From the NCBI GenBank assembly GCA_963674595.2, contig CAXXFV010000016.1, forward strand, positions 224,001 to 288,000: DNA of 64,000 nucleotides, read 5' to 3'. A model generated the notes under the pieces. It saw only the letters and a list, made by a program, of their open reading frames with translations, was not told the DNA's origin and made no database searches. This DNA is from a bacterium. Its GTDB lineage: Bacteria; Zhuqueibacterota; Zhuqueibacteria; Residuimicrobiales; Krinioviventaceae. Each line of letters opens with the position of its first letter. The stretch's first letter is position 1. Made by a program: the position numbers and the translations under genes. Shown piece by piece: positions 1 to 64,000 of the stretch.

Positions 1-1
1 C

Positions 2-1396
2 ACCCTGGGTCGTTCTTATCAGGATGAACCGGATATTCGTTATTTTACCAACGGGTATGCACCTGAAGGGAACCCGCAATATGAAGTTAAACATAATGCC
101 AAACCCCGTCGGTTTTTTAGAACATTAGATGGAGATCGAAATGAATTAAAAATTGACTATACCATTCCTTTTAAACAATGGCAGGGCAAGCCCGGTTCTT
201 TTAAAATGGGTGGCATGCTGGCTCAAAAGAAAAAGGATTTTAGTGAAAGAAATTTTTATTATCGACCTGCTACCGGAAATTTTGAATATAATGGTAATGT
301 AGACGATTTTTTGGCAGAATTGGGTTTTACAAGTGATCAGATTACGGAAGGCACCAATCGGTATTATGATATGGGATTGGTGTTGGAGGAACTGGCGCCT
401 CAAATTGGCTGGTATAAAGGTGAACAAAATATAAATGCCGGTTATGCGATGGTCGACTTGCCGCTTTCCAGGAAAATACGTTTTATCGGTGGAGCTAGAC
501 TGGAAACAACAGAAATGAAAGTTGAGACGGATGATGTGGGCAAACAAATGAATTTTACGGAGCACGATTTACTTCCATCTTTGAATTTTATTTATCAACT
601 GAATCCTGATATGAATGTTCGCCTGGCTTATGGAAAAACCCTGGCCTTACCTACATTTCGTGAAGTGGTCCCTTTTGAATCTTATGAATTTATTGGCGGT
701 GTTAATTATTTTGGAAATTCAGAGCTTAAACGCACATTGATCGATAATTATGATATACGATGGGAATGGTTCTCCCGTCCCGGAGAAATTTATGCGGTAA
801 GCTTGTTTTACAAGTCTTTTCAGGACCCGATCGAGAAACGTTATCGTGCTAAAGAAAAGGAAATGACATGGGTTAATGTTGACCATGCTTTGACATACGG
901 AATTGAATTTGAACTTCGTAAACGCCTTGATGTTGTTTCACAAAAACTGACTAATTTTATGGTTGGTGGAAATTTAGCACTTGTTCATTCTCAGGTTGAT
1001 ATTCCCGAATATGAAATGATGTTTATAAAAGCTATCGACCCGAATGCTTCGGACAAACGACAGTTTGAAGGCCAGTCCCCATACATTTTAAATGTAAACG
1101 TAAATTATGAAAACGCCAAAGCCGGTATATCTTCGAGTTTGTATTATAATGTGTTCGGTGAAAGACTTGCTTTTAGTACGGGTACGGCCACACCGGATGT
1201 TTTTGAGCAGCCCTTTCATTCATTGAATTATTCTTTATCCTACAAGTTTATGCCGTCTATGGGCGCCAAGTTTGCGATTAAAAACATTTTAAACTCTGAA
1301 TACAAAGAAATCCATGAGTTTAAAGGTATAGAGTATGTGTATAAAAATTATAATTCGGGGCGTACTTTTACGCTTGGTTTAGATTACAGTTTATAA
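2..1396 (+). CDS. TonB-dependent receptor, C-terminal part (5' truncated by window)
   Basis: Frame is open from position 2 (TLGRSYQDEPDIRYF...). Beta-barrel motifs (LPSLNFIY, RLAYGKTLALPTFRE, GNSELK, NYDIRWEWF, KNILN) and C-terminal GRTFTLGLDYSL. Confidence 0.92.
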   Translation, partial: TLGRSYQDEPDIRYFTNGYAPEGNPQYEVKHNAKPRRFFRTLDGDRNELKIDYTIPFKQWQGKPGSFKMGGMLAQKKKDFSERNFYYRPATGNFEYNGNVDDFLAELGFTSDQITEGTNRYYDMGLVLEELAPQIGWYKGEQNINAGYAMVDLPLSRKIRFIGGARLETTEMKVETDDVGKQMNFTEHDLLPSLNFIYQLNPDMNVRLAYGKTLALPTFREVVPFESYEFIGGVNYFGNSELKRTLIDNYDIRWEWFSRPGEIYAVSLFYKSFQDPIEKRYRAKEKEMTWVNVDHALTYGIEFELRKRLDVVSQKLTNFMVGGNLALVHSQVDIPEYEMMFIKAIDPNASDKRQFEGQSPYILNVNVNYENAKAGISSSLYYNVFGERLAFSTGTATPDVFEQPFHSLNYSLSYKFMPSMGAKFAIKNILNSEYKEIHEFKGIEYVYKNYNSGRTFTLGLDYSL

Positions 1397-1467
1397 AAAG
1401 TCCAAATTTATTTTTGGTAATGAAATAAAAAACAACAGTTAATCCTAATTAAACACAGGAGAAGCGA

Positions 1468-4422
1468 ATGAAAAAGAGGTTTACAGTCCTACTAATGTTA
1501 CTATGGCTTCCTGCATTATTGCTGGCTGTAGAAATCCCGGTAACCGAGAATGTCAGTTCAGATGTTACTTGGACGGCAGATAATACCTACATTTTAAAGG
1601 GTCGAATTTATGTTGCCAACGGCGCGACTTTAACCATTGAACCCGGTACTGTTATCAAGGCTGAGAACGGAACCGGAGCAGACATAAAATCTTTGATAGT
1701 GACCCGTGGTTCAAAGATCATGGCAGTCGGGACCAAAGATAATCCGATAATTTTTACGTCAGTAAATGATGATGTAAATGATCCTGATGATATGCCCTGG
1801 AACACGACGAATGAATGGGGTGGCATTGCAATTTTGGGTAATGCACCGATCAATGTAACAGGCGGCGAAGATGTATTTGAAGCGATCCCGGCAGGGGATG
1901 ATCAAGAGTTGGGTAAATACGGTGGTGATGATGAGAATGACAGTTCCGGTCGTATGGAATATGTATCGATACGCCATGGTGGAGCAGAAGTCGCAACAGA
2001 TAAAGAGATGAACGGATTGAGTTTGGCCGGTGTAGGTCGTGGCACAAAACTGTCCCATATAGAAGTATTCAGCAGTTCGGATGATGCTTTTGAATGGTGG
2101 GGCGGTACCGTGAATGCAGACCATTTGGTAGCGGCTTTTTGTCAGGACGAGAGTTATGATCTGGATGAGGGCAACCAGTCGAGGTTACAGTTTATCTTTG
2201 CGATACGAAACAGTGTAAAGCAGCACATTGGTGAGCATGATGGTGCTCCTGCTGATACTCCCGGTAATGAGCCAAAAGCTTACACGCAGATATACAATGC
2301 TACTTATTTAGGTGGTGGTATTGAAGGAACAGATGAAAAGTCCATGTTTCGGTTACGCGAGAACTGGGGTGGTGCTTATAAAAACTGTATATTTGGAGAT
2401 TATCACGGAACGGCCGTCAAGATCGACAGTGGTGTAACAACACCGGATTCCTATGATCGCTTAATGGCAGGCGAGTTGCTGTTTAATAATAATTTGTTTT
2501 TTAACTTTTCCGTAGGCAGTGACTGGACTTCCTTGTGTGAAGGCGGACAGTTTGTGGTTGATTACTTTTCAGATGCATCAAATGGTAATACCTTTGGTGA
2601 TCCGTTGTTCATGAGCATCAGTCGTGCAAATGATGATAATCTCACATTGGACCCACGGCCAAAAGTCGGAAGCCCTGCATATGAGAACCTGGCAGCTTAT
2701 CCTGAAGATGACGAGTTTTTTACACCAGTTGATTATAAAGGCGCTTTTGATTCAGAGAACTGGATGGTTGAATGGACAGCCCTGGAACATTATGGCTTTT
2801 TAGACGGTGAAATTCATGCCGGTGGTGAAGAAATTGCAGTGACAGAGAACATAACCTCTGACACTAGATGGATGGCAGGGAACACTTATATCTTAAAGGG
2901 TCGAATTTATGTTGCCAACGGCGCGACTTTAACCATTGAACCCGGTACTGTTATTAAAGCTGAGAATGGAACCGGAGCAGACATAAAATCTTTGATAGTG
3001 ACCCGTGGTTCAAAGATCATGGCAGTCGGGACCAAAGATAATCCGATAATTTTCACATCAGTAAATGATGATGTAAATGATCCTGATGATATGCCCTGGA
3101 ACACGACGAATGAATGGGGTGGCATTGCAATTTTGGGTAATGCACCGATCAATGTAACCGGCGGCGAAGATGTATTTGAAGCGATCCCGGCAGGGGATGA
3201 TCAAGAGTTGGGTAAATACGGTGGTGATGATGAGAATGACAGTTCCGGTCGTATGGAATATGTATCGATACGCCATGGTGGAGCAGAAGTCGCAACAGAT
3301 AAAGAGATGAACGGATTGAGTTTGGCCGGTGTAGGTCGTGGCACAAAACTGTCCCATATAGAAGTATTCAGCAGTTCGGATGATGCTTTTGAATGGTGGG
3401 GCGGTACCGTGAATGCAGACCATTTGGTAGCGGCTTTTTGTCAGGACGAGAGTTATGATCTGGATGAGGGCAACCAGTCGAGGTTACAGTTTATCTTTGC
3501 GATACGAAACAGTGTAAAGCAGCACATTGGTGAGCATGATGGTGCTCCTGCTGATACTCCCGGTAATGAGCCAAAAGCTTACACGCAGATATACAATGCT
3601 ACTTATTTAGGTGGTGGTATTGAAGGAACAGATGAAAAGTCCATGTTTCGGTTACGCGAGAACTGGGGTGGTGCTTATAAAAACTGTATATTTGGAGATT
3701 ATCACGGAACGGCCGTCAAGATCGACAGTGGTGTAACAACACCGGATTCCTATGATCGCTTAATGGCAGGCGAGTTGCTGTTTAATAATAATTTGTTTTT
3801 TAACTTTTCCGTAGGCAGTGACTGGACTTCCTTGTGTGAAGGCGGACAGTTTGTGGTTGATTATTTTTCAGATGCATCAAATGGTAATACCTTTGGTGAT
3901 CCGTTGTTTATGAGCATAAGTCGCGCAAATGATGATAATACCATGCTGGACCCACGGCCAAAAGTCGGAAGCCCTGCATATGAGAACCTGGCAGCTTATC
4001 CTGAAGATGACGAGTTTTTTACACCAGTTGATTATAAAGGCGCTTTTGATTCAGAGAACTGGATGGTTGAATGGACAGCCCTTGAACATTATGGCTTTTT
4101 AAGCGGTGACAATTATACCAATGTTGAAAATGATAAAGGTACCGCATCTCTTCCGACATTATATGGTTTGTCTCAAAATTATCCGAATCCATTTAATCCG
4201 ACAACAACGATTAATTATTCAATAAAGTCAGAAGGTCATGTAAACCTTGTTGTCTTTAATCAGCTTGGACAAAAAGTGGTTGATCTTGTGAATAATCAGC
4301 AATCAGTCGGTAATTACCAGGTTTCCTGGGATGCAAGTTCCTTCCCGAGTGGTATTTATTTTTATCGCCTGAACGTAGACGGACAAAAAATTCAAACACG
4401 TAAAATGTTGCTTGTAAAATAA
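1468..4422 (+). CDS. Secreted protein with two tandem beta-helix-like domains and T9SS type-A sorting tail
   Basis: Signal peptide; two ~430-aa copies of a WTADNTYIL...LTIEPGTVIK...DDAFEWWGG domain usually found next to TBDRs; C-terminal QNYPNPFNP...SGIYFYRL...KMLLVK; RBS AGGAG. Confidence 0.85.
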   Translation: MKKRFTVLLMLLWLPALLLAVEIPVTENVSSDVTWTADNTYILKGRIYVANGATLTIEPGTVIKAENGTGADIKSLIVTRGSKIMAVGTKDNPIIFTSVNDDVNDPDDMPWNTTNEWGGIAILGNAPINVTGGEDVFEAIPAGDDQELGKYGGDDENDSSGRMEYVSIRHGGAEVATDKEMNGLSLAGVGRGTKLSHIEVFSSSDDAFEWWGGTVNADHLVAAFCQDESYDLDEGNQSRLQFIFAIRNSVKQHIGEHDGAPADTPGNEPKAYTQIYNATYLGGGIEGTDEKSMFRLRENWGGAYKNCIFGDYHGTAVKIDSGVTTPDSYDRLMAGELLFNNNLFFNFSVGSDWTSLCEGGQFVVDYFSDASNGNTFGDPLFMSISRANDDNLTLDPRPKVGSPAYENLAAYPEDDEFFTPVDYKGAFDSENWMVEWTALEHYGFLDGEIHAGGEEIAVTENITSDTRWMAGNTYILKGRIYVANGATLTIEPGTVIKAENGTGADIKSLIVTRGSKIMAVGTKDNPIIFTSVNDDVNDPDDMPWNTTNEWGGIAILGNAPINVTGGEDVFEAIPAGDDQELGKYGGDDENDSSGRMEYVSIRHGGAEVATDKEMNGLSLAGVGRGTKLSHIEVFSSSDDAFEWWGGTVNADHLVAAFCQDESYDLDEGNQSRLQFIFAIRNSVKQHIGEHDGAPADTPGNEPKAYTQIYNATYLGGGIEGTDEKSMFRLRENWGGAYKNCIFGDYHGTAVKIDSGVTTPDSYDRLMAGELLFNNNLFFNFSVGSDWTSLCEGGQFVVDYFSDASNGNTFGDPLFMSISRANDDNTMLDPRPKVGSPAYENLAAYPEDDEFFTPVDYKGAFDSENWMVEWTALEHYGFLSGDNYTNVENDKGTASLPTLYGLSQNYPNPFNPTTTINYSIKSEGHVNLVVFNQLGQKVVDLVNNQQSVGNYQVSWDASSFPSGIYFYRLNVDGQKIQTRKMLLVK
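1594..4101 (+). repeat. Intragenic direct repeat, ~1.2 kb x2 (1594-2802 and 2893-4101; offset 1299 bp)
   Basis: Copies read nearly identical at nucleotide level; differences are mostly synonymous and near the ends (one aa change LT/TM). Confidence 0.97.
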
Positions 4423-4441
4423 GTTGGATGGCAGTTCAAAT

Positions 4442-4477
4442 AAAAGTACAGTGTATTAACGTACACTGTACTTTTTT
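4442..4477 (+). terminator. Intrinsic terminator
   Basis: AAAAGTACAGTGTA-loop-TACACTGTACTTTT followed by T tract, right after the stop codon. Confidence 0.85.
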
Positions 4478-4694
4478 AGATTGCATGTCCACACTCCTCA
4501 CTGACCCTGTTGCCAAATTTATCAGTTTTCTGCCGAAGACTCTTTACCTCATTGCAACAGGGCAGTGTGTTTTTAACTCCTTTTTATCCGTGCCAAAAAA
4601 AATGTAACATGTGATTTTTTAATGAAAAATTATTTGTTTTTTTTTATTTATTCATTATACTAAATGATAAGAAGTATAAAACAAATGGTTTTTT

Positions 4695-5651
4695 ATGATC
4701 CAAATCCGAAATATGGAAAAAAGCGATCTTCATCGCGTTAATATGCTGTTATCAAAAGCATTTACACAAGCACGAATTGATGATGGTTATAAAAACACCT
4801 CTGTGCCGATGTGTCGAAATGATTTCCTGGAATTTTATTTTGATGAATGTGGAAAAGGTGCTTTTGTTCTTGAGGATGGACGCTATATTATTGGAGTTTC
4901 TTTTTGCCATACCTGGGGCAAAACAGGCTGGATTGGTCCTTTAGCTATTCTTCCGGATAAGCATTTTTTAGGTTATGGAAAACAGCTCGCTTCCTACTCG
5001 ATAGAGTATCTGAAAAGCAATAACTGCGCAACTATCGGTCTTGAAACCAATCCCCGAAGTCAAAAAAATATGGGTTTTTATGGGAGATTAGGATTCCATC
5101 CTTCTACCTTAATGCTGGACCTTATTAAACGTGTAAAACCGCATGATCCGGATTCTATCCCTCATCAACATTTATTATTTTCTGAACAAAATGAAAAGAA
5201 TAAAGATTCATTTTTAAAACAGATAAAAAAATTAACAAAACTGGTTTGCCAAAATATTGACTATACCGAATTAATCCAAAAGTTGGGGGCACACCAATTT
5301 GGTGATACTGTTTTGTTTTATCGGAATAAAACGACAATCGGGTGTGCTGTTTTTCAGGCCATACCAACCACGGCTGAAGAAAAAAATAAAGTTTTACGTT
5401 TAATATGTTTTTTTATTCATCCTCAAACTCCCCGTTCTTACTTGAATTATTTTATTCAGGATCTTGAAAATATTACCTTAAAAATGAATTTGGAACAAGT
5501 ACATTTTCGTGTACCCGCTTATTGTCCTGATATGCTGGATATATTGTTTGAAAATAATTTTCGTGTTGCTTTTAGCGATATCCGGCTTGTTTTTGAGGAT
5601 TATGGTGAAAAAGTGGGAAAAGATATTATTTTTACAAACAGATGGATTTGA
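4695..5651 (+). CDS. GNAT-family N-acetyltransferase (tandem GNAT-like)
   Basis: IRNMEKSDL start; GWIGPLAILPDKHFLGYGKQL acetyl-CoA loop; NMGFYGRLGF. Confidence 0.85.
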   Translation: MIQIRNMEKSDLHRVNMLLSKAFTQARIDDGYKNTSVPMCRNDFLEFYFDECGKGAFVLEDGRYIIGVSFCHTWGKTGWIGPLAILPDKHFLGYGKQLASYSIEYLKSNNCATIGLETNPRSQKNMGFYGRLGFHPSTLMLDLIKRVKPHDPDSIPHQHLLFSEQNEKNKDSFLKQIKKLTKLVCQNIDYTELIQKLGAHQFGDTVLFYRNKTTIGCAVFQAIPTTAEEKNKVLRLICFFIHPQTPRSYLNYFIQDLENITLKMNLEQVHFRVPAYCPDMLDILFENNFRVAFSDIRLVFEDYGEKVGKDIIFTNRWI

Positions 5652-5652
5652 C

Positions 5653-6483
5653 ATGTCCAAAACACAATTAAAAATAATATCTGCAAGCAGACGAGTAGAT
5701 CTCGTCGCAAGTTATCCTGATCTGTTAATAGAACTGTTAAAAAAAAAGTGTCCACCCGAACGTGTTCATTCTTTGGTGCTTTGGACTAAAAATGCTGAAA
5801 ATATATTACAATACAAGCCGCTGATAAAAGCTCTTGAATTGTATGAAAATATTTATGTGCATTTTAGCATTACCGGACTGGGACAAACAATTCTTGAACC
5901 GAATATTCCACCTGTTGCCGTATCCCTTCGTTTTATCAAACCGCTGATTCAATTTTTGGGGAATCCGAAAAATTTAAGGATACGGTTTGATCCGATTGTG
6001 CATTTGAGAATGCCGTGTTATGGGGAAATATGTAATATCGGCCAGTTTGAAACCATAGCAGAAAAACTGAATCAATATAAAGTTATTGATGTGTCCACAA
6101 GCTGGATGCAGGTATATCCAAAGGTTGAAAAAAGATTGTTAAAGAAGGGTATTAAAGCGTTACCAGTCTCCTCAGAGCTTTTTTATAAAGAAACAGCTTT
6201 TTTAAATAAAATTGCAAACAAGTTTGGATTAATATTACATGGTTGTTGTGTCCCTGAATGGCCCGTCTCAAAATGTATTGACGGTGATTTATTGAATGAT
6301 TTACATCCTGCGGGAAAGGTCGTCCCTGTTACCAGGGCGAACGGACAACGAACCGGTTGTGGTTGTTCAAAAAGTTGGGATATCGGCTGGTACTATCCTT
6401 GTCAGGGTGGTTGTTTATATTGTTACGCTAACCCAATAGAAAAGAAAAATGTTATTTCATCTGTCTGTGAATTGAACTCGTAA
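5653..6483 (+). CDS. DUF1848-family protein (radical-SAM-like, C-terminal CxxxCxxC)
   Basis: IISASRRVD, WTKN, RFDPI, QRTGCGCSKSWDIGWYYPCQGGCLYCYA; ATG at 5653 directly after the GNAT stop. Confidence 0.85.
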   Translation: MSKTQLKIISASRRVDLVASYPDLLIELLKKKCPPERVHSLVLWTKNAENILQYKPLIKALELYENIYVHFSITGLGQTILEPNIPPVAVSLRFIKPLIQFLGNPKNLRIRFDPIVHLRMPCYGEICNIGQFETIAEKLNQYKVIDVSTSWMQVYPKVEKRLLKKGIKALPVSSELFYKETAFLNKIANKFGLILHGCCVPEWPVSKCIDGDLLNDLHPAGKVVPVTRANGQRTGCGCSKSWDIGWYYPCQGGCLYCYANPIEKKNVISSVCELNS

Positions 6484-6498
6484 TTTTTGGTGGAGTAT

Positions 6499-6975
6499 AT
6501 GATTTTTTTAATAATTATCGGTCTGATTATTTCAATATTAGGACTAATCGGTTGTATTTTACCGGTCTTACCGGGACCGCCGCTAAGCTTTATTGCATTA
6601 ATTGTTTTATCTATTGCAAAAGCATGGGAACCTTTTAGTCCCGAGTTTTTGCTGGGTATGGCCATTCTAGCTATTGTTGTTACTGTTTTGGATTTTGTTG
6701 TGCCATTATTTGGTGCAAAGAAATATGGCGCATCGAAAATTGGTATGTGGGGAAGTGTTGCCGGAATGGTAATCGGATTAATTTTTTTTCCTCCCTGGGG
6801 AATGCTGATTGGGACATTTTTAGGTGCCCTGGGTGGTGAAATACTTGCCGGTAAAAGAAATGAAAAAGCCCTAAAAGCAGGATTTGGCGTGTTTGTTGGA
6901 ACTATTTTTGGAATAGGGTTTAAAATAGCTGCTTCCGGTATCATGTTGTTTTATTATATTAAGGAAATGTTTTAA
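6499..6975 (+). CDS. DUF456 (YqgC-like) membrane protein
   Basis: GCILPVLPGPPL, GAKKYGASKIGMWGS, hydrophobic helices. Confidence 0.88.
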   Translation: MIFLIIIGLIISILGLIGCILPVLPGPPLSFIALIVLSIAKAWEPFSPEFLLGMAILAIVVTVLDFVVPLFGAKKYGASKIGMWGSVAGMVIGLIFFPPWGMLIGTFLGALGGEILAGKRNEKALKAGFGVFVGTIFGIGFKIAASGIMLFYYIKEMF

Positions 6976-7182
6976 CCGGAGGGAAAAAATTCGTAATATT
7001 TAATAGGAAAAATGATAAAAGCTGGTATTACTATTAATTTATATGTTGATACTCGTTAGAAAGATACGCGAGTTTTGTGTATATTTGATATTAATTTGCT
7101 ATTAACTTTTATGTTGCAATTTTTATATTAGTTTTCTATCTTGGATAGCTTGCGATAGATAGAAAATATATTGGAGAATTAT

Positions 7183-7506
7183 ATGGGAAATGCAATAGAA
7201 ATTACTGATGCCAACTTTGAAACAGAAGTCATCTCATCGGATATCCCTGTTTTAATAGATTTTTGGGCTGTATGGTGTGGCCCTTGTAAAATGATTGCAC
7301 CGATTGTTGAAGAAGTTGCCGGCGAACTTGCCGGAAAGATCAAAGTCGGTAAAGTGGATGTTGACGCTCATAAACAGAATGCCATGAAATATGGTATTCG
7401 CAGCATCCCGACTTTACTTGTTTTTAAAGGCGGCAATGTTGTTGAACAGATTATCGGAGCAGTTTCTAAAGCACAGCTTGTGGCAAAATTGGAAAAGCAT
7501 ATATAA
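7183..7506 (+). CDS. trxA: Thioredoxin
   Basis: DFWAVWCGPCKMIAP active site, IRSIPTL; GGAG RBS before ATG 7183. Confidence 0.97.
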   Translation: MGNAIEITDANFETEVISSDIPVLIDFWAVWCGPCKMIAPIVEEVAGELAGKIKVGKVDVDAHKQNAMKYGIRSIPTLLVFKGGNVVEQIIGAVSKAQLVAKLEKHI

Positions 7507-7789
7507 TTAATACCTAACAGCTTTTTAAAACAATGATTCATATTAGAAATGAATTCAGGTTTTTTATTATTTAATTTAGACTATATAACCTACAAATCGA
7601 TGGTTCCAAATATTTTTTTACCTTCCCTTATATCTGCTTTAATAATAAGGTCCTCAGAATATGTGAATTTTGCAACTTATTTGAACTCTATTGGTGATAT
7701 TCAAAAATTCTGGTTTGAGGAACATTGATGAGTAATCAACTAAAAATAGAAAAAAGATTAATTTCATATAAAGCACCAGGGGGTTTTTA

Positions 7790-8869
7790 ATGTCAAATAC
7801 CTATGCTGTAATTATGGCTGGTGGTGTTGGCAGCAGGTTTTGGCCTAAAAGCCGTAAATCGTTACCGAAACAATACCTGAACCTAATCGGTGATGAAACA
7901 ATGATTCAGATGGCTGCAAGACGTCTGAAACGCCTTGTTGCTGAAGAAAACGTACTGATTGTCACAACAGAAGATCAGGCTGATCTTGTTAAAGATCAAC
8001 TCCCCTGGATTCCAGAGGACAACCTGATTTTCGAACCTTTTGGTAAAAATACGGCCCCATGCATCGGATTATCTGCGATTCATATTAAACATCTTGATCC
8101 GAATGCTGCAATGATTGTCTGTCCCGCTGATCATTTAATAAGCAATTCCGAAAAATATCTTTCAATTCTTGCAGATGGTGTCAAATTGGTCAAAAGTGAT
8201 CCGAATTCATTGGTGACAATAGGTATTGAACCCACCTACGCCTCAACCGGATATGGTTATATCCAATCCGGTGAGCCGGTAGCCGGTGAAATTAAAGGCG
8301 CTTATAAAGTTCAGGCTTTTGCTGAAAAACCCACAACCGAAGTTGCCCGGCAGTTTTTTTCCAGTGGAGAATTTTTATGGAATAGCGGGATTTTTATATG
8401 GAATGTTGAAACAATTCTTAACTATATTGAAGAATTGATGCCGGACCTTTACGACGGACTTTTAAAAATACAAAAAGTTATAGGTAAACCGAATTATAAT
8501 AAAGTAAAAGAGACGGTTTACAAACAAATATACTCTGAATCAATTGATTATGGTGTATTGGAACAGGCCAGAAATGTTTTGGTTTTGGAAGGTGATTTTG
8601 GTTGGAGTGATTTGGGAAGCTGGGAAGAAGTTTATAAAATTTTGCCGAAAGATGAAGATGGAAACGTTGTAAAGGGCCAACCTCTGTTACGGAATGTTAA
8701 AAATAGCTATATTGAGTGTGATAGCAGACTTGTTACACTGGTCGGAGTCGAAGATTTAATTGTTGTCGATACTCCGGATGCCTTGTTGATTTGTAATCCT
8801 AAACATTCTCAGGATGTAAAATGGATCGTAGAAAAGTTAAAACACAACAAACAAAACAACCTCCTGTAA
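7790..8869 (+). CDS. manC: Mannose-1-phosphate guanylyltransferase
   Basis: IMAGGVGSRFWPKSR, PKQ, EPFGKNTAP, PADH, FAEKP, WNSGIF, SIDYG, WSDLGSW. Confidence 0.95.
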   Translation: MSNTYAVIMAGGVGSRFWPKSRKSLPKQYLNLIGDETMIQMAARRLKRLVAEENVLIVTTEDQADLVKDQLPWIPEDNLIFEPFGKNTAPCIGLSAIHIKHLDPNAAMIVCPADHLISNSEKYLSILADGVKLVKSDPNSLVTIGIEPTYASTGYGYIQSGEPVAGEIKGAYKVQAFAEKPTTEVARQFFSSGEFLWNSGIFIWNVETILNYIEELMPDLYDGLLKIQKVIGKPNYNKVKETVYKQIYSESIDYGVLEQARNVLVLEGDFGWSDLGSWEEVYKILPKDEDGNVVKGQPLLRNVKNSYIECDSRLVTLVGVEDLIVVDTPDALLICNPKHSQDVKWIVEKLKHNKQNNLL

Positions 8870-9150
8870 TTCCGGGAAGTGACGAGAAATATCTTCTGGA
8901 AGAACTTGAAAATATTGCTCGTACATTAAACATACAGGTCAGGACCGAAAAGGGAGACTTTACCAGCTCACTTTGCCGTTTGGGAAAAGAGCACATTATG
9001 TTCCTGAAAAAAGATGAACCTGTTTCGAAAAAGGTTGATGTACTTGCCCGTGAACTTGCGTTACAAAATTTGGAAAATATTAATATTATACCAGCTGTTC
9101 AAAAAATTTTAGATGAAGCAGCTTCTGTTGAAAAAAGACATGCCCATTAG
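8821..9150 (+). CDS. Hypothetical protein
   Basis: 109-aa ORF in operon context (LEELENIARTLNIQVRTEKGDF..LCR), overlaps manC end. Confidence 0.7.
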   Translation: MDRRKVKTQQTKQPPVIPGSDEKYLLEELENIARTLNIQVRTEKGDFTSSLCRLGKEHIMFLKKDEPVSKKVDVLARELALQNLENINIIPAVQKILDEAASVEKRHAH

Positions 9151-9164
9151 TAGGAGAAAAATAT

Positions 9165-9626
9165 ATGAAAAAAATTGAGCTGGAAAATTATTTTAAAGAA
9201 AAGCTTTTTATCACGGAAATGAAGGCCTCAAACAAAGAAGAGGCGCTTAGTGAATTATTGGACCTGTTTGTAGAGGGAAAGTATATAAGAAATCGCGAAA
9301 TTGTTTTAGAGATGTTGCACCAGAGAGAGACCCTTGGAAGTACAGGTATCGGTAAAGGTATTGCAATCCCTCATGGTCGTACAACAGCCGCTGCTGATGT
9401 AACCATTGCATTTGGCCTGTCTCAAAAAGGAATCGAATTTGATTCTATCGACAAAAAGCCTGCACATCTTTTCTTTATGGTAATTGCACCTCCGCATGAT
9501 GAAGGTAATACTTATCTACCGGTTTTGGGGTCTCTTGTGACAATTTTAAATGAGAAAGAAAATCGCGAAAAATTAAAGAATGTAGGATCTTTTTCAGAAT
9601 TTTTACCTATTATTTCTGGAGAATAG
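9165..9626 (+). CDS. ptsN: PTS IIA (Ntr/Fru-type) phosphocarrier
   Basis: RETLGSTGIGKGIAIPHGR with phospho-His; FDSIDKKPAHLFF. Confidence 0.88.
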   Translation: MKKIELENYFKEKLFITEMKASNKEEALSELLDLFVEGKYIRNREIVLEMLHQRETLGSTGIGKGIAIPHGRTTAAADVTIAFGLSQKGIEFDSIDKKPAHLFFMVIAPPHDEGNTYLPVLGSLVTILNEKENREKLKNVGSFSEFLPIISGE

Positions 9627-9629
9627 TGA

Positions 9630-9965
9630 ATGGTTAAAAAAGATTTAGAATTACTCGTTTCTTTACAGGATATTGACTTGATGATAGAAGAGGCGAATGA
9701 CGTTGCAAAATTAGGTTTTGCAATCACCGGATGTGATGAATTAAAAAAAGCCCGACAAGAACTTGCGACAAATATTAGCAAGCCTTTATTGTCCCGCTAT
9801 GAAAGATTACGAGCAAAATTGAAAAGAGCTATTGTGCCTGTAAAGGATGATATTTGTTTGGGATGTTTTTTGCGGCAACCGACATCGATTGGCGCTAAAG
9901 GAAGAGAAGACGAACAAATTTTTACTTGTGAGAATTGCGGTAGAATGCTTTATTGGTTGGATTAA
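9630..9965 (+). CDS. C4-type zinc-ribbon protein (short HP0958/DUF164-like)
   Basis: LQDID at N-terminus; CLGC...CENCGRMLY. Confidence 0.85.
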   Translation: MVKKDLELLVSLQDIDLMIEEANDVAKLGFAITGCDELKKARQELATNISKPLLSRYERLRAKLKRAIVPVKDDICLGCFLRQPTSIGAKGREDEQIFTCENCGRMLYWLD

Positions 9966-9996
9966 AAAAAAGCTACCAGATGATGGTAGCTTTTTT
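9965..9996. terminator. Bidirectional intrinsic terminator
   Basis: A tract-AGCTACCA-loop-TGGTAGCT-T tract between convergent genes. Confidence 0.85.
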
Positions 9997-10000
9997 CATA

Positions 10001-11194
10001 TTATATAATACCAATTTGTTTTCCTGTTTTTTCAAAAATATCCAATACCTGGTCTAAAATATCGTCAGTGTGGGTGGCCATATAGCTGGTCCTTATTAAA
10101 CCCATCCCCGGAGGAACAGCCGGGCTGATAACCGGATTGGCAAATATCCCATTTTCATATAATAATCGCCAGAAAGCAAATGTCTTTTCATCCTCGCCTA
10201 TGATAATCGGAATGATGGGGGTCTGACTGTTTCCGGTATTAAATCCCAATTCTTTAAATCCATTTTTCATTTTATGATAATTTGACCATAGTTTTTCACG
10301 TCTCTCCGGCTCGGACTGTAAAATTTCAAGGGCTTTTATTACAGTCGCCACGGCAGCCGGTGGAGGGCTTGCAGAAAATATCAGTGCCCTTGAATTATGC
10401 TTTATATGATGAACAACATCTTCAGTTCCGGCAATAAACCCGCCTATAGAGGCAAATGATTTACTAAAAGTACCCATAATTAAATCGACTTTGTCATTTA
10501 AACCAAAATGTTCTGCCGTTCCCCGACCATTGTTTCCGAGGACACCGATAGAGTGAGCGTCATCTATCATCACACGTGCATTGTGTTTTTCAGCGACTTT
10601 GATTAATTCCGGCAGATCGACGATATCTCCGCCCATACTGAACACACCGTCACTGACGATGAGTATCCCGCCGCTTCCATTTTTATTTAATGTTATTACC
10701 TTGTCAAGATCTTCCATATTATTGTGATGGTATTTTAACGATTTTCCAAAACCTAATCGTGTTCCATCCACAATACTGGCGTGGTTTTCGTTGTCTCCGA
10801 CAACCAAATCTCTACGCCCGATAATAGTCGAAATTGTACCCTGATTTGTTTGAAAACCGGTCGAAAAAATTAAAGCAGCTTCTTTATTCATAAATTCTGC
10901 CAGTTTATCTTCCAGTTCTTCATGTAATGAAAGAGTTCCATTCAGAAACCTGGAACCCGTACAACCTGCCCCAAATTTATCAATCGCATCTTTTGCTGCT
11001 TTTATTACCCGTTTGTCCTGAGTAAGGCCCAAATAATTATTTGAGCCAATCATAATCATATTTTTTCCATCTATTCTAACTTTGGTATCAGCTCCGGATT
11101 GTATGGCCTTAAAATATGGATACCAACCATCCTCAATTGCCTTTGCAGCCCGTGCCGATGTCCCTGTTGAACACTTTGCGAATAAATCTACCAC
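10001..11194 (-). CDS. spt: PLP-dependent alpha-oxoamine synthase, probable serine palmitoyltransferase
   Basis: YPYFKAIQSG, GSNNYLGL, GSRFLNGT, NHASIVDG, DDAHSIG, GTFSKSFAS (PLP Lys); N-terminus resembles Bacteroidetes SPT more than BioF/Kbl. Confidence 0.72.
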   Translation of the reverse strand: MVDLFAKCSTGTSARAAKAIEDGWYPYFKAIQSGADTKVRIDGKNMIMIGSNNYLGLTQDKRVIKAAKDAIDKFGAGCTGSRFLNGTLSLHEELEDKLAEFMNKEAALIFSTGFQTNQGTISTIIGRRDLVVGDNENHASIVDGTRLGFGKSLKYHHNNMEDLDKVITLNKNGSGGILIVSDGVFSMGGDIVDLPELIKVAEKHNARVMIDDAHSIGVLGNNGRGTAEHFGLNDKVDLIMGTFSKSFASIGGFIAGTEDVVHHIKHNSRALIFSASPPPAAVATVIKALEILQSEPERREKLWSNYHKMKNGFKELGFNTGNSQTPIIPIIIGEDEKTFAFWRLLYENGIFANPVISPAVPPGMGLIRTSYMATHTDDILDQVLDIFEKTGKQIGII

Positions 11195-11468
11195 GTTAAT
11201 TCCTCCACCAAATCCACTAATACGCTAAAGGCTTGACATTTTAAATTAATAGATGTCAATTTCGTTAAATATAAATATTGTAGAGTATTTTGTCAAGTTT
11301 TAACTAATTATTGTTAAGGTTTGTTTTTATTTGGGTTGTGATTTTTGTGTCAAAATCAATTGCAGAGTGTTCAAATTTCTGAGCCTTTTATCAGTTTTTT
11401 GAAATATTTTATTTTCTATTTATTGTTTTTAACATTGAAAATATTGCATTTATATCGTTTTATGGCAA

Positions 11469-11484
11469 TGGTACGATTGTTGGT
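11469..11484 (+). promoter_or_regulatory. Possible sigma54 -24/-12 promoter (imperfect -12)
   Basis: TGGTACG-ATTG-TTGGT versus consensus TGGCACG-N4-TTGCW; two TCA-N6-TGA boxes at 11371-11382 and 11391-11402 upstream. Confidence 0.4.
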
Positions 11485-11542
11485 AATAAAAAACTATGTT
11501 TAACTCTGTTATTTTTAAAAAGCCTGATTTGGAGGTTTTATT

Positions 11543-14281
11543 ATGAAAAAATGTTTTTTTTATGGAATCTTTTTTTGTTTAATAAATACTAGTTTTGCAA
11601 TCGATATGATTGCCGATATTTCCAATCCGGTTGAAACTGAGTTCGGTATTTATCAACCCTTTCCGGTTTTAATTACACCGCAAATTATTGACCCCCAGCC
11701 TGGAGGAAATCTGGAGAATGTTGTAAATTTGGGAGATTTTGAATTTGATCCTAAAAGTTTACAGATGTTAAAAAGTAATCAGTTTGTAGTGACATCTGCA
11801 ACATATTCCAAACCCGGCAGTGAAGCCACAGGTTTTAAAGAGATGTTTGATGTATATAATGATTGCCGGGAAAACGGGATTCCTGCATTTGTAACAACCG
11901 ATGCCATGCTTCATACTTTCCACCTGTGTTTTGATTATATTTTAAAAACCTGTGAAGAAAAAAGATTTTGTTCATTGTTGAATACGCTTTTGGACTCTTT
12001 GCTGATTGAAACTCAGCGTCAATATTCCATCACAAATAACGATGTGATACGGTCTGCAATTATCAGCAATATGGATTATCTCATTGTTGCAAAAAAACTG
12101 TTGGACAGCACCTATGTAGAGCCTGTTAATGGCGGAAAGTACCTTGAAGAGCTTGAGCTTATCCGACAGGCAAATGGTTTTTCTTTATCCCCAATATTTG
12201 ATTATGATGAAGATTATTCTCAATATATTGTTCGCGGGCATTATACAGACAGCGAACAGCTTTCTGCTTATTTTAAATCAATGATGTGGCTGGGGAGGAT
12301 GACCTTTGCCTGTGTAGCGCCGGATGATGAAGCAAGCCGGCAAGCCACTCAACGGGCTATTTTACTGGTACAGGCATTAATGAATGTCAATATAAACGAT
12401 CGGACGGCACTGGAAATTTGGGATGAAATTTATCAGCCGACTGTGTTTTTTGTCGGAAAAAGTGATGATATAAATTTTTACCAGTACATTACAATTGCAC
12501 AGCAAGTCTATGGCGTCGAGTTTTCATCTCTTTATCCGGATGCTTTTGCAGATGATGACAATTTGACTGAATTTTTAAATCATACAAAAGAATTTCCTGT
12601 TGCGGCCATTACTTATCCGGGGCAGCCGATTAAAGGCTTTCGATTTATGGGACAGCGTTTTATTCCGGATTCCTGGGTGCTTGATGAACTTGTTATGACA
12701 AAAATACCGGGCCGTGCTATGCCAAAAGGATTGGATGTGATGATAGTGCTGGGTGATGAAAAAGCTTTTGATTATTTGCCACAGGAAGACAGGAACAATC
12801 CATTTTATACGGAAAAGCTTGATTCCCTTGTTAATATTTTTAAAAATTATGCACCTGAGATTTGGGCGCAAAATGTTTATTGGAACTGGCTTTATTCTCT
12901 CATGCCGATGCTGGCTTTAAAAGGAGAGGGCTATCCGTTTTATATGCGGACCGATGCCTGGGGCGACAAGGATTTGCTTGCTGCTTTAGCATCCTGGGCC
13001 GAGTTACGGCATGATACTATTTTATATGCAAAACAAAGTGGTTCAGAAACCAGTATGCCGCCGACAACAGGATTAGTTCAGGGATATGTCGAACCAAATC
13101 CGCATTTGTTTGGCCGGCTAGCCGCTTTGGCCAGTTTTTTACAAACAGGACTGCAAAATAAAGGTTTGTTGTTTGAAGAGTTTGAATTTTCTTTGAACAG
13201 TTTTTATGAAACAAGTAAGAGTTTAAAAACAATAGCTGAAAAAGAGTTAACAAATGAATCGCTGACAGCAGAAGAGTATAAACTCATTTTTGATTTTGGA
13301 AAAACGATTTATAGAATTATAGGATTTGAACAATATGCTGAAGGCCCCAGTAATTATGATGATGATATTGAACCCATGCCGGTCGTCGCGGATGTTCATA
13401 CGGATGGAAATAGCTTAACCGTATTGGAAGAAGGTGTCGGCTTTCCCTATGCCATTTATGTTATCTGTAATATTGAAGGCCGCCCTGTTTTAACAAAGGG
13501 TGCCGGGTATTCTTATTACGAATTTACCAAACCGCTTACTGAACGTATGACCGATGAAAAATGGCGGGAAACATTACAAACAGAGCCGCCGTCACCGCCG
13601 ACATGGTCTCAGTCTTTTTATGTAAATCAGGATTCATGGATCAACTCGAATCCGGAGTTTAGCTATGGTTATAAAAATGAAACAAAATATTTAACATGTG
13701 ATGTAACTCCGGAATCACCGGCCCAGGGCGACTCGGTTGAAATTAAAGTAGAACTGTTTGGATATAACCTGGAAGATGATGTTGCTATAAAACTGACATT
13801 TGAAAACGGTAGTGAAATGACAGTTGATAATTTAAACCATTCATCATATAATTTATGGACGGCCAAAATTCCGTCGACAAATTTTGTGCCCGGCCAGGTT
13901 TATATTGATGTAAATATTTCCGGTTCCGGTAATTCGCCGGATTATCGCACCAGTTTTATACTCAATAGCAGTTCTATTATTGTCGATAAATCCGTCTCAC
14001 CTGCGATATTTCAATTATACCAGAACTGGCCCAATCCTTTTAATTCGCAAACGAAAATTCAGTTTGATTTGAAAAAACAGTCATATATTTCTGTTGTCAT
14101 TTTTGATGTAAACGGGCGTCGTTTAAAAACCGTATATCAAGGCAACCAGGGACCGGGGCAATATTCGCTTGTATGGGACGGCAAAGATGAAAATGGATCT
14201 GTCGTTTGCAGCGGTGTTTATTATTATCGGTTAGAAACAGACTATTTTAATGACATAAAGAGTATGGTTCTTTTGAAATAG
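11543..14281 (+). CDS. DUF3160-domain secreted protein with T9SS/FlgD-like tail
   Basis: FVTTDAMLHTFH, EDYSQYIVRGHYT, YFKSMMWLGR, FMGQRFIPDS, SWAELRHDTILYAKQ, GYVEPNP, VADVHT, SYYEF; C-terminal QNWPNPFN. Confidence 0.9.
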   Translation: MKKCFFYGIFFCLINTSFAIDMIADISNPVETEFGIYQPFPVLITPQIIDPQPGGNLENVVNLGDFEFDPKSLQMLKSNQFVVTSATYSKPGSEATGFKEMFDVYNDCRENGIPAFVTTDAMLHTFHLCFDYILKTCEEKRFCSLLNTLLDSLLIETQRQYSITNNDVIRSAIISNMDYLIVAKKLLDSTYVEPVNGGKYLEELELIRQANGFSLSPIFDYDEDYSQYIVRGHYTDSEQLSAYFKSMMWLGRMTFACVAPDDEASRQATQRAILLVQALMNVNINDRTALEIWDEIYQPTVFFVGKSDDINFYQYITIAQQVYGVEFSSLYPDAFADDDNLTEFLNHTKEFPVAAITYPGQPIKGFRFMGQRFIPDSWVLDELVMTKIPGRAMPKGLDVMIVLGDEKAFDYLPQEDRNNPFYTEKLDSLVNIFKNYAPEIWAQNVYWNWLYSLMPMLALKGEGYPFYMRTDAWGDKDLLAALASWAELRHDTILYAKQSGSETSMPPTTGLVQGYVEPNPHLFGRLAALASFLQTGLQNKGLLFEEFEFSLNSFYETSKSLKTIAEKELTNESLTAEEYKLIFDFGKTIYRIIGFEQYAEGPSNYDDDIEPMPVVADVHTDGNSLTVLEEGVGFPYAIYVICNIEGRPVLTKGAGYSYYEFTKPLTERMTDEKWRETLQTEPPSPPTWSQSFYVNQDSWINSNPEFSYGYKNETKYLTCDVTPESPAQGDSVEIKVELFGYNLEDDVAIKLTFENGSEMTVDNLNHSSYNLWTAKIPSTNFVPGQVYIDVNISGSGNSPDYRTSFILNSSSIIVDKSVSPAIFQLYQNWPNPFNSQTKIQFDLKKQSYISVVIFDVNGRRLKTVYQGNQGPGQYSLVWDGKDENGSVVCSGVYYYRLETDYFNDIKSMVLLK

Positions 14282-14295
14282 GGATTGAGAATAAA

Positions 14296-14535
14296 ATGAT
14301 ACGACCAAAATTAGTCTGTTTTCTAATGATAGCAAGTGCGTTACCATTATATGCCCAACTCGTTTCTGTTAAAACGGTTCCGGTTGTAACAGGAGACCAG
14401 TTTGTATTGTATCCATCACAAAATATGGCAATGGGAAATGTCCGTTATATTAATCCGGCCTTAAAAACCGGTGATAAGACTTTTGAAAAATTACGTGTTT
14501 TTACAAATCAATTAACACTTTCAGTTTCGTTTTAG
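14296..14535 (+). pseudogene. Probable internally deleted outer-membrane protein relic (79 aa)
   Basis: Intact signal peptide and mature N-terminus joined almost directly to an amphipathic last strand ending in Phe (NQLTLSVSF). Confidence 0.5.
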
Positions 14536-14549
14536 TTTTGAGTAAAGAG

Positions 14550-15515
14550 ATGTTTAAAGTTATGAATATATTATTATTATACTGGGTGGTTGTTTTAATG
14601 TCCTGTTCCAGTCCTTTTGAGCAGGAGCCTGTTAATGCCGGGATTAATATTTATTTGTTGCAAGATCAACAAGATACATCAAATCTAAATAATGAACCGC
14701 TCGTTAACCTGAAATTAAATGAAAAACCCTGGATTGCTTCCAACAATATAGAAAGATATGATTGGTCTACGCATACCATATATTTAAAATCTGCTGTCCA
14801 GCTTCCTGATAATTATAATAATATTTTGGGAAAATATTTTGTTGTTACTGCAAACGGTGTTGCCTGTTATGTGGGGCAATTTTGGGGATACCATTTATCC
14901 TCAATTCCTCAAAATCCGGTGTATAATGTGCCCAGTGAACGTTCAGAAATTACTTGTTTGCCTATTGATCCATCAATTGGAACGCTTTTAGAGCTAGCCG
15001 TCATGGATCCCCGGTACGATGTTCGAGTTAAGCAAGCTCTTGTCTCTTCAGGATTATTTTTTGCCGGAATAGATTGTGTTTTGGATAGTGTATCTGTTTT
15101 TCAGCAATCTGCCAACAAAACAACGGTCTCATATTCATTTAGTATCATCAATCAAACAGATAAAGATATTTTTGTGTTTGATCCTTTGAAAATGGGAACG
15201 GACATTTTTCACTATTATACGAATGGTATTCAATTCAATGCAGGACGAGAATCTATTGTGCGGGGACGGACCGATTCCATAGATTTTTCTCCGGAAGCTT
15301 ATATTAGTATGGATTGGTTTGTTAAATTGGGGAACAAGGAAAAAATAACACGAACGGTTAATTTGTCCGGTTACCCGGAAATTCCGGAGGAGCAATATTC
15401 GTGTTATTTTTATTATGAAATGCCCTATAGATTATTAGATATGTTGAACGTTTCCGAAGGAATTTTATGGACCGGACGTATAAAATCATCTGTTTTGTCT
15501 GTTGCTGTTAAATGA
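14550..15515 (+). CDS. Hypothetical lipoprotein
   Basis: Hydrophobic stretch with lipobox-like LMSC; ~320-aa ORF in the operon; start codon uncertain. Confidence 0.7.
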   Translation: MFKVMNILLLYWVVVLMSCSSPFEQEPVNAGINIYLLQDQQDTSNLNNEPLVNLKLNEKPWIASNNIERYDWSTHTIYLKSAVQLPDNYNNILGKYFVVTANGVACYVGQFWGYHLSSIPQNPVYNVPSERSEITCLPIDPSIGTLLELAVMDPRYDVRVKQALVSSGLFFAGIDCVLDSVSVFQQSANKTTVSYSFSIINQTDKDIFVFDPLKMGTDIFHYYTNGIQFNAGRESIVRGRTDSIDFSPEAYISMDWFVKLGNKEKITRTVNLSGYPEIPEEQYSCYFYYEMPYRLLDMLNVSEGILWTGRIKSSVLSVAVK

Positions 15516-15572
15516 GGTTTAGTAATTATTAAAAAAGTGTATTTTTAGTTTGATTTTTAGAGAGGATTTGTT

Positions 15573-18500
15573 ATGAAACGATTTTTAAATTTCGTTTTTA
15601 TCTTTATGTTATTGTTTGTTGTATCAAATGTAATGGCAGCATCAGAAATTACACAATCACAAAAGCAGATAGCGAAATTTATAAAAGCCAAGCTGACGCT
15701 GCAATCCGGTGGAATGCTAAAAAGTGTGTATTCTACGACTCTACAGGAAAAAACGGAACAAACCGGCAGTATTTCCGGAACTATTTCCGGAGTGAGCTCC
15801 GACATGCCTTATGGAAATGTTTTTGTTGAGGCAATTTGTGCGGATTCTTTGCAAAATTTAGATGATCCGGCCAATCCAAAAGGCCTTGCCGTTGTTAATG
15901 AAGACGGTACATTTTTAATAGAAGGTCTTGCGGAGGGACATTATATTGTAGTTGCCTGGGCTGACGGATATGAGTTGCTTTATTATAATAACACAACCAA
16001 TAGGGGTGATGCTGAGCTTGTTTTTGTACGAGAGGGTGTTGAAACAAGCGGAATAGATTTTGATATGACACCTGTTGTTCCCGGCTCCGGCATTATTTCC
16101 GGACGTGTTGTCAACAATGCCGATCTTCATCCCATTGGCCATGCCTTTGTTCAGGTCTCTTCTCCAACGTTATTAGATAGATACGGTTGGGCCCAGGTCG
16201 ATCAGGATGGGTATTATGAAATTACCGGCCTGAAAAGCGGTGATTATCTGGCCGTTGCCCGTGCTGATGGATTTCTGGAACAGTATTATGACAATGCGGC
16301 TTCCAGGTCCGATGCTTTGCTTATTTCAGTGACTGATTCTCAACAGGTCGAAAACATTGATTTTTCCTTAAAGATGGGCGGCAGTATCAGCGGAACAGTA
16401 ATCGATTCAGAAGGGAATCCCGTTTTTGAGTCGGCCGTTTATGTTATGATGGCTTTTCAGGATTCCATTTTTAATGAAAACGGTGATTTAAAGCCAGGTG
16501 GTTATTATGATTATGCCAAAGCTGTTACAGATGAAAATGGCTACTATATAATTAGCGGTTTAGTTCCCGGTGAATATATAGTACGGGCCGCAATTTGGGA
16601 CAGATATGGATATGAAGAAAAATGGTATGATGATGTGTTAACATGGGAAGAGGCTACGCCGGTTTCTGTACAGGAAGAACAAAACGTCACTGGTATTGAC
16701 TTTACCATGTCTTTAAAAATTTCTAATGGCCTGATTTCGGGCCGGGTAATTAATGCTTACAGTAATCCGGTTGAGAATGCTAATATTCAGGTACGGTCTG
16801 TGTATACCGGGGATAATAGTCAACGTGTTTGGTCCTATGCAAAAACAGATTCACAGGGTTTTTATGCTGTTCGTGAATTGCCGGATGATGAATATTATGT
16901 TTCTGTTTATGCTCAGAACGGCTGGCAAAGCGTTCAACAATGGTGGCCCGGTGTTGATGATATGGCAAGTGCTACGCCTGTTTCTATTGTTAACGGAAGG
17001 ACGGAGCAGCCGATTGACTTTCAGCTCCCGATTGTTCCCGGAACGGCTATTTTGTCCGGTACCGTCCGAAAAATGGATGGAACGCCGATAAGCTCCGCTA
17101 ATATTCAGGTCAGTCCGGCAGAGGAAAAACAAACACCCGGATTAAATGTCTGGGCATGGGCATCTACAGACAGTAACGGCTTTTATCAGGTAAGTAAATT
17201 ACCGGCAGGTGATTATGTGGTAGCCGCCAGCAAGTGGGAAAGTGAGAATTTTGGTCAACAATGGTACGATCACGCCGACAGTCTTTCTTTGGCTACCGTT
17301 GTCACCCTGGGTGCCCGTGAGCATGAACCGAATATTAATTTTGATTTTGATCCACGGCCCATGTACGGATCGATAGCGGGTATGGTTTCTGACTCTTTAA
17401 CCGGTACGGCAATAGATCGAGCTTTTATTGAGGTTAAACCTGTTTACGCATCACGTTGGTATATGTATCCCGGGTTTGCGGCCTGGTCATTTTATGATAT
17501 TACCGACGAAAATGGACTGTTTTCCATAGATTACCTGTGGGAAGGTGAATATTATATTACGGTCCATGCAAACGGAAGTTTTGAATATTATAATGATGCT
17601 GTTGTTGAGAGTATGGCGCAGCCTGTAAAGGTGACAGGTGGTGAAAAAAGTGAAATAGATTTTTCTCTTGTAAAAAGAAATGACGGAACAGGGGCGATTA
17701 GTGGAAATGTATTGTCTGAATGGGATGATACACCTTTTGAAATCGCAATAGTAACAGCCAAACCTGCTGTAACAATCGCTCAATGGCCCTATTCGGAATT
17801 ATATTATACAGCCGTTACGGCTGTTGACGGCTCTTATAAACTTGAAGGCTTGCCGCCCGGTGAATATCTTGTAAAAGGGTCCAGTTATTTTGCCATTTCC
17901 GAGTATTATGACAATGTGTTCGATCCGGCTGAAGCCGAACTTGTTCAGGTTGCTGAAAACATTACAACGGAAAATATAAACTTTATGATTTCACCTGCCT
18001 ATTGGTTGTTCCTCGATTATGGCTATCCTGAAAAAAGTGAAACTATGATCAGCGGGAACATTTCTGATAGTGACGGAAATCCGTTACCACAAGCCAATGT
18101 GTATGTTTTTGATCAAGCCGGCCAAGCCATTTTCAGTTGTCAGGCAAATGCTCAGGGAAACTATCAGGTGAACGGTCTGCCGCCCGGAAACTATGTCCTT
18201 CAGGTGACAAAAGAAGGTTTTTCAAGTTTGTTTAACGGAAATGTCAGTGTATTGGAACAGGCCGTACCCATAGAACTGAATGGTATGGTAAACATAAATT
18301 TTACATTGCCGGAAATAGGTTCTACTCATGTTTCCGATGAAGATAAATCGTTGTTGCCGAAATCTGTAACACTGCTGGGTAACTATCCCAATCCTTTTAA
18401 TCCGGAAACAATGATAACTTTTTCTATCCCGGAAATGATGGATGTAACGTTAAAAGTCTACAATATTTCGGGTGAACTTGTTAAAGTGCTTGCTGACGGC

Positions 18501-18638
18501 CCAGTAAGTTCCGGTATGCACCGGGTTACCTGGGACGGCAGAAACAGTGCCGGGCAACCGGTTACCAGCGGACTTTATTTTTATCGATTATCAAGTCCAA
18601 AGGGTGTTTTTGTCGGAAAAATGGTGCTTGTGCATTGA
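15573..18638 (+). CDS. Secreted carboxypeptidase-regulatory-like/Cna-B repeat protein with T9SS/FlgD tail
   Basis: About 7 repeats of GxISGxV...TDxxGxYxIxGLxxGxYxV...QYYD...V...IDF; C-terminal GNYPNPFNPET...SGLYFYRL. Confidence 0.88.
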   Translation: MKRFLNFVFIFMLLFVVSNVMAASEITQSQKQIAKFIKAKLTLQSGGMLKSVYSTTLQEKTEQTGSISGTISGVSSDMPYGNVFVEAICADSLQNLDDPANPKGLAVVNEDGTFLIEGLAEGHYIVVAWADGYELLYYNNTTNRGDAELVFVREGVETSGIDFDMTPVVPGSGIISGRVVNNADLHPIGHAFVQVSSPTLLDRYGWAQVDQDGYYEITGLKSGDYLAVARADGFLEQYYDNAASRSDALLISVTDSQQVENIDFSLKMGGSISGTVIDSEGNPVFESAVYVMMAFQDSIFNENGDLKPGGYYDYAKAVTDENGYYIISGLVPGEYIVRAAIWDRYGYEEKWYDDVLTWEEATPVSVQEEQNVTGIDFTMSLKISNGLISGRVINAYSNPVENANIQVRSVYTGDNSQRVWSYAKTDSQGFYAVRELPDDEYYVSVYAQNGWQSVQQWWPGVDDMASATPVSIVNGRTEQPIDFQLPIVPGTAILSGTVRKMDGTPISSANIQVSPAEEKQTPGLNVWAWASTDSNGFYQVSKLPAGDYVVAASKWESENFGQQWYDHADSLSLATVVTLGAREHEPNINFDFDPRPMYGSIAGMVSDSLTGTAIDRAFIEVKPVYASRWYMYPGFAAWSFYDITDENGLFSIDYLWEGEYYITVHANGSFEYYNDAVVESMAQPVKVTGGEKSEIDFSLVKRNDGTGAISGNVLSEWDDTPFEIAIVTAKPAVTIAQWPYSELYYTAVTAVDGSYKLEGLPPGEYLVKGSSYFAISEYYDNVFDPAEAELVQVAENITTENINFMISPAYWLFLDYGYPEKSETMISGNISDSDGNPLPQANVYVFDQAGQAIFSCQANAQGNYQVNGLPPGNYVLQVTKEGFSSLFNGNVSVLEQAVPIELNGMVNINFTLPEIGSTHVSDEDKSLLPKSVTLLGNYPNPFNPETMITFSIPEMMDVTLKVYNISGELVKVLADGPVSSGMHRVTWDGRNSAGQPVTSGLYFYRLSSPKGVFVGKMVLVH

Positions 18639-18690
18639 TCCACATGATGTGTTAAATGAAATATTAAATTGAATCGTTAAAAAAAAGAGT

Positions 18691-20889
18691 ATGATCATGG
18701 AATTAAAAAATATTGCAGTTCTGGATTTTGATTTGGCCTACCTGGCGTTATTGTCACGAGAAGGATTAAAACCTCTCTGCCGATGGGAAAAATCCATCAA
18801 AAAGTCCCATCTGGATGTTTTGAATTCCATGGGATTAAAGACCCGTTGTATAAAACGAAAATTAAAAAACGGTGATTCTTCGGAAGAGGTTGTGTTTAGC
18901 GCTTCCGGCGCCTGGGTTGATTTTTATCAGGCTCAATTTCAAAATACACCATTGATCAAGTCAGACAAAAATATCAGACTAGAAGGTTATTTGTTTGGAT
19001 TTCCGTCCTGCTGTATTGAAAATTTTATACAACACGGCTATTCGTCAAACTTTTTGGCCCGGGAAGATCAACATATTCTTTTTCATTGGTGCTGTCCGGA
19101 TTGCAATATAACCCCGCTTTTGGTGCCTGAATATCGTAAAATATATAATATATGCCGGCACCTTTTCGGTGAAAAAGGTACGATTAAAAATAACTTTTTC
19201 GCCGGTGAAAATGTAAAAAGCCGTTTAAAAACGGCTGCGACATTGTCGCTGATTGTCGGCACATCGTGTCTTGTACCGATTTCAGGCCTTGCGGCGCCTC
19301 ATAATGATGATCCACATTTAACACCTTTTTATGAATACGATGATCATGATCAGGATTATATTAAAGACTTTTTTGAAACAATATTGGGCCTTAATCCTGA
19401 ATTGTTCGATTCGGATGGAGATGGTGTCGCTGACGGCGTTCAGGCGGCAAAAAGTCTTTATAAACAGCTTGCACAATTACCACATGAGCCCCGTACTGAC
19501 GGCCCCTATATAACAGATTATATGATGTATGGGCTTGAAACCTGTTCGAAATGTGATTCGGTTGTAAATATGGGATACGCCGTTATTGTCAATCCGATGG
19601 AAAACCTGTCGATGGATATACCCTATATTGCTTTTCACCATTATCTTTTGCACGGAAGTCTGTCTTATGAAGGTGATGTTCACAGCAAGGATGATATTAA
19701 TCCGGCACTGCTGGATGTCATTCTCAATGGTAAAGGTTCCTCTCACATTTATTCAGTAAATGGTGATACGGATGAGGATGGATTGACTGATTTGGAAGAA
19801 CCTTTTTGCGGAACAGACCCGACTCAAGCAGACAGTGATCAGGACGGTGTTTTGGACGGCCGGCAGACTGCCATCAAAATAGCAGAGCTTGTGGAAAGTT
19901 TGCCTCTTGTGCAAAAGCAAGATTCTCTTTATGCTCAAGATTATTCGTATGATGGTGTAGAACGCTGTTATATTTGCGGACAAACTTTTAATATGGGATA
20001 CCGAAAAATTATCAATCCTGTTAAAAATCTGACCTATGACCTTTCATATATTACCATTCATTATTTAAAATGTGGTGGTTTTACCTATAATGGAGAAGTC
20101 CATTCTGATCGTATTGATATCAAAGCTTTATTAAATGTCATTAGCTTGAATAGTGATGACCACGAATTATTTGTATTGACAGACAATGACCAGGATGGCT
20201 TGAATAATCAGGAAGAAAGTGAGCTGACGCTTGATCCGCAATGCTGGGACTCTGATATGGATGGAATCGGAGACGGCGCGGAACTGGCTCACCTTTTATA
20301 CGATAGAATTCAGCAGTTACCGATTGTGAACCCGGCTGATCAAATTTACAAAATTGATTATGCGCAGCGAGGCATAGAAGCCTGTGGTGTTTGTGCCCAA
20401 GATGTTAACATGGGGTATATTGAGCTCGTAAATCCGGTGACTGCTGAATCTCTCAAAATCGATTATATTGCACTGCATTATTTGCAGCATGGTTCTTTTT
20501 CCTATTTCGGAGCCATTCATCAGGGGAGGGTTGATCCTGTGCAGTTGGCAACGTTTTTTAACGAGCTTGTAACAAATGTGGACGATGAAAATGATCCAAC
20601 GCCGGTACAATTGCTGCTGGGTCAAAACTATCCCAATCCCTTTAATCCTGAAACGGTTATTCCGTTTCAGGTTCATGGTGATCAGGTATTATCTCTTTCT
20701 GTGAAAATTTTTAATGTTTTAGGGAAGGAAATTTGTACCCTCTTTGAAGGGCAAAAGGAAAAAGGGCAATATTCACTTTTGTGGAACGGTCAGGATGATC
20801 AGGGTGAGATAATGCCGTCCGGCGTTTATGTTGTGCAAATAAAATCAGGACACTTTAAACAGTCGCGTTTTATATCTCTTTTAAAATAA
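18691..20889 (+). CDS. Multidomain protein: DUF483-like N-terminus, internal signal-like segment, 3x Ca/Zn-motif repeats, T9SS/FlgD tail
   Basis: LFGFPSCCIENF...FHWCCPDC; KSRLKTAATLSLIVGTSCLVPISGLAA; three DxDxDG + GxExCxxC..NMGY..HYxx(H/C)G repeats; QNYPNPFNPET. Confidence 0.8.
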   Translation: MIMELKNIAVLDFDLAYLALLSREGLKPLCRWEKSIKKSHLDVLNSMGLKTRCIKRKLKNGDSSEEVVFSASGAWVDFYQAQFQNTPLIKSDKNIRLEGYLFGFPSCCIENFIQHGYSSNFLAREDQHILFHWCCPDCNITPLLVPEYRKIYNICRHLFGEKGTIKNNFFAGENVKSRLKTAATLSLIVGTSCLVPISGLAAPHNDDPHLTPFYEYDDHDQDYIKDFFETILGLNPELFDSDGDGVADGVQAAKSLYKQLAQLPHEPRTDGPYITDYMMYGLETCSKCDSVVNMGYAVIVNPMENLSMDIPYIAFHHYLLHGSLSYEGDVHSKDDINPALLDVILNGKGSSHIYSVNGDTDEDGLTDLEEPFCGTDPTQADSDQDGVLDGRQTAIKIAELVESLPLVQKQDSLYAQDYSYDGVERCYICGQTFNMGYRKIINPVKNLTYDLSYITIHYLKCGGFTYNGEVHSDRIDIKALLNVISLNSDDHELFVLTDNDQDGLNNQEESELTLDPQCWDSDMDGIGDGAELAHLLYDRIQQLPIVNPADQIYKIDYAQRGIEACGVCAQDVNMGYIELVNPVTAESLKIDYIALHYLQHGSFSYFGAIHQGRVDPVQLATFFNELVTNVDDENDPTPVQLLLGQNYPNPFNPETVIPFQVHGDQVLSLSVKIFNVLGKEICTLFEGQKEKGQYSLLWNGQDDQGEIMPSGVYVVQIKSGHFKQSRFISLLK

Positions 20890-20940
20890 CAGCCTGTTAA
20901 AAAGATATTTGCCGGGAAAATATTCTGTGGGAGGATTTAG

Positions 20941-21936
20941 TTGAAAAAAATTGTCGGGTATTTGTTGATTGCGATTGTAATGACACTAAGCGCCTGTCAT
21001 GACAATTCCGTGACGTCCTCATTTCAATTCGGGGAGCCGGAGCATATTCTGACCGGTTATTTTGTTCAATCCATAACATTTGACCATGAAGGAACGGCCT
21101 GGATTGGGACGCTGAAGCAGGGCCTGTTAAAATATGATACTAAACCCTTTCATTTTGACTCGTCAAACTCTATTTTACCGGATTCATTTTCTGTCGGAGC
21201 AATGGATATCGACAATTTGGGTCGTGTATGGATAGGATCGAATATTGGTCTGATGAAGTATGATAATAACAAATTCACAAAATTTGACAAATCCAATTCT
21301 CCTATCAAATATTATATATACGCATTATCCGTTGACCATAATAATTCTGTGTGGTTTACCAATGGTAATATTTACAATGGCGGCCTTGTACAATATGACA
21401 ATGAAAAATGGAACGTTTATACACCTGAAAATTCGCAACTCACAACTACAGTTATTTATGATATTGAAGTTGATAACGAAAATAATAAATGGTTTGTTTG
21501 CTTTGGCGCTGTCATAAAATATAAGGATAATCAATGGACATATTACAGGACTGAAAATGCCGGTATCAAATTGGATTATTCGTATCAACTGGCATTTTCA
21601 AATTTTAATGAATTGTGGGTGTTGTGCGATTATTCCTATTCTTCCCTTGCATATTCTGCTAAAGATCCAACTGTTTTAAAATTCGACAAGAGCAAATGGA
21701 GCATACAGAACCCGCCTGATTTTGATGGTGAAAGAACTATGGCAACGGAAATATACAGCGATAGTAAAGGATGGGTGTGGCTGGCACGGGGAAACGAGTT
21801 GATTTATTATTATCTCGGAAAGTGGAATTATTGCTGCAAGGTGCCGTCTACTATTTTTGACATTAAAGAACGTAACAATAATCAGATATGGCTGGGCACT
21901 GGTAATGGTATTTATATTATAAATGAATTTTTATAA
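20941..21936 (+). CDS. Beta-propeller lipoprotein (two-component regulator propeller-like repeats)
   Basis: TTG start after GGAGG; lipobox LSAC; repeats DxxGxxWIGTxxGL..YD, NSxLP. Confidence 0.82.
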   Translation: MKKIVGYLLIAIVMTLSACHDNSVTSSFQFGEPEHILTGYFVQSITFDHEGTAWIGTLKQGLLKYDTKPFHFDSSNSILPDSFSVGAMDIDNLGRVWIGSNIGLMKYDNNKFTKFDKSNSPIKYYIYALSVDHNNSVWFTNGNIYNGGLVQYDNEKWNVYTPENSQLTTTVIYDIEVDNENNKWFVCFGAVIKYKDNQWTYYRTENAGIKLDYSYQLAFSNFNELWVLCDYSYSSLAYSAKDPTVLKFDKSKWSIQNPPDFDGERTMATEIYSDSKGWVWLARGNELIYYYLGKWNYCCKVPSTIFDIKERNNNQIWLGTGNGIYIINEFL

Positions 21937-21948
21937 AGTTATTTCTGG

Positions 21949-22566
21949 TTATTTATTTTTTATTACAAAAATCGCCAGATCGGAAAACAGGTTTGTGTTC
22001 AGGCAGCATAAAGCTCCGGCTTGTTTTTCTTTCAACATATTTATCTGCTTTACGATGGAAATATTTTCTTCTCTACAAAAATTTACAAAGTCCTTCAATG
22101 TCGATAGGTGGATGTTGGGTGTGTCATACCATTCATAGGGTAAAAGTTTGGACCCCGGCATAACGCCTTTAAAAAACAACTGTGAGCGCAGACGCCAGTA
22201 ACCGAAATTCGGCAAACTGATGATACAGGTTTTACCGACGCGCAGCATTTCTTTTATAACAAGGTGGGGGTGATAGACCACTTGTAACGTCCGGCTGAGG
22301 ATAACATAATCAAAGGATTTGTCCGGATAATCGCTCAGGCCTTCATTCAGGTCGGCATGCACCACCGGGACGCCGTTGTTGATACATTCATAAATATATT
22401 CATGATAAAGCTCTACACCATGTCCCTGGACTTTTTTTTCTGTAATAAGCTGTTTTAATAATTCTCCGGTCCCGCACCCCAAATCCAAAACAGAACTGTT
22501 TTCCGGAATCAAATCGGCGATAAGCTTGAGGTCTATACGTATGTGTTGAATTTTATCTTGTGTCAT
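21949..22566 (-). CDS. metW: Methionine biosynthesis protein MetW
   Basis: VLDLGCGTG, DYVILSRTLQ, PNFGYW, LPYEWYDTPNIH; adjacent to metX. Confidence 0.93.
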   Translation of the reverse strand: MTQDKIQHIRIDLKLIADLIPENSSVLDLGCGTGELLKQLITEKKVQGHGVELYHEYIYECINNGVPVVHADLNEGLSDYPDKSFDYVILSRTLQVVYHPHLVIKEMLRVGKTCIISLPNFGYWRLRSQLFFKGVMPGSKLLPYEWYDTPNIHLSTLKDFVNFCREENISIVKQINMLKEKQAGALCCLNTNLFSDLAIFVIKNK

Positions 22567-23712
22567 TTAACGTCCTTCATAAACGTGTGTCAAAAAGCCG
22601 GAGATCATACGTTCCATTCCCTCATTGGGTAATAAAAATGCATCATGACCATAGGGGGATGGAATTTCGCAAAAGGAAACATCTTTTCTGTTTATTTTAA
22701 GCGCTTTGACCATTTTTTTTGAATCTGATGTGCGGAACAGCCAGTCTGAAGAAAAAGAAAGTATTAAAAATTTTGCTGTTACATTTTTAAAGGCTTCTTC
22801 CAAAGAACCGTGCTCCCGCTTCAAATCAAAATAGTCAATGGCTTTGGTAATATAAAGATATGTGTTGGCATCGAAGCGGCGAATAAAAGTTTCTCCCTGA
22901 TGTCGCAAATAACTTTCCACCTGAAAGTCGGTTTCAAAATCAAATCCATAGCGTTCTTTTTCCTGGAGACGTCTGCCGAATTTTTTATGCATGGATTCTT
23001 CGCTGAGATAGGTAATATGGGCCAGCATTCTGGCAACGGACAGGCCCTGAGATGGTATCGTGTTTTTTTGCGGATAATCTCCATTGTGCCAGTTTGCGTC
23101 CGCATATATTGCCTGACGACCGACTTCGTCAAAGGCAATTCCCTGGGCACTGAGACGACTTGTCGTTGCAATGGGGATGGCCGATAACGTCCTTTCGGGA
23201 TATTCAATGGCCCATTCGAGCACCTGCATGCCGCCCATGGACCCGCCGATGACGGATAACAGTTTTTCAATACCCAGTGAATCGATCAGTTTGACCTGCG
23301 CTTTGACCATGTCACCGATGGTAATGACCGGAAAATGAAGATTGTATGGTTCGCCGGTTTGCGGATTGATCGAAGAAGGACCGGTCGATCCTTTGCAGCC
23401 GCCGAGAACATTTGAACAGATTATAAAATATTTGTCCGTATCAAAAGGTCTGCCGGACCCGATCATAAAGTCCCACCAACCCGGCTTGGCGTCCTGTTCG
23501 CTGTGATAACCGGCGACATGGGCGTCTCCGGAAAGGGCATGGGTGATTAAAATGGCATTGTCCCGCTTGTCGTTTAATGTGCCGTATGTTTCATAGGCAA
23601 GCGTAATCGGGCCGAGCATTTCTCCGCTTTCAAGCTGCATTTTATCCGGTGGTTCGGCAAACGTTATAGATTGAGGTTCGACAATGCCTACGGACCCTGT
23701 TTTGTCTGTCAT
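22567..23712 (-). CDS. metX: Homoserine O-acetyltransferase
   Basis: [28 protein letters not shown] nucleophile, GHDAFL. Confidence 0.95.
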
Positions 23713-23747
23713 CCGTTTACTCCTGAATTGGAATGTTATGGTTATCT

Positions 23748-24722
23748 CTATAATCCGGTTTTTTCATCATAAATTCCTTCATAAAGTGTACTGGAAAGAT
23801 AGCGTTCGCCGGAATCCGGTAAAATGACGACAATGGTTTTTCCGGCAAATTCGTCCAGGTTTCCCAAACGTATGGCGGCTGCTGTCGCCGCTCCGCTGGA
23901 AATACCAGCCAGGATACCTTCTTCACAGGCCAGTCGTCTGGCAATATCAAAAGCCTCTTCGTTTGATACCTGTTCAACCCTGTCAATAACTGACAGGTCA
24001 AGATTTTTCGGGACAAATCCGGCCCCGATGCCCTGAATTTTATGAGGACCCGGTTGAATGGATTCATTATTTAATGTTTGTGAGATGACCGGACTTGCTG
24101 CCGGTTCTACAGCTACTGAAAGTATATTTTTCTTTTTTGTGTTTTTTAAAAACCGGCTGATGCCTGAGATGGTCCCGCCGGTACCCACGCCTGCGACCAA
24201 CACGTCAACAGCGCCGTTTGTGTCATCCCAAATTTCAGGACCTGTTGTGGTTTCATGGATTTGTGGATTTGCCGGATTTTCAAACTGCTGCAAAAGCACA
24301 TATTTTTTCGTGTCGCCCTCATAAATTTGTTTGGCTTTTTCAACCGCTCCATTCATGCCTTTTGAGCCTTCTGTTAAAATAAGGTTCGCTCCAAGGGCCT
24401 TGAGGATTTTTCTGCGTTCAATGCTCATACTATCCGGCATGACCAATGTACATCCATAACCCCTGGCGGCAGAAACAAAAGCCAGGGCAATACCTGTGTT
24501 GCCGCTTGTCGGTTCAATGATTTCTTTTCCCGGTTTTAGAAGACCCTTTTTCTCCGCATCCCAGATCATGGAAGCCCCGATACGGCACTTTATGGAATAG
24601 GCCGGGTTTCTTCCTTCCGTTTTTGCCAGAATCAGCGCTTTGCTGTCTCCGGTAATTCGGTTGAGCTTGACAAGGGGGGTACGCCCGATTGACAAGCTGT
24701 TATCTAAATAATAAGAATTCAT
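23748..24722 (-). CDS. cysK: Cysteine synthase A
   Basis: [51 protein letters not shown]. Confidence 0.96.
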
Positions 24723-24735
24723 AATAACTCCAAAT

Positions 24736-26025
24736 TTATAATTTATTCAGGGCCTGATCAATATCAGCAATAATATCGTTGATATTTTCAATGCCGATGG
24801 ATAAGCGGACAAGCTCCGGTGACAGGCCGGCTTCTTTTTGCTGTTCTTCAGAAAGCTGAGAATGGGAAGTGCTGGCCGGGTGCAGGGCCAGGCTTTTAGC
24901 GTCGCCAACGTTTGCCAGATGGGAAATTAATTCCACATTGTTAATAAATTTTTCACCGGCCGCGCTGCCGCCTTTTGGGCCGAAAACGACCATGCCGCCG
25001 TTTCCCTTTTTCAGATATTTTTGTGCCAGGGTATAGGAAGGGTCCTTTTTCAAACCCGGATACCGGACCCATGCAACTTTGGGGTGGTTTTCCAGATATT
25101 CGGCAACTGCCTGCGCATTTTGGCAATGCCGCTCCATACGCAACGGCAGCGTTTCAATGCCCTGCAGGAAAAGCCAGGCATTGTCCGGCGAAATACAGGC
25201 ACCAAGATTTCGCAGGGGAACGAGCCGTAACCTCATAATGAATGCCAGCGGATTCAAATCTCCCAAATCGTGTGCGTAACGAACACCATGATAACTGTCA
25301 TCCGGTTCGTTAAATAATTTAAATTTTTTATCGGTCCAGTCAAATTTGCCGGAATCGACCACAATACCGCCGATACCTGTTCCGTGTCCGCCAATCCATT
25401 TGGTCAAAGAATGGCAAACAATGTCGGCCCCGAATTCTATGGGGCGCAGCAGGTAGGGTGTCGTAAATGTGGAATCGACAACAAGCGGCAAGTTGTGTTT
25501 TTGGGCGATTTTTGCAACTGCCTCGATATCTACGACCTGCAAAACAGGATTACCGATCGTCTCCAAATAAATGACTCTGGTTTTTTCAGTAATAGCCTTT
25601 TCAAAAGAGTCGATGGAACCCGGGTCCACAAATTTTGTCGTAATACCAAATTGCGGTAAAATGGAATCAAACATGGTATAGGTGCCGCCGTATAAATTGT
25701 TTGCCGAAACTATTTCGTCGCCTTGGGAACAAATATTAATAATCGTATAAAATATGGCCGAAGTTCCGGAAGAGAGGGCCAGGGCGGCTGCTCCGCCTTC
25801 CAGGGCGGCAACCCGTTGTTCAAGCACATCCTGTGTCGGATTCATAATTCTTGTGTAAATATTTCCCGGTTCTTTAAGAGCAAAAAGATTTGCCGCATGC
25901 TCTGTGTTTTTAAAGTTATAGGAACTTGTTCTGTAAACCGGGACGGCCCGTGAAAGCGAATCGGTGTCCGGTTTTTGTCCGGCATGTAATGCCAGCGTTT
26001 CAAAAGAATATGTGTTTTGGCTCAT
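24736..26025 (-). CDS. metY: O-acetylhomoserine aminocarboxypropyltransferase
   Basis: [49 protein letters not shown]. Confidence 0.95.
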
Positions 26026-26037
26026 TTTATCTCCTGA

Positions 26038-26493
26038 TTAGATATAATAAATATAATTACTCTCTTTTTCTTTTAATGCAATTGTCCTTTTCATTATTTC
26101 AGCAAATGTAACGGAATCGACGATTTGTGAAATGGCATTATTAACATCAAGCCATATTTCACGAAAGGCACATGTGTTTTCTTCGCCGCAAGTCGAGTCG
26201 TGTATTTTTTTACCACAGGCAATGGGCTCTATCGGACCTTCAATCAGACGAACAATTTCACCGATTGTAATATTTTCCGGAGATTTGAGCAAAAAGAAAC
26301 CTCCGCCGATACCCCGTTTGCTGTCAACAAATCCCGCGCCTTTTAATATCAGCATAATTTGTTCGAGATATTTAACGGGTATGTTTTGTCTTTCAGAAAT
26401 TGCTGATAAAGGGATGACCTGATTATCGCCGTAATAGAATGAAAGGTCCAGAATTGCTTTAAGTGCATAATCGCCTTTGTATGTAATTTTCAC
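26038..26493 (-). CDS. Rrf2-family regulator (three C-terminal Cys)
   Basis: MKITYKGDYA, YLEQI, SKRGIGGGF, C-x8-C-x5-C; GTG start; heads the Cys/Met operon. Confidence 0.92.
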   Translation of the reverse strand: MKITYKGDYALKAILDLSFYYGDNQVIPLSAISERQNIPVKYLEQIMLILKGAGFVDSKRGIGGGFFLLKSPENITIGEIVRLIEGPIEPIACGKKIHDSTCGEENTCAFREIWLDVNNAISQIVDSVTFAEIMKRTIALKEKESNYIYYI

Positions 26494-26847
26494 AAAAACC
26501 TCAAATGTTATAAATATGACTATATTACTGGTATTTTAATGTTTTCATTTTTTAAATGCAATAAAAAAATTCAATTTTTTAAAATTGTTTTTAAATTTGC
26601 CGGGAATAAAAATAATTGTTTTTTGTTTTCTTATTACTAAATTATAGTATATAAAGCCAAATTAATCGTTTTTTTAGTGTATTCCCCCTTTTTCCGTGTC
26701 ATTCTCTCGATTTTTTAGAGCCGTCGAGATGACATTTCCCCCGAATACACTTTTCCTCGTCCAGAGTTTCCATTTTTTAATTACTTGTTTTCTGTTCGTC
26801 ATAAATCGATTAAAATATATACTATAATAATTAAAAAGGTGTTTAAA

Positions 26848-28524
26848 ATGAGATCAGATAGTGTAAAAAAAGGAATTGAAAGATCTCCGCATAGAAGTCT
26901 TTTAAAGGCAACCGGAGTTAAAGATGAAGATTTTAATAAACCTTTTATAGGTATTTGTAATTCTTATATTGATTTAATACCGGGGCATGTACATCTGCAG
27001 GAATTTGGCCGAAAGGTAAAAGAATCTGTCCGGCAGGCTGGTGGCGTCCCTTTTGAGTTTAATACAATTGGTGTGGATGATGGTATTGCTATGGGGCATG
27101 TCGGCATGAACTATAGCCTGCCTTCACGAGAGCTTATTGCCGACTGTGTTGAGACCGTGGCGGAAGCACACCGGCTGGATGCTTTGGTATGTATTCCCAA
27201 TTGTGATAAAATTGTTCCGGGAATGTTGATGGCCGCTGCCCGTATGAATATTCCGACAATTTTCATTTCCGGCGGACCCATGAAAAAGGGAATTGATTCA
27301 AAAGGAAAACCTGTTGATCTTATTTCTATTTTTGAAGGAATCGGTGAATTTAAAGCCGGCAAAATTTCTGAAACGGATTTGAAAGATTTGGAAGACCATG
27401 GTTGTCCTACATGCGGCAGTTGTTCCGGTATGTTTACAGCCAATAGCATGAACTGTTTGTGTGAAGCGCTTGGAATGGCCTTGCCCGGTAATGGTACTGT
27501 TTTAGCTGTTGATCCGAAGCGGGATGAGCTTATCAAACAAATTGGTACGCGAATAATGGACTTGCTGGAAAAGGACATTAAACCGCTTGATATTATGACA
27601 ACTGAAGCATTTATGAATGCCTTGGCCCTAGATTTGGCCATGGGCGGATCATCCAATACGGTTTTACATACCTTGGCAATCGCCAATGAAGCAGGTGTGC
27701 AGCTCGATTTGGCCAGTTTTAATCCGTTGGCTGATAAAGTGCCCTATTTGTGTAAAGTTTCACCGGCAACCAAAACAGTTCATATTGAAGATGTGGACAA
27801 GGCCGGCGGTATTTCTGCGATTTTGAACGAGTTGTCAAAAATATCCGGTTTACTGAATTTGGATCAGATTACGGTTACAGGAAAATCATTGGGTGAGAAT
27901 ATTAAAAACAGTCCGATTCAGGATAATAATATTATCCGACATCTCGATAATCCCTATGCACAAAAGGGTGGTTTATCGATTTTGTTTGGTAATTTGGCGC
28001 CTATGGGCGGAGTTATAAAAACAGGTGCTGTGGCTGAAAAAATGTGGGATTTTCGAGGACCTGCCCGAATATTTAACAATGAGCAGGATGCTATTGATGC
28101 TATCTATGATGATAAAATTAAACCCGGTGATGTTGTGATAATAAGATATGAGGGACCCAAAGGCGGACCGGGTATGCCGGAAATGCTCTCACCGACTTCT
28201 GCGATTATGGGACGTGGTTTGGGTGATTCTGTTGCCCTGATAACCGACGGACGTTTTTCCGGCGGAACGCGCGGCGCTTGTATTGGTCATGTTTCTCCGG
28301 AAGCTGCTGCGGGCGGCCCAATCGCCGCATTAAAAGAGGGCGATATTATTCATATTGATTTATATAACCGAACGTTGGATATAGATATATCTGAAAAAGA
28401 GTTGAATGAACGGATGGCAACATTACCATCCTTTGAGCCTAAAATTAAAAAAGGTTGGCTGGCACGTTATATTGTTCATGTAACTTCTGCCAACACGGGT
28501 GCAATTTTAAAAATACAAGAGTAA
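26848..28524 (+). CDS. ilvD: Dihydroxy-acid dehydratase
   Basis: [56 protein letters not shown]. Confidence 0.97.
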
Positions 28525-28527
28525 GTT

Positions 28528-30252
28528 ATGACGGCTGCACGAAAAACCAAAATTAGCGGTGCAGAAATATTTTTTGAATGTCTGCGTCAACAAAATGTTG
28601 ATACCATTTTTGGATATCCGGGTGGTGCTGTTTTGCCGATTTATGATCATCTTTATGATGTGGATTTTTTAAAGCATATTCTTGTTCGCCACGAACAGGG
28701 CGCCACTCACATGGCCGAAGGTTATGCCAAGGCAACGGGCAAGCCCGGTGTTGTGCTTGTAACATCCGGTCCGGGTGCGACAAATACAATCACTGGTATA
28801 ACCGACGCTTACATGGATTCCATTCCGATTGTGGTCTTTACAGGTCAGGTGCATAGTCATCTTATTGGTAACGACGCCTTTCAGGAAGCAGATACAACCG
28901 GAATTACACGGTCCATTACCAAATGGAGCACCATTGTTAAAAAAGCCGAGGATATTGCACCAGCTATTCGTAAGGCTTTTTATATTGCTACAACCGGTCG
29001 TCCCGGACCGGTTGTGGTGGATATTTGCAAAGACGCCATGATCAACAAAGCTGTGCATGAATGTCCAAAAGAAATCGTGATTAAAGGCTATAATCCGCCG
29101 GTTGAAGGACACTCGTCCATGGTCCAAAATGCAGCAGACGTTATAAAAAACTCAAAACGTCCTTTAATATATGCCGGCGGGGGTGTTATTCTTTCAAACG
29201 CCGGCAAGCAATTAACCGAGTTTGCAGTTAAAACAGGTATTCCTGTGACACTGACTTTGCATGGGCTCGGTGCTTTCCCTGGTTCTGATGAACAGTTTTT
29301 GGGTATGCTCGGTATGCACGGCACCTTTTCGGCCAATCAGGCTGTAAATGATTGTGATTGTCTCATCGCCATTGGGGCCAGATTTGACGACCGGGTTACC
29401 GGCAAGGTTGACACTTTTGCCGCCAACGCTGAAAAAATTCATATTGATATTGATCCGGCATCGATCAATAAGAACATCAAGGTAAAATACCCCATTGTTG
29501 GCGATGTTAAAGTTGTTTTGCAGCAGTTGGATGTTTTGTTTTCTGAAAAATTGGATTTAACGGATTGGTGGAATAAAATTAATGAATGGCGACAGCAATG
29601 TCCTTTGCAAGTGCCGGATGTGGATGAATTTATCAGGCCACAAAATGTTTTGAAAAAAATATCCGACAGGGTAAAAGGGAATGCAGTGGTTATTTCGGAT
29701 GTCGGGCAAAATCAAATGTGGACGGCCCAGCATATTTTATTTGATAACGAACGTTCGCATATTACATCCGGCGGATTGGGTACAATGGGATTTTCTGTTC
29801 CGGCAGCCATTGGTGCCGCATTTGGCGTGAAAGACCGGCCGGTTATTTCCATTAGCGGCGACGGTGGTTTCCAAATGAATATGCAGGAACTTATTACGGC
29901 TGCTTTTTACAAATTGCCCGTCAAATTTATTATTTTTAATAACAGTTATCTTGGCATGGTCCGTCAGTGGCAGGAACTTTTCCATGATTCGCGTTTTTCC
30001 TATACCGACTTGTCTCACAGCAATCCGGATTTTATCAAAATTGCGGATGGAATGGGATGTCAGGCAAAAAAGGTCGATTCTTCCGCACATGTGGATGAGG
30101 CTTTGGATTGGGCATTTAGCATCAACGATGGCCCTGTTGTTTTAGAGTTTGTGACCGTAAAAGAGGAAATGGTTTTTCCAATGGTACCGAGCGGCGCCCC
30201 GGTTAGTGAAATGATATTAAAACGTCTGGACCCTGAAAAGTTTGACGTTTAG
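28528..30252 (+). CDS. ilvB: Acetolactate synthase large subunit
   Basis: FGYPGG, RHEQGA, TSGPGATN, GMHG, RFDDRVTG, GDGGFQMN, GMVRQWQ. Confidence 0.96.
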   Translation: MTAARKTKISGAEIFFECLRQQNVDTIFGYPGGAVLPIYDHLYDVDFLKHILVRHEQGATHMAEGYAKATGKPGVVLVTSGPGATNTITGITDAYMDSIPIVVFTGQVHSHLIGNDAFQEADTTGITRSITKWSTIVKKAEDIAPAIRKAFYIATTGRPGPVVVDICKDAMINKAVHECPKEIVIKGYNPPVEGHSSMVQNAADVIKNSKRPLIYAGGGVILSNAGKQLTEFAVKTGIPVTLTLHGLGAFPGSDEQFLGMLGMHGTFSANQAVNDCDCLIAIGARFDDRVTGKVDTFAANAEKIHIDIDPASINKNIKVKYPIVGDVKVVLQQLDVLFSEKLDLTDWWNKINEWRQQCPLQVPDVDEFIRPQNVLKKISDRVKGNAVVISDVGQNQMWTAQHILFDNERSHITSGGLGTMGFSVPAAIGAAFGVKDRPVISISGDGGFQMNMQELITAAFYKLPVKFIIFNNSYLGMVRQWQELFHDSRFSYTDLSHSNPDFIKIADGMGCQAKKVDSSAHVDEALDWAFSINDGPVVLEFVTVKEEMVFPMVPSGAPVSEMILKRLDPEKFDV

Positions 30253-30273
30253 TTTTTAGAAATTGAGGTTGTA

Positions 30274-31698
30274 ATGGACAGTCATTCCAAAACAATGTTT
30301 GAAAAGATTTGGCAACATCATATTATAAAAGAAAAAGCCGGGGAACCCGGTGTGCTTTATATTGATTTGCATCTCGTACACGAAGTAACCTCTCCTCAGG
30401 CATTTCAGGGTTTGCGAGATAAAGGCCTTAACGTCTCCCAACCTTCGCAAACGATTGGTACAATTGATCATTCCATACCAACCACTGATATTGCGCTGCC
30501 GATTTCCGATGTTTTGGCCGCAGCACAAATGAAAAAGCTGGTTGAAAATTGCCGTGAATTTGGGATTCCTGTGTTTGATACAAAATCCGAAAATCGGGGT
30601 ATTGTACATGTCATTGGCCCTGAACTAGGATTAACACAGCCCGGTATGACCATTGTTTGTGGTGACAGCCATACCAGCACGCACGGTGCCTTTGGGGCAT
30701 TGGCATTTGGAATCGGTACAAGTGAAGTCGAACATGTGCTGGCAACCCAGTCGCTTTTGCAAACCAAACCCAAAACCATGCTGGTTCAAATAGATGGTAC
30801 TCTCCAGCCGGGTGTGACTGCCAAAGACATTATCCTTGCCTTAATTGCCAAAATAGGCGTAGGCGGCGGTACCGGACATGTTATCGAATATGCCGGTTCG
30901 GCAATAAAAGCGTTGAGTATGGAAAATCGTATGACCATTTGTAATATGAGTATTGAAGCCGGCGCCAGGGCCGGAATGATTGCGCCCGATGAAAAAACAT
31001 TTGAATATTTATATGGAAGAAAATGTGCACCAAAAGATGACCGATGGGAAAAAGCGATCCAACAATGGCAAACGCTTCCGAGTGATCCTGACGCTAAATT
31101 TGACAAAACTGTTAATCTGGATGTTTCTCAATTAAAACCCATGATAACTTTTGGAACGAATCCGGGAATGGGCATTGCGATTGATGAAAATGTTCCGTCA
31201 CCGCAAAATCTCCGGGATACAAATCAGCGAAAAGCTTTGGAAAAAGCCTTGAATTATATGGGATTAGAGGCCGGGCAGAAACTGTTGGGCCAACCGATTG
31301 ATGTTGTTTTTATTGGTAGCTGTACAAACGGCCGGATTCAGGATCTGCGAGCTGCCGCTGAAATATTTAAAGACAGAAAAGTTGCAAAAAATATTCGTGT
31401 TTTGGTTGTTCCCGGATCACAGCAGGTTAAAAGAATGGCCCAGGAAGAGGGTCTGGATAAAATATTTATAAACGCCGGTGCAGAATGGCGCGAATCCGGA
31501 TGCAGTATGTGTATTGCCATGAATGGCGACGAGATTCAGCAGGGGCAATATGCAGTGAGCACAAGTAATCGGAATTTTGAAGGACGACAGGGCAAAGGCG
31601 GACGAACACTGCTGGCGAGTCCTTTAACGGCGGCGGCAACTGCGGTAACCGGGAAAATTACCGATGTTCGTACGCTTTTATCTTCGGCAGGAGAATAA
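30274..31698 (+). CDS. leuC: 3-isopropylmalate dehydratase large subunit
   Basis: [39 protein letters not shown]. Confidence 0.97.
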
Positions 31699-31702
31699 AT
31701 CT

Positions 31703-32317
31703 ATGGAACCGTTTACAACTTTAAAAAGTCGGTTTTTATCTTTACCTGTAAATGATATCGATACTGATCAGATAATTCCGGCCAGATTTTTAAAAGTAAC
31801 GGATAAAAATGGTTTGGGAGACAATCTGTTTTATGATTGGCGATATTTTTCAGATGGGTCTGTTCGGCCTGATTTTATCTTAAATCAAAAAACGGCTCAG
31901 AATGCAAAAATTTTAGTGGCAGGTGATAATTTTGGTTGCGGTTCAAGCCGCGAGCATGCACCCTGGGCATTATATGCTTTTGGATTTCGGGTTATTATCA
32001 GTACAAGCTTTGCAGATATTTTTAAAAATAATGCAATGAAAAACGGTCTTTTACCCGTTACGATTGACGAAAAAGTGCAAAATCATCTATTCGAACTGTT
32101 TGATAAAGATCAGCAAGCAGAACTGTTTGTCGATTTACAGAACCAGGAACTGGATGTTCCCGGTCATCAAAAGGTCCATTTTGAGATTGATTCTTTTAAC
32201 AAAAACTGCCTGCTCGAAGGAATTGATCAGCTTGGCTTTTTACTAAAGACATTACCGGAAATTCAATCCTTTGAAAAAAAATATCCAAAACGAGTTAATA
32301 CCCTGGAGATATTTTAA
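31703..32317 (+). CDS. leuD: 3-isopropylmalate dehydratase small subunit
   Basis: DIDTDQIIPARFL, NFGCGSSREHA, SFADIF. Confidence 0.97.
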   Translation: MEPFTTLKSRFLSLPVNDIDTDQIIPARFLKVTDKNGLGDNLFYDWRYFSDGSVRPDFILNQKTAQNAKILVAGDNFGCGSSREHAPWALYAFGFRVIISTSFADIFKNNAMKNGLLPVTIDEKVQNHLFELFDKDQQAELFVDLQNQELDVPGHQKVHFEIDSFNKNCLLEGIDQLGFLLKTLPEIQSFEKKYPKRVNTLEIF

Positions 32318-32380
32318 CTATATCATTTAATTGAAAAAACAATTAAATTGGAGGATTGTGTTACCTTTAAAGGAAATTAT

Positions 32381-33259
32381 ATGCTCAAAAGTTTTTTTTT
32401 AACAATTCTTACACTCACAAATATTATATATGCCCAACCCCATTTTGTGACAACAATACCGCCTTTTCAATTTATAATTAAAGAAATTACCGGGGAACGC
32501 GCGGATGTTTATTGTATTATCCCGCCGGGAGCTTCACCACACACCTATGAAATGAGAGCCTCTGACATGCGTAGTGTGGAAAAAGCGGATGCGCTTTTTA
32601 TGGGAAATGAAAACCTGGACAGATGGGCGTTAAAATTTAAAACAAAAAAAAGATGTGAGCTTGTCGATTTAATTCCTGCCGAGTATCGGCTGGTTTTTGA
32701 TAATCATAAAAGTCATTCTCATAAAGTACAAGGCCACAGCCACGATCATGATGGGGTGGACCCGCATTTTTGGTCTGATCCTTTAGCGGTTAAAGCAATT
32801 CTGCCCGCCCTAACAGCATATTTATCAGAGTTGGACCCGCCGGGGAAGCCTGTTTATGAAGAAAATATGACAGCTTTTTCCGGGCAATTAGATTCATTGG
32901 ATACACAAATAAAAACGTTATTGAAACCTGTAAAAGGTCATACTGTTATTTTGTCTCATCCCTTTTTTAGATATTTTTTTAACAGGTATGACCTGCATTT
33001 GGCAGGAATCGTTGAGATAGCAGCCGGTACGGAGCCGTCACCGAAGGATTTAGTTAAAGTGATTAAAATTATTAAAGATGAAAAGGTCAAGGCTATCTTT
33101 ACGCATCCGCAGCTTTCTGATCGTCCGTCACAAATTATCGCTGAAACTGCCGGCATTTTCTGTGTAATGTTGGATCCTCTTGGAGGTGTTGAAGGTAAAG
33201 CTTCCTATAAAGAATTGTTACTGGCTAATACCCATACAATTTTGGAGGCCCTTCAATGA
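32381..33259 (+). CDS. znuA: Zn/Mn ABC transporter substrate-binding protein
   Basis: PPGASPHTYE, His-rich loop HKSHSHKVQGHSHDHD, DPHFW, HPFFRYF, LDPLG. Confidence 0.88.
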   Translation: MLKSFFLTILTLTNIIYAQPHFVTTIPPFQFIIKEITGERADVYCIIPPGASPHTYEMRASDMRSVEKADALFMGNENLDRWALKFKTKKRCELVDLIPAEYRLVFDNHKSHSHKVQGHSHDHDGVDPHFWSDPLAVKAILPALTAYLSELDPPGKPVYEENMTAFSGQLDSLDTQIKTLLKPVKGHTVILSHPFFRYFFNRYDLHLAGIVEIAAGTEPSPKDLVKVIKIIKDEKVKAIFTHPQLSDRPSQIIAETAGIFCVMLDPLGGVEGKASYKELLLANTHTILEALQ

Positions 33260-34002
33260 GCGAACATGTTATTGACATTCGTCAACTTTCTATAAAGTTT
33301 GGCGATCACCTGGCTTTGGACAAGATAAAAGTACAAATTGAATCAGGTGATTTTGTCGCCATTGTAGGTCCAAATGGGGCCGGAAAATCAACCCTTTTTA
33401 AAGTCCTGCTGGGTTTATTACAGCCGACTGAGGGGCAGGTAAGGATTTTCGACGAACCTGCCTATCGTGCACCAGCTCAGTGGATTGGATATGTACCGCA
33501 AATGAAAACATTGGACCGGAGTTTTCCTGCTCAGGCTGTTGAATTGGTACTTACCGGTTTAAACAGAAGATGGCCCTGGCGGAAAGAAAAGTCAGAATAT
33601 AAAAAAGCCATAGAAGCATTGGAACAGGTGAGCGCTGAACATTTGGCTACAAGACCTGTTGGAAGATTGTCCGGTGGAGAGCTTCAAAGAGTTTGTCTGG
33701 CCCGGAGTATTGTTCGTCAGCCAAAAATTGTTTTGCTGGATGAACCGGCAACCGGTATTGACGCCATCGGTGAAGCGGACATGTATCGTTTGCTGGAAGC
33801 CTATCAAAAGCAAAGCAGCGCCACAATTCTTATGATTACCCATGACTGGCATGCAGCAACACATCATGCTGATAATGTCTTGTTACTGAACCGAAAAAAA
33901 ATTAGTTATGGCCCGCCTTCAGTTTCTTTGGCTGAAGATAATTTGCGATTGGCATTTGGTCATATCGGACATAAACATGAATTGAAATTTTTAATGAAAT
34001 AA
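33256..34002 (+). CDS. znuC: Zn/Mn ABC transporter ATPase
   Basis: GPNGAGKST, IGYVPQ, LSGGELQR, LLDEP, ITHD. Confidence 0.9.
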   Translation: MSEHVIDIRQLSIKFGDHLALDKIKVQIESGDFVAIVGPNGAGKSTLFKVLLGLLQPTEGQVRIFDEPAYRAPAQWIGYVPQMKTLDRSFPAQAVELVLTGLNRRWPWRKEKSEYKKAIEALEQVSAEHLATRPVGRLSGGELQRVCLARSIVRQPKIVLLDEPATGIDAIGEADMYRLLEAYQKQSSATILMITHDWHAATHHADNVLLLNRKKISYGPPSVSLAEDNLRLAFGHIGHKHELKFLMK

Positions 34003-34003
34003 T

Positions 34004-34807
34004 ATGATAGAAATATTTTCTTTACCCTTTATGCAGAGAGCCTTGATTGGCGGAATCCTGGTGGCCTTTTTAGCAAGTTATTATGGAGTTTTTGTTGTCC
34101 AGCGGGGTTTGTCTTTTTTAGGGAGCGGACTTGCTCATGCCGCCTTTGGCGGTGTGGCTTTGGGAATCTTGTTAAGTGTGGAACCTCTTTGGGTGGCTAT
34201 TCCCTTTACTGTTTTTGTTGCCATTGCAATTGCCTGGTTAAGAGAAAGGACCAAGCTTGGCAGCGATACGGCAATAGGCATTTTTTTTGCCGTTTCAATG
34301 GCGCTTGGAATTGTTTTTCTTTTTATCAGACGTGAATATACGGATGATGCATTTACATTCCTCTTTGGATCTATTTTAGCGGTTACCACAAAAGATATTT
34401 GGATGTCCTTTGGAGTCGTTTTGCTGACCCTTTTTACCACTCCCATGTGGAAAAGATGGGCTTATGCGTCATTTGACCGGGAACTGGCATTAACAGACCG
34501 TCTTTCTGTTCTCAGAGACGATTATTTATTAATTATTTTTATTGCTTTAACAGTGGTCGTTGCTATTAAAGTTGTGGGTATTGTTTTAATAGCCGCATTT
34601 CTTGTTATTCCTGCTGCCACGGCTCGTCTTTTAGCCCAAACTTTTAAGGTAATGACGATTATTTCCGTGTGTTTTGGAATTTTGGGTGTTATAGTTGGAC
34701 TTGTTTTATCTTATTATCTTGACCTTCCCAGCGGCGCTGTGATAATATTATTTCAGGCAATTATGTTTTTTATTGTTATTTTTATCTCAGCGATTCGAAA
34801 TAATTAG
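34004..34807 (+). CDS. znuB: Zn/Mn ABC transporter permease
   Basis: GLAHAAFGG, DTAIG, LFGSIL, VGIVLI, PSGAVII. Confidence 0.9.
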   Translation: MIEIFSLPFMQRALIGGILVAFLASYYGVFVVQRGLSFLGSGLAHAAFGGVALGILLSVEPLWVAIPFTVFVAIAIAWLRERTKLGSDTAIGIFFAVSMALGIVFLFIRREYTDDAFTFLFGSILAVTTKDIWMSFGVVLLTLFTTPMWKRWAYASFDRELALTDRLSVLRDDYLLIIFIALTVVVAIKVVGIVLIAAFLVIPAATARLLAQTFKVMTIISVCFGILGVIVGLVLSYYLDLPSGAVIILFQAIMFFIVIFISAIRNN

Positions 34808-34825
34808 TCCGGGAGTTGTTAACTA

Positions 34826-35122
34826 TTGGTTAATTTTAAAAAATATTTAATAATTTTTCTGGCACTATTTGTTGCTTTTCTGGTTGTTTATCAACCAGTT
34901 TTTCATAATCACCAGCCTGATTTTCGTGATCATGAAAGCTGTCCTTCAACATTGCTGGCAATATTATTTTCTGTTGACTCATTTCTGTTTATAAAGGTTT
35001 TTGTTCTTTTTCTGTTTGTCTTTTTTGATTTATTGTTTACACCAACATTTCAAAGATGTTCTTTTTTTATACCATTATTAAATTATAAAAGGGGTCCTCC
35101 CGCATATTGTGATGTTTTATAA
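34826..35122 (+). CDS. DUF2946-like upstream ORF / putative RGPP ribosome-arrest peptide
   Basis: TTG start after GGGAG; hydrophobic helix, HNH..H..C motif, second hydrophobic segment, RGPP six residues before stop; precedes lipoprotein and TBDR. Confidence 0.75.
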   Translation: MVNFKKYLIIFLALFVAFLVVYQPVFHNHQPDFRDHESCPSTLLAILFSVDSFLFIKVFVLFLFVFFDLLFTPTFQRCSFFIPLLNYKRGPPAYCDVL

Positions 35123-35152
35123 ATTTGTAAAATTTTACAACATATTAGGGAG
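35097..35152 (+). promoter_or_regulatory. SD-sequestering hairpin spanning the uORF Pro-Pro codons and the downstream RBS
   Basis: CTCCC (35097-35101) complementary to GGGAG (35148-35152); inner stem 35104-35121 pairs with 35126-35145 (some G-U pairs, one mismatch, one bulge). Confidence 0.7.
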
Positions 35153-35158
35153 AAAAAA

Positions 35159-35614
35159 ATGCATAATTTTAAAAAATATATATCCGTATTTTTTTGTATT
35201 GGTGTGCTATTTGTTATCGGTTGCAGTGAAGATAATCCCGTTGAACCAACTGAAACTCATAATGAGGCTGAAGGATTAATCCTTCGAACTGATGGTCAGG
35301 ATTTGGTCATTGTAAAGGAAGGTACTGTAAAATCCGGACAGATCACTGTTAATGTAGATAGCCAAACACCAACAATTAAAGCTGTATTTTTAGATGAAGA
35401 TGATGACGAGTTTGAACCTCATGAAGAGGGCTCGTCGCTTGCTTTTGAGTTTGGAAGTAATGAAACAGCAGAAGCTGTTATGGTGGACGGTAAACAGTGG
35501 GAGTTTGTTGTTAACGGTAAAAAGGTCGGAACAACAACCCTGGTAGTTAAATTAATGCATGGAGATCACAGCGATTTTTTGACTCCTAACATAACTGTTT
35601 CTGTAACAGAGTAA
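35159..35614 (+). CDS. His-containing lipoprotein, probable metal-binding TBDR partner
   Basis: Lipobox VIGC; THNEAEG, PHEEG, MHGDHSDF. Confidence 0.8.
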   Translation: MHNFKKYISVFFCIGVLFVIGCSEDNPVEPTETHNEAEGLILRTDGQDLVIVKEGTVKSGQITVNVDSQTPTIKAVFLDEDDDEFEPHEEGSSLAFEFGSNETAEAVMVDGKQWEFVVNGKKVGTTTLVVKLMHGDHSDFLTPNITVSVTE

Positions 35615-35629
35615 TTTATTAAGGAACAC

Positions 35630-37846
35630 ATGATGCGTACAATAGTTCTTTTTACGCTTCTGACTGTTTCATTTGCATATACCGCAGTTCCTTCCTCAAC
35701 GGACCGGAACTGCGGTTCCTTATATGGCGTATTTCTCGATGCTGAAACAGGACAGGGAGTTGGTGGCATTCAGGTTTTACTGAATGAAATTAAACGATCA
35801 GGGGTTACACATGAAGATGGTCATTTTTTTCTACCGGCTATTCCAATGGGAACCTATACGGTACAGACATTTCGAATCGGTTATAAAAATATTGTCAAAA
35901 ATATTGCTATAAATCGATGTGATACAATCCGTGTTGAATTTCACATTTTTAAAGCTCCAATTATGCTGAATGCCGTTATGGTTGATGCAGAAGAGGAAAA
36001 TACACTTGATTTTGTTATGGATAAAAATCCGGTTGAGCTTGAAGGTAAACGACTGCGTCGCCAATTGGGACGGACAATTGCTGAAACCCTCGTCAACGAG
36101 CCCGGCATTGATCAAAGGACCATGGGACCCGCGCCTGCTCGTCCGGTTTTGCGAGGATTAAGCGGTGATCGTTTACTCGTATTGGAAGATGGTGAACGTA
36201 CCGGAGATTTATCTGCAACATCTGCTGATCATGCTGTTGTTATTGAACCGATGACTGCGGAGCGTGTTGAAGTTATTCGCGGTCCGGAGGCTTTGCTGTA
36301 TGGTTCCAATACCATTGGTGGTGTTATTAATGTCGATCGCGGTTATGTTCCTACAACGAACCTTGACCATTGGCATGGGACTGTTTCTTATCAGGGCGAA
36401 TCGGTCAATAATGGGCACAGTAGTGGAATCAAGGTTAATTTACCGGCGGGACCTTTTTCTATGCATGTTGATGCAAGCATGCGAAATACACAGGATATAA
36501 AAACACCTAAAAAGAAACTCTTGAATACCAGTATTATTACCAACAATGCTTCATTGGGCATGAGCATTGTAAGACCATGGGGCCTTTTAGGTGTTGCCGG
36601 TAGTTTGTATGATAGCGAATATGGTATACCGGGCGGTTTTATCGGTGCCCACAAGTCCGGTGTAGATGTTGAGCTGAACAGACGTCATTTTGAAGCAAAG
36701 TCTGAATTTTATTTTCAGAATGATTGGATAAAAAGAGTAAATGCCCGTTATAATTTTTCCAGATATTATCATCTTGAACGGGAAGCAAATGGTATTCCCG
36801 GAATTGAATTCGGTGTTTTAAATTATAATTTTTCATTGATGGCTCGTTTAAAAGACCATCCTCATTTTAAAAATGGTGAAGTTGGGCTATGGAGTGAATA
36901 TCGTGATTTTGCAGCCGGTGTGTATGCTTTTACTCCTCAAGCAGTTGAAAAGAAAATAGCTGGTTTTGCTTTCCAGGAGTTTATCTTGGGACGTTTTGGG
37001 ATAAAAGCGGCCCTTCGCTATGATGTGCTGCAAGTAATTCCTCAGCAGGAAAAGTATGATAAAAAAATTGGTTACATTCAAAACCGAAATTTTTCTGATT
37101 TTTCCGGTTCTTTTGCAGCAATATACGAAATAAATCGTCATTTACATTATGGAACGACGGTAATGAAAAGTTTTCGATCTCCAGGCATTGAAGAACTGTA
37201 TTCACGGGGACCACATTTAGCAGCTTATTCTTTTGAGATTGGAAATCCATCTTTGGGTAAAGAACAGGGTATAGGTATAGAAACCTTTTTACATTTTGAA
37301 GGGCAACCCGGAAATGCCCAAATAGCATTATTTCGCAATAATATATCCGGCTATGTTTTTCCCAAAAACACAGGTCAGTTGGATTACAGCACATTATTAC
37401 CTGTTTACCAGTATTCCGGATCTAATGTGATAATAGAGGGATGTGAATTGGCCTTTGAGTTGCTGCCCTGGCAGTTTATAGCTTTTTCCGGAAGCATGAG
37501 TTATGTTTATGGTGAAATGGATTCCGGAGAAGCCATGCCATTGATGCCCCCGTTACATGGCAAACTTGATGTTCAGTTACTGTGGAACCAAACAACAATT
37601 GGTTTTCGTGCAAGAGCAGCGGATGAGCAAACCAGGCTTGGACGTTTTGAAGAATATACCGCTGGTTTTACTGTTTACGATCTTATGGGGCAATATTTAT
37701 TAAATGTTGGTCACTATTTATCTTCAATAAATTTGACGATAGAAAATATTACCAACCAGGAATATCGAAAACATTTATCTCGTGTTAAGGCCGTTATGCC
37801 TGAACCAGGAAGAAATGTAAAACTATTATTTAGAATTTATTTTTAA
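35630..37846 (+). CDS. TonB-dependent receptor, ZnuD-like metal transporter
   Basis: Plug RPVLRGLSGDR, SADHAV, EVIRGPEALLYG; EELYSRGPH; YRKHLSR..PEPGRN..YF. Confidence 0.9.
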   Translation: MMRTIVLFTLLTVSFAYTAVPSSTDRNCGSLYGVFLDAETGQGVGGIQVLLNEIKRSGVTHEDGHFFLPAIPMGTYTVQTFRIGYKNIVKNIAINRCDTIRVEFHIFKAPIMLNAVMVDAEEENTLDFVMDKNPVELEGKRLRRQLGRTIAETLVNEPGIDQRTMGPAPARPVLRGLSGDRLLVLEDGERTGDLSATSADHAVVIEPMTAERVEVIRGPEALLYGSNTIGGVINVDRGYVPTTNLDHWHGTVSYQGESVNNGHSSGIKVNLPAGPFSMHVDASMRNTQDIKTPKKKLLNTSIITNNASLGMSIVRPWGLLGVAGSLYDSEYGIPGGFIGAHKSGVDVELNRRHFEAKSEFYFQNDWIKRVNARYNFSRYYHLEREANGIPGIEFGVLNYNFSLMARLKDHPHFKNGEVGLWSEYRDFAAGVYAFTPQAVEKKIAGFAFQEFILGRFGIKAALRYDVLQVIPQQEKYDKKIGYIQNRNFSDFSGSFAAIYEINRHLHYGTTVMKSFRSPGIEELYSRGPHLAAYSFEIGNPSLGKEQGIGIETFLHFEGQPGNAQIALFRNNISGYVFPKNTGQLDYSTLLPVYQYSGSNVIIEGCELAFELLPWQFIAFSGSMSYVYGEMDSGEAMPLMPPLHGKLDVQLLWNQTTIGFRARAADEQTRLGRFEEYTAGFTVYDLMGQYLLNVGHYLSSINLTIENITNQEYRKHLSRVKAVMPEPGRNVKLLFRIYF

Positions 37847-37865
37847 ATCCAATTCTGTTTTAAAT

Positions 37866-39659
37866 TTATTTTGCCAACAGCATTTTTATTGATTTACTGG
37901 TATTTCCTGTTCTCAGGTGACATATATATATTCCTGATGCTACCAAATTTCCATTTTCATCCAGTCCATCCCATTTGCTCATATAGTGCCCGGCAGGTTG
38001 ATAACAGTTCTCAAGAGTTCTTATTTCTTTTCCTGTTATGTCGTAAACGGCAAGATGAATGTCCATAGCATTGGGAATTTCATATTCAATTTGTGTTGAC
38101 GGATTAAATGGATTCGGGTAATTTTGTGCAAGCTGAAAACTAGTTGGAATGTTTTTATCTCCTTTATATTCCACGGATACATAGTTTGGTTCTGTTATTT
38201 CGTGATATTGATTGATATCGACATTTTTTAATACTTGTTTATATCCCAATGGCCATTTTATAGTGACCGAATCAATACTTGTTGCGAATCCGATTCCAAA
38301 ATGGACCCAGGGATTATACTGGTTAAAATGTTGATCTCCACATCGTGTTAACCGAATTTGTTTTTTATCGCCGGTATAAATTGTAACCAGACTACCGACA
38401 GCATCTTTGTTGGAAATTGTTCCTTCTAAAATAAAACCAACCCAATTGGCATCGTTTCCACCTTGATTTTCATAGAGTATATGTCCAAATTCTGGTGAAG
38501 GTATATAAATATCTAAAAATCCGTCGCGATTGAAATCAAAAAAACCACAGTTTTTTCGGCCTCCTAATTTGTCAATACCTGCAAATTCAGCAACATCTAC
38601 AAAAGTACGTACACCGGGTGATACCTCTATATTAGACAAGTAAAAGTCGGGACTTTGAGCATTGCCGCTATCAAGAAAAACATCCTGATCACCATCATTA
38701 TCTGCATCACCAAATGTGACACCCCGGTGAGCATATTGCATCCCGTTGAGTCCGGCCTGAAGAGAGATGTCATAATATACGCCGTCTCTATTTTCCCAAA
38801 GTTCGTTGTAATCCGGGCTATCTAAACGAGCTGTTACCTTGAAAAAATCAAGGTCACCATCGTTGTCATAATCAAAAAATCTTTTGTACCAGCAAGTGCC
38901 AATCTCGGCAAAGCCTAATTCTTCGGTTACATTGGTAAAAACGCCATTGTCATTTCTTAAAAAATTTGATTTACCGACCAAATCAGGATCACCGTCAAGG
39001 TCAAAATCCGTAAAAACGACCCGCCATTCTTCAGCAAGAGGTGTATTATCAAGCCCTGCTTCAGTAGCAACATTTGTAAAATGGTCACCGTCGTTTCGAA
39101 ATAGATACAAATTGTCATAACTTAGCTGACTGACAACACAATCCAGATCACCATCTAAATCATAATCAGCCCACCCGCAAATATTACAGTCCCATTCAAT
39201 TATGAATCCACCCGGTTTTGGGGCGATAAAACCCATTTCCTCAGAAACTTCGGTAAATACATTATCATCATTTCTGAGCAGGTGAATAGCATCGATAGTT
39301 GCCATGGAAAGGTCTTTGTCACCATCATTATCATAATCGGCCCACAATGTTGTCCGTGTTGACTTTTCCTGTAAATCTATTTGCTCTATTGGGGTTTGGT
39401 CTGTTATATCGGTAAAATGAACATTATTATTTGTGTATATTCTGCTATAACCCGGTTCCTGCCATCTTGTACAAAAAATATCCTGATAACCATTACGATC
39501 AATGTCTGCCAGGGCCAGACCTCCCTTTTCAAATGGTGGAAATCCAAGTCCCAGACTGATATTGTCGGCAACAATAAAATAGGTCAGTTCCTGTGCTTGA
39601 AGGGAAAAAGCTGAAAATAAAATGCAAAATTGGATAACTATGTAGCGAACTGTTTTCAT
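37866..39659 (-). CDS. CRTAC1/ASPIC-UnbV FG-GAP repeat protein with T9SS/FlgD tail
   Basis: Many DYDNDGDxD repeats; SNKDAVG...VHFGIG...IKWP; QNYPNPFNP. Confidence 0.9.
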   Translation of the reverse strand: MKTVRYIVIQFCILFSAFSLQAQELTYFIVADNISLGLGFPPFEKGGLALADIDRNGYQDIFCTRWQEPGYSRIYTNNNVHFTDITDQTPIEQIDLQEKSTRTTLWADYDNDGDKDLSMATIDAIHLLRNDDNVFTEVSEEMGFIAPKPGGFIIEWDCNICGWADYDLDGDLDCVVSQLSYDNLYLFRNDGDHFTNVATEAGLDNTPLAEEWRVVFTDFDLDGDPDLVGKSNFLRNDNGVFTNVTEELGFAEIGTCWYKRFFDYDNDGDLDFFKVTARLDSPDYNELWENRDGVYYDISLQAGLNGMQYAHRGVTFGDADNDGDQDVFLDSGNAQSPDFYLSNIEVSPGVRTFVDVAEFAGIDKLGGRKNCGFFDFNRDGFLDIYIPSPEFGHILYENQGGNDANWVGFILEGTISNKDAVGSLVTIYTGDKKQIRLTRCGDQHFNQYNPWVHFGIGFATSIDSVTIKWPLGYKQVLKNVDINQYHEITEPNYVSVEYKGDKNIPTSFQLAQNYPNPFNPSTQIEYEIPNAMDIHLAVYDITGKEIRTLENCYQPAGHYMSKWDGLDENGNLVASGIYICHLRTGNTSKSIKMLLAK

Positions 39660-39829
39660 ATTGTCCTCCATTTGGCCAATGAATTTTTTTATAATATGGA
39701 ATTGTATTTTTATATACCTGCAAATGCACGAATTTTATATAAATCTAAAGTGTAAGGAAATACATTATTTTTAAGAGTATTAAATGTTACATATATAGAA
39801 AAGTCAAATCAGGATGGAGAGAACATTTA

Positions 39830-39919
39830 TGATCATTTTGATCAATTTGTATGAACTTTTTGATAAATTTACTTAATAATTATCCTCAAGTCAAGTTTTT
39901 TTATTGAACATTTTGTTCA
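39830..39919. promoter_or_regulatory. Three palindromic TGAWCA-N3-TGWTCA boxes (candidate operator)
   Basis: TGATCA-TTT-TGATCA 39830, TGAACT-TTT-TGATAA 39852, TGAACA-TTT-TGTTCA 39905. Confidence 0.55.
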
Positions 39920-40031
39920 TTTTGCAGGTAAAAATTTTATGAAAGGGGGGAGTAGCTAAAAAAACTGGATTATAAGATATAATCAAATGTGAAATTTTAA
40001 TATTTAGATTTATTTTTAAACACCTAAAAAC

Positions 40032-40667
40032 TTAGGGAATCATTACGCCATCAATTGTCGCAGCCAACAGGTCCCCATGCCCATTGGCGTTATAATAACG
40101 GACAGGGCCAATGCCCTTTGCAAACCACCAAAATGATATACCGGCAAACATGGGTTTTAAAGTTGGCGATGTGTAAGAAAACGTTGTCCGCATTTTTATA
40201 CATTGAAGAAATGTACCTGCCGGCGTTTTAATATCTTCGATGGCATCAATTTCATATGCCAGGGAAATTTCAAGCTCTGTATTTAATGAATCATTACGTG
40301 ATTCTATACTGGTAAAATCCAGGTGTTCACCGATTTTATCGGAAAAAGGCGTAACAGGTATCGGCGGTGAAAAAGAAGTTTTTGGCAACAAACCTATTTG
40401 AGGATCAAAGACACTCCAAAATAATTGATTTTTATTTTTAACAAGCTCCTCTTCCCATAAGGGCGTGTTGGTGGAATCGTGATAAATTAATGTAAAAACC
40501 AATTTTCCATTTTTATCTTTATCAATTTTGTTTACTATGATTTTTTTTATGTTCCCGGAAAATGTCCATTCATTTCCTTTGGATAAAGGAAAATAAAAGT
40601 CAGGCTTGTGTTTGGGTGCACATTGTACTAAAAGAAATAATACTAAAACAGGGAAAAGACGTTTCAT
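40032..40667 (-). CDS. Hypothetical lipoprotein
   Basis: Lipobox LVQC; YFPLSKGNEW, TPAGTF, WFAKGIGPV motifs of a common beta-rich lipoprotein type. Confidence 0.8.
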   Translation of the reverse strand: MKRLFPVLVLFLLVQCAPKHKPDFYFPLSKGNEWTFSGNIKKIIVNKIDKDKNGKLVFTLIYHDSTNTPLWEEELVKNKNQLFWSVFDPQIGLLPKTSFSPPIPVTPFSDKIGEHLDFTSIESRNDSLNTELEISLAYEIDAIEDIKTPAGTFLQCIKMRTTFSYTSPTLKPMFAGISFWWFAKGIGPVRYYNANGHGDLLAATIDGVMIP

Positions 40668-40699
40668 ATTTTTGTACTTTTTAATAAATTAGTAAATTG

Positions 40700-41221
40700 T
40701 TATGATTTAAAATATTCTGTGCCTTCAATTTCTAAAATTTCTCCGATATAAACACGGTGGTAATCTTTGTTTGGATAATTTCTGTCCAGGCTTGCATCTA
40801 TAAATTGATTTGGGTCAATATTGTAAGCGCCAATAGTTTTACAGCCAATAATAAGACAAGCTTGATCAATACCCGGAGAGGTGGTTTTTTCACGTTTTAT
40901 TTTGTCAAGATTGCTTTGTTGGAATTTGTCGATATTTCGTCCGGATTGAGTCCCGCAAATAGAAAGGGCTTCTTTATATTCACCTGTAAAAAAGTTTACA
41001 GTAAAATCGTTATTGTTTTCCATATATGAAAAAGTATGTCGTGTTGGGCGCACATAAACAGAAAAAACTTTTTTGTGCCACAATACTCCCATTTGTGCCC
41101 AGGCAATTGTCATACAATTCGCATCATCCATCGTTCCGGCGCATAAAAGAGCGCCTCTTGAAAGGACTTTGGAAAAAATATTCAAATTCAATTCTGTCAG
41201 CTCTATACTTTTTCTATTCAT
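40700..41221 (-). CDS. Flavin reductase-like (flavoredoxin) protein
   Basis: NCMTIAW, VRPTRHT, FTVNF, CGTQSGRNIDK, DYHRVYIGEI. Confidence 0.88.
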   Translation of the reverse strand: MNRKSIELTELNLNIFSKVLSRGALLCAGTMDDANCMTIAWAQMGVLWHKKVFSVYVRPTRHTFSYMENNNDFTVNFFTGEYKEALSICGTQSGRNIDKFQQSNLDKIKREKTTSPGIDQACLIIGCKTIGAYNIDPNQFIDASLDRNYPNKDYHRVYIGEILEIEGTEYFKS

Positions 41222-41234
41222 AATAGTCTCCTTT

Positions 41235-42326
41235 TTATTTTGATGTTGATTCTTTTCGGATATCGGCAGCACGGTCATAGATTTCTTCCCGGCTTATTCC
41301 TGCGATTTCATACATGGCAAATATGTTTTCAAAAGGGGTTTCCGGCGGTATTGTGTGAGAAGCCGCTAAAATATAACCTCCTCCGTCGCTTGTCATATTT
41401 TTCAACAGTTCTTCGGTTGCTTTTTTTACCTGTGTAACTGTACCGTTAGGTAATAAATATTGGGTGTCTACACCACCCATAAATGCTATATCTTTGCCAA
41501 ATTCTTTTTTTAATTCAAAAGCATCCATGTTGGGGCAATTGCATTGGATCGGGTTTAAAACGTCCATACCGATTTCAATTAGATCCGGGATAATCGGGTA
41601 TAAAGCGCCACAGCAGTGATAAGCGACCCAGAGGTTATTCTTTTTACCAACATCCATAACACGTTTTAAATGAGGTTTTATCAGGGCTCGCCAGGTATCC
41701 GGATGCATAAATAACGACTGTTGTGAAGCAACATCATCACCGGTCCATAACCAGTCCAATGGGAGTTTTTCACAAGCTTCTGTAGATAAATGAACACCAA
41801 AGTCCGCACAACGTGCCAATAATTTTTCTGCCATGTGTGGTGCTGCAGCCAGGTCCAGCATGGCATTTTCCATACCTCTTAATCTGTTATACATTTCAAA
41901 AACACAGGGCGAAACATCACAACCTATGAAAAAATCCTTTTTATGTTCAATAACCGGCTGCATTTGTTCAAGCAGTTTGCCGGTCATTTTATATGGAAAT
42001 TCGTAATCACTAATCTGGGATTCATTGCTATTTTCAAGAGGTGAATAGGAAATTTGGTTAAAAGCCCCTTCTTTTGTCCATTTTATTCCCCAAAAGTCGG
42101 TGTGTGATTCACCGTTTTGTTCGTGTACGATTCCTTCCATGGCATAATTATTATTTATCCATGTCTGTTTAATATCGTTTCCCATTGCGTCTCCGACAAA
42201 TGCAGCGGGAATTTCCAGTTGTTGTCCTAATAGAATGGCTGTTTCAGGATGAAACCACATAAAAACGGGAATTCTGTCTGTTGGTTGTTTTTCTAAACAG
42301 GCTTTGACGCGGGTTTTGGGGGTCAT
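41235..42326 (-). CDS. Uroporphyrinogen decarboxylase (URO-D/CIMS)-like protein, MtaA/CmuA type
   Basis: DRIPV, LRGMEN, GDDVASQ, YHCCG, LNPIQ, GGVDTQ, GGYILAASH. Confidence 0.85.
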   Translation of the reverse strand: MTPKTRVKACLEKQPTDRIPVFMWFHPETAILLGQQLEIPAAFVGDAMGNDIKQTWINNNYAMEGIVHEQNGESHTDFWGIKWTKEGAFNQISYSPLENSNESQISDYEFPYKMTGKLLEQMQPVIEHKKDFFIGCDVSPCVFEMYNRLRGMENAMLDLAAAPHMAEKLLARCADFGVHLSTEACEKLPLDWLWTGDDVASQQSLFMHPDTWRALIKPHLKRVMDVGKKNNLWVAYHCCGALYPIIPDLIEIGMDVLNPIQCNCPNMDAFELKKEFGKDIAFMGGVDTQYLLPNGTVTQVKKATEELLKNMTSDGGGYILAASHTIPPETPFENIFAMYEIAGISREEIYDRAADIRKESTSK

Positions 42327-42515
42327 ATTTATCTCCTGGTGAATTCCATATTTTAAACATTATACAAAAATATTTTCAAATATTCCACTTTAGATTTTTA
42401 ATGTTTGTATTCTATAAAAATTTCAGTATGTTAAAAAGTATTAATCTAATCTAAAATTAAAAGATGAACTCCTTAAACCTTTCAATATCTATGACCCGTT
42501 AAAAAAGGAGAAAAT

Positions 42516-44621
42516 GTGTATATTCTGGGTTTCCATCTTGTTGATTGGCTGATAATTTGTCTCTATCTTGTTGGTATGATTTATATCGGCAAATGGGCAA
42601 GCCGAAAAATTACCAATACGTCTGATTTTTATCAGGGCGGACGAAGTTTTGGAAAAATATTATTTACCTTTTTAAATTTTGGGAACATAACAAATGCCGA
42701 CCAGGCCACCGGTGTCAGTCGGGAAATTTATCGACAGGGGCTGTCCGGCCTGTGGTTTCAAAATCTTGTACTTTTCATTACCCCTTTTTACTGGATTGCT
42801 GCTGTACTCCAACGTCGAACGCGTTACATAGCACCCGGTGATATTTATCTTCATCGTTTTGAAAGCCGGTTTTTAGCCGGACTGTTTGCCGTATACATTT
42901 TGCTTGTTGCTGTTTATGGTGGTTCTATGGGATTTTTGTTAACAGGTAAAACCATGAAAGCATTAATGGTAAAGCCTCAAACCGAATACACGCAAACCGA
43001 AAAAAATGCGGTGGATGGATTTCATCGGTACCAGGAATTAAAAGATAAACAGGGAATTACACCTTTGGATGAAACCGAGCTTGCAGAATATAATGTATTA
43101 CAAGAACAGTTTAAACAGGGCGAACTTCATCCTTATTTTTCTTATCTTAATTTAACAATCTTTTATTTCATTTACGCCTTAATCGTCGGAGCTTATACGA
43201 TTATGGGGGGCTTGTTTGCAGCGGTAGTAACGGATATTGTTCAGGGACTTTTGATATTATTTTTATCGATAATTCTTATTCCCCTGGGATTGATCAAATT
43301 AGGTGGATTTAGCGGTCTTCATGCTGCTGTTCCCGATTACATGTTTGAACTTTTTGGCTCCGCAGCTACTAGCGAATATACCTGGTATTTTGTCGCAGCT
43401 ATGGTCATTACCAACCTGATTGGTTTGCCGCCAAGAAGTTTTACGCTGGGCGGTTCGGCAAAGGATGATAACTCTGCACGGATTGGTATGGTAACAGGTG
43501 CTTTTGTAAAACGTTTTTTTATGATCGGATGGGCCTTGACCGGGTTGATTGCGGTGGGATTGTATAGCGGCCAAATTGCTGATCCGACGATGATTTGGGG
43601 CCACATGACCCGTGATTTGCTTGGCGTGGGTTTTATCGGGTTAATGGTGGCAGCTATTTTAGCCGCAAATATGTCCACAATTGACGCGCAAAGTATAGAA
43701 TGGTCTGCTGCTTTTACAAAAAATATTCTGTTACCTATTTTTCCCAACATTAAAGAAAAAACACAGGTCTTTGTGGGAAGAATTGTAATCATCTGCGTTC
43801 TTGTTTCTTCCATCTATTTTGCCAGAAAAGTAGATGATATTTTTGTTATGTTTAAATATGTTTTATCTATCGGAACGGTTATAGGACCGCCGTTATGGCT
43901 GGTTTATTTTTGGCGGCGGTTGACGACAAAAGCTGTTGCCATTCAAATGGTGCTGACAATTTTTACAACCGTTGTCATACCGAATGTTGCACCTAATTTT
44001 AATTTTGTTAGTAAAAATCCTGCTTTAACAGTTCAAACTGTTGAACGTGTTGACCTGGTTTCAACAAAAGCGTTACAGGAAGATGTGGATGCCGGCAATG
44101 CCTCACAAATCGGGCAGATAATTGAAAAAAGGGTTGTACATCCACCTTCTGCTGTCTTTTTTGACAAAGTTGTTCATGAAAATCCGGATGATCCGGATTC
44201 ACCTCTTGTAGGCAAGGGCGCATTTAAAAACCAGATTTACTATTGCTCCCTGCTCGGAGTCCCTGTTTCAAAGCTATCAAAAGCACAACTGGCTACTTTA
44301 TCGTTTATTTTTGACATTATTTTCCCATTTATTTTATTGTTTGGTCTCAGCTTAGTGACGCGAAAGAATTCGGATAAAGTATTAACAGAATTTTACTGTG
44401 CTATTCATACACCCACAGTTGCTGATCAAGAAGAAGATGCTAAGCGTTTGCAGGAAGCAATCCGTCATCCTGAAATTGTTGAACAGAAAAAAATATTCCC
44501 CGGAACAAACTGGGAGTTTTGGAAACCGGACCGCTGGGATACCTGGGGATTTATTATCTCGTGGATACTTGTTTTTATTGTTATTGCATTGTATATTCTT
44601 GTTATGAAGATTGGGGCCTAA
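42516..44621 (+). CDS. Sodium:solute symporter family protein
   Basis: DFYQGGRSFG, YTIMGGLFAAVVTDIVQG, AAILAANMSTID; many TM helices; GTG start after AAGGAG. Confidence 0.9.
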   Translation: MYILGFHLVDWLIICLYLVGMIYIGKWASRKITNTSDFYQGGRSFGKILFTFLNFGNITNADQATGVSREIYRQGLSGLWFQNLVLFITPFYWIAAVLQRRTRYIAPGDIYLHRFESRFLAGLFAVYILLVAVYGGSMGFLLTGKTMKALMVKPQTEYTQTEKNAVDGFHRYQELKDKQGITPLDETELAEYNVLQEQFKQGELHPYFSYLNLTIFYFIYALIVGAYTIMGGLFAAVVTDIVQGLLILFLSIILIPLGLIKLGGFSGLHAAVPDYMFELFGSAATSEYTWYFVAAMVITNLIGLPPRSFTLGGSAKDDNSARIGMVTGAFVKRFFMIGWALTGLIAVGLYSGQIADPTMIWGHMTRDLLGVGFIGLMVAAILAANMSTIDAQSIEWSAAFTKNILLPIFPNIKEKTQVFVGRIVIICVLVSSIYFARKVDDIFVMFKYVLSIGTVIGPPLWLVYFWRRLTTKAVAIQMVLTIFTTVVIPNVAPNFNFVSKNPALTVQTVERVDLVSTKALQEDVDAGNASQIGQIIEKRVVHPPSAVFFDKVVHENPDDPDSPLVGKGAFKNQIYYCSLLGVPVSKLSKAQLATLSFIFDIIFPFILLFGLSLVTRKNSDKVLTEFYCAIHTPTVADQEEDAKRLQEAIRHPEIVEQKKIFPGTNWEFWKPDRWDTWGFIISWILVFIVIALYILVMKIGA

Positions 44622-44640
44622 ATTTGGAGTGGAGGAGAAA

Positions 44641-47040
44641 ATGAGTAAAAAGTATTATTTATATTTAATTCTGATTTTTATTGTTTCCGGGTGTGCAAAA
44701 CAGGAACCCGGTCCTTTTATCAGCCGTCATTCTGATAATTACAAAGTGGGTGATCAATGGTATTGCCCAATTTGTAACAAGCCGGTAAAAAATGGGGATC
44801 GATCGGGAATTGACCCCAATTTATGCCTTTCAGAATGGCATGACACTTTTTTGGATGCCGACTTTTTTGAACAAAAGATGAATAATATTTCTGATAAAGA
44901 ACTTTTTAAAAGTTTGCAAAAATCTAAAGAAAATCCGAAAGGGATTGATTTAGAAAAGGCAGAAAATAAAACGACGGCGTTACTTGATTATTTTAACAAA
45001 CGTAAAGACAATCATATTTTATACATGTACGACAAGTATGCTGTAATGGAATTAAAAACGATTGAAGAGTTTCTTAAAGAGGTTAAAAAAGATCCGCAAC
45101 GGAAACAAAAAATTATAGATAATGCCCTTACTTTTGCTCACCCGGATAGCGGTTATCGCTTGTATGGCCATAATTTTGGCTGGAAAATTAATTATCAATC
45201 CGAATGGAAAAACATTTCCGATTATAGTGTTAATGGATTGGGATTTTTACAAAAGTTATGTTTGGCGTGGCTTGTTACCAAAGATGATTTTTATAGAAAA
45301 AGTTTCGAGGACATGTTTAATCAGTGGTATGATCAAAAAGATAATATAAAACATGTTATGAAAGAGGATGAAATTAAAGTCTATGGCACTATTTGGTACG
45401 AACTGGCAACTGACGGTAGAATATACAGATTAATAGACGCTTTTCGGGCTTTTGGTGATCAGCTTGCACCTGATACCCGTATTAGATTGTTGAAGATAAT
45501 ATTGGGACAGGCCCGTTGGTTGTATGAATGTCTCTATCAAAATCCTTTTCATGCCTATAACTGGCAGACACACACAGCCGTTTCTTTACCATATGCTGCA
45601 TTAAATTTTTGTGAATTCAATGAATCGGAAAAATGGCTTGATGTCAGTAAAAAAAATATGGTGCAGCATTTCGAGCATGACTTTAATAAAGATGGTGGAT
45701 ACATTGAGCGAAGCAGCGGTTATACCAATTATGCTTTTGGAATGTTTTATCGTTTTATGCTTATTTTTAAATATTGGGCAAATGATGATTATTATTTAAA
45801 AACATATTTACCGAAACTGGAAAGGGTGTTTGAATTTACATCTCTTACTTTATCACCGACCGGTGTGAACTGTCCGTTTAATGATGATGGGCGTAATTTA
45901 AACTTGGCCAAGCTGGTTATTGAAATGGGTGATTTTCTTAAACGAGGTGATTTTATCGGTCCTGTCGAACATTTGTTGACAGATGAACAAAAAGCAAAAT
46001 TATCCGTTAAACCGATAAAACCAAAAGTTAAAAGTTTATTGTTACCGGATTCAAAATATGCTGTTATGAGAACAGAATGGGACCCAAAAGCCTATTTTAT
46101 GATGATTAATTATGGTGAGTTTAAAAATCACGGTCATTATGATATATTGGATTTTGAAATTTATGCAAACGGAATCCCCATTGCTGTTGACGCCGGTCTG
46201 GGTTTAATCGGTTACATCGATCCGCTTCATGTTCCGTGGTATAAAGTAAGCCGGTCCCATAATATGGTTACTGTTAATGATGCTAATTGTTATAAACGGG
46301 ATATTGCCGGTGAGGACGTTATCTGGTCAAGTCAGAATTTACTGGACTATTTTGCCGCCACTCACAGGGGATATGAAAAACACCAACAAACTATAAATAG
46401 ACGACATTTTGTTTTTGTGAAAAATGAATACTGGCTGATTTTTGACCAGATTGATACACCAAAGAAAAAGTCAAAACTGGATTGGAATTTTCATACACCG
46501 TTGCATATGGATGCCCTTGATAATGGTTATATTTCCAAAGAAACAAATGGTGCGGCTGTACTTTTTCCGGCTTCAGAAAATTTAGTGACACTGAAAATGA
46601 AAAAAACAGGCCGGGCCGATTTGCGCGGCATTGACGGTGAAGAACCAAACAGAGATATTGACTGGCTTATTTTCCGTAAAATGTCTATGGCAAGTTCTGC
46701 TGATGACCATTTTGGTGTCGTCGTTTATCCGGTTACCCCGGAAATGCAACTGTCAAAAAATAATATTGAACAGGAGATTACTTTTGATAAAATATTATTG
46801 GAACAGCCCGGAATTTATGCCTATAAGCTGTGTCATAATAATACGGCGGATATCATGATTTTTTCGGATGGTGAGGAACATCAGTTTACAGAAGATATAA
46901 AAGGTGATTTTAAATTCGGATGGTTTAGAAAAATCGGTGAAAATCCCACGTCAGCTTTTATTGTTCAGGGACAGAATTTTGAATGGCAAGACAAAATAGA
47001 AAGTAAACCGGAACGATCTGATTTTGAAATTGTGTTTTAG
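44641..47040 (+). CDS. Heparinase II/III-family polysaccharide lyase (lipoprotein)
   Basis: Lipobox VSGC; NWQ, DGGYIERSSGY, HGHYD, VDAG, SHNMVTVN, RHFVF. Confidence 0.85.
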   Translation: MSKKYYLYLILIFIVSGCAKQEPGPFISRHSDNYKVGDQWYCPICNKPVKNGDRSGIDPNLCLSEWHDTFLDADFFEQKMNNISDKELFKSLQKSKENPKGIDLEKAENKTTALLDYFNKRKDNHILYMYDKYAVMELKTIEEFLKEVKKDPQRKQKIIDNALTFAHPDSGYRLYGHNFGWKINYQSEWKNISDYSVNGLGFLQKLCLAWLVTKDDFYRKSFEDMFNQWYDQKDNIKHVMKEDEIKVYGTIWYELATDGRIYRLIDAFRAFGDQLAPDTRIRLLKIILGQARWLYECLYQNPFHAYNWQTHTAVSLPYAALNFCEFNESEKWLDVSKKNMVQHFEHDFNKDGGYIERSSGYTNYAFGMFYRFMLIFKYWANDDYYLKTYLPKLERVFEFTSLTLSPTGVNCPFNDDGRNLNLAKLVIEMGDFLKRGDFIGPVEHLLTDEQKAKLSVKPIKPKVKSLLLPDSKYAVMRTEWDPKAYFMMINYGEFKNHGHYDILDFEIYANGIPIAVDAGLGLIGYIDPLHVPWYKVSRSHNMVTVNDANCYKRDIAGEDVIWSSQNLLDYFAATHRGYEKHQQTINRRHFVFVKNEYWLIFDQIDTPKKKSKLDWNFHTPLHMDALDNGYISKETNGAAVLFPASENLVTLKMKKTGRADLRGIDGEEPNRDIDWLIFRKMSMASSADDHFGVVVYPVTPEMQLSKNNIEQEITFDKILLEQPGIYAYKLCHNNTADIMIFSDGEEHQFTEDIKGDFKFGWFRKIGENPTSAFIVQGQNFEWQDKIESKPERSDFEIVF

Positions 47041-47043
47041 TTC

Positions 47044-47066
47044 AAGGGCCCTTGCGGCCCTTTTTT
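47044..47066 (+). terminator. Intrinsic terminator
   Basis: AAGGGCC-CTTGC-GGCCCTT followed by T tract. Confidence 0.8.
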
Positions 47067-47087
47067 ATTTTATTGCTTAAAATATTA

Positions 47088-48287
47088 TCAACCTTTATGT
47101 TGATCAATGATTTCAATACAATTGGCTTTTAGCTTTTTTAACAGGTCCTGCAGAATTTTCATATCCTGCTCGGAAATGCCTTTTGTTATTTTATTTTCCG
47201 TATTTTCAATAATTGTCCATAATTTACCAAGTGTTTCTATACCCATTTCTGTCATTGAATAGGTTGTCTGATTGTCGTTTTTGATATAACCTTTTTTTAT
47301 CAAAGGAGTGATAAAATCATTTATTTCATTATCTGTCAGGCCGAATTGTTTTTGAATATCCACAATATTCATTGTCAAATCACACTTTAACACCATCATA
47401 AAAATAATTTGTTTACTGGTAAATTCGGACACTTTGGTCAATTCCTTGTCAAGTGCCTGCTGGATCAACATACCAAGAACATTGATTTCTCTTCCCAATG
47501 TCGATTTTATCTTTTTTTCTATCATACCAATAGCCTGTTTTAATTTTAATTCATAAATACTTATGCCGGTCGCAACACCCACATTGAGACTTTCGACGTT
47601 GCTGTGCATCGGAATCTGGATTGTTATATCGGCGTTTTTGATAAACTCTTCTGCAGCACCGGTTGTTTCATTTCCTACAACCAACGCCACTGGTTTGTCC
47701 GGTATATCAGTTAAAGACTGGACCCTGTTTCCATAGGGTGTTGTTGTGATAATAAAGTAATTGTTTTGTTTTAGGAAATTTATAGTTTCTGTTGGAGAAT
47801 CAAATTTTTTATAATGTGTTGAAAAAACCTTGCCGCGCGACGCATCGATTGTTTTTCTGTGAAATAAATCAAAATTGTTTTCTGTGCCTGTTATAGAACG
47901 AATCCCAAAAGCATGACATGTTCTGATAATTGTCCCGATATTACCATAATCCTGCAGATTATCCAGAACAATTTCAAAATTCGTCGTCTCTTTTTTCTTA
48001 TTGTTTTGACCAACAGCTACAACAGGGACGAGGTGTTTGGTCCCGGTTACTTTTTTCAATAGTCCGTCGGAAACGTGAAATACATCAATATGCGGTGGAA
48101 TATTATCCGGCAGCTCAATTTTGTTATGCAGCAGAATATAATCAATGGATATATCGGCTTCCAGTGCCCATTGAATTGCTTCGAGGCCTTCTATCAAGAA
48201 CTTTCCTGATTCAATTCGCCCTTTTCGTGTGCTTAATTGCTGTGCAAGTTGAATTCGGCTGTCTTTTAAAGATTTAATTTCCTTCAT
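47088..48287 (-). CDS. TrmH/SpoU RNA 2'-O-methyltransferase fused to a MarR-like domain
   Basis: IEG, DNLQDYGNIGTIIRT, VGNETTG, IPMHSNVESLNVG; C-terminal ~140 aa with MarR pattern (LIKKGYI...MTEMG...GISEQDMKILQDLLKKL). Confidence 0.82.
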   Translation of the reverse strand: MKEIKSLKDSRIQLAQQLSTRKGRIESGKFLIEGLEAIQWALEADISIDYILLHNKIELPDNIPPHIDVFHVSDGLLKKVTGTKHLVPVVAVGQNNKKKETTNFEIVLDNLQDYGNIGTIIRTCHAFGIRSITGTENNFDLFHRKTIDASRGKVFSTHYKKFDSPTETINFLKQNNYFIITTTPYGNRVQSLTDIPDKPVALVVGNETTGAAEEFIKNADITIQIPMHSNVESLNVGVATGISIYELKLKQAIGMIEKKIKSTLGREINVLGMLIQQALDKELTKVSEFTSKQIIFMMVLKCDLTMNIVDIQKQFGLTDNEINDFITPLIKKGYIKNDNQTTYSMTEMGIETLGKLWTIIENTENKITKGISEQDMKILQDLLKKLKANCIEIIDQHKG

Positions 48288-48336
48288 CGGCTATGGCTTA
48301 TTATATGATGATTTTTATAATGTGAAAAAGTTTAAA

Positions 48337-48374
48337 TTTTGCCCCGATCATTTTCATCAAAAATCGGGGCAAAA
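48337..48374 (-). terminator. Hairpin/terminator after the oxidoreductase
   Basis: TTTTGCCCCGAT...ATCGGGGCAAAA inverted repeat. Confidence 0.7.
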
Positions 48375-48378
48375 GATT

Positions 48379-49734
48379 TTACTTGTTATTGAGTTTTTTA
48401 ATTGCCATTTCTGCAGCTTTAATCAAAACATATTTGGTTGGTGCTGCTGTTAGAAGCGGATGAGTACCGATTTGATAGGATAACAATTCATATACCGTCA
48501 CTTCTTTTTGGATGGCAAGCCCGATAACATTAATTAGTTCACCGACAGATTTTCCACCGTAAATTTCACCACCTATAATGACACCACGACGAGTCGAAAC
48601 AATAAGTTTAACCAGTAATTCCGAACAGTCTTTAATAGCACCGGGGTGTCTGTCTGCGTCTTTGAATGTACCGGTAACAAAAGCAATGTTTGCTTCCTCA
48701 GCAGATTGTTCAATGGCGCCGGCTGACGCAAAGCTTTTACCGCCAATCTCGGTAGAAAAAACAGACAGTGTACCGACAAAATTTCTCAGGATATTTATAT
48801 TATATAGATTATAACCTAAAATTCGTGCTTCGGCGGTTGCTGTTGACGCCAGCATAATATAGTCGGTCCTTCCGGTAATGAATCCTGTTGTCTGCGCACA
48901 ATCACCGACAGCATAAATATCTTTTTTACCTGTACGTAAATAATTGTCGCAACGAATAGCATTGTTACTGTTAATTTCCAGCCCGGCCTCTTTTGCCAGC
49001 TCTGTATTGGGTTGATAACCAACGCTGGATATAACCAGATCCGCATCAAGTTCTTGTCCGCTTTCCAGTTTAACAGCTTTAACTTTACCGTTTTCTCCGA
49101 TTATTTCTTGTACTTTATTTCCCGTATAAAGTTTTATCGCTGTCGTGCGGATTGTTGCATCTGCAATTTCAGCAATGTCCGGAGAAAATGCTTTATAGAG
49201 ACAATATTTTTCCACTTCAACCAAGGAAACGGTTTTATCACTATATTTTGCCAACTGTTCTGCAATTTCTACACCAATAAAGCCGCCGCCGATAATTACA
49301 ATGTTTTTTGCTTCGTTGGTTTTTTGTTTTAACGATTCAATATAATCATAATTTTTTTTAATATATTCCACACCTTCCAGATCATACCCTTTAATAAATT
49401 TGGGAAGGACCGGGATTGAGCCTGTAGCAAAGACCAACTTTTGAAATTGAAAGTCCTGGCCGGATTCGGTTTTAACAATTTTCTTTTCAGTATCAACTTT
49501 AGTCACACTGTCAACCAGAACGTTACCACCTGCATCTACAAATGGTTTCGGCCCCATTTTATTTTCCGGGACTTCAATATCATGAAAAACATAAGGGATC
49601 CCACAAGGGACCAATCCTATTTTATCCTTTGTTATCATTAAAAATGTTTTTTCCGGATTTTGTTGTTTGCCGGTTACACCTGTAATAATACCGGACGGGC
49701 CGCTGCCAATAATAATTACATCATATTGTTTCAT
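48379..49734 (-). CDS. FAD-dependent pyridine nucleotide-disulfide oxidoreductase (NADH oxidase/CoADR-like)
   Basis: GSGPSG, single redox Cys in PCGIPY, ATGS, GGGFIGVE, IYAVGDC, THP. Confidence 0.9.
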   Translation of the reverse strand: MKQYDVIIIGSGPSGIITGVTGKQQNPEKTFLMITKDKIGLVPCGIPYVFHDIEVPENKMGPKPFVDAGGNVLVDSVTKVDTEKKIVKTESGQDFQFQKLVFATGSIPVLPKFIKGYDLEGVEYIKKNYDYIESLKQKTNEAKNIVIIGGGFIGVEIAEQLAKYSDKTVSLVEVEKYCLYKAFSPDIAEIADATIRTTAIKLYTGNKVQEIIGENGKVKAVKLESGQELDADLVISSVGYQPNTELAKEAGLEINSNNAIRCDNYLRTGKKDIYAVGDCAQTTGFITGRTDYIMLASTATAEARILGYNLYNINILRNFVGTLSVFSTEIGGKSFASAGAIEQSAEEANIAFVTGTFKDADRHPGAIKDCSELLVKLIVSTRRGVIIGGEIYGGKSVGELINVIGLAIQKEVTVYELLSYQIGTHPLLTAAPTKYVLIKAAEMAIKKLNNK

Positions 49735-50026
49735 CATTGCACTCCTGTTTATTCGATTCTTATAGAATTTTTTAAAATTATTAAATGAATCGGGATGAAA
49801 ATCAGATTATCTGTTTAGGAAACACATGGGGGATGCTTGATACAAAAAAATCCAATTAAACTCGATTTTATAAATAATTTAATGATTATAATTAATTAAA
49901 CAAGAATTAATTATATTGTATTTTGTTATCATTAAAAAGTTTAATTATTTGGCAAGTTTAAGCTTGACTCGCTTTGTTTTTTCTTTTAATTTACAAAATA
50001 TCAAGTATGTAATGAGTGGTGAAAAT

Positions 50027-50818
50027 ATGACACATGAAAAAAGCGAAAATAATTTTTGGGGTGAGCATACATTATCTATGTCAACTCTTGAAAAATGGAC
50101 TTTTGGTTCTCAAATTATAACCGGTCTGGTAGATGATTCGGAATTAAAACTAACCAGTTATCCTGTGGAAGAGGAGCCGAAAAATGAGCCGGATTTGTCC
50201 TGGCACCGGTGGCCACTTACACAAACTCAACCGGTATTGTTGTTTGAGCCGGTTATGCCGGATCGTCCGGTCGTTATGCGGCCGGAATCTGTTTTTAATC
50301 TGGAAGCGGGACAAAAAGCTCGGATTTATATTCGCATTCCAATTTGGACACGAATCAGCCTTATGGAAGGCACCAAATCAAAAAAGCTGTTGGAAGTCCC
50401 TTCGGTCGTATTGTCCAATAGCTGGTTTGGTGATTTTTTTCATGGTGAATTATGTTTCAGTATTTCCTCCAGCATTCGTTCAACAGTTGAGCCGGACATA
50501 TCACGACCGTATATGGCAATTTGTCCTTTACTTTTAATTAATAAAGCAAAATCTGATCTTGTTGTTGAAAAGATGTGTTTAAGAATTACCTTGTTGTCTC
50601 TTTATCTTGTAAAAAATCAGTTGTGGACGGATGAAATGGTTATAACCTATAGCGGCAAAAATGAAATAAGCCAGGTTAATACAAGCGGTAAACCTCCGGT
50701 CTCTTTAAAAAAAGCTGTACAGTTGGCGAAACCGCGCAGCAACTCAAAAAAGTCACTTGTTGTTGCGACTTTTGGTGATTTGTTGGATTTTGCCGGTTTT
50801 GGTAACTTGAATAAATAG
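50027..50818 (+). CDS. DUF432-family protein
   Basis: PVMPDRPVVMRP, IYIRIP, LSNSWFGDFFHGELC; paired with MscS. Confidence 0.75.
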   Translation: MTHEKSENNFWGEHTLSMSTLEKWTFGSQIITGLVDDSELKLTSYPVEEEPKNEPDLSWHRWPLTQTQPVLLFEPVMPDRPVVMRPESVFNLEAGQKARIYIRIPIWTRISLMEGTKSKKLLEVPSVVLSNSWFGDFFHGELCFSISSSIRSTVEPDISRPYMAICPLLLINKAKSDLVVEKMCLRITLLSLYLVKNQLWTDEMVITYSGKNEISQVNTSGKPPVSLKKAVQLAKPRSNSKKSLVVATFGDLLDFAGFGNLNK

Positions 50819-50827
50819 GAAATTGTT

Positions 50828-51697
50828 ATGGAATTTTTACATAATTTAGATGTCTCTCTGACATCGGAAACGATGTTTAGAATTGTTCGCAGTGCAATTA
50901 TATTATTGTTCGGAATTCCAATTACATTTTTACTCAGCAGATGGCTCAAAAAATTACTGGGTAAAAAATTTACGCCACAACAATCCATGCTGCTGCAAAA
51001 AGTGGTAACTTATTCCGCTTCCTTTATCATGTTGATTATGATTTTAAACGAATTTCAGTTTAAACTGTCCACTCTGCTTGGCGCTGCCGGAATTATTGGA
51101 ATTGCCTTGGGTTTTGCATCACAAACCAGCGTTTCAAATGTTATCAGCGGACTGTTTCTCATTGCTGAAAAATCGTTTCAGGTGAATGATATAATCACTG
51201 TTGGTAGTACAACCGGAGTGGTGTTATCCATTGATGTTCTTTCCGTTAAATTACGAACGTTTGATAACCGGTACATACGTATTCCGAATGAAACGTTGAT
51301 TAAAACCGAAGTGATTAATGTGACCCGGTTTCCAATCCGACGGGTGGATGTCAACATTGGTGTTGCCTATAAAGAAGATGTTACGCAAGTACGACAGGTA
51401 TTAATGGATATTGCCAAAAAAAATCCATTGTGCCTGGATGACCCTGAACCGCTTATCATATTTTCCGGATTTGGAAATTCATCCATCGACTTTTTGTTTT
51501 TGGTATGGGCCGTAAAAGATGACTGGCTGAAGCTTAAAAATACAATTATGGAAGATGTAAAAAAGCGATTTGACCAGGAAGGCATTGAAATTCCTTTTCC
51601 GCATCTATCTCTATATAGCGGATCGGTGACGCAGCCGATTCCTATTCAGATTATTAAAGAAGATAAGAATGAAACATCGCTGGATGTTGAAAATTAG
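50828..51697 (+). CDS. mscS: Small-conductance mechanosensitive channel
   Basis: GIALGFASQTSVSNVISG, IRIPNE, IGVAY, GIEIPFP. Confidence 0.93.
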   Translation: MEFLHNLDVSLTSETMFRIVRSAIILLFGIPITFLLSRWLKKLLGKKFTPQQSMLLQKVVTYSASFIMLIMILNEFQFKLSTLLGAAGIIGIALGFASQTSVSNVISGLFLIAEKSFQVNDIITVGSTTGVVLSIDVLSVKLRTFDNRYIRIPNETLIKTEVINVTRFPIRRVDVNIGVAYKEDVTQVRQVLMDIAKKNPLCLDDPEPLIIFSGFGNSSIDFLFLVWAVKDDWLKLKNTIMEDVKKRFDQEGIEIPFPHLSLYSGSVTQPIPIQIIKEDKNETSLDVEN

Positions 51698-51738
51698 ATA
51701 TTTTTAATAAAACCGATTATCTGTTCCGGGAGCCAAAA

Positions 51739-51987
51739 GTGACAAATAATTTATTAATAGATATTATAGGCTGGTTGGGTGCTGTTTTGTTGCTAACCGC
51801 CTATTTTTTAATTTCATCAAATAGAATTAAAGGGGCGTCAAAAAGTTATCAGATATTGAATCTTATTGGAAGTGGTGCACTCATAGTCAATTCTGCATTT
51901 TACCGGGCCTTTCCGTCTGCATTTGTTAATGTCATTTGGATCGGGATTGCCCTATATTCTCTTTTTGTATTTAAACAACAGCATTAA
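51739..51987 (+). CDS. Small membrane protein (CBU_0592-like)
   Basis: IGWLGAVLLLTAY, YQILNLIGS, NVIWIGIA. Confidence 0.8.
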   Translation: MTNNLLIDIIGWLGAVLLLTAYFLISSNRIKGASKSYQILNLIGSGALIVNSAFYRAFPSAFVNVIWIGIALYSLFVFKQQH

Positions 51988-52011
51988 GTTTTACACGAAT
52001 AAAGTATTGTT

Positions 52012-53199
52012 ATGTCTTTTGAGCTTTTAGATTTAATATTGCTGTTGGCTGCCGCCCAGGGATTTTTCCTCACGGTCCTGATTTTTCACAAACACAGACA
52101 ATTGTTCGCCAATCGCTTTTTGGGATCACTGATTCTGATTTATTCCATCATACTATTGCACCTTTTTTGGGGAGAATTGAATGTCAAGGTCACTCACCCG
52201 CTTGTAGTGGAAATGATAATCGGCATCGGTTTTTTAATGGGACCATTACATTTTTTATATGCAACATTTCTAGTTCATCGAAATCGCCTTTTTTCAAAAA
52301 AACACTGGCTGCATTTTTTACCTTTTTTATGTTATGAATGTATTTGCCTTGTTGCTTTTAAAAGTGGAAATAATTTTCCTTTCATCATTGAATCAAAACT
52401 TGTTTGGCCTATACCATTGGGGGTATTGTTGTACAATTGGCTGGTCATTTTTCAAATTTTAATATACATGGTCCTTACCGTGGTGTTGTTAAACAGATAT
52501 GCCGCCGGTATCCGGAATGTGTTTTCATCCATTGAAAAAGTTAAGCTGGATTGGCTTACAAAAATTACTTATTTGCCGTTTTGTTTTGCCGGTGTGTTTA
52601 TAATAGAAAACATTTTGTTATTATTTAAAATTAATTTTTCCAACTTTTTTACGTTATCCTCAACCTTGTTGGCTATTTATGTTTATGTTCTCGGGTACCT
52701 GGGTTTATTAAAATCACAGGTTTTGACAAGTGATGCTTTTACTGATTCCTTTTTTCAATCATCAGAAAGTAAAAGTGACATTACCGTTCTTTCGCAGCAG
52801 CAAAAAACTGAAAAATATGAAAAATCCGGTTTAACACAGGAACGGGCCAAACAGTATTTACAGAATCTTTTAGATTTGGTAAACCAGGAAAAACCTTATA
52901 AAGAAAGCAGTTTAACATTAAACCAGTTGGCGGAACGGTTGTCTATCTCTCCTCATAATCTTTCCGAAGTTATAAATACACAACTCGAACAAAACTTTTT
53001 TGATTTTATTAATTATTATCGGGTCAAAGAAGTTCAGGAAAAATTAGCAGATCCTAATCATTCACACATTAAAATTCTTGCAATAGCATTTGATGCGGGT
53101 TTTAATTCAAAAACATCATTCAATACAATATTTAAGAAATTTACCCACCAGACACCTTCCGAATATCGTGCAGCGATGCTGTCACAACCCACAACTTGA
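52012..53199 (+). CDS. Membrane-anchored AraC-family regulator
   Basis: Several N-terminal TM helices; KYEKSGL, LSEVIN..NFFDFINYYRV, AFDAGFNSKTSFN..FKK..TPSEYR. Confidence 0.92.
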   Translation: MSFELLDLILLLAAAQGFFLTVLIFHKHRQLFANRFLGSLILIYSIILLHLFWGELNVKVTHPLVVEMIIGIGFLMGPLHFLYATFLVHRNRLFSKKHWLHFLPFLCYECICLVAFKSGNNFPFIIESKLVWPIPLGVLLYNWLVIFQILIYMVLTVVLLNRYAAGIRNVFSSIEKVKLDWLTKITYLPFCFAGVFIIENILLLFKINFSNFFTLSSTLLAIYVYVLGYLGLLKSQVLTSDAFTDSFFQSSESKSDITVLSQQQKTEKYEKSGLTQERAKQYLQNLLDLVNQEKPYKESSLTLNQLAERLSISPHNLSEVINTQLEQNFFDFINYYRVKEVQEKLADPNHSHIKILAIAFDAGFNSKTSFNTIFKKFTHQTPSEYRAAMLSQPTT

Positions 53200-53250
53200 T
53201 CGCAAACCAGACTAAGGGGTAATTGACCTTTTATTATTTCAGGTGTATTT

Positions 53251-53313
53251 GTTCGAACCAACGGGATAGAACCTGTAATTTTTAAAATTTAGTTCGAACC
53301 AATGGGGCAGAGC
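53251..53313 (+). promoter_or_regulatory. Direct repeat pair, candidate AraC binding sites
   Basis: GTTCGAACCAACGGGATAGAAC (53251) and GTTCGAACCAATGGGGCAGAGC (53292), 41 bp apart. Confidence 0.6.
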
Positions 53314-53454
53314 GATTTTTAAAATAATAAGTTGTATTTTTTTCGGTCAATCATTTCAACCAGGATTTCGTTTTTGGAAGACGGATGTACGGATATTCCG
53401 ATCTTTCAGATCAGGTTTTGGTAAAAATTTCTGATTTTATAAAAGGAATGTTTT

Positions 53455-55761
53455 ATGAAAAAAATATTTTATGCTTTTGTGTTTATGATTTTGTTAATCG
53501 TACCCAGTTTTGCTCAGGCACAAAAAACAATACATACCGGAGTAATCCGGGGTCAGGTTTTGGATGCTGAAGTAAAAACACCGTTAATCAGCACCAATAT
53601 AAGTATTCAAAATACATTAATGGGTGCTTCCTCTGATGCTGACGGCAATTTTGAAATAAAAAATGTCCCGGTGGGGACATGGTCTTTACGCTTTAGTTAT
53701 ATCGGTTATGAAACCGTTGTCAAGACAGATGTTATTGTTAAATCGAATCGGATTACAACCGTGAACGCGGAACTTGCCATGTCCAGTGTGGTTTTGGAAG
53801 GCGTTGTGGTAACAGGCGGTTATTTTTCCGAAACAAAAGATGAACCTGTAAGTGCTGTTAATTTTTCTTCGGAAGAAATTCGACGTGCCCCGGGTTCTGC
53901 CGGTGATGTCAGCCGGATTTTGATGAGTTTACCCAGCATTGCCAAAGTAAATGATCAAACCAATAATCTTATTGTTCGTGGCGGCAGTCCGACTGAAAAT
54001 GCTTTTTATGTAGACAATATTGAAATTCCAAATATAAACCATTTCCCGACACAGGGAGCATCCGGTGGGCCTATCGGATTACTGAATGTTGATTTTATTG
54101 ATGATGTCCGTTTTTATTCCGGCGGTTTTTCATCAAAGTATGGTGACAGGCTTTCATCAATTATGGATATTACTTTTCGTCAAGGCAACAGGAACGAGTT
54201 TGACGGTCAACTGGATTTGAATTTTACCGGATTCGGCGGTACAGTTGAAGGCCCATTGTTTAATAAAAAGGGTTCGTGGCTGCTGTCTGCCAGAAAAAGT
54301 TATCTGGATTATCTTGTGGATATGATTGATATCGGAACAAGTGTTGCTCCTGTTTATGGTGATGTTCAGGGAAAAATTGTTTATGATCTGAATTCAAATC
54401 ACAAACTCATGCTTTTGGGCATTTGGGGTGATGACCATAACAATCCGGGAAGGGATACCGCCATAGAAAATGATATGATTTATTATGGAAAACAGGATAT
54501 TTATGAAAGAACGACCGGCATAAACTGGAGGGCTTTGTGGAATAAAAACGGGTATTCAAATACGTCCCTGTCAGTTACCTCTCAGGATTTTAATGAAAAT
54601 AACTTTGAGACCAATTCCGGGTTTTTTCTGAGTCAAAATAATTCCAGCGAATACTCGTATAACTTTCGTCAGGTTAATCATTTTCGTATAAAAAACAGGT
54701 CTTCTGTTGAATTTGGTCTTGATGTCAAATATTTGAAAAATAAATATAATAATTATTTTGCAGAATATACGGACGCACTGGGAAATCCTGTTTCTTCTTT
54801 CAGGATAAATCAGACAGATGATTCCTATAAAACGGGTATCTTTTTAGACCTTTCTTTATCACCTATTCAACGCTTAAACACGACATTGGGTGTTAGAACG
54901 GATTATTTTTCCATGACGGAAAAGACACACGTCGCACCCAGGTTTTCTTTTTCCTATGCTTTAAGCAACAGAACATCCGTAACCGGCGCTGCCGGAATAT
55001 ACTATCAGGCTTTGCCAATGGTGTTATTAATTCAAAATGAAGAAAATAAAAATTTAAAAGACACCCAGGCGCGTCATTTAATATTGGGTTCAAGTCATTT
55101 GCTCACGGAAAATACCAGGCTGACATTGGAAGTATATCACAAGGAATATAAAAATTTCCCTATGGACCCTGCGCAACCAGGATTGTTCCTGATTGATGAA
55201 TTATATTATCAGTATGGTTTTTTTATGCAGCATGAACATTTGGTTGACACCGGACGTGGATATTCCAGGGGGATTGAGCTGGTGTTACAAAAAAAATTAG
55301 CCAGGGATGTTTATGGATTGGTGAGCGCCTCGTGGTTTCGTACAAAATATCAGGATTTAAATAATATCTGGAGAAACCGAGTTTTTGATAATCAAATATT
55401 GCTTAGTATGGAAGGCGGATATAAACCGAACAATAAATGGGAATTCAGCGCCAGATGGATTTTTGCCGGAGGAGCGCCTTATACACCATTTATCATCAGT
55501 GCGTCAAAAGAACTTGCCCGAATAGTGCTTGATGAAGACCGTATCAATGAATCAAGATATCCGAATTATCATTCTATGAATGTTCGTTTTGACAGGCGTT
55601 TTCATTTTAACCGTACCAATATTGTTACTTATTTTAGTGTATGGAATGCTTATGGCAGAAAAAATGTTGCCTCCTACTTTTGGAATGAAAAAGAGAAAAA
55701 GCAGGACACAATTTATCAATGGACAATGCTGCCGATTTTTGGCATAGAGTATGAATTTTAG
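53455..55761 (+). CDS. TonB-dependent receptor with carboxypeptidase-like N-terminal domain
   Basis: SYIGY, VRGGSPTEN, NINHF, GGFSSKYGDRLSS; C-terminal LPIFGIEYEF. Confidence 0.93.
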   Translation: MKKIFYAFVFMILLIVPSFAQAQKTIHTGVIRGQVLDAEVKTPLISTNISIQNTLMGASSDADGNFEIKNVPVGTWSLRFSYIGYETVVKTDVIVKSNRITTVNAELAMSSVVLEGVVVTGGYFSETKDEPVSAVNFSSEEIRRAPGSAGDVSRILMSLPSIAKVNDQTNNLIVRGGSPTENAFYVDNIEIPNINHFPTQGASGGPIGLLNVDFIDDVRFYSGGFSSKYGDRLSSIMDITFRQGNRNEFDGQLDLNFTGFGGTVEGPLFNKKGSWLLSARKSYLDYLVDMIDIGTSVAPVYGDVQGKIVYDLNSNHKLMLLGIWGDDHNNPGRDTAIENDMIYYGKQDIYERTTGINWRALWNKNGYSNTSLSVTSQDFNENNFETNSGFFLSQNNSSEYSYNFRQVNHFRIKNRSSVEFGLDVKYLKNKYNNYFAEYTDALGNPVSSFRINQTDDSYKTGIFLDLSLSPIQRLNTTLGVRTDYFSMTEKTHVAPRFSFSYALSNRTSVTGAAGIYYQALPMVLLIQNEENKNLKDTQARHLILGSSHLLTENTRLTLEVYHKEYKNFPMDPAQPGLFLIDELYYQYGFFMQHEHLVDTGRGYSRGIELVLQKKLARDVYGLVSASWFRTKYQDLNNIWRNRVFDNQILLSMEGGYKPNNKWEFSARWIFAGGAPYTPFIISASKELARIVLDEDRINESRYPNYHSMNVRFDRRFHFNRTNIVTYFSVWNAYGRKNVASYFWNEKEKKQDTIYQWTMLPIFGIEYEF

Positions 55762-55806
55762 CTCGTACTAAATTAAATTTAAAAGGGGAATTCCAATCTT
55801 AACTAT

Positions 55807-55847
55807 AAACATGCCCCGGAGGTGGTGCTTTTCGGGGCATGTTTTTT
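55807..55847 (+). terminator. Intrinsic terminator
   Basis: AAACATGCCCCGGA...TTCGGGGCATGTTTTTT. Confidence 0.85.
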
Positions 55848-55914
55848 GCTTTGTAAATTATCCAATTAATTCGTATTATTTTACAAATAAAATATTTATT
55901 TTTATATTGGAATT

Positions 55915-57324
55915 ATGAAGCTTTCACATAAAGTCCTTTTACTATTTTTGTTGTTCTTTACAGCGTTGTTTATAAGCCTGATGACCTTTCTACATTGGCT
56001 TGATATTCAGCAAAGTAAAGGGCATTTGGTTGAAAAGTACAATCGACTTTCTGCAAATGCCGCTGAAGATGCCAACCAAATGATCCAGAACCGAAATCCC
56101 GCCAATTTATATTATGTGTTGACATCCGGGTTGGAAAAAGAGATTGACCTTGGCTCTATAAAATTTCTTCGTATTGTAGAAAATAATGGCCAGGTGCTTT
56201 TTTCGATGAATATTAAAGAGGAGAAAAAGCAGACACAGCATGAATCAGATGTGGAGATATTTCACAAAACTGCAAATGACCAGCAATATTTACCCATTAC
56301 AATATTAAAAACAGAAAATGATCAGTCAATAATTGATGTGACGGTCCCTTTTAGAAATGATACGGGATTTTATATTTTACGTGCGGGATACGAATACCAG
56401 TTAAACGTCCCCATAAACTATCTTAACCTTCTTATTCTATTTTTGTTTTTAAGCAGTTTGTCCTTTGTATTGGTGGTGCTGATACAAAAACTTTTCATTG
56501 GCCCCATCGAAGTATTGACTTTTAGCGCCCGGCAGATTGCAAAAGGGAAAACCGATGATTTTTCTTTTGTTGCGAATCGAAATGATGAAATTGGGCATTT
56601 AAGAGGTTCTTTGCAGGAACTGGTGCGGCAGTTACGGCTTAAGCAGGAGGAACTCGCAGAAAAAGAGCGTTTGGCTGTTTTGGGAAAAGGGACAGGAAGA
56701 TTGACTCATAATATCAGCAATTTGTTGAATCCTTTGGATCATTATTTTAATAAAATTAACATGATCTTGAAAAAGGACAAAAAGTCAATTGCGATAAAGG
56801 AAGCCCTTGAACCCATCGAACGCCACGTTAATCTTATCCGAAACGATCTAAACCGGTTGAAAAAAGCCGTCCCTGATCAGCCTTATCGTGAATCTTATCC
56901 CTTGTCTGTGTTAATCGAAGCGGCTTTGGGTCGGGTTATTGTGCCGGAAAATGTCCGTGTGAAAAAGGTTTATGGCGGCAGTATTATTTACGCTATGGTT
57001 GATCCCGAACAGATGACAGAAGTGTTTTATAATATTATTCTTAATGCCTTTCAGGCTATGACCGAAAAAGGCGGTGTGCTTAAGATTAGGATTGTTCAGG
57101 AACAGAATAAGGTCCATGTTCATTTTAAAGATGATGGATGCGGGATTCCTCAAGATCAAATTCAGGATATTTTCCAATTTTTTATGACAACTAAAAAAAG
57201 CGGCATGGGGATAGGACTTTCGAGCGCGATGGAAATAGTCCGGCAGCATGGCGGTGTTATAAGCGTAGAAAGTTCTGAAGAATGGGGTAGTGATTTTAAA
57301 GTTTCTTTACCATTATCATCTTAA
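55915..57324 (+). CDS. Sensor histidine kinase (2 TM, HAMP)
   Basis: DEIGHL HAMP; H-box LTHNISN; NIILNAFQA, DDGCGI, FMTTK, GMGIGL. Confidence 0.92.
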   Translation: MKLSHKVLLLFLLFFTALFISLMTFLHWLDIQQSKGHLVEKYNRLSANAAEDANQMIQNRNPANLYYVLTSGLEKEIDLGSIKFLRIVENNGQVLFSMNIKEEKKQTQHESDVEIFHKTANDQQYLPITILKTENDQSIIDVTVPFRNDTGFYILRAGYEYQLNVPINYLNLLILFLFLSSLSFVLVVLIQKLFIGPIEVLTFSARQIAKGKTDDFSFVANRNDEIGHLRGSLQELVRQLRLKQEELAEKERLAVLGKGTGRLTHNISNLLNPLDHYFNKINMILKKDKKSIAIKEALEPIERHVNLIRNDLNRLKKAVPDQPYRESYPLSVLIEAALGRVIVPENVRVKKVYGGSIIYAMVDPEQMTEVFYNIILNAFQAMTEKGGVLKIRIVQEQNKVHVHFKDDGCGIPQDQIQDIFQFFMTTKKSGMGIGLSSAMEIVRQHGGVISVESSEEWGSDFKVSLPLSS

Positions 57325-57344
57325 TTTAAATGAGAGTGAGTTGG

Positions 57345-58742
57345 ATGATTGAAAAATTGAAAATACTTATAATTGAAGATGAAGAATATAACAGGACATT
57401 TTATCAGCAAATTTTGTCCGAAAGATGGGAAACGGTGGATGTGGCATCGACTCTTGCGGAAGGTGATATAAAAAGTAAACAGTTAAAACCGGACCTGGTG
57501 CTGCTGGATTTAAAGTTTGATCGTGATGAAAGTCGTGAAGGCCTTGAGTTTTTACAAAAATTAAAACGCGAGTGTCCTGATATTGAAGTAATTGTTATCA
57601 GCGGGTCGCGCCGGGATTCCACAAAAATAGAAGCTGTCATAAAATATGGTGCTTATGATTATCTGGAAAAACCGGTCCGGCGGGATGTTTTGCTGATGGT
57701 AGTGCATCGGGTTATGGAACGAATCCGGTTAAATGGTGAAAATATAAGACTGAAACAAAATCTGGCTCGTGCCAGAAAATTTGAAGGTTTTTTTGGTATG
57801 CTCGGACATTCGTCCCCAATGAAAGCTGTTTTTGAGAAAATAAAAAAGATTGCCCGTTACGACAATACCGTGTTAATTACAGGAGATACAGGAACAGGTA
57901 AAGAACTTGTGGCACGGGCAATCCACAAGTTAAGCGGTCGTTCGCCTTTAATTGCTATAGATTTAGGGACAATTTCCGAAGAACTGGCAGGAAGTGAACT
58001 TTTTGGACACGAAAAAGGTGCTTTTACAGGGGCTGTTGCGGAGAGAAAAGGTAAAATAGAAGCTGTTGCTGATGGTACGGTTTTTTTGGATGAAATTGAA
58101 AATATTTCACTGGATGTCCAACAAAAATTATTGCGTTTACTTGAGCAAAAAAGTTATCAGCGGGTGGGCAGCAATATTACAAAAACAACCGAAGCCAGAT
58201 TTCTTGTGGCGACGAATGTTGATTTGAAAGATTATGTTAATAAAGGACATTTTCGGGAAGACTTGTATCATCGTTTAAATGTGGTTAATATTCGTCTGCC
58301 GTCACTTAAGGAAAGGCAGGACGATATTCCACTGTTGGCAAATTATTTTTTGCACATTCATTGTAAAAGTTTGGATATGGATAAATCGTTTATACCGGAA
58401 ACACTAACCCTGTTAAAAGAATACTCCTGGCCGGGGAATGTGCGGGAGCTTAAACATTGTATAGAAGAGGCTTTAATTTTTGGTCTGGATGAACACTATT
58501 TGCTGCCTGAAGATTTCAAGTTTGAACCCAAAAAATCAAAAACAAAAAAAGAGAATGATAAAAGACCTGTGGCTGTAAATACGTTAAAACAGGTTGAAAC
58601 CGAAGCGAAAAAAGACGTTATTTTAAAAGCTTTAAATCAAACAAACGGTGTTATTGCCAAAGCAGCACGAATTCTCGATATAACACCCAGGCACCTGAGA
58701 AGGCTCATGGATGAATATACTATTTCTGACGGGACAAATTAG
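57345..58742 (+). CDS. Sigma54-dependent response regulator (NtrC/Fis family)
   Basis: Receiver IIEDE...LLD; GDTGTGKE; SELFGHEKGAFTGA; FREDLYHRL; WPGNVREL; Fis HTH. Confidence 0.95.
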   Translation: MIEKLKILIIEDEEYNRTFYQQILSERWETVDVASTLAEGDIKSKQLKPDLVLLDLKFDRDESREGLEFLQKLKRECPDIEVIVISGSRRDSTKIEAVIKYGAYDYLEKPVRRDVLLMVVHRVMERIRLNGENIRLKQNLARARKFEGFFGMLGHSSPMKAVFEKIKKIARYDNTVLITGDTGTGKELVARAIHKLSGRSPLIAIDLGTISEELAGSELFGHEKGAFTGAVAERKGKIEAVADGTVFLDEIENISLDVQQKLLRLLEQKSYQRVGSNITKTTEARFLVATNVDLKDYVNKGHFREDLYHRLNVVNIRLPSLKERQDDIPLLANYFLHIHCKSLDMDKSFIPETLTLLKEYSWPGNVRELKHCIEEALIFGLDEHYLLPEDFKFEPKKSKTKKENDKRPVAVNTLKQVETEAKKDVILKALNQTNGVIAKAARILDITPRHLRRLMDEYTISDGTN

Positions 58743-58894
58743 TCTGACATGACAAAAAAGACCGGACATAAATGTCCGCCACCGGGGTTCCTTGACCATA
58801 TTTAAAAATATTTTTATTTTATTTATTATAACTTGTTGTTTTTTATCTATCAAAAAAAAGTGATATTTTTTTCAAGTTTGGTACTCTCCTTGCT
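58732..58894 (+). promoter_or_regulatory. Sigma54 promoter with upstream enhancer sites for tonB
   Basis: TGGTAC-TCTCC-TTGCT at 58879-58894 (GG-N10-GC); palindrome CGGACAT-AA-ATGTCCG at 58763-58778 with degenerate copies at 58732 and 58750; IHF-like TAACTTGTTGTTT between. Confidence 0.78.
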
Positions 58895-59029
58895 ATATGT
58901 ATTGTGAAACGGCCTTGGGCTTTTGAAGCACATATATAAAAAATTTTTTCTGGCTTAACAATTGGTTCAAAACAAAAAGACCGTTTCATTTGTACGTTTT
59001 TAACGTCATTAAAAATTTGGAGGGACATT

Positions 59030-59671
59030 ATGATGAAAAATAGAATCGACCAAATCAAGTTGAACTATCAGTCAAATGTCGAACGATCCATGATTTTCGT
59101 TCTTTTATTTTTAACCTTCTTTTTTACCGCGTTTAAACGATCAAGTGTACAGATAGAAACAATTCCTGAATTAGGTTCAAATACGGTTGTCATTGAAATA
59201 CCTCCGACTGTTCAGAAGCCGCGTATTGAACGACCGCAAAGACCGGCAATTTTGATTCCCATTGAAGATGAAGATATGCCGGAAATGGCCACAATTGAAG
59301 ATACAGATATTAATTTAACAGACCTTGGTACGCCGCCGGAACCACCGAATGGAGATGATGTTGTCAGTCATTATTTTGTTGACTATGAGCAGGCACCTCA
59401 AATTGTCGGTGGCGTTAGTGAATTGGCAAAACATATAGAATATCCTGAAATGGCCCGCCGGGCCGGTGTTGAAGGAACAGTAGTTGTTGTGGTTTATTTG
59501 AGTAAAGACGGCAAGGTCGATAAAACAGAAATATTCAAATCTTTGGGTAACAACGGATGTGATCAGGTTGCTGAAAAAGCTGTTCGTTCGGTCAAGTGGA
59601 CACCGGCGTATCAGCGGGACATGCCCGTACCTGTCAGAATCAGCGTGCCGATAAGATTTGCTTTAAAATAA
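59030..59671 (+). CDS. tonB: Energy transducer TonB
   Basis: N-terminal TM, Pro-rich linker, YPEMARRAGVEGTV, WTPAYQRDMPV..IRF. Confidence 0.92.
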   Translation: MMKNRIDQIKLNYQSNVERSMIFVLLFLTFFFTAFKRSSVQIETIPELGSNTVVIEIPPTVQKPRIERPQRPAILIPIEDEDMPEMATIEDTDINLTDLGTPPEPPNGDDVVSHYFVDYEQAPQIVGGVSELAKHIEYPEMARRAGVEGTVVVVVYLSKDGKVDKTEIFKSLGNNGCDQVAEKAVRSVKWTPAYQRDMPVPVRISVPIRFALK

Positions 59672-59702
59672 ATTTGATGCTCTCCTCTTGTATAATGCGA
59701 CG

Positions 59703-59734
59703 AAAAAGGGCCGGTAAAACTACCGGCCTTTTTT
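59703..59734 (+). terminator. Intrinsic terminator
   Basis: GGCCGGTA-AAAC-TACCGGCC followed by T tract, A tract upstream. Confidence 0.85.
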
Positions 59735-59830
59735 ATTTGTGTAACTCCTTTTTTGCCTTTCTACAAGAATCTTACCAGAATAAAGAAATGTTTGTAAGAA
59801 AGTTTAAGAACTTTGCATTACAAGCTCATT

Positions 59831-59901
59831 TGTCGTGCCTATGGAAACAGGTATCCAGAGAAAAGTAAGGATTCTGGACAACCGCTTGCGCCATAATGAC
59901 A
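59831..59901. repeat. Degenerate REP/RPE-like palindromic element
   Basis: TGTCGTGCCT..AGGTATCCAG...CTGGACAACCGCTTGCGCCATAATGACA resembles GTCATnCCn..GGnATCCAG...CTGGATnCC..ATGAC elements. Confidence 0.55.
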
Positions 59902-60040
59902 GGAAGGTTCGAATTTGATTTTCCCCTCTCCCTTGGAAATAAATTAAATATATTTACATATTTTTCTTGCTGAGAACAGAATTGTTTAGTATCATGTATT
60001 TTAAAAATTATATTCAGAGATGATTACAATAAAGGAAAAT

Positions 60041-61108
60041 ATGGATTCGAAACAACGAGTGATGACAGCAATATTACGGCAACAGCCGGACCGGGTTCCT
60101 CTTGATTTTAGCGCGAACAATGATACACTTTGTCGGCTAAAGGCAGATTTACAAATATCGGATTTACGTGGATTGTTAGAGTATTTACATGTCGATATTT
60201 TAGATATTCGGGGTGTGATTGACCCGGTATTTGTCGGGCCGATACCATATGAACATGTTAAAGATGGTATTAAAGAAAATTTCTGGGGAATGCGCACAAA
60301 AAAAATGGATACGGTAACCGGTGTTGAAGACAGTTACTGTGACTTTGTATTAGGCGGTTGTCAGACGGTAAAGGAACTGGAAGAGCATCTTTGGCCCTCC
60401 CCGGACTGGTTTGATTTTAGCCATATGCCTTCGCAGTTAGCGGAATGGAATGATTTTGCTGTTATGGCATCCGGAGCGAGTATCTGGCAGCACGCCTCGT
60501 TTTTGCGCAGTCTGGACAATTTATTAATGGATATGGCCGCCGCACCCGATATGGCCGAATTTATTATGGACAAATTTACCGATTTTTATCTCGGCTATTT
60601 TGATAAAATGTTTAAAGCGGCGGACGGCCGAATTGATATTTTTCGTATTGCTGATGATTTGGGAATGCAGGACCGCCTATTAATCAGTCCGTCTCAGTTT
60701 GATTTTTTTATAGCGCCACGATTGAAAAAACTGGTGGACCTTGCGCACAGTTATGATATCAAAGTTATGTTCCATTCTTGCGGGGCGATAGAGCCTTTAA
60801 TTTCAAAACTGATTGAAACAGGAGTGGATATACTGGATCCCATTCAGGTTAAAGCGGCTGGCATGCAGCCTGATGTTTTAAAAAAATTATATGGTGATCA
60901 AATTTGTTTTCATGGTGCAATTGATACGCAATTTGTATTACCCAAGGGAACACCAGCACTCGTTGCTGAAACAGTGGAAGAAATGATCAATGTCCTGGGA
61001 CGCAATGGCGGGTATATTCTCAGTCCGAGTCATGTTTTACAAACAGATGTCTCTACTGAAAATATCAAATCATTGTATTTGACAGCCAGGGAAAAGGGTG
61101 TTTATTAA
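60041..61108 (+). CDS. Uroporphyrinogen decarboxylase (URO-D/CIMS)-like protein
   Basis: PDRVP, ADDLGMQ, FHSCG, LDPIQ, HGAIDTQ, GGYILSPSH. Confidence 0.85.
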   Translation: MDSKQRVMTAILRQQPDRVPLDFSANNDTLCRLKADLQISDLRGLLEYLHVDILDIRGVIDPVFVGPIPYEHVKDGIKENFWGMRTKKMDTVTGVEDSYCDFVLGGCQTVKELEEHLWPSPDWFDFSHMPSQLAEWNDFAVMASGASIWQHASFLRSLDNLLMDMAAAPDMAEFIMDKFTDFYLGYFDKMFKAADGRIDIFRIADDLGMQDRLLISPSQFDFFIAPRLKKLVDLAHSYDIKVMFHSCGAIEPLISKLIETGVDILDPIQVKAAGMQPDVLKKLYGDQICFHGAIDTQFVLPKGTPALVAETVEEMINVLGRNGGYILSPSHVLQTDVSTENIKSLYLTAREKGVY

Positions 61109-61132
61109 AAGAATGAGTTAATATATCAGGTT

Positions 61133-61801
61133 TTAATTAAATTGTAATCCTATTGTTAACTGAAATTGGTTATATTGCCAAGTGCCCGTCAGGTATGGGG
61201 AAAACTTTTCAAATTTGTAATTTGTCATGCTAAATATATAATTTGCTTCACATAGTAAATAAAATTTTATAATTTTAAATTTTTTGCCGATTCCAAGGTT
61301 TAGGCCCGTTCCAAAGAGAGAGAATTTGTCTGATATTTCAAAATCACCATGATCATTGTAAATATTACTAAAATATTTATATTTAGCTTTTAAAACGAAA
61401 CCAATATCCAAACCCAGGAGAAAATAGGGCAGCCCCATCTTGTTTAAATCAACTTTTAACAAGATGGGTAAACTCAAATAGTTTAATTCTATTTCTTCAT
61501 CCAAAATATCTTCTGGTCCTGTATAAATTGTCCGTGTCAGCATATTCTTTCGAATGCTTATTTCATTAACAACTGAAAATTTATCAGATATAACGGTTTC
61601 ATTAAAAACGCCCGCAGAGTAACCTTGTGAGTAATTGATTTTGGGATAATCACCAGTAGGGATGGAAGCCCCATATTTTTCTTCTCTGAATTTACTATAA
61701 TTAAGTCCGAATTTTACGCCTTGAGAGAATTGATGTGAATAGGCATTTGTTTTCAAGATCAACAATACTAATACTGGAATAATATATCGTCTGGTCTTCA
61801 T
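61133..61801 (-). CDS. Outer-membrane beta-barrel (porin/PorT-like) protein
   Basis: Signal peptide, GVKFGLNYS, LNYLSLPILLK, C-terminal FQLTIGLQFN. Confidence 0.82.
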   Translation of the reverse strand: MKTRRYIIPVLVLLILKTNAYSHQFSQGVKFGLNYSKFREEKYGASIPTGDYPKINYSQGYSAGVFNETVISDKFSVVNEISIRKNMLTRTIYTGPEDILDEEIELNYLSLPILLKVDLNKMGLPYFLLGLDIGFVLKAKYKYFSNIYNDHGDFEISDKFSLFGTGLNLGIGKKFKIIKFYLLCEANYIFSMTNYKFEKFSPYLTGTWQYNQFQLTIGLQFN

Positions 61802-62030
61802 TATTTTTACTCCTTATTCACACATCCATACACCTGTCTGGTTTTTATACATCCTTTACGAGAAAGGTTGTCGTATCGAATTTTTTTGCAACTGATTATT
61901 GTTCCGTACATTCTTTTACCACAACCCCAAACAAAATCCGGTACTTGTTATTACTGATCCGAACTCGAACGGCAACAGAATCGTTTACAGCCCGACATTC
62001 CAATTGACCATTACGTTGCCCAGGATTACC

Positions 62031-62369
62031 CTAAGTTACTTTCATCTCTGGAGTGTCAAAAGGAACAAAAAGGTCAGCAATATGATCACCGAAAATGGCT
62101 GTCATTTCTTCATAATCGCCTGATTTTGTTCTGATTTGTATTAAATATCGATTATTTAAACCTACTGTGCTACTTTGAAGAATGCCAACTTTAAAATTGG
62201 CACCGATTACTATATATTGGGACCATATATAATCCTGGCAGTCTTTATTCTGGATTAAGGATAGCTTTGGATAATTTCCCTTGGAAAACTCTTCGCCAGT
62301 ATAAAGAAAATCCTGCCAGGTTGGTTGGCCGGTACTGCCTGTTAGTGTTTTGTGACAGAATGCGAACAA
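62031..62369 (-). pseudogene. Possible gene fragment truncated by the IS3 element
   Basis: Open frame begins at the IS left end, no recognisable family. Confidence 0.3.
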
Positions 62370-62441
62370 ACTTGACCTTTACCTAATATTGTAGACACAC
62401 CGAAAAGTTCGTATATTGTAACTAACTTTTGGAGGTGTGTA

Positions 62442-62744
62442 ATGAACGAACGAAAACCAAGAAGGACCTTTAGCAAAGAATTCAAAATTAAAACCGTTAA
62501 ATTGATCATTGATGGCCAACGACCATTAAAGGCAGTTTCCAGAGAATTAGATATACAACCAACAGTATTACGCAGTTGGAAACGCCAATATTTTAAAGAC
62601 CAGGAAGAAGCATTTCCTGGAAAAGGATATTTAAAGCCATCTGATCAGGAACTTTATGATCTAAAAAAACGAATCATTGACCTCGAAGAGGAGAATGAAA
62701 TCTTAAAAAAGGCAATGAGCATCTTCTCCAAACGACCGAAATGA
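62442..62744 (+). CDS. IS3 transposase OrfA
   Basis: RRTFSKEFK HTH, LEEENEILKKA; A_AAA_AAG slippery site at 62705-62711. Confidence 0.93.
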   Translation: MNERKPRRTFSKEFKIKTVKLIIDGQRPLKAVSRELDIQPTVLRSWKRQYFKDQEEAFPGKGYLKPSDQELYDLKKRIIDLEEENEILKKAMSIFSKRPK

Positions 62745-63622
62745 AATATGAGTTTATATTTCTTCACCGCTCCAGATTTCGGTTGCTGAAGATGTGTCGA
62801 GCCTTTAAGGTCTCAAGGAGCGGATATTATGCCTGGCGAAGACGCGGTTGTAGTCAGCGTGAACTTGAAAATGAGAGATTGCTTAAGCTCATTAAACAGG
62901 TCCACGAACAAAGTCGATATATTTATGGCAGTCCGCGTATTACAGCCGAGTTAAAGTCAAAGAACCAAAGTTGCAGTAAAAATCGTGTTGCACGCTTGAT
63001 GCGAGAGAATAATATACGTTCAAAAATTAAGAAAAAATATAAAGCTACGACATATTCAAAACATAAATTTCGTGTTGCTGCAAATTTGTTAAAACAAAAC
63101 TTTCATGCTGAACAGCCGGACCAGATTTGGCTTTCTGATATTACTTATATCAAAGTCCGGAATCAGTGGATGTATCTGGTCGCGATTATGGATTTATTTT
63201 CCCGGCAGATTATTAGCTGGTCCTTGAGTCGTGACCTGTCTTTGGACTTTGTACTGAACGCTCTAAAGAAGGCTGTTATCAGTCGTGAACCGGAAAAAGG
63301 TTTAATCTTTCATTCAGATCGAGGTATTCAGTATGCAAGTATTGAAGTTAAAACATTTTTGAAAGAACATGGCATTATTCAAAGTATGAGTCGTAAAGGT
63401 GATTGTTATGACAATGCTGTTATGGAATCGTTTTTTAATACATTCAAATCAGAATTTTATTCTTTTGAGCGATTTGAATCCTTTCACGATGCTGAACAAA
63501 AAATCTTTGACTATATTGACATCTTTTATAATCACAAACGAATTCATTCAAGCTTGAATTATATTTCACCTGTTAACTTTGAAAAACAATTTAATCAAAA
63601 ACGAACTTATCTTTGTGTCTGA
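62741..63622 (+). CDS. IS3 transposase OrfB (DDE)
   Basis: YGSPRI, WLSDITY, HSDRGIQY, DNAVMESFF..K, YNHKRIHSSL. Confidence 0.95.
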   Translation: MKYEFIFLHRSRFRLLKMCRAFKVSRSGYYAWRRRGCSQRELENERLLKLIKQVHEQSRYIYGSPRITAELKSKNQSCSKNRVARLMRENNIRSKIKKKYKATTYSKHKFRVAANLLKQNFHAEQPDQIWLSDITYIKVRNQWMYLVAIMDLFSRQIISWSLSRDLSLDFVLNALKKAVISREPEKGLIFHSDRGIQYASIEVKTFLKEHGIIQSMSRKGDCYDNAVMESFFNTFKSEFYSFERFESFHDAEQKIFDYIDIFYNHKRIHSSLNYISPVNFEKQFNQKRTYLCV

Positions 63623-63974
63623 TTTTTCGGGTAAAGTTCATAGTATGTTTTTTCATCATCAAGCACCTCTGTGAAATGAAAATACAGTATTTAACATAAT
63701 ATCCCGGACCCTTAAAAAAATGAATGAGAAAATAATTAATTAACAGCCCCGGATAAATTATTCCGTTAGACAACCAATTTTTATGTACAATTAGATTATA
63801 AATATGATCATTAAAACTCCCCATAGAGTTGTTATTTGGATAGTTATTGTTTTATAATATTTACATTTTCAGACAAAGTCAAGTATTCTTTACACATCAT
63901 TCCGGAAGGACCTCGCCGGAAGAAAAGAATGTCTATGGGAAAGGGAGTATTTTTTTAACATGAAAGCTCGTGTG

Positions 63975-64000
63975 GTCATGCCTGGGAGACAGGCATCCGG
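63975..64000. repeat. Left arm of a REP/RPE-like element (cut by window end)
   Basis: GTCATGCCTG-GGAGA-CAGGCATCCGG hairpin, similar to 59832 arm. Confidence 0.45.

Follow-up and report, generated by a model that had tools for sequence, protein, structure and literature searches.

The 98-aa open reading frame (ORF) downstream of znuB in the analyzed window (the whole stretch of 64,000 nucleotides) is probably a regulatory leader of the CruR/CutF kind that forms part of a separate, unnamed family, in which ribosome arrest set by a metal, with zinc as the likeliest ligand, would unmask the Shine-Dalgarno (SD) sequence of the following lipoprotein gene. This reading draws on computed features, i.e. 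the conservation of the leader, the spacing of its motifs, the predicted SD pairing and the link with ZnuA/ABC-3 and outer membrane transport genes.

As listed below, the leader ORF is located between znuB and the genes of a lipoprotein and a TonB-dependent receptor (TBDR), inside a znuACB locus. This arrangement, proposed in a preliminary description of the region, was confirmed by Pfam matches upstream (PF01297, PF00005, PF00950) and downstream (PF00593, PF07715).

32381–33259, + strand: znuA, periplasmic metal-binding protein (PF01297, 1e-64)
33256–34002, + strand: znuC-like ABC ATPase (PF00005, 3e-32)
34004–34807, + strand: znuB-like ABC-3 permease (PF00950, 1e-69)
34811–34815, + strand: SD-like GGGAG of the leader ORF, TTG start 10 nt downstream (read from the sequence)
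34826–35122, + strand: leader ORF, 98 aa, unnamed HNH...C / R[AGS]PP family (ORF list, profile and genome searches)
34844–34891, + strand: N-terminal hydrophobic segment, aa 7–22, after a K-rich start (family hydropathy profile)
34904–34942, + strand: putative metal-sensor loop H27-N-H29-Q-P-D32-F-R-D-H36-E-S-C39 (alignment conservation)
34949–35050, + strand: second hydrophobic segment, about aa 42–75 (hydropathy profile)
35090–35101, + strand: RGPP codons AGG GGT CCT CCC, putative arrest site R89-G-P-P92 (sequence, alignment)
35097–35152, + strand: predicted hairpin of 22 pairs, outer stem CUCCC (35097–35101) : GGGAG (35148–35152) (RNAfold)
35148–35152, + strand: SD GGGAG of the lipoprotein gene, predicted to be sequestered, ATG (35159) 6 nt downstream (sequence, RNAfold)
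35159–35614, + strand: lipoprotein, 151 aa, lipobox Cys22, Ig-like beta-sandwich fold (alignment, AF2 model with pLDDT 86.9)
35630–37846, + strand: TBDR with an N-terminal CarboxypepD_reg-like domain (PF00593, 1e-24; PF07715, 9e-17; PF13715, 1e-10)

The ORF list gives TTG as the start codon of the leader, and the ATG of znuA (32381) lies inside an ORF listed from position 32348. The leader starts 18 nt after the znuB stop codon and is not the first gene of its operon. Several homologous leaders are located 3–40 nt after unrelated same-strand genes (rfbC, APS kinase, PBP-like), and others are first in the operon. The 98-aa frame, the HNH-x6-H-x2-C motif, the second hydrophobic segment and RGPP at 35090–35101, as originally described, are all present in the ORF list and the sequence. 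The family hydropathy profile shows the pattern of an export signal, a K-rich N-terminus followed by 16–20 hydrophobic residues, and this segment is likely a signal anchor. The window leader has a single Cys, C39, followed by P-S-T; it contains neither the CXXC of CruR nor the CxxxC of CutF. RGPP is placed C-terminally, as in RAPP-type leaders, with six residues between it and the stop codon. By analogy with CruR toeprinting (PMC12992588), CCT would occupy the P site and CCC the A site at this putative arrest site.

A single-protein, word-indexed homolog search with the leader matched only the leader itself, which seemed an orphan before six-frame genome searches and a profile search. The six-frame searches revealed homologous open frames of 97–135 aa in relatives, directly upstream of lipoprotein or receptor homologs. 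The profile search yielded 407 representative clusters with E≤1e-3, of which 86 reach E≤1e-10; at E≤1e-5 the family is present in 44 of the 167 genomes of the phylum, candidate division KSB1. Judged by these comparisons, the leader ORF is a real, conserved gene of an unnamed family.

Alignment of 17 leaders revealed that H27, H29, C39, R89, P91 and P92 are invariant, and that N28, D32 and H36 are kept in 90% or more of the sequences. Among the 150 top representatives, HxH-x9-C was found in 141 and R[AGS]PP in 131 (92 RAPP, 23 RGPP, 16 RSPP). The conservation of RGPP, put forward as a check in the preliminary description, was thus borne out. One further representative has RPPP (RxPP total 132/150), and the 18 without RxPP comprise 12 with KAPP or KSPP, one with HAPP and others that are truncated or frameshifted. 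The motif is mostly followed by 1–4 residues. The distance from Cys to Arg is fixed (46–49 residues in 123 scored leader sequences); in a CPAC sister subfamily of the same phylum, 52–53 residues separate the first Cys from the Arg. All six Arg codons are used at the arrest motif across loci, and the Ala and Pro codons vary. Since R89, P91 and P92 are invariant and R[AGS]PP recurs despite this codon variation, selection appears to act on the peptide motif. The linker preceding R[AGS]PP is unconserved in the family profile, and the second hydrophobic segment varies in sequence across the family and is missing in the CPAC subfamily. In these alignments, the His/Cys motif and the C-terminal R[AGS]PP, held at a fixed distance, are the only strongly conserved parts of the leader.

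The same data bear on the possibility that the product of the ORF is a stable membrane protein with two passes, e.g. a metal-binding uptake subunit, in which R[AGS]PP serves structure or turnover, the hairpin being a general mRNA element. Two hydrophobic segments do flank the conserved His/Cys loop, and the genes are co-located with transporters. However, the spacing to RAPP is kept even though the second hydrophobic segment is unconserved and absent from the CPAC subfamily, the linker before the motif is also unconserved, and RAPP/RGPP, reported among the most avoided bacterial tetrapeptides (PMC12992588), are nearly invariant here, 1–4 residues from the stop codon. A stable membrane protein of this type is considered highly improbable. 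Having two hydrophobic segments, the leader could remain in the membrane as a small protein that has its own function.

RNAfold analysis of positions 35085–35165 predicted a hairpin with a minimum free energy (MFE) of −18.4 kcal/mol; its 22 pairs compare with the approximately 23 initially claimed, and the CUCCC:GGGAG closing stem is as originally drawn. The leader stop codon (35120–35122) lies within the 5′ arm. In the predicted fold the lipoprotein SD has a probability of being unpaired of 0.00. SD accessibility at the leader loci was below that of 29 other window genes (Mann-Whitney p 1e-4). Taken alone, the window hairpin is only modestly better than chance (z-score −2.41 against 200 shuffles, 5 of which fold at least as well), so that its significance rests on comparative data and not on the single-locus z-score.

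In 27 of 37 homologous loci (13/15 in a first set and 14/22 further loci), with intergenic gaps of 36–340 nt, the SD was predicted to pair with the arrest site, i.e. at least 3 SD bases were paired within nt 1–24 of the arrest site in the MFE fold spanning the Arg codon through the start codon of the next gene, gene starts being picked by SD presence. The MFE folds of the other 10 loci lack this pairing. Among control gene junctions, 19 of 115 gave the same result, or 16 of 112 once three leader junctions were subtracted. The comparison of leader loci with the latter controls gave a Fisher odds ratio of 16 and p 6e-11, a p-value that is overstated, as the loci are phylogenetically related and not independent. 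The preliminary description had called for an examination of anti-SD/SD pairing in homologs, and this outcome supports it: in most homologs, the footprint of an arrested ribosome would cover the sequence predicted to pair with the downstream SD. The arrest-site window was the best SD duplex partner over the leader and intergenic region in 11/15 and 7/22 loci, and an equal hairpin was predicted at a leader paralog of the same genome and in an Ignavibacterium-labelled MAG.

Where Pro-Pro is encoded by CCU-CCN, the anti-SD consists of the Pro codons; in CCG-CCG loci it is shifted into the tail codons and the stop codon, e.g. UCC UUU UAA. Part of the pairing signal could be a by-product of C-rich Pro codons meeting a G-rich SD in an AT-rich genome, a reading weakened by the movement of the anti-SD into the tail codons. 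The predicted folds suggest that SD masking has been maintained although the underlying sequence has diverged. A search of Rfam at E≤1 over 32000–38300 gave no match, promoter and terminator scanning detected sites no more numerous than in shuffles, and comparison by eye of the regions upstream of leaders revealed no shared operator.

The pairing data also bear on a transcriptional output as in CruR, in which the same leader and arrest would act through a stalled ribosome that blocks Rho or another terminator, the hairpin being incidental or secondary. Such an output finds precedent in CruR, the only characterized TBDR leader, which is reported to act via Rho-dependent termination (PMC9426467), and many homologs have long intergenic regions (up to 340 nt). 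On the other hand, only 36 nt of AT-rich sequence separate the leader stop codon from the lipoprotein gene in the window, no intrinsic-terminator-like site follows the leader, and the excess of SD:arrest-site pairing over controls is predicted by SD masking and not by the Rho model. An output of this kind is considered improbable here. Rho-type and SD-masking outputs are not mutually exclusive.

The genes headed by the leader family encode outer membrane receptors or porin-like proteins. In the window, invariant residues of the lipoprotein family alignment are H34, D81, H134, H137 and D139; the lipoprotein had no Pfam family match, and a Foldseek search with its AF2 model retrieved generic Ig-like domains only, uninformative on the metal. 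The TBDR had been described as ZnuD-like: its best NCBIfam row is indeed ZnuD, but the score of 145 bits is far below the cut-off of 950.

The genes adjacent to the window leader form a Zn-type Znu context, namely a ZnuA that has three His ligands and a loop rich in His (7 within 30 aa), an ATPase and an ABC-3 permease. The Zn-type context noted at the outset is repeated at many independent loci: in about 20 of 30 distant ones the leader is followed by an outer membrane protein of roughly 420–460 aa, ZnuA (PF01297) and ABC-3, and in one homologous locus the order is leader, His-rich outer membrane protein, ZnuA, ZnuC, ZnuB. The three His ligand positions, which we take to mark a Zn-type site in ZnuA, are kept in 20 of 20 aligned ZnuA homologs. 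The metal specificity of these homologs is less certain, because the His-rich loop was found in none of 19 and is confined to the window ZnuA. The ZnuA Pfam family also takes in Mn/Fe binders. Since about two thirds of the distant loci are such OMP-ZnuA-ABC-3 operons, zinc appears to be the likeliest ligand of the leader.

The same switch might instead respond to copper (or Ni/Co), as described for CruR and CutF-like proteins. Cys and His motifs bind Cu too, the CPAC of the sister subfamily is a CxxC motif like that of CruR, all characterized systems of this design sense Cu, and in one locus a NicO-like gene follows the receptor. Nevertheless, the recurrent neighbors are ZnuA/ABC-3 uptake genes, the three His ligand positions are kept in the ZnuA homologs, and no PCuAC, Sco, CopC, YcnI, multicopper oxidase or PepSY_TM was found among roughly 250 scanned neighbor proteins. 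Copper, Ni or Co in place of zinc is regarded as unlikely.

A search of the window's own genome for Fur/Zur-family genes detected none. Across the phylum, 126 of the 167 genomes, most leader carriers among them, have FUR, which led to the rejection of a proposed complementarity between the absence of Fur-family genes and the presence of the leader. With Fur-family regulators and the leader occurring side by side in most genomes of the phylum, the role of main zinc sensor does not have to fall to the leader.

From this we infer the following model of zinc-linked SD unmasking; its arrest step, its metal, the binding of that metal and the direction of regulation are all conditional. The leader would begin with its signal-anchor segment, and the nascent chain would next expose the short His/Asp/Cys loop (H27, H29, D32, H36, C39). 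About 50 residues past the loop, the ribosome would arrest on R89-G-P-P92, its P and A sites occupied by the two Pro codons, covering 35097–35101 and the next roughly 10–15 nt, i.e. the 5′ arm of the hairpin and the partner of the SD. During the stall, the lipoprotein gene, and probably also the closely following TBDR gene, would be translatable; upon release, the leader would terminate, the hairpin re-form, and translation of the outer membrane uptake genes drop. The length of the stall would be set by binding of a metal, most likely zinc, to the nascent loop, and for an uptake system the metal would most likely shorten the stall, as copper does for CruR.

To our knowledge, post-transcriptional metal sensing by nascent peptides has so far been shown only for copper (CruR, CutF). 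A zinc-linked leader family, if true, would add a second metal to this principle and carry it over to the control of uptake by SD masking. It would be notable for the lack of a DUF2946 Pfam match, for the same sensor-to-arrest ruler, for SD unmasking kept across 36–340-nt spacers, and for the control of outer membrane channels together with ZnuABC. Because the anti-SD moves between Pro codons and tail codons, the leader loci are also a natural comparative data set for the co-evolution of arrest site and mRNA structure. Several hundred "hypothetical" small ORFs of an uncultured phylum gain an annotation, as do two partner families that had none, the Ig-like lipoprotein with its His and Asp residues and the 420–460-aa outer membrane protein. 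The wider claim of a first zinc-responsive arrest leader throughout KSB1, with an HNH...H..C loop about 48 residues from R[AG]PP and SD unmasking that gates a receptor or porin plus ZnuABC, and acting as the principal zinc sensor where no Fur/Zur was found, is possible, though somewhat less likely than not.

The leader was compared with known arrest systems, among them DUF2946 (PF11162), against which a profile search had been suggested from the start. No match was obtained for the window leader (E≤1), for any of the 17 aligned members (E≤10), for any of 149 leader representatives (E≤0.01) or in the window's own genome (E≤10); none of the 167 phylum genomes was above the cut-off, and the listed sub-threshold places coincide with no leader locus. 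In view of this lack of a Pfam match, the leader is not a recognized member of the CruR/CutF group, but by analogy it may work like them. A language-model look-up returned as nearest named clusters those labelled DUF2946, DUF2607 and DUF6769 (0.88–0.90), a lead only. DUF2607 (PF10795) was rejected: the score of one representative, 22.5 bits, falls short of the cut-off of 24, and the genome search matched no leader locus.

RAPP and RGPP are reported to arrest ribosomes in several species, RGPP most strongly, with Pro-Pro in the P and A sites in the case of CruR, and small RAPP/RGPP uORFs upstream of TBDR genes have been catalogued in silico (PMC12992588). With ApdA, ApdP and these uORFs (PMC12992588, PMC10951233, PMC7897499) the leader has in common its small size, an export signal, an R-A/G-P-P core close to the C-terminus and a regulated gene downstream, TBDRs being among the enriched downstream genes (PMC12992588). 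The characterized peptides are described as monitors of Sec/YidC activity, and the HNH...C loop, the ZnuABC link and the conserved SD pairing have no counterpart in these descriptions, although the supplementary lists of PMC12992588 may contain members. A literature search for RAPP or arrest peptides combined with zinc found no paper, and the word zinc is absent from the five RAPP/CruR papers listed; the supplementary lists of PMC9973294 and PMC12992588 may include the leader family. According to Roy et al. (PMC9426467), neither Cu nor Zn has a described riboswitch.

[quoted passage not shown] Like CutF (PMC9973294), the window leader is small and has an export signal, a metal motif that includes Cys and, at its C-terminal end, a Pro-rich putative stalling motif; here, too, a stem-loop is predicted to shield the SD of the next gene. 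The window leader also passes the published CutF-like filters (PMC9973294), with 98 aa (<150), PP at 91–92 (last 15 residues), a hydrophobic N-terminus and a same-strand gene 36 nt downstream (<1000 nt). It differs from the published description of CutF in having HNH-x6-H-x2-C with a single Cys in place of CxxxC, a second hydrophobic segment, and a lipoprotein, a TBDR and ZnuABC uptake genes in place of a detoxifying multicopper oxidase. Cu induces CutF stalling; the opposite sign is expected here because the downstream genes serve uptake and not detoxification. The likely metal here is Zn, which does not appear in the main text of PMC9973294.

CruR (Bp2923) is the DUF2946 leader of Bordetella pertussis, with a metal-motif-to-RAPP spacing of 45±2 (PMC9426467). 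Of the differences from CruR put forward in the preliminary description, the single Cys (against CXXC), the Zn-type context and the mid-operon position 18 nt after znuB stand (cruR is reported first in operons). In addition, the genes linked with CruR are copper and PepSY_TM genes in place of ZnuABC. SD masking differs from the Rho-dependent termination over a 162-nt GC-rich intergenic region in CruR (PMC9426467), but is no novelty among copper systems, CutF having been published. Already known, then, are the SD-masking arrest output (CutF) and RAPP/RGPP uORFs before TBDR genes (PMC12992588); what appears new is a conserved leader family with a zinc-type context and no DUF2946 match. With CruR the window leader shares its place ahead of a TonB-dependent transporter, an N-terminal export signal, a RAPP-type motif shortly before the stop codon and a fixed sensor-to-RAPP spacing, although of a different value (46–49 against 45±2), and the expected logic is also the same, with metal turning uptake off.

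The ORF listing and the sequence itself placed the 98-aa leader ORF, its HNH-x6-H-x2-C motif and its RGPP motif exactly where the preliminary description had put them. The features of the leader and of the downstream gene start are as follows:

34826-35122, + strand: leader ORF, 98 aa, TTG start (ORF listing)
10 nt 5′ of the TTG start, + strand: SD-like GGGAG of the leader (sequence reading)
leader N-terminus: K-rich, then a hydrophobic segment at aa 7-22 (peptide sequence)
leader His/Cys motif: H27-N-H29-x6-H36-x2-C39, then a second hydrophobic stretch (peptide sequence)
35090-35101, + strand: codons of R89-G-P-P92, with the stop six residues later
35148-35152, + strand: lipoprotein SD, GGGAG, 6 nt 5′ of the ATG at 35159

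The leader is preceded by genes for ZnuA, an ABC ATPase and an ABC-3 permease. It is followed by a gene for a 151-aa lipoprotein without a Pfam family and by a TonB-dependent receptor gene, which starts 15 nt behind the lipoprotein gene. Folding of 35085-35165 with RNAfold recovered the SD-sequestering hairpin that had been proposed from a hand-made fold of about 23 pairs. The computed structure contains 22 pairs (-18.4 kcal/mol), and its outer stem joins CUCCC (35097-35101) to the lipoprotein SD GGGAG (35148-35152). The z-score of the hairpin is -2.41, with 5 of 200 shuffled sequences folding equally well.

A promoter-like site (TTGACC, 16 nt, GATAAT, with TG) was observed at 34719-34746, within the 3′ end of znuB and approximately 80 nt 5′ of the leader. 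It is among the three best + strand promoter matches of the region, in which such matches are altogether no more numerous than in shuffled sequences. The palindrome TTAATTG-AAAAAA-CAATTAA (32327-32346), located in the ~60-nt leuD-znuA gap just 5′ of the znuA SD, is a possible operator; no similar element was seen by eye 5′ of the leaders at other loci.

A word-indexed search with the single leader protein gave no match besides the leader itself. Six-frame searches of 41 related genomes revealed open frames of the same layout (97-135 aa), located directly 5′ of lipoprotein homologs or of a receptor homolog. In the resulting 17-sequence alignment only H27, H29, C39, R89, P91 and P92 are invariant, while N28, D32 and H36 are conserved to 90% or more. 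When 1.84 billion representatives were searched with a profile, 407 proteins matched at E≤1e-3 and 86 of them at E≤1e-10; almost all have lengths of 90-115 aa. At E≤1e-5 the family was detected in 44 of 167 phylum genomes; of the 105 good-quality genomes, 31 contain it. The records of public contigs with matches are labelled candidate division KSB1, apart from some labelled “uncultured Cytophagia” and one “Ignavibacterium album” MAG. The proteins are annotated in their sources as hypothetical, and a precomputed Pfam domain was found in none.

Among the best 150 of the 407 proteins, the arrest motif is RAPP in 92, RGPP in 23, RSPP in 16 and RPPP in one; the other 18 comprise 12 with KAPP or KSPP, one with HAPP and five apparently truncated or frameshifted sequences. 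In the KAPP/KSPP group (P0032, P0037, P0052, P0064, P0071 and seven more), N-K-[AS]-P-P replaces R-x-P-P at the same position. RGPP is described as the strongest arrest core and RSPP as partly permissive in the available text of PMC12992588, in which KAPP does not occur. HxH-x9-C is present in 141 of the best 150 representatives, and the tail beyond Pro-Pro mostly comprises 1-4 residues. Cys and Arg are separated by 46-49 residues in each of the 123 sequences scored for both motifs. Across the loci, Arg is encoded by each of its six codons and Pro by every Pro codon; since the motif codons vary so freely, selection acts on the peptide. The leader is conserved, with a fixed ruler and an arrest-type motif under peptide-level selection.

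At several homologous loci (L009/L048 on G021:C82, L087 on G122:C318 and L094 on G123:C32) the leader frame continues for 30-42 codons beyond the stop position typical of the family, overlapping the beginning of the gene that follows; at L094 the Pro codons pair perfectly with the SD of that overlapped gene.

A hydropathy profile anchored on the Cys (137 of 150 representatives) revealed a Lys-rich N-terminus, a hydrophobic segment of 16-20 residues, a loop with the consensus P-[FL]-L-H-N-H-E-P-D-F-x-E-H-x-D-C-P-A, a second hydrophobic segment of ~24-30 residues whose sequence is not conserved, and a neutral, unconserved linker leading to the arrest motif. More distant members (loci L096-L115, e.g. 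L104:5916-10518 and L113:52-4589) form a sister subfamily with the motif HNH..D..FHDNCPACQW, containing CxxC, and with a hydrophilic segment where the second hydrophobic one stands elsewhere. In this subfamily the first Cys and the Arg of RAPP/RGPP are 52-53 residues apart in 14 of 14 scored sequences, one further CxxC member being mis-scored by the pattern. The function of the family therefore does not require the second hydrophobic segment, but it does require the spacing ruler. A role of the ORF as a stable small membrane protein without a regulatory stall is considered highly improbable.

The pairing of arrest site and downstream SD was examined by folding, for each locus, the segment that begins with the Arg codon and ends six nt beyond the downstream start; a pairing was scored when at least three SD bases paired with nt 1-24 of the segment. 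The SD pairs with the arrest site in 13 of 15 loci of a first set, whose intergenic gaps measure 36-202 nt, and in 14 of 22 loci of a second, more distant set with gaps of 59-340 nt. The first set was reduced from 17 loci by excluding one located at the end of a contig and another whose leader frame continues into the receptor gene. The second was reduced from 30 matches by excluding one located at the end of a contig, one containing Ns and six in which no start passed the SD filter. Two of the latter six (L091 and L094) have perfect 9-10-bp pairing between Pro codons and SD. As a control, 19 of 115 same-strand junctions from the same loci and the window scored; three of these are leader junctions, which leaves 16 of 112. 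The comparison of leader with control junctions (Fisher odds ratio 16, p 6e-11) is overstated, since the loci are related. Within the leader and intergenic region, the 16-nt stretch at the arrest site is the best SD duplex partner in 11 of 15 and 7 of 22 loci, respectively. The SD has a median P(unpaired) of 0.05 in the first and 0.17 in the second set, compared to 0.30-0.44 for 30 window genes (Mann-Whitney p 1e-4, with the lipoprotein gene taken out of the controls).

Where the Pro codons read CCU-CCN, they themselves form the anti-SD; where they read CCG-CCG, the anti-SD is made up of tail codons and the stop, e.g. UCC UUU UAA pairing with UUAAAGGA. The same hairpin was found in the Ignavibacterium-labelled MAG and in a second leader copy of the window's own genome (G000:C23:421785-422042; L040:7962-8279). 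This copy (105 aa, RAPP, 38-nt gap) is located directly 5′ of a gene for a 788-aa TonB-dependent receptor, whose SD the hairpin would mask as in the window. The predicted duplex between arrest site and downstream SD is a conserved RNA feature of the family.

An arrested ribosome was assumed to reach ~15 nt 3′ of the P site, and all predicted anti-SD positions fall at nt 3-22 from the Arg codon. In the arrested CruR complex both Pro codons occupy the P and A sites (PMC12992588, available text). With this placement, all predicted anti-SDs would therefore lie inside the arrested ribosome or at its leading edge. In the window, a ribosome arrested at R89-G-P-P92 would hold 35097-35111 single-stranded, leaving the SD at 35148-35152 free for translation of the lipoprotein; the receptor gene would probably be translated along with it. 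In the CruR system the stall is lifted by copper, after which Rho causes termination 5′ of the receptor gene (PMC9426467, available text); beside the conserved pairing described here, a Rho-type transcriptional output in place of SD masking is judged very unlikely.

The leader, the lipoprotein and the receptor form the core module of approximately 11 close loci, and at four further loci the receptor directly follows the leader. In the related genome G027 the leader precedes, in this order, genes for a His-rich outer-membrane protein of 356 aa, ZnuA, an ABC ATPase and ABC-3. About 20 of 30 distant loci contain the leader, a 420-460-aa signal-peptide protein without Pfam match, ZnuA (PF01297) and one or two ABC-3 permeases, and sister-subfamily leaders stand first in operons for an outer-membrane protein of 420-460 aa, ZnuA and ABC-3 permeases. 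A Znu and outer-membrane gene context is thus recurrent in the leader family.

The unannotated signal-peptide proteins of 356-460 aa (L049:8314-9387, L104:6375-7628, L113:449-1714 and similar), which have no Pfam match, are always encoded between leader and ZnuA; a coiled-coil-like stretch at the N-terminus and an insert rich in His and Glu occur in some of them. They are probably outer-membrane channels for the same metal. The lipoprotein family (window 35159-35614; L043:5387-7246), also outside Pfam, carries an N-terminal DHDHAEA-type stretch. Its predicted structure is an Ig-like beta-sandwich (pLDDT 86.9), and H34, D81, H134, H137 and D139 are invariant in the alignment. It is duplicated or two-domain at some loci and once lies 5′ of the leader.

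Three His ligands mark Zn-type rather than Mn-type binding proteins, and these three positions are kept in 20 of 20 aligned ZnuA homologs; a His-rich loop is present only in the window's ZnuA among those compared. None of the copper families PCuAC, Sco, CopC, YcnI, multicopper oxidase and PepSY_TM was found among ~250 neighbour proteins scanned. Because of the Znu context, the lack of copper genes there, the ZnuA His positions and the sensor Cys, zinc would be the best guess for the metal of the leader, with moderate confidence. The invariant Cys also fits a thiophilic metal, and copper or another metal as the ligand is regarded as quite unlikely. A NicO-like nickel/cobalt transporter (PF03824, 1e-13) encoded after a leader-controlled receptor (L116:766-1584) is the only non-Znu metal transporter seen beside a leader. 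A Fur/Zur-family gene (PF01475) was not found at E≤1e-3 in the 97.6% complete genome of the window, the control search being positive in 13 of 14 reference genomes; 126 of 167 phylum genomes contain one.

The nascent loop may bind the metal. Some 35 residues would fill the exit tunnel and the loop would stand ~50-64 residues from the peptidyl-transferase centre, which would therefore place it at or just beyond the translocon. Metal binding could alter the force that pulling or folding exerts on the chain, and hence the stall lifetime. In an uptake system a sign like that of CruR, with metal shortening the stall and switching uptake off, is slightly favoured; it is more likely than induction by the substrate, which is itself unlikely.

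Comparative evidence largely bears out the arrest and SD-unmasking reading of the preliminary description, but it is less novel than was claimed, both the device type and the SD-masking output being already known. In the available texts, CruR is a DUF2946 leader with an export signal, encoded by the first gene of its operon, with CXXC and RAPP (three residues from the end) 45±2 residues apart (PMC9426467); CutF is a DUF2946 protein according to its authors, who list 29 “CutF-like” clusters with Cys, His or mixed motifs 5′ of efflux, TonB-like and PCuAC genes (PMC9973294). CutF stalling is reported to open a stem-loop that covers the cutO ribosome-binding site (PMC9973294; bioRxiv 10.1101/2025.02.05.636593). 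Small RAPP/RGPP uORFs are likewise described as enriched 5′ of TonB-dependent receptors (PMC12992588, available text). A link between zinc and RAPP-type arrest was not found in the literature searched, and the supplementary lists of PMC9973294 and PMC12992588 may contain family members. The DUF2946 HMM gave no match in the window protein, the 17 aligned members, 149 representatives or six-frame scans of 167 genomes. A protein language-model look-up placed the nearest named clusters, labelled DUF2946, DUF2607 and DUF6769, at 0.88-0.90, which is a lead only.

The family is predicted to represent unnamed, phylum-wide arrest-type leaders tied to zinc-type uptake modules, and its comparative signature of SD unmasking is unusually clear. 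Unlike CruR and CutF, it is a separate sequence family by the DUF2946 HMM, its second hydrophobic segment is optional, and it is often located mid-operon. The putative sensor of the window leader is HNH...H..C with a single Cys, and the family is linked to ZnuABC rather than to copper genes.
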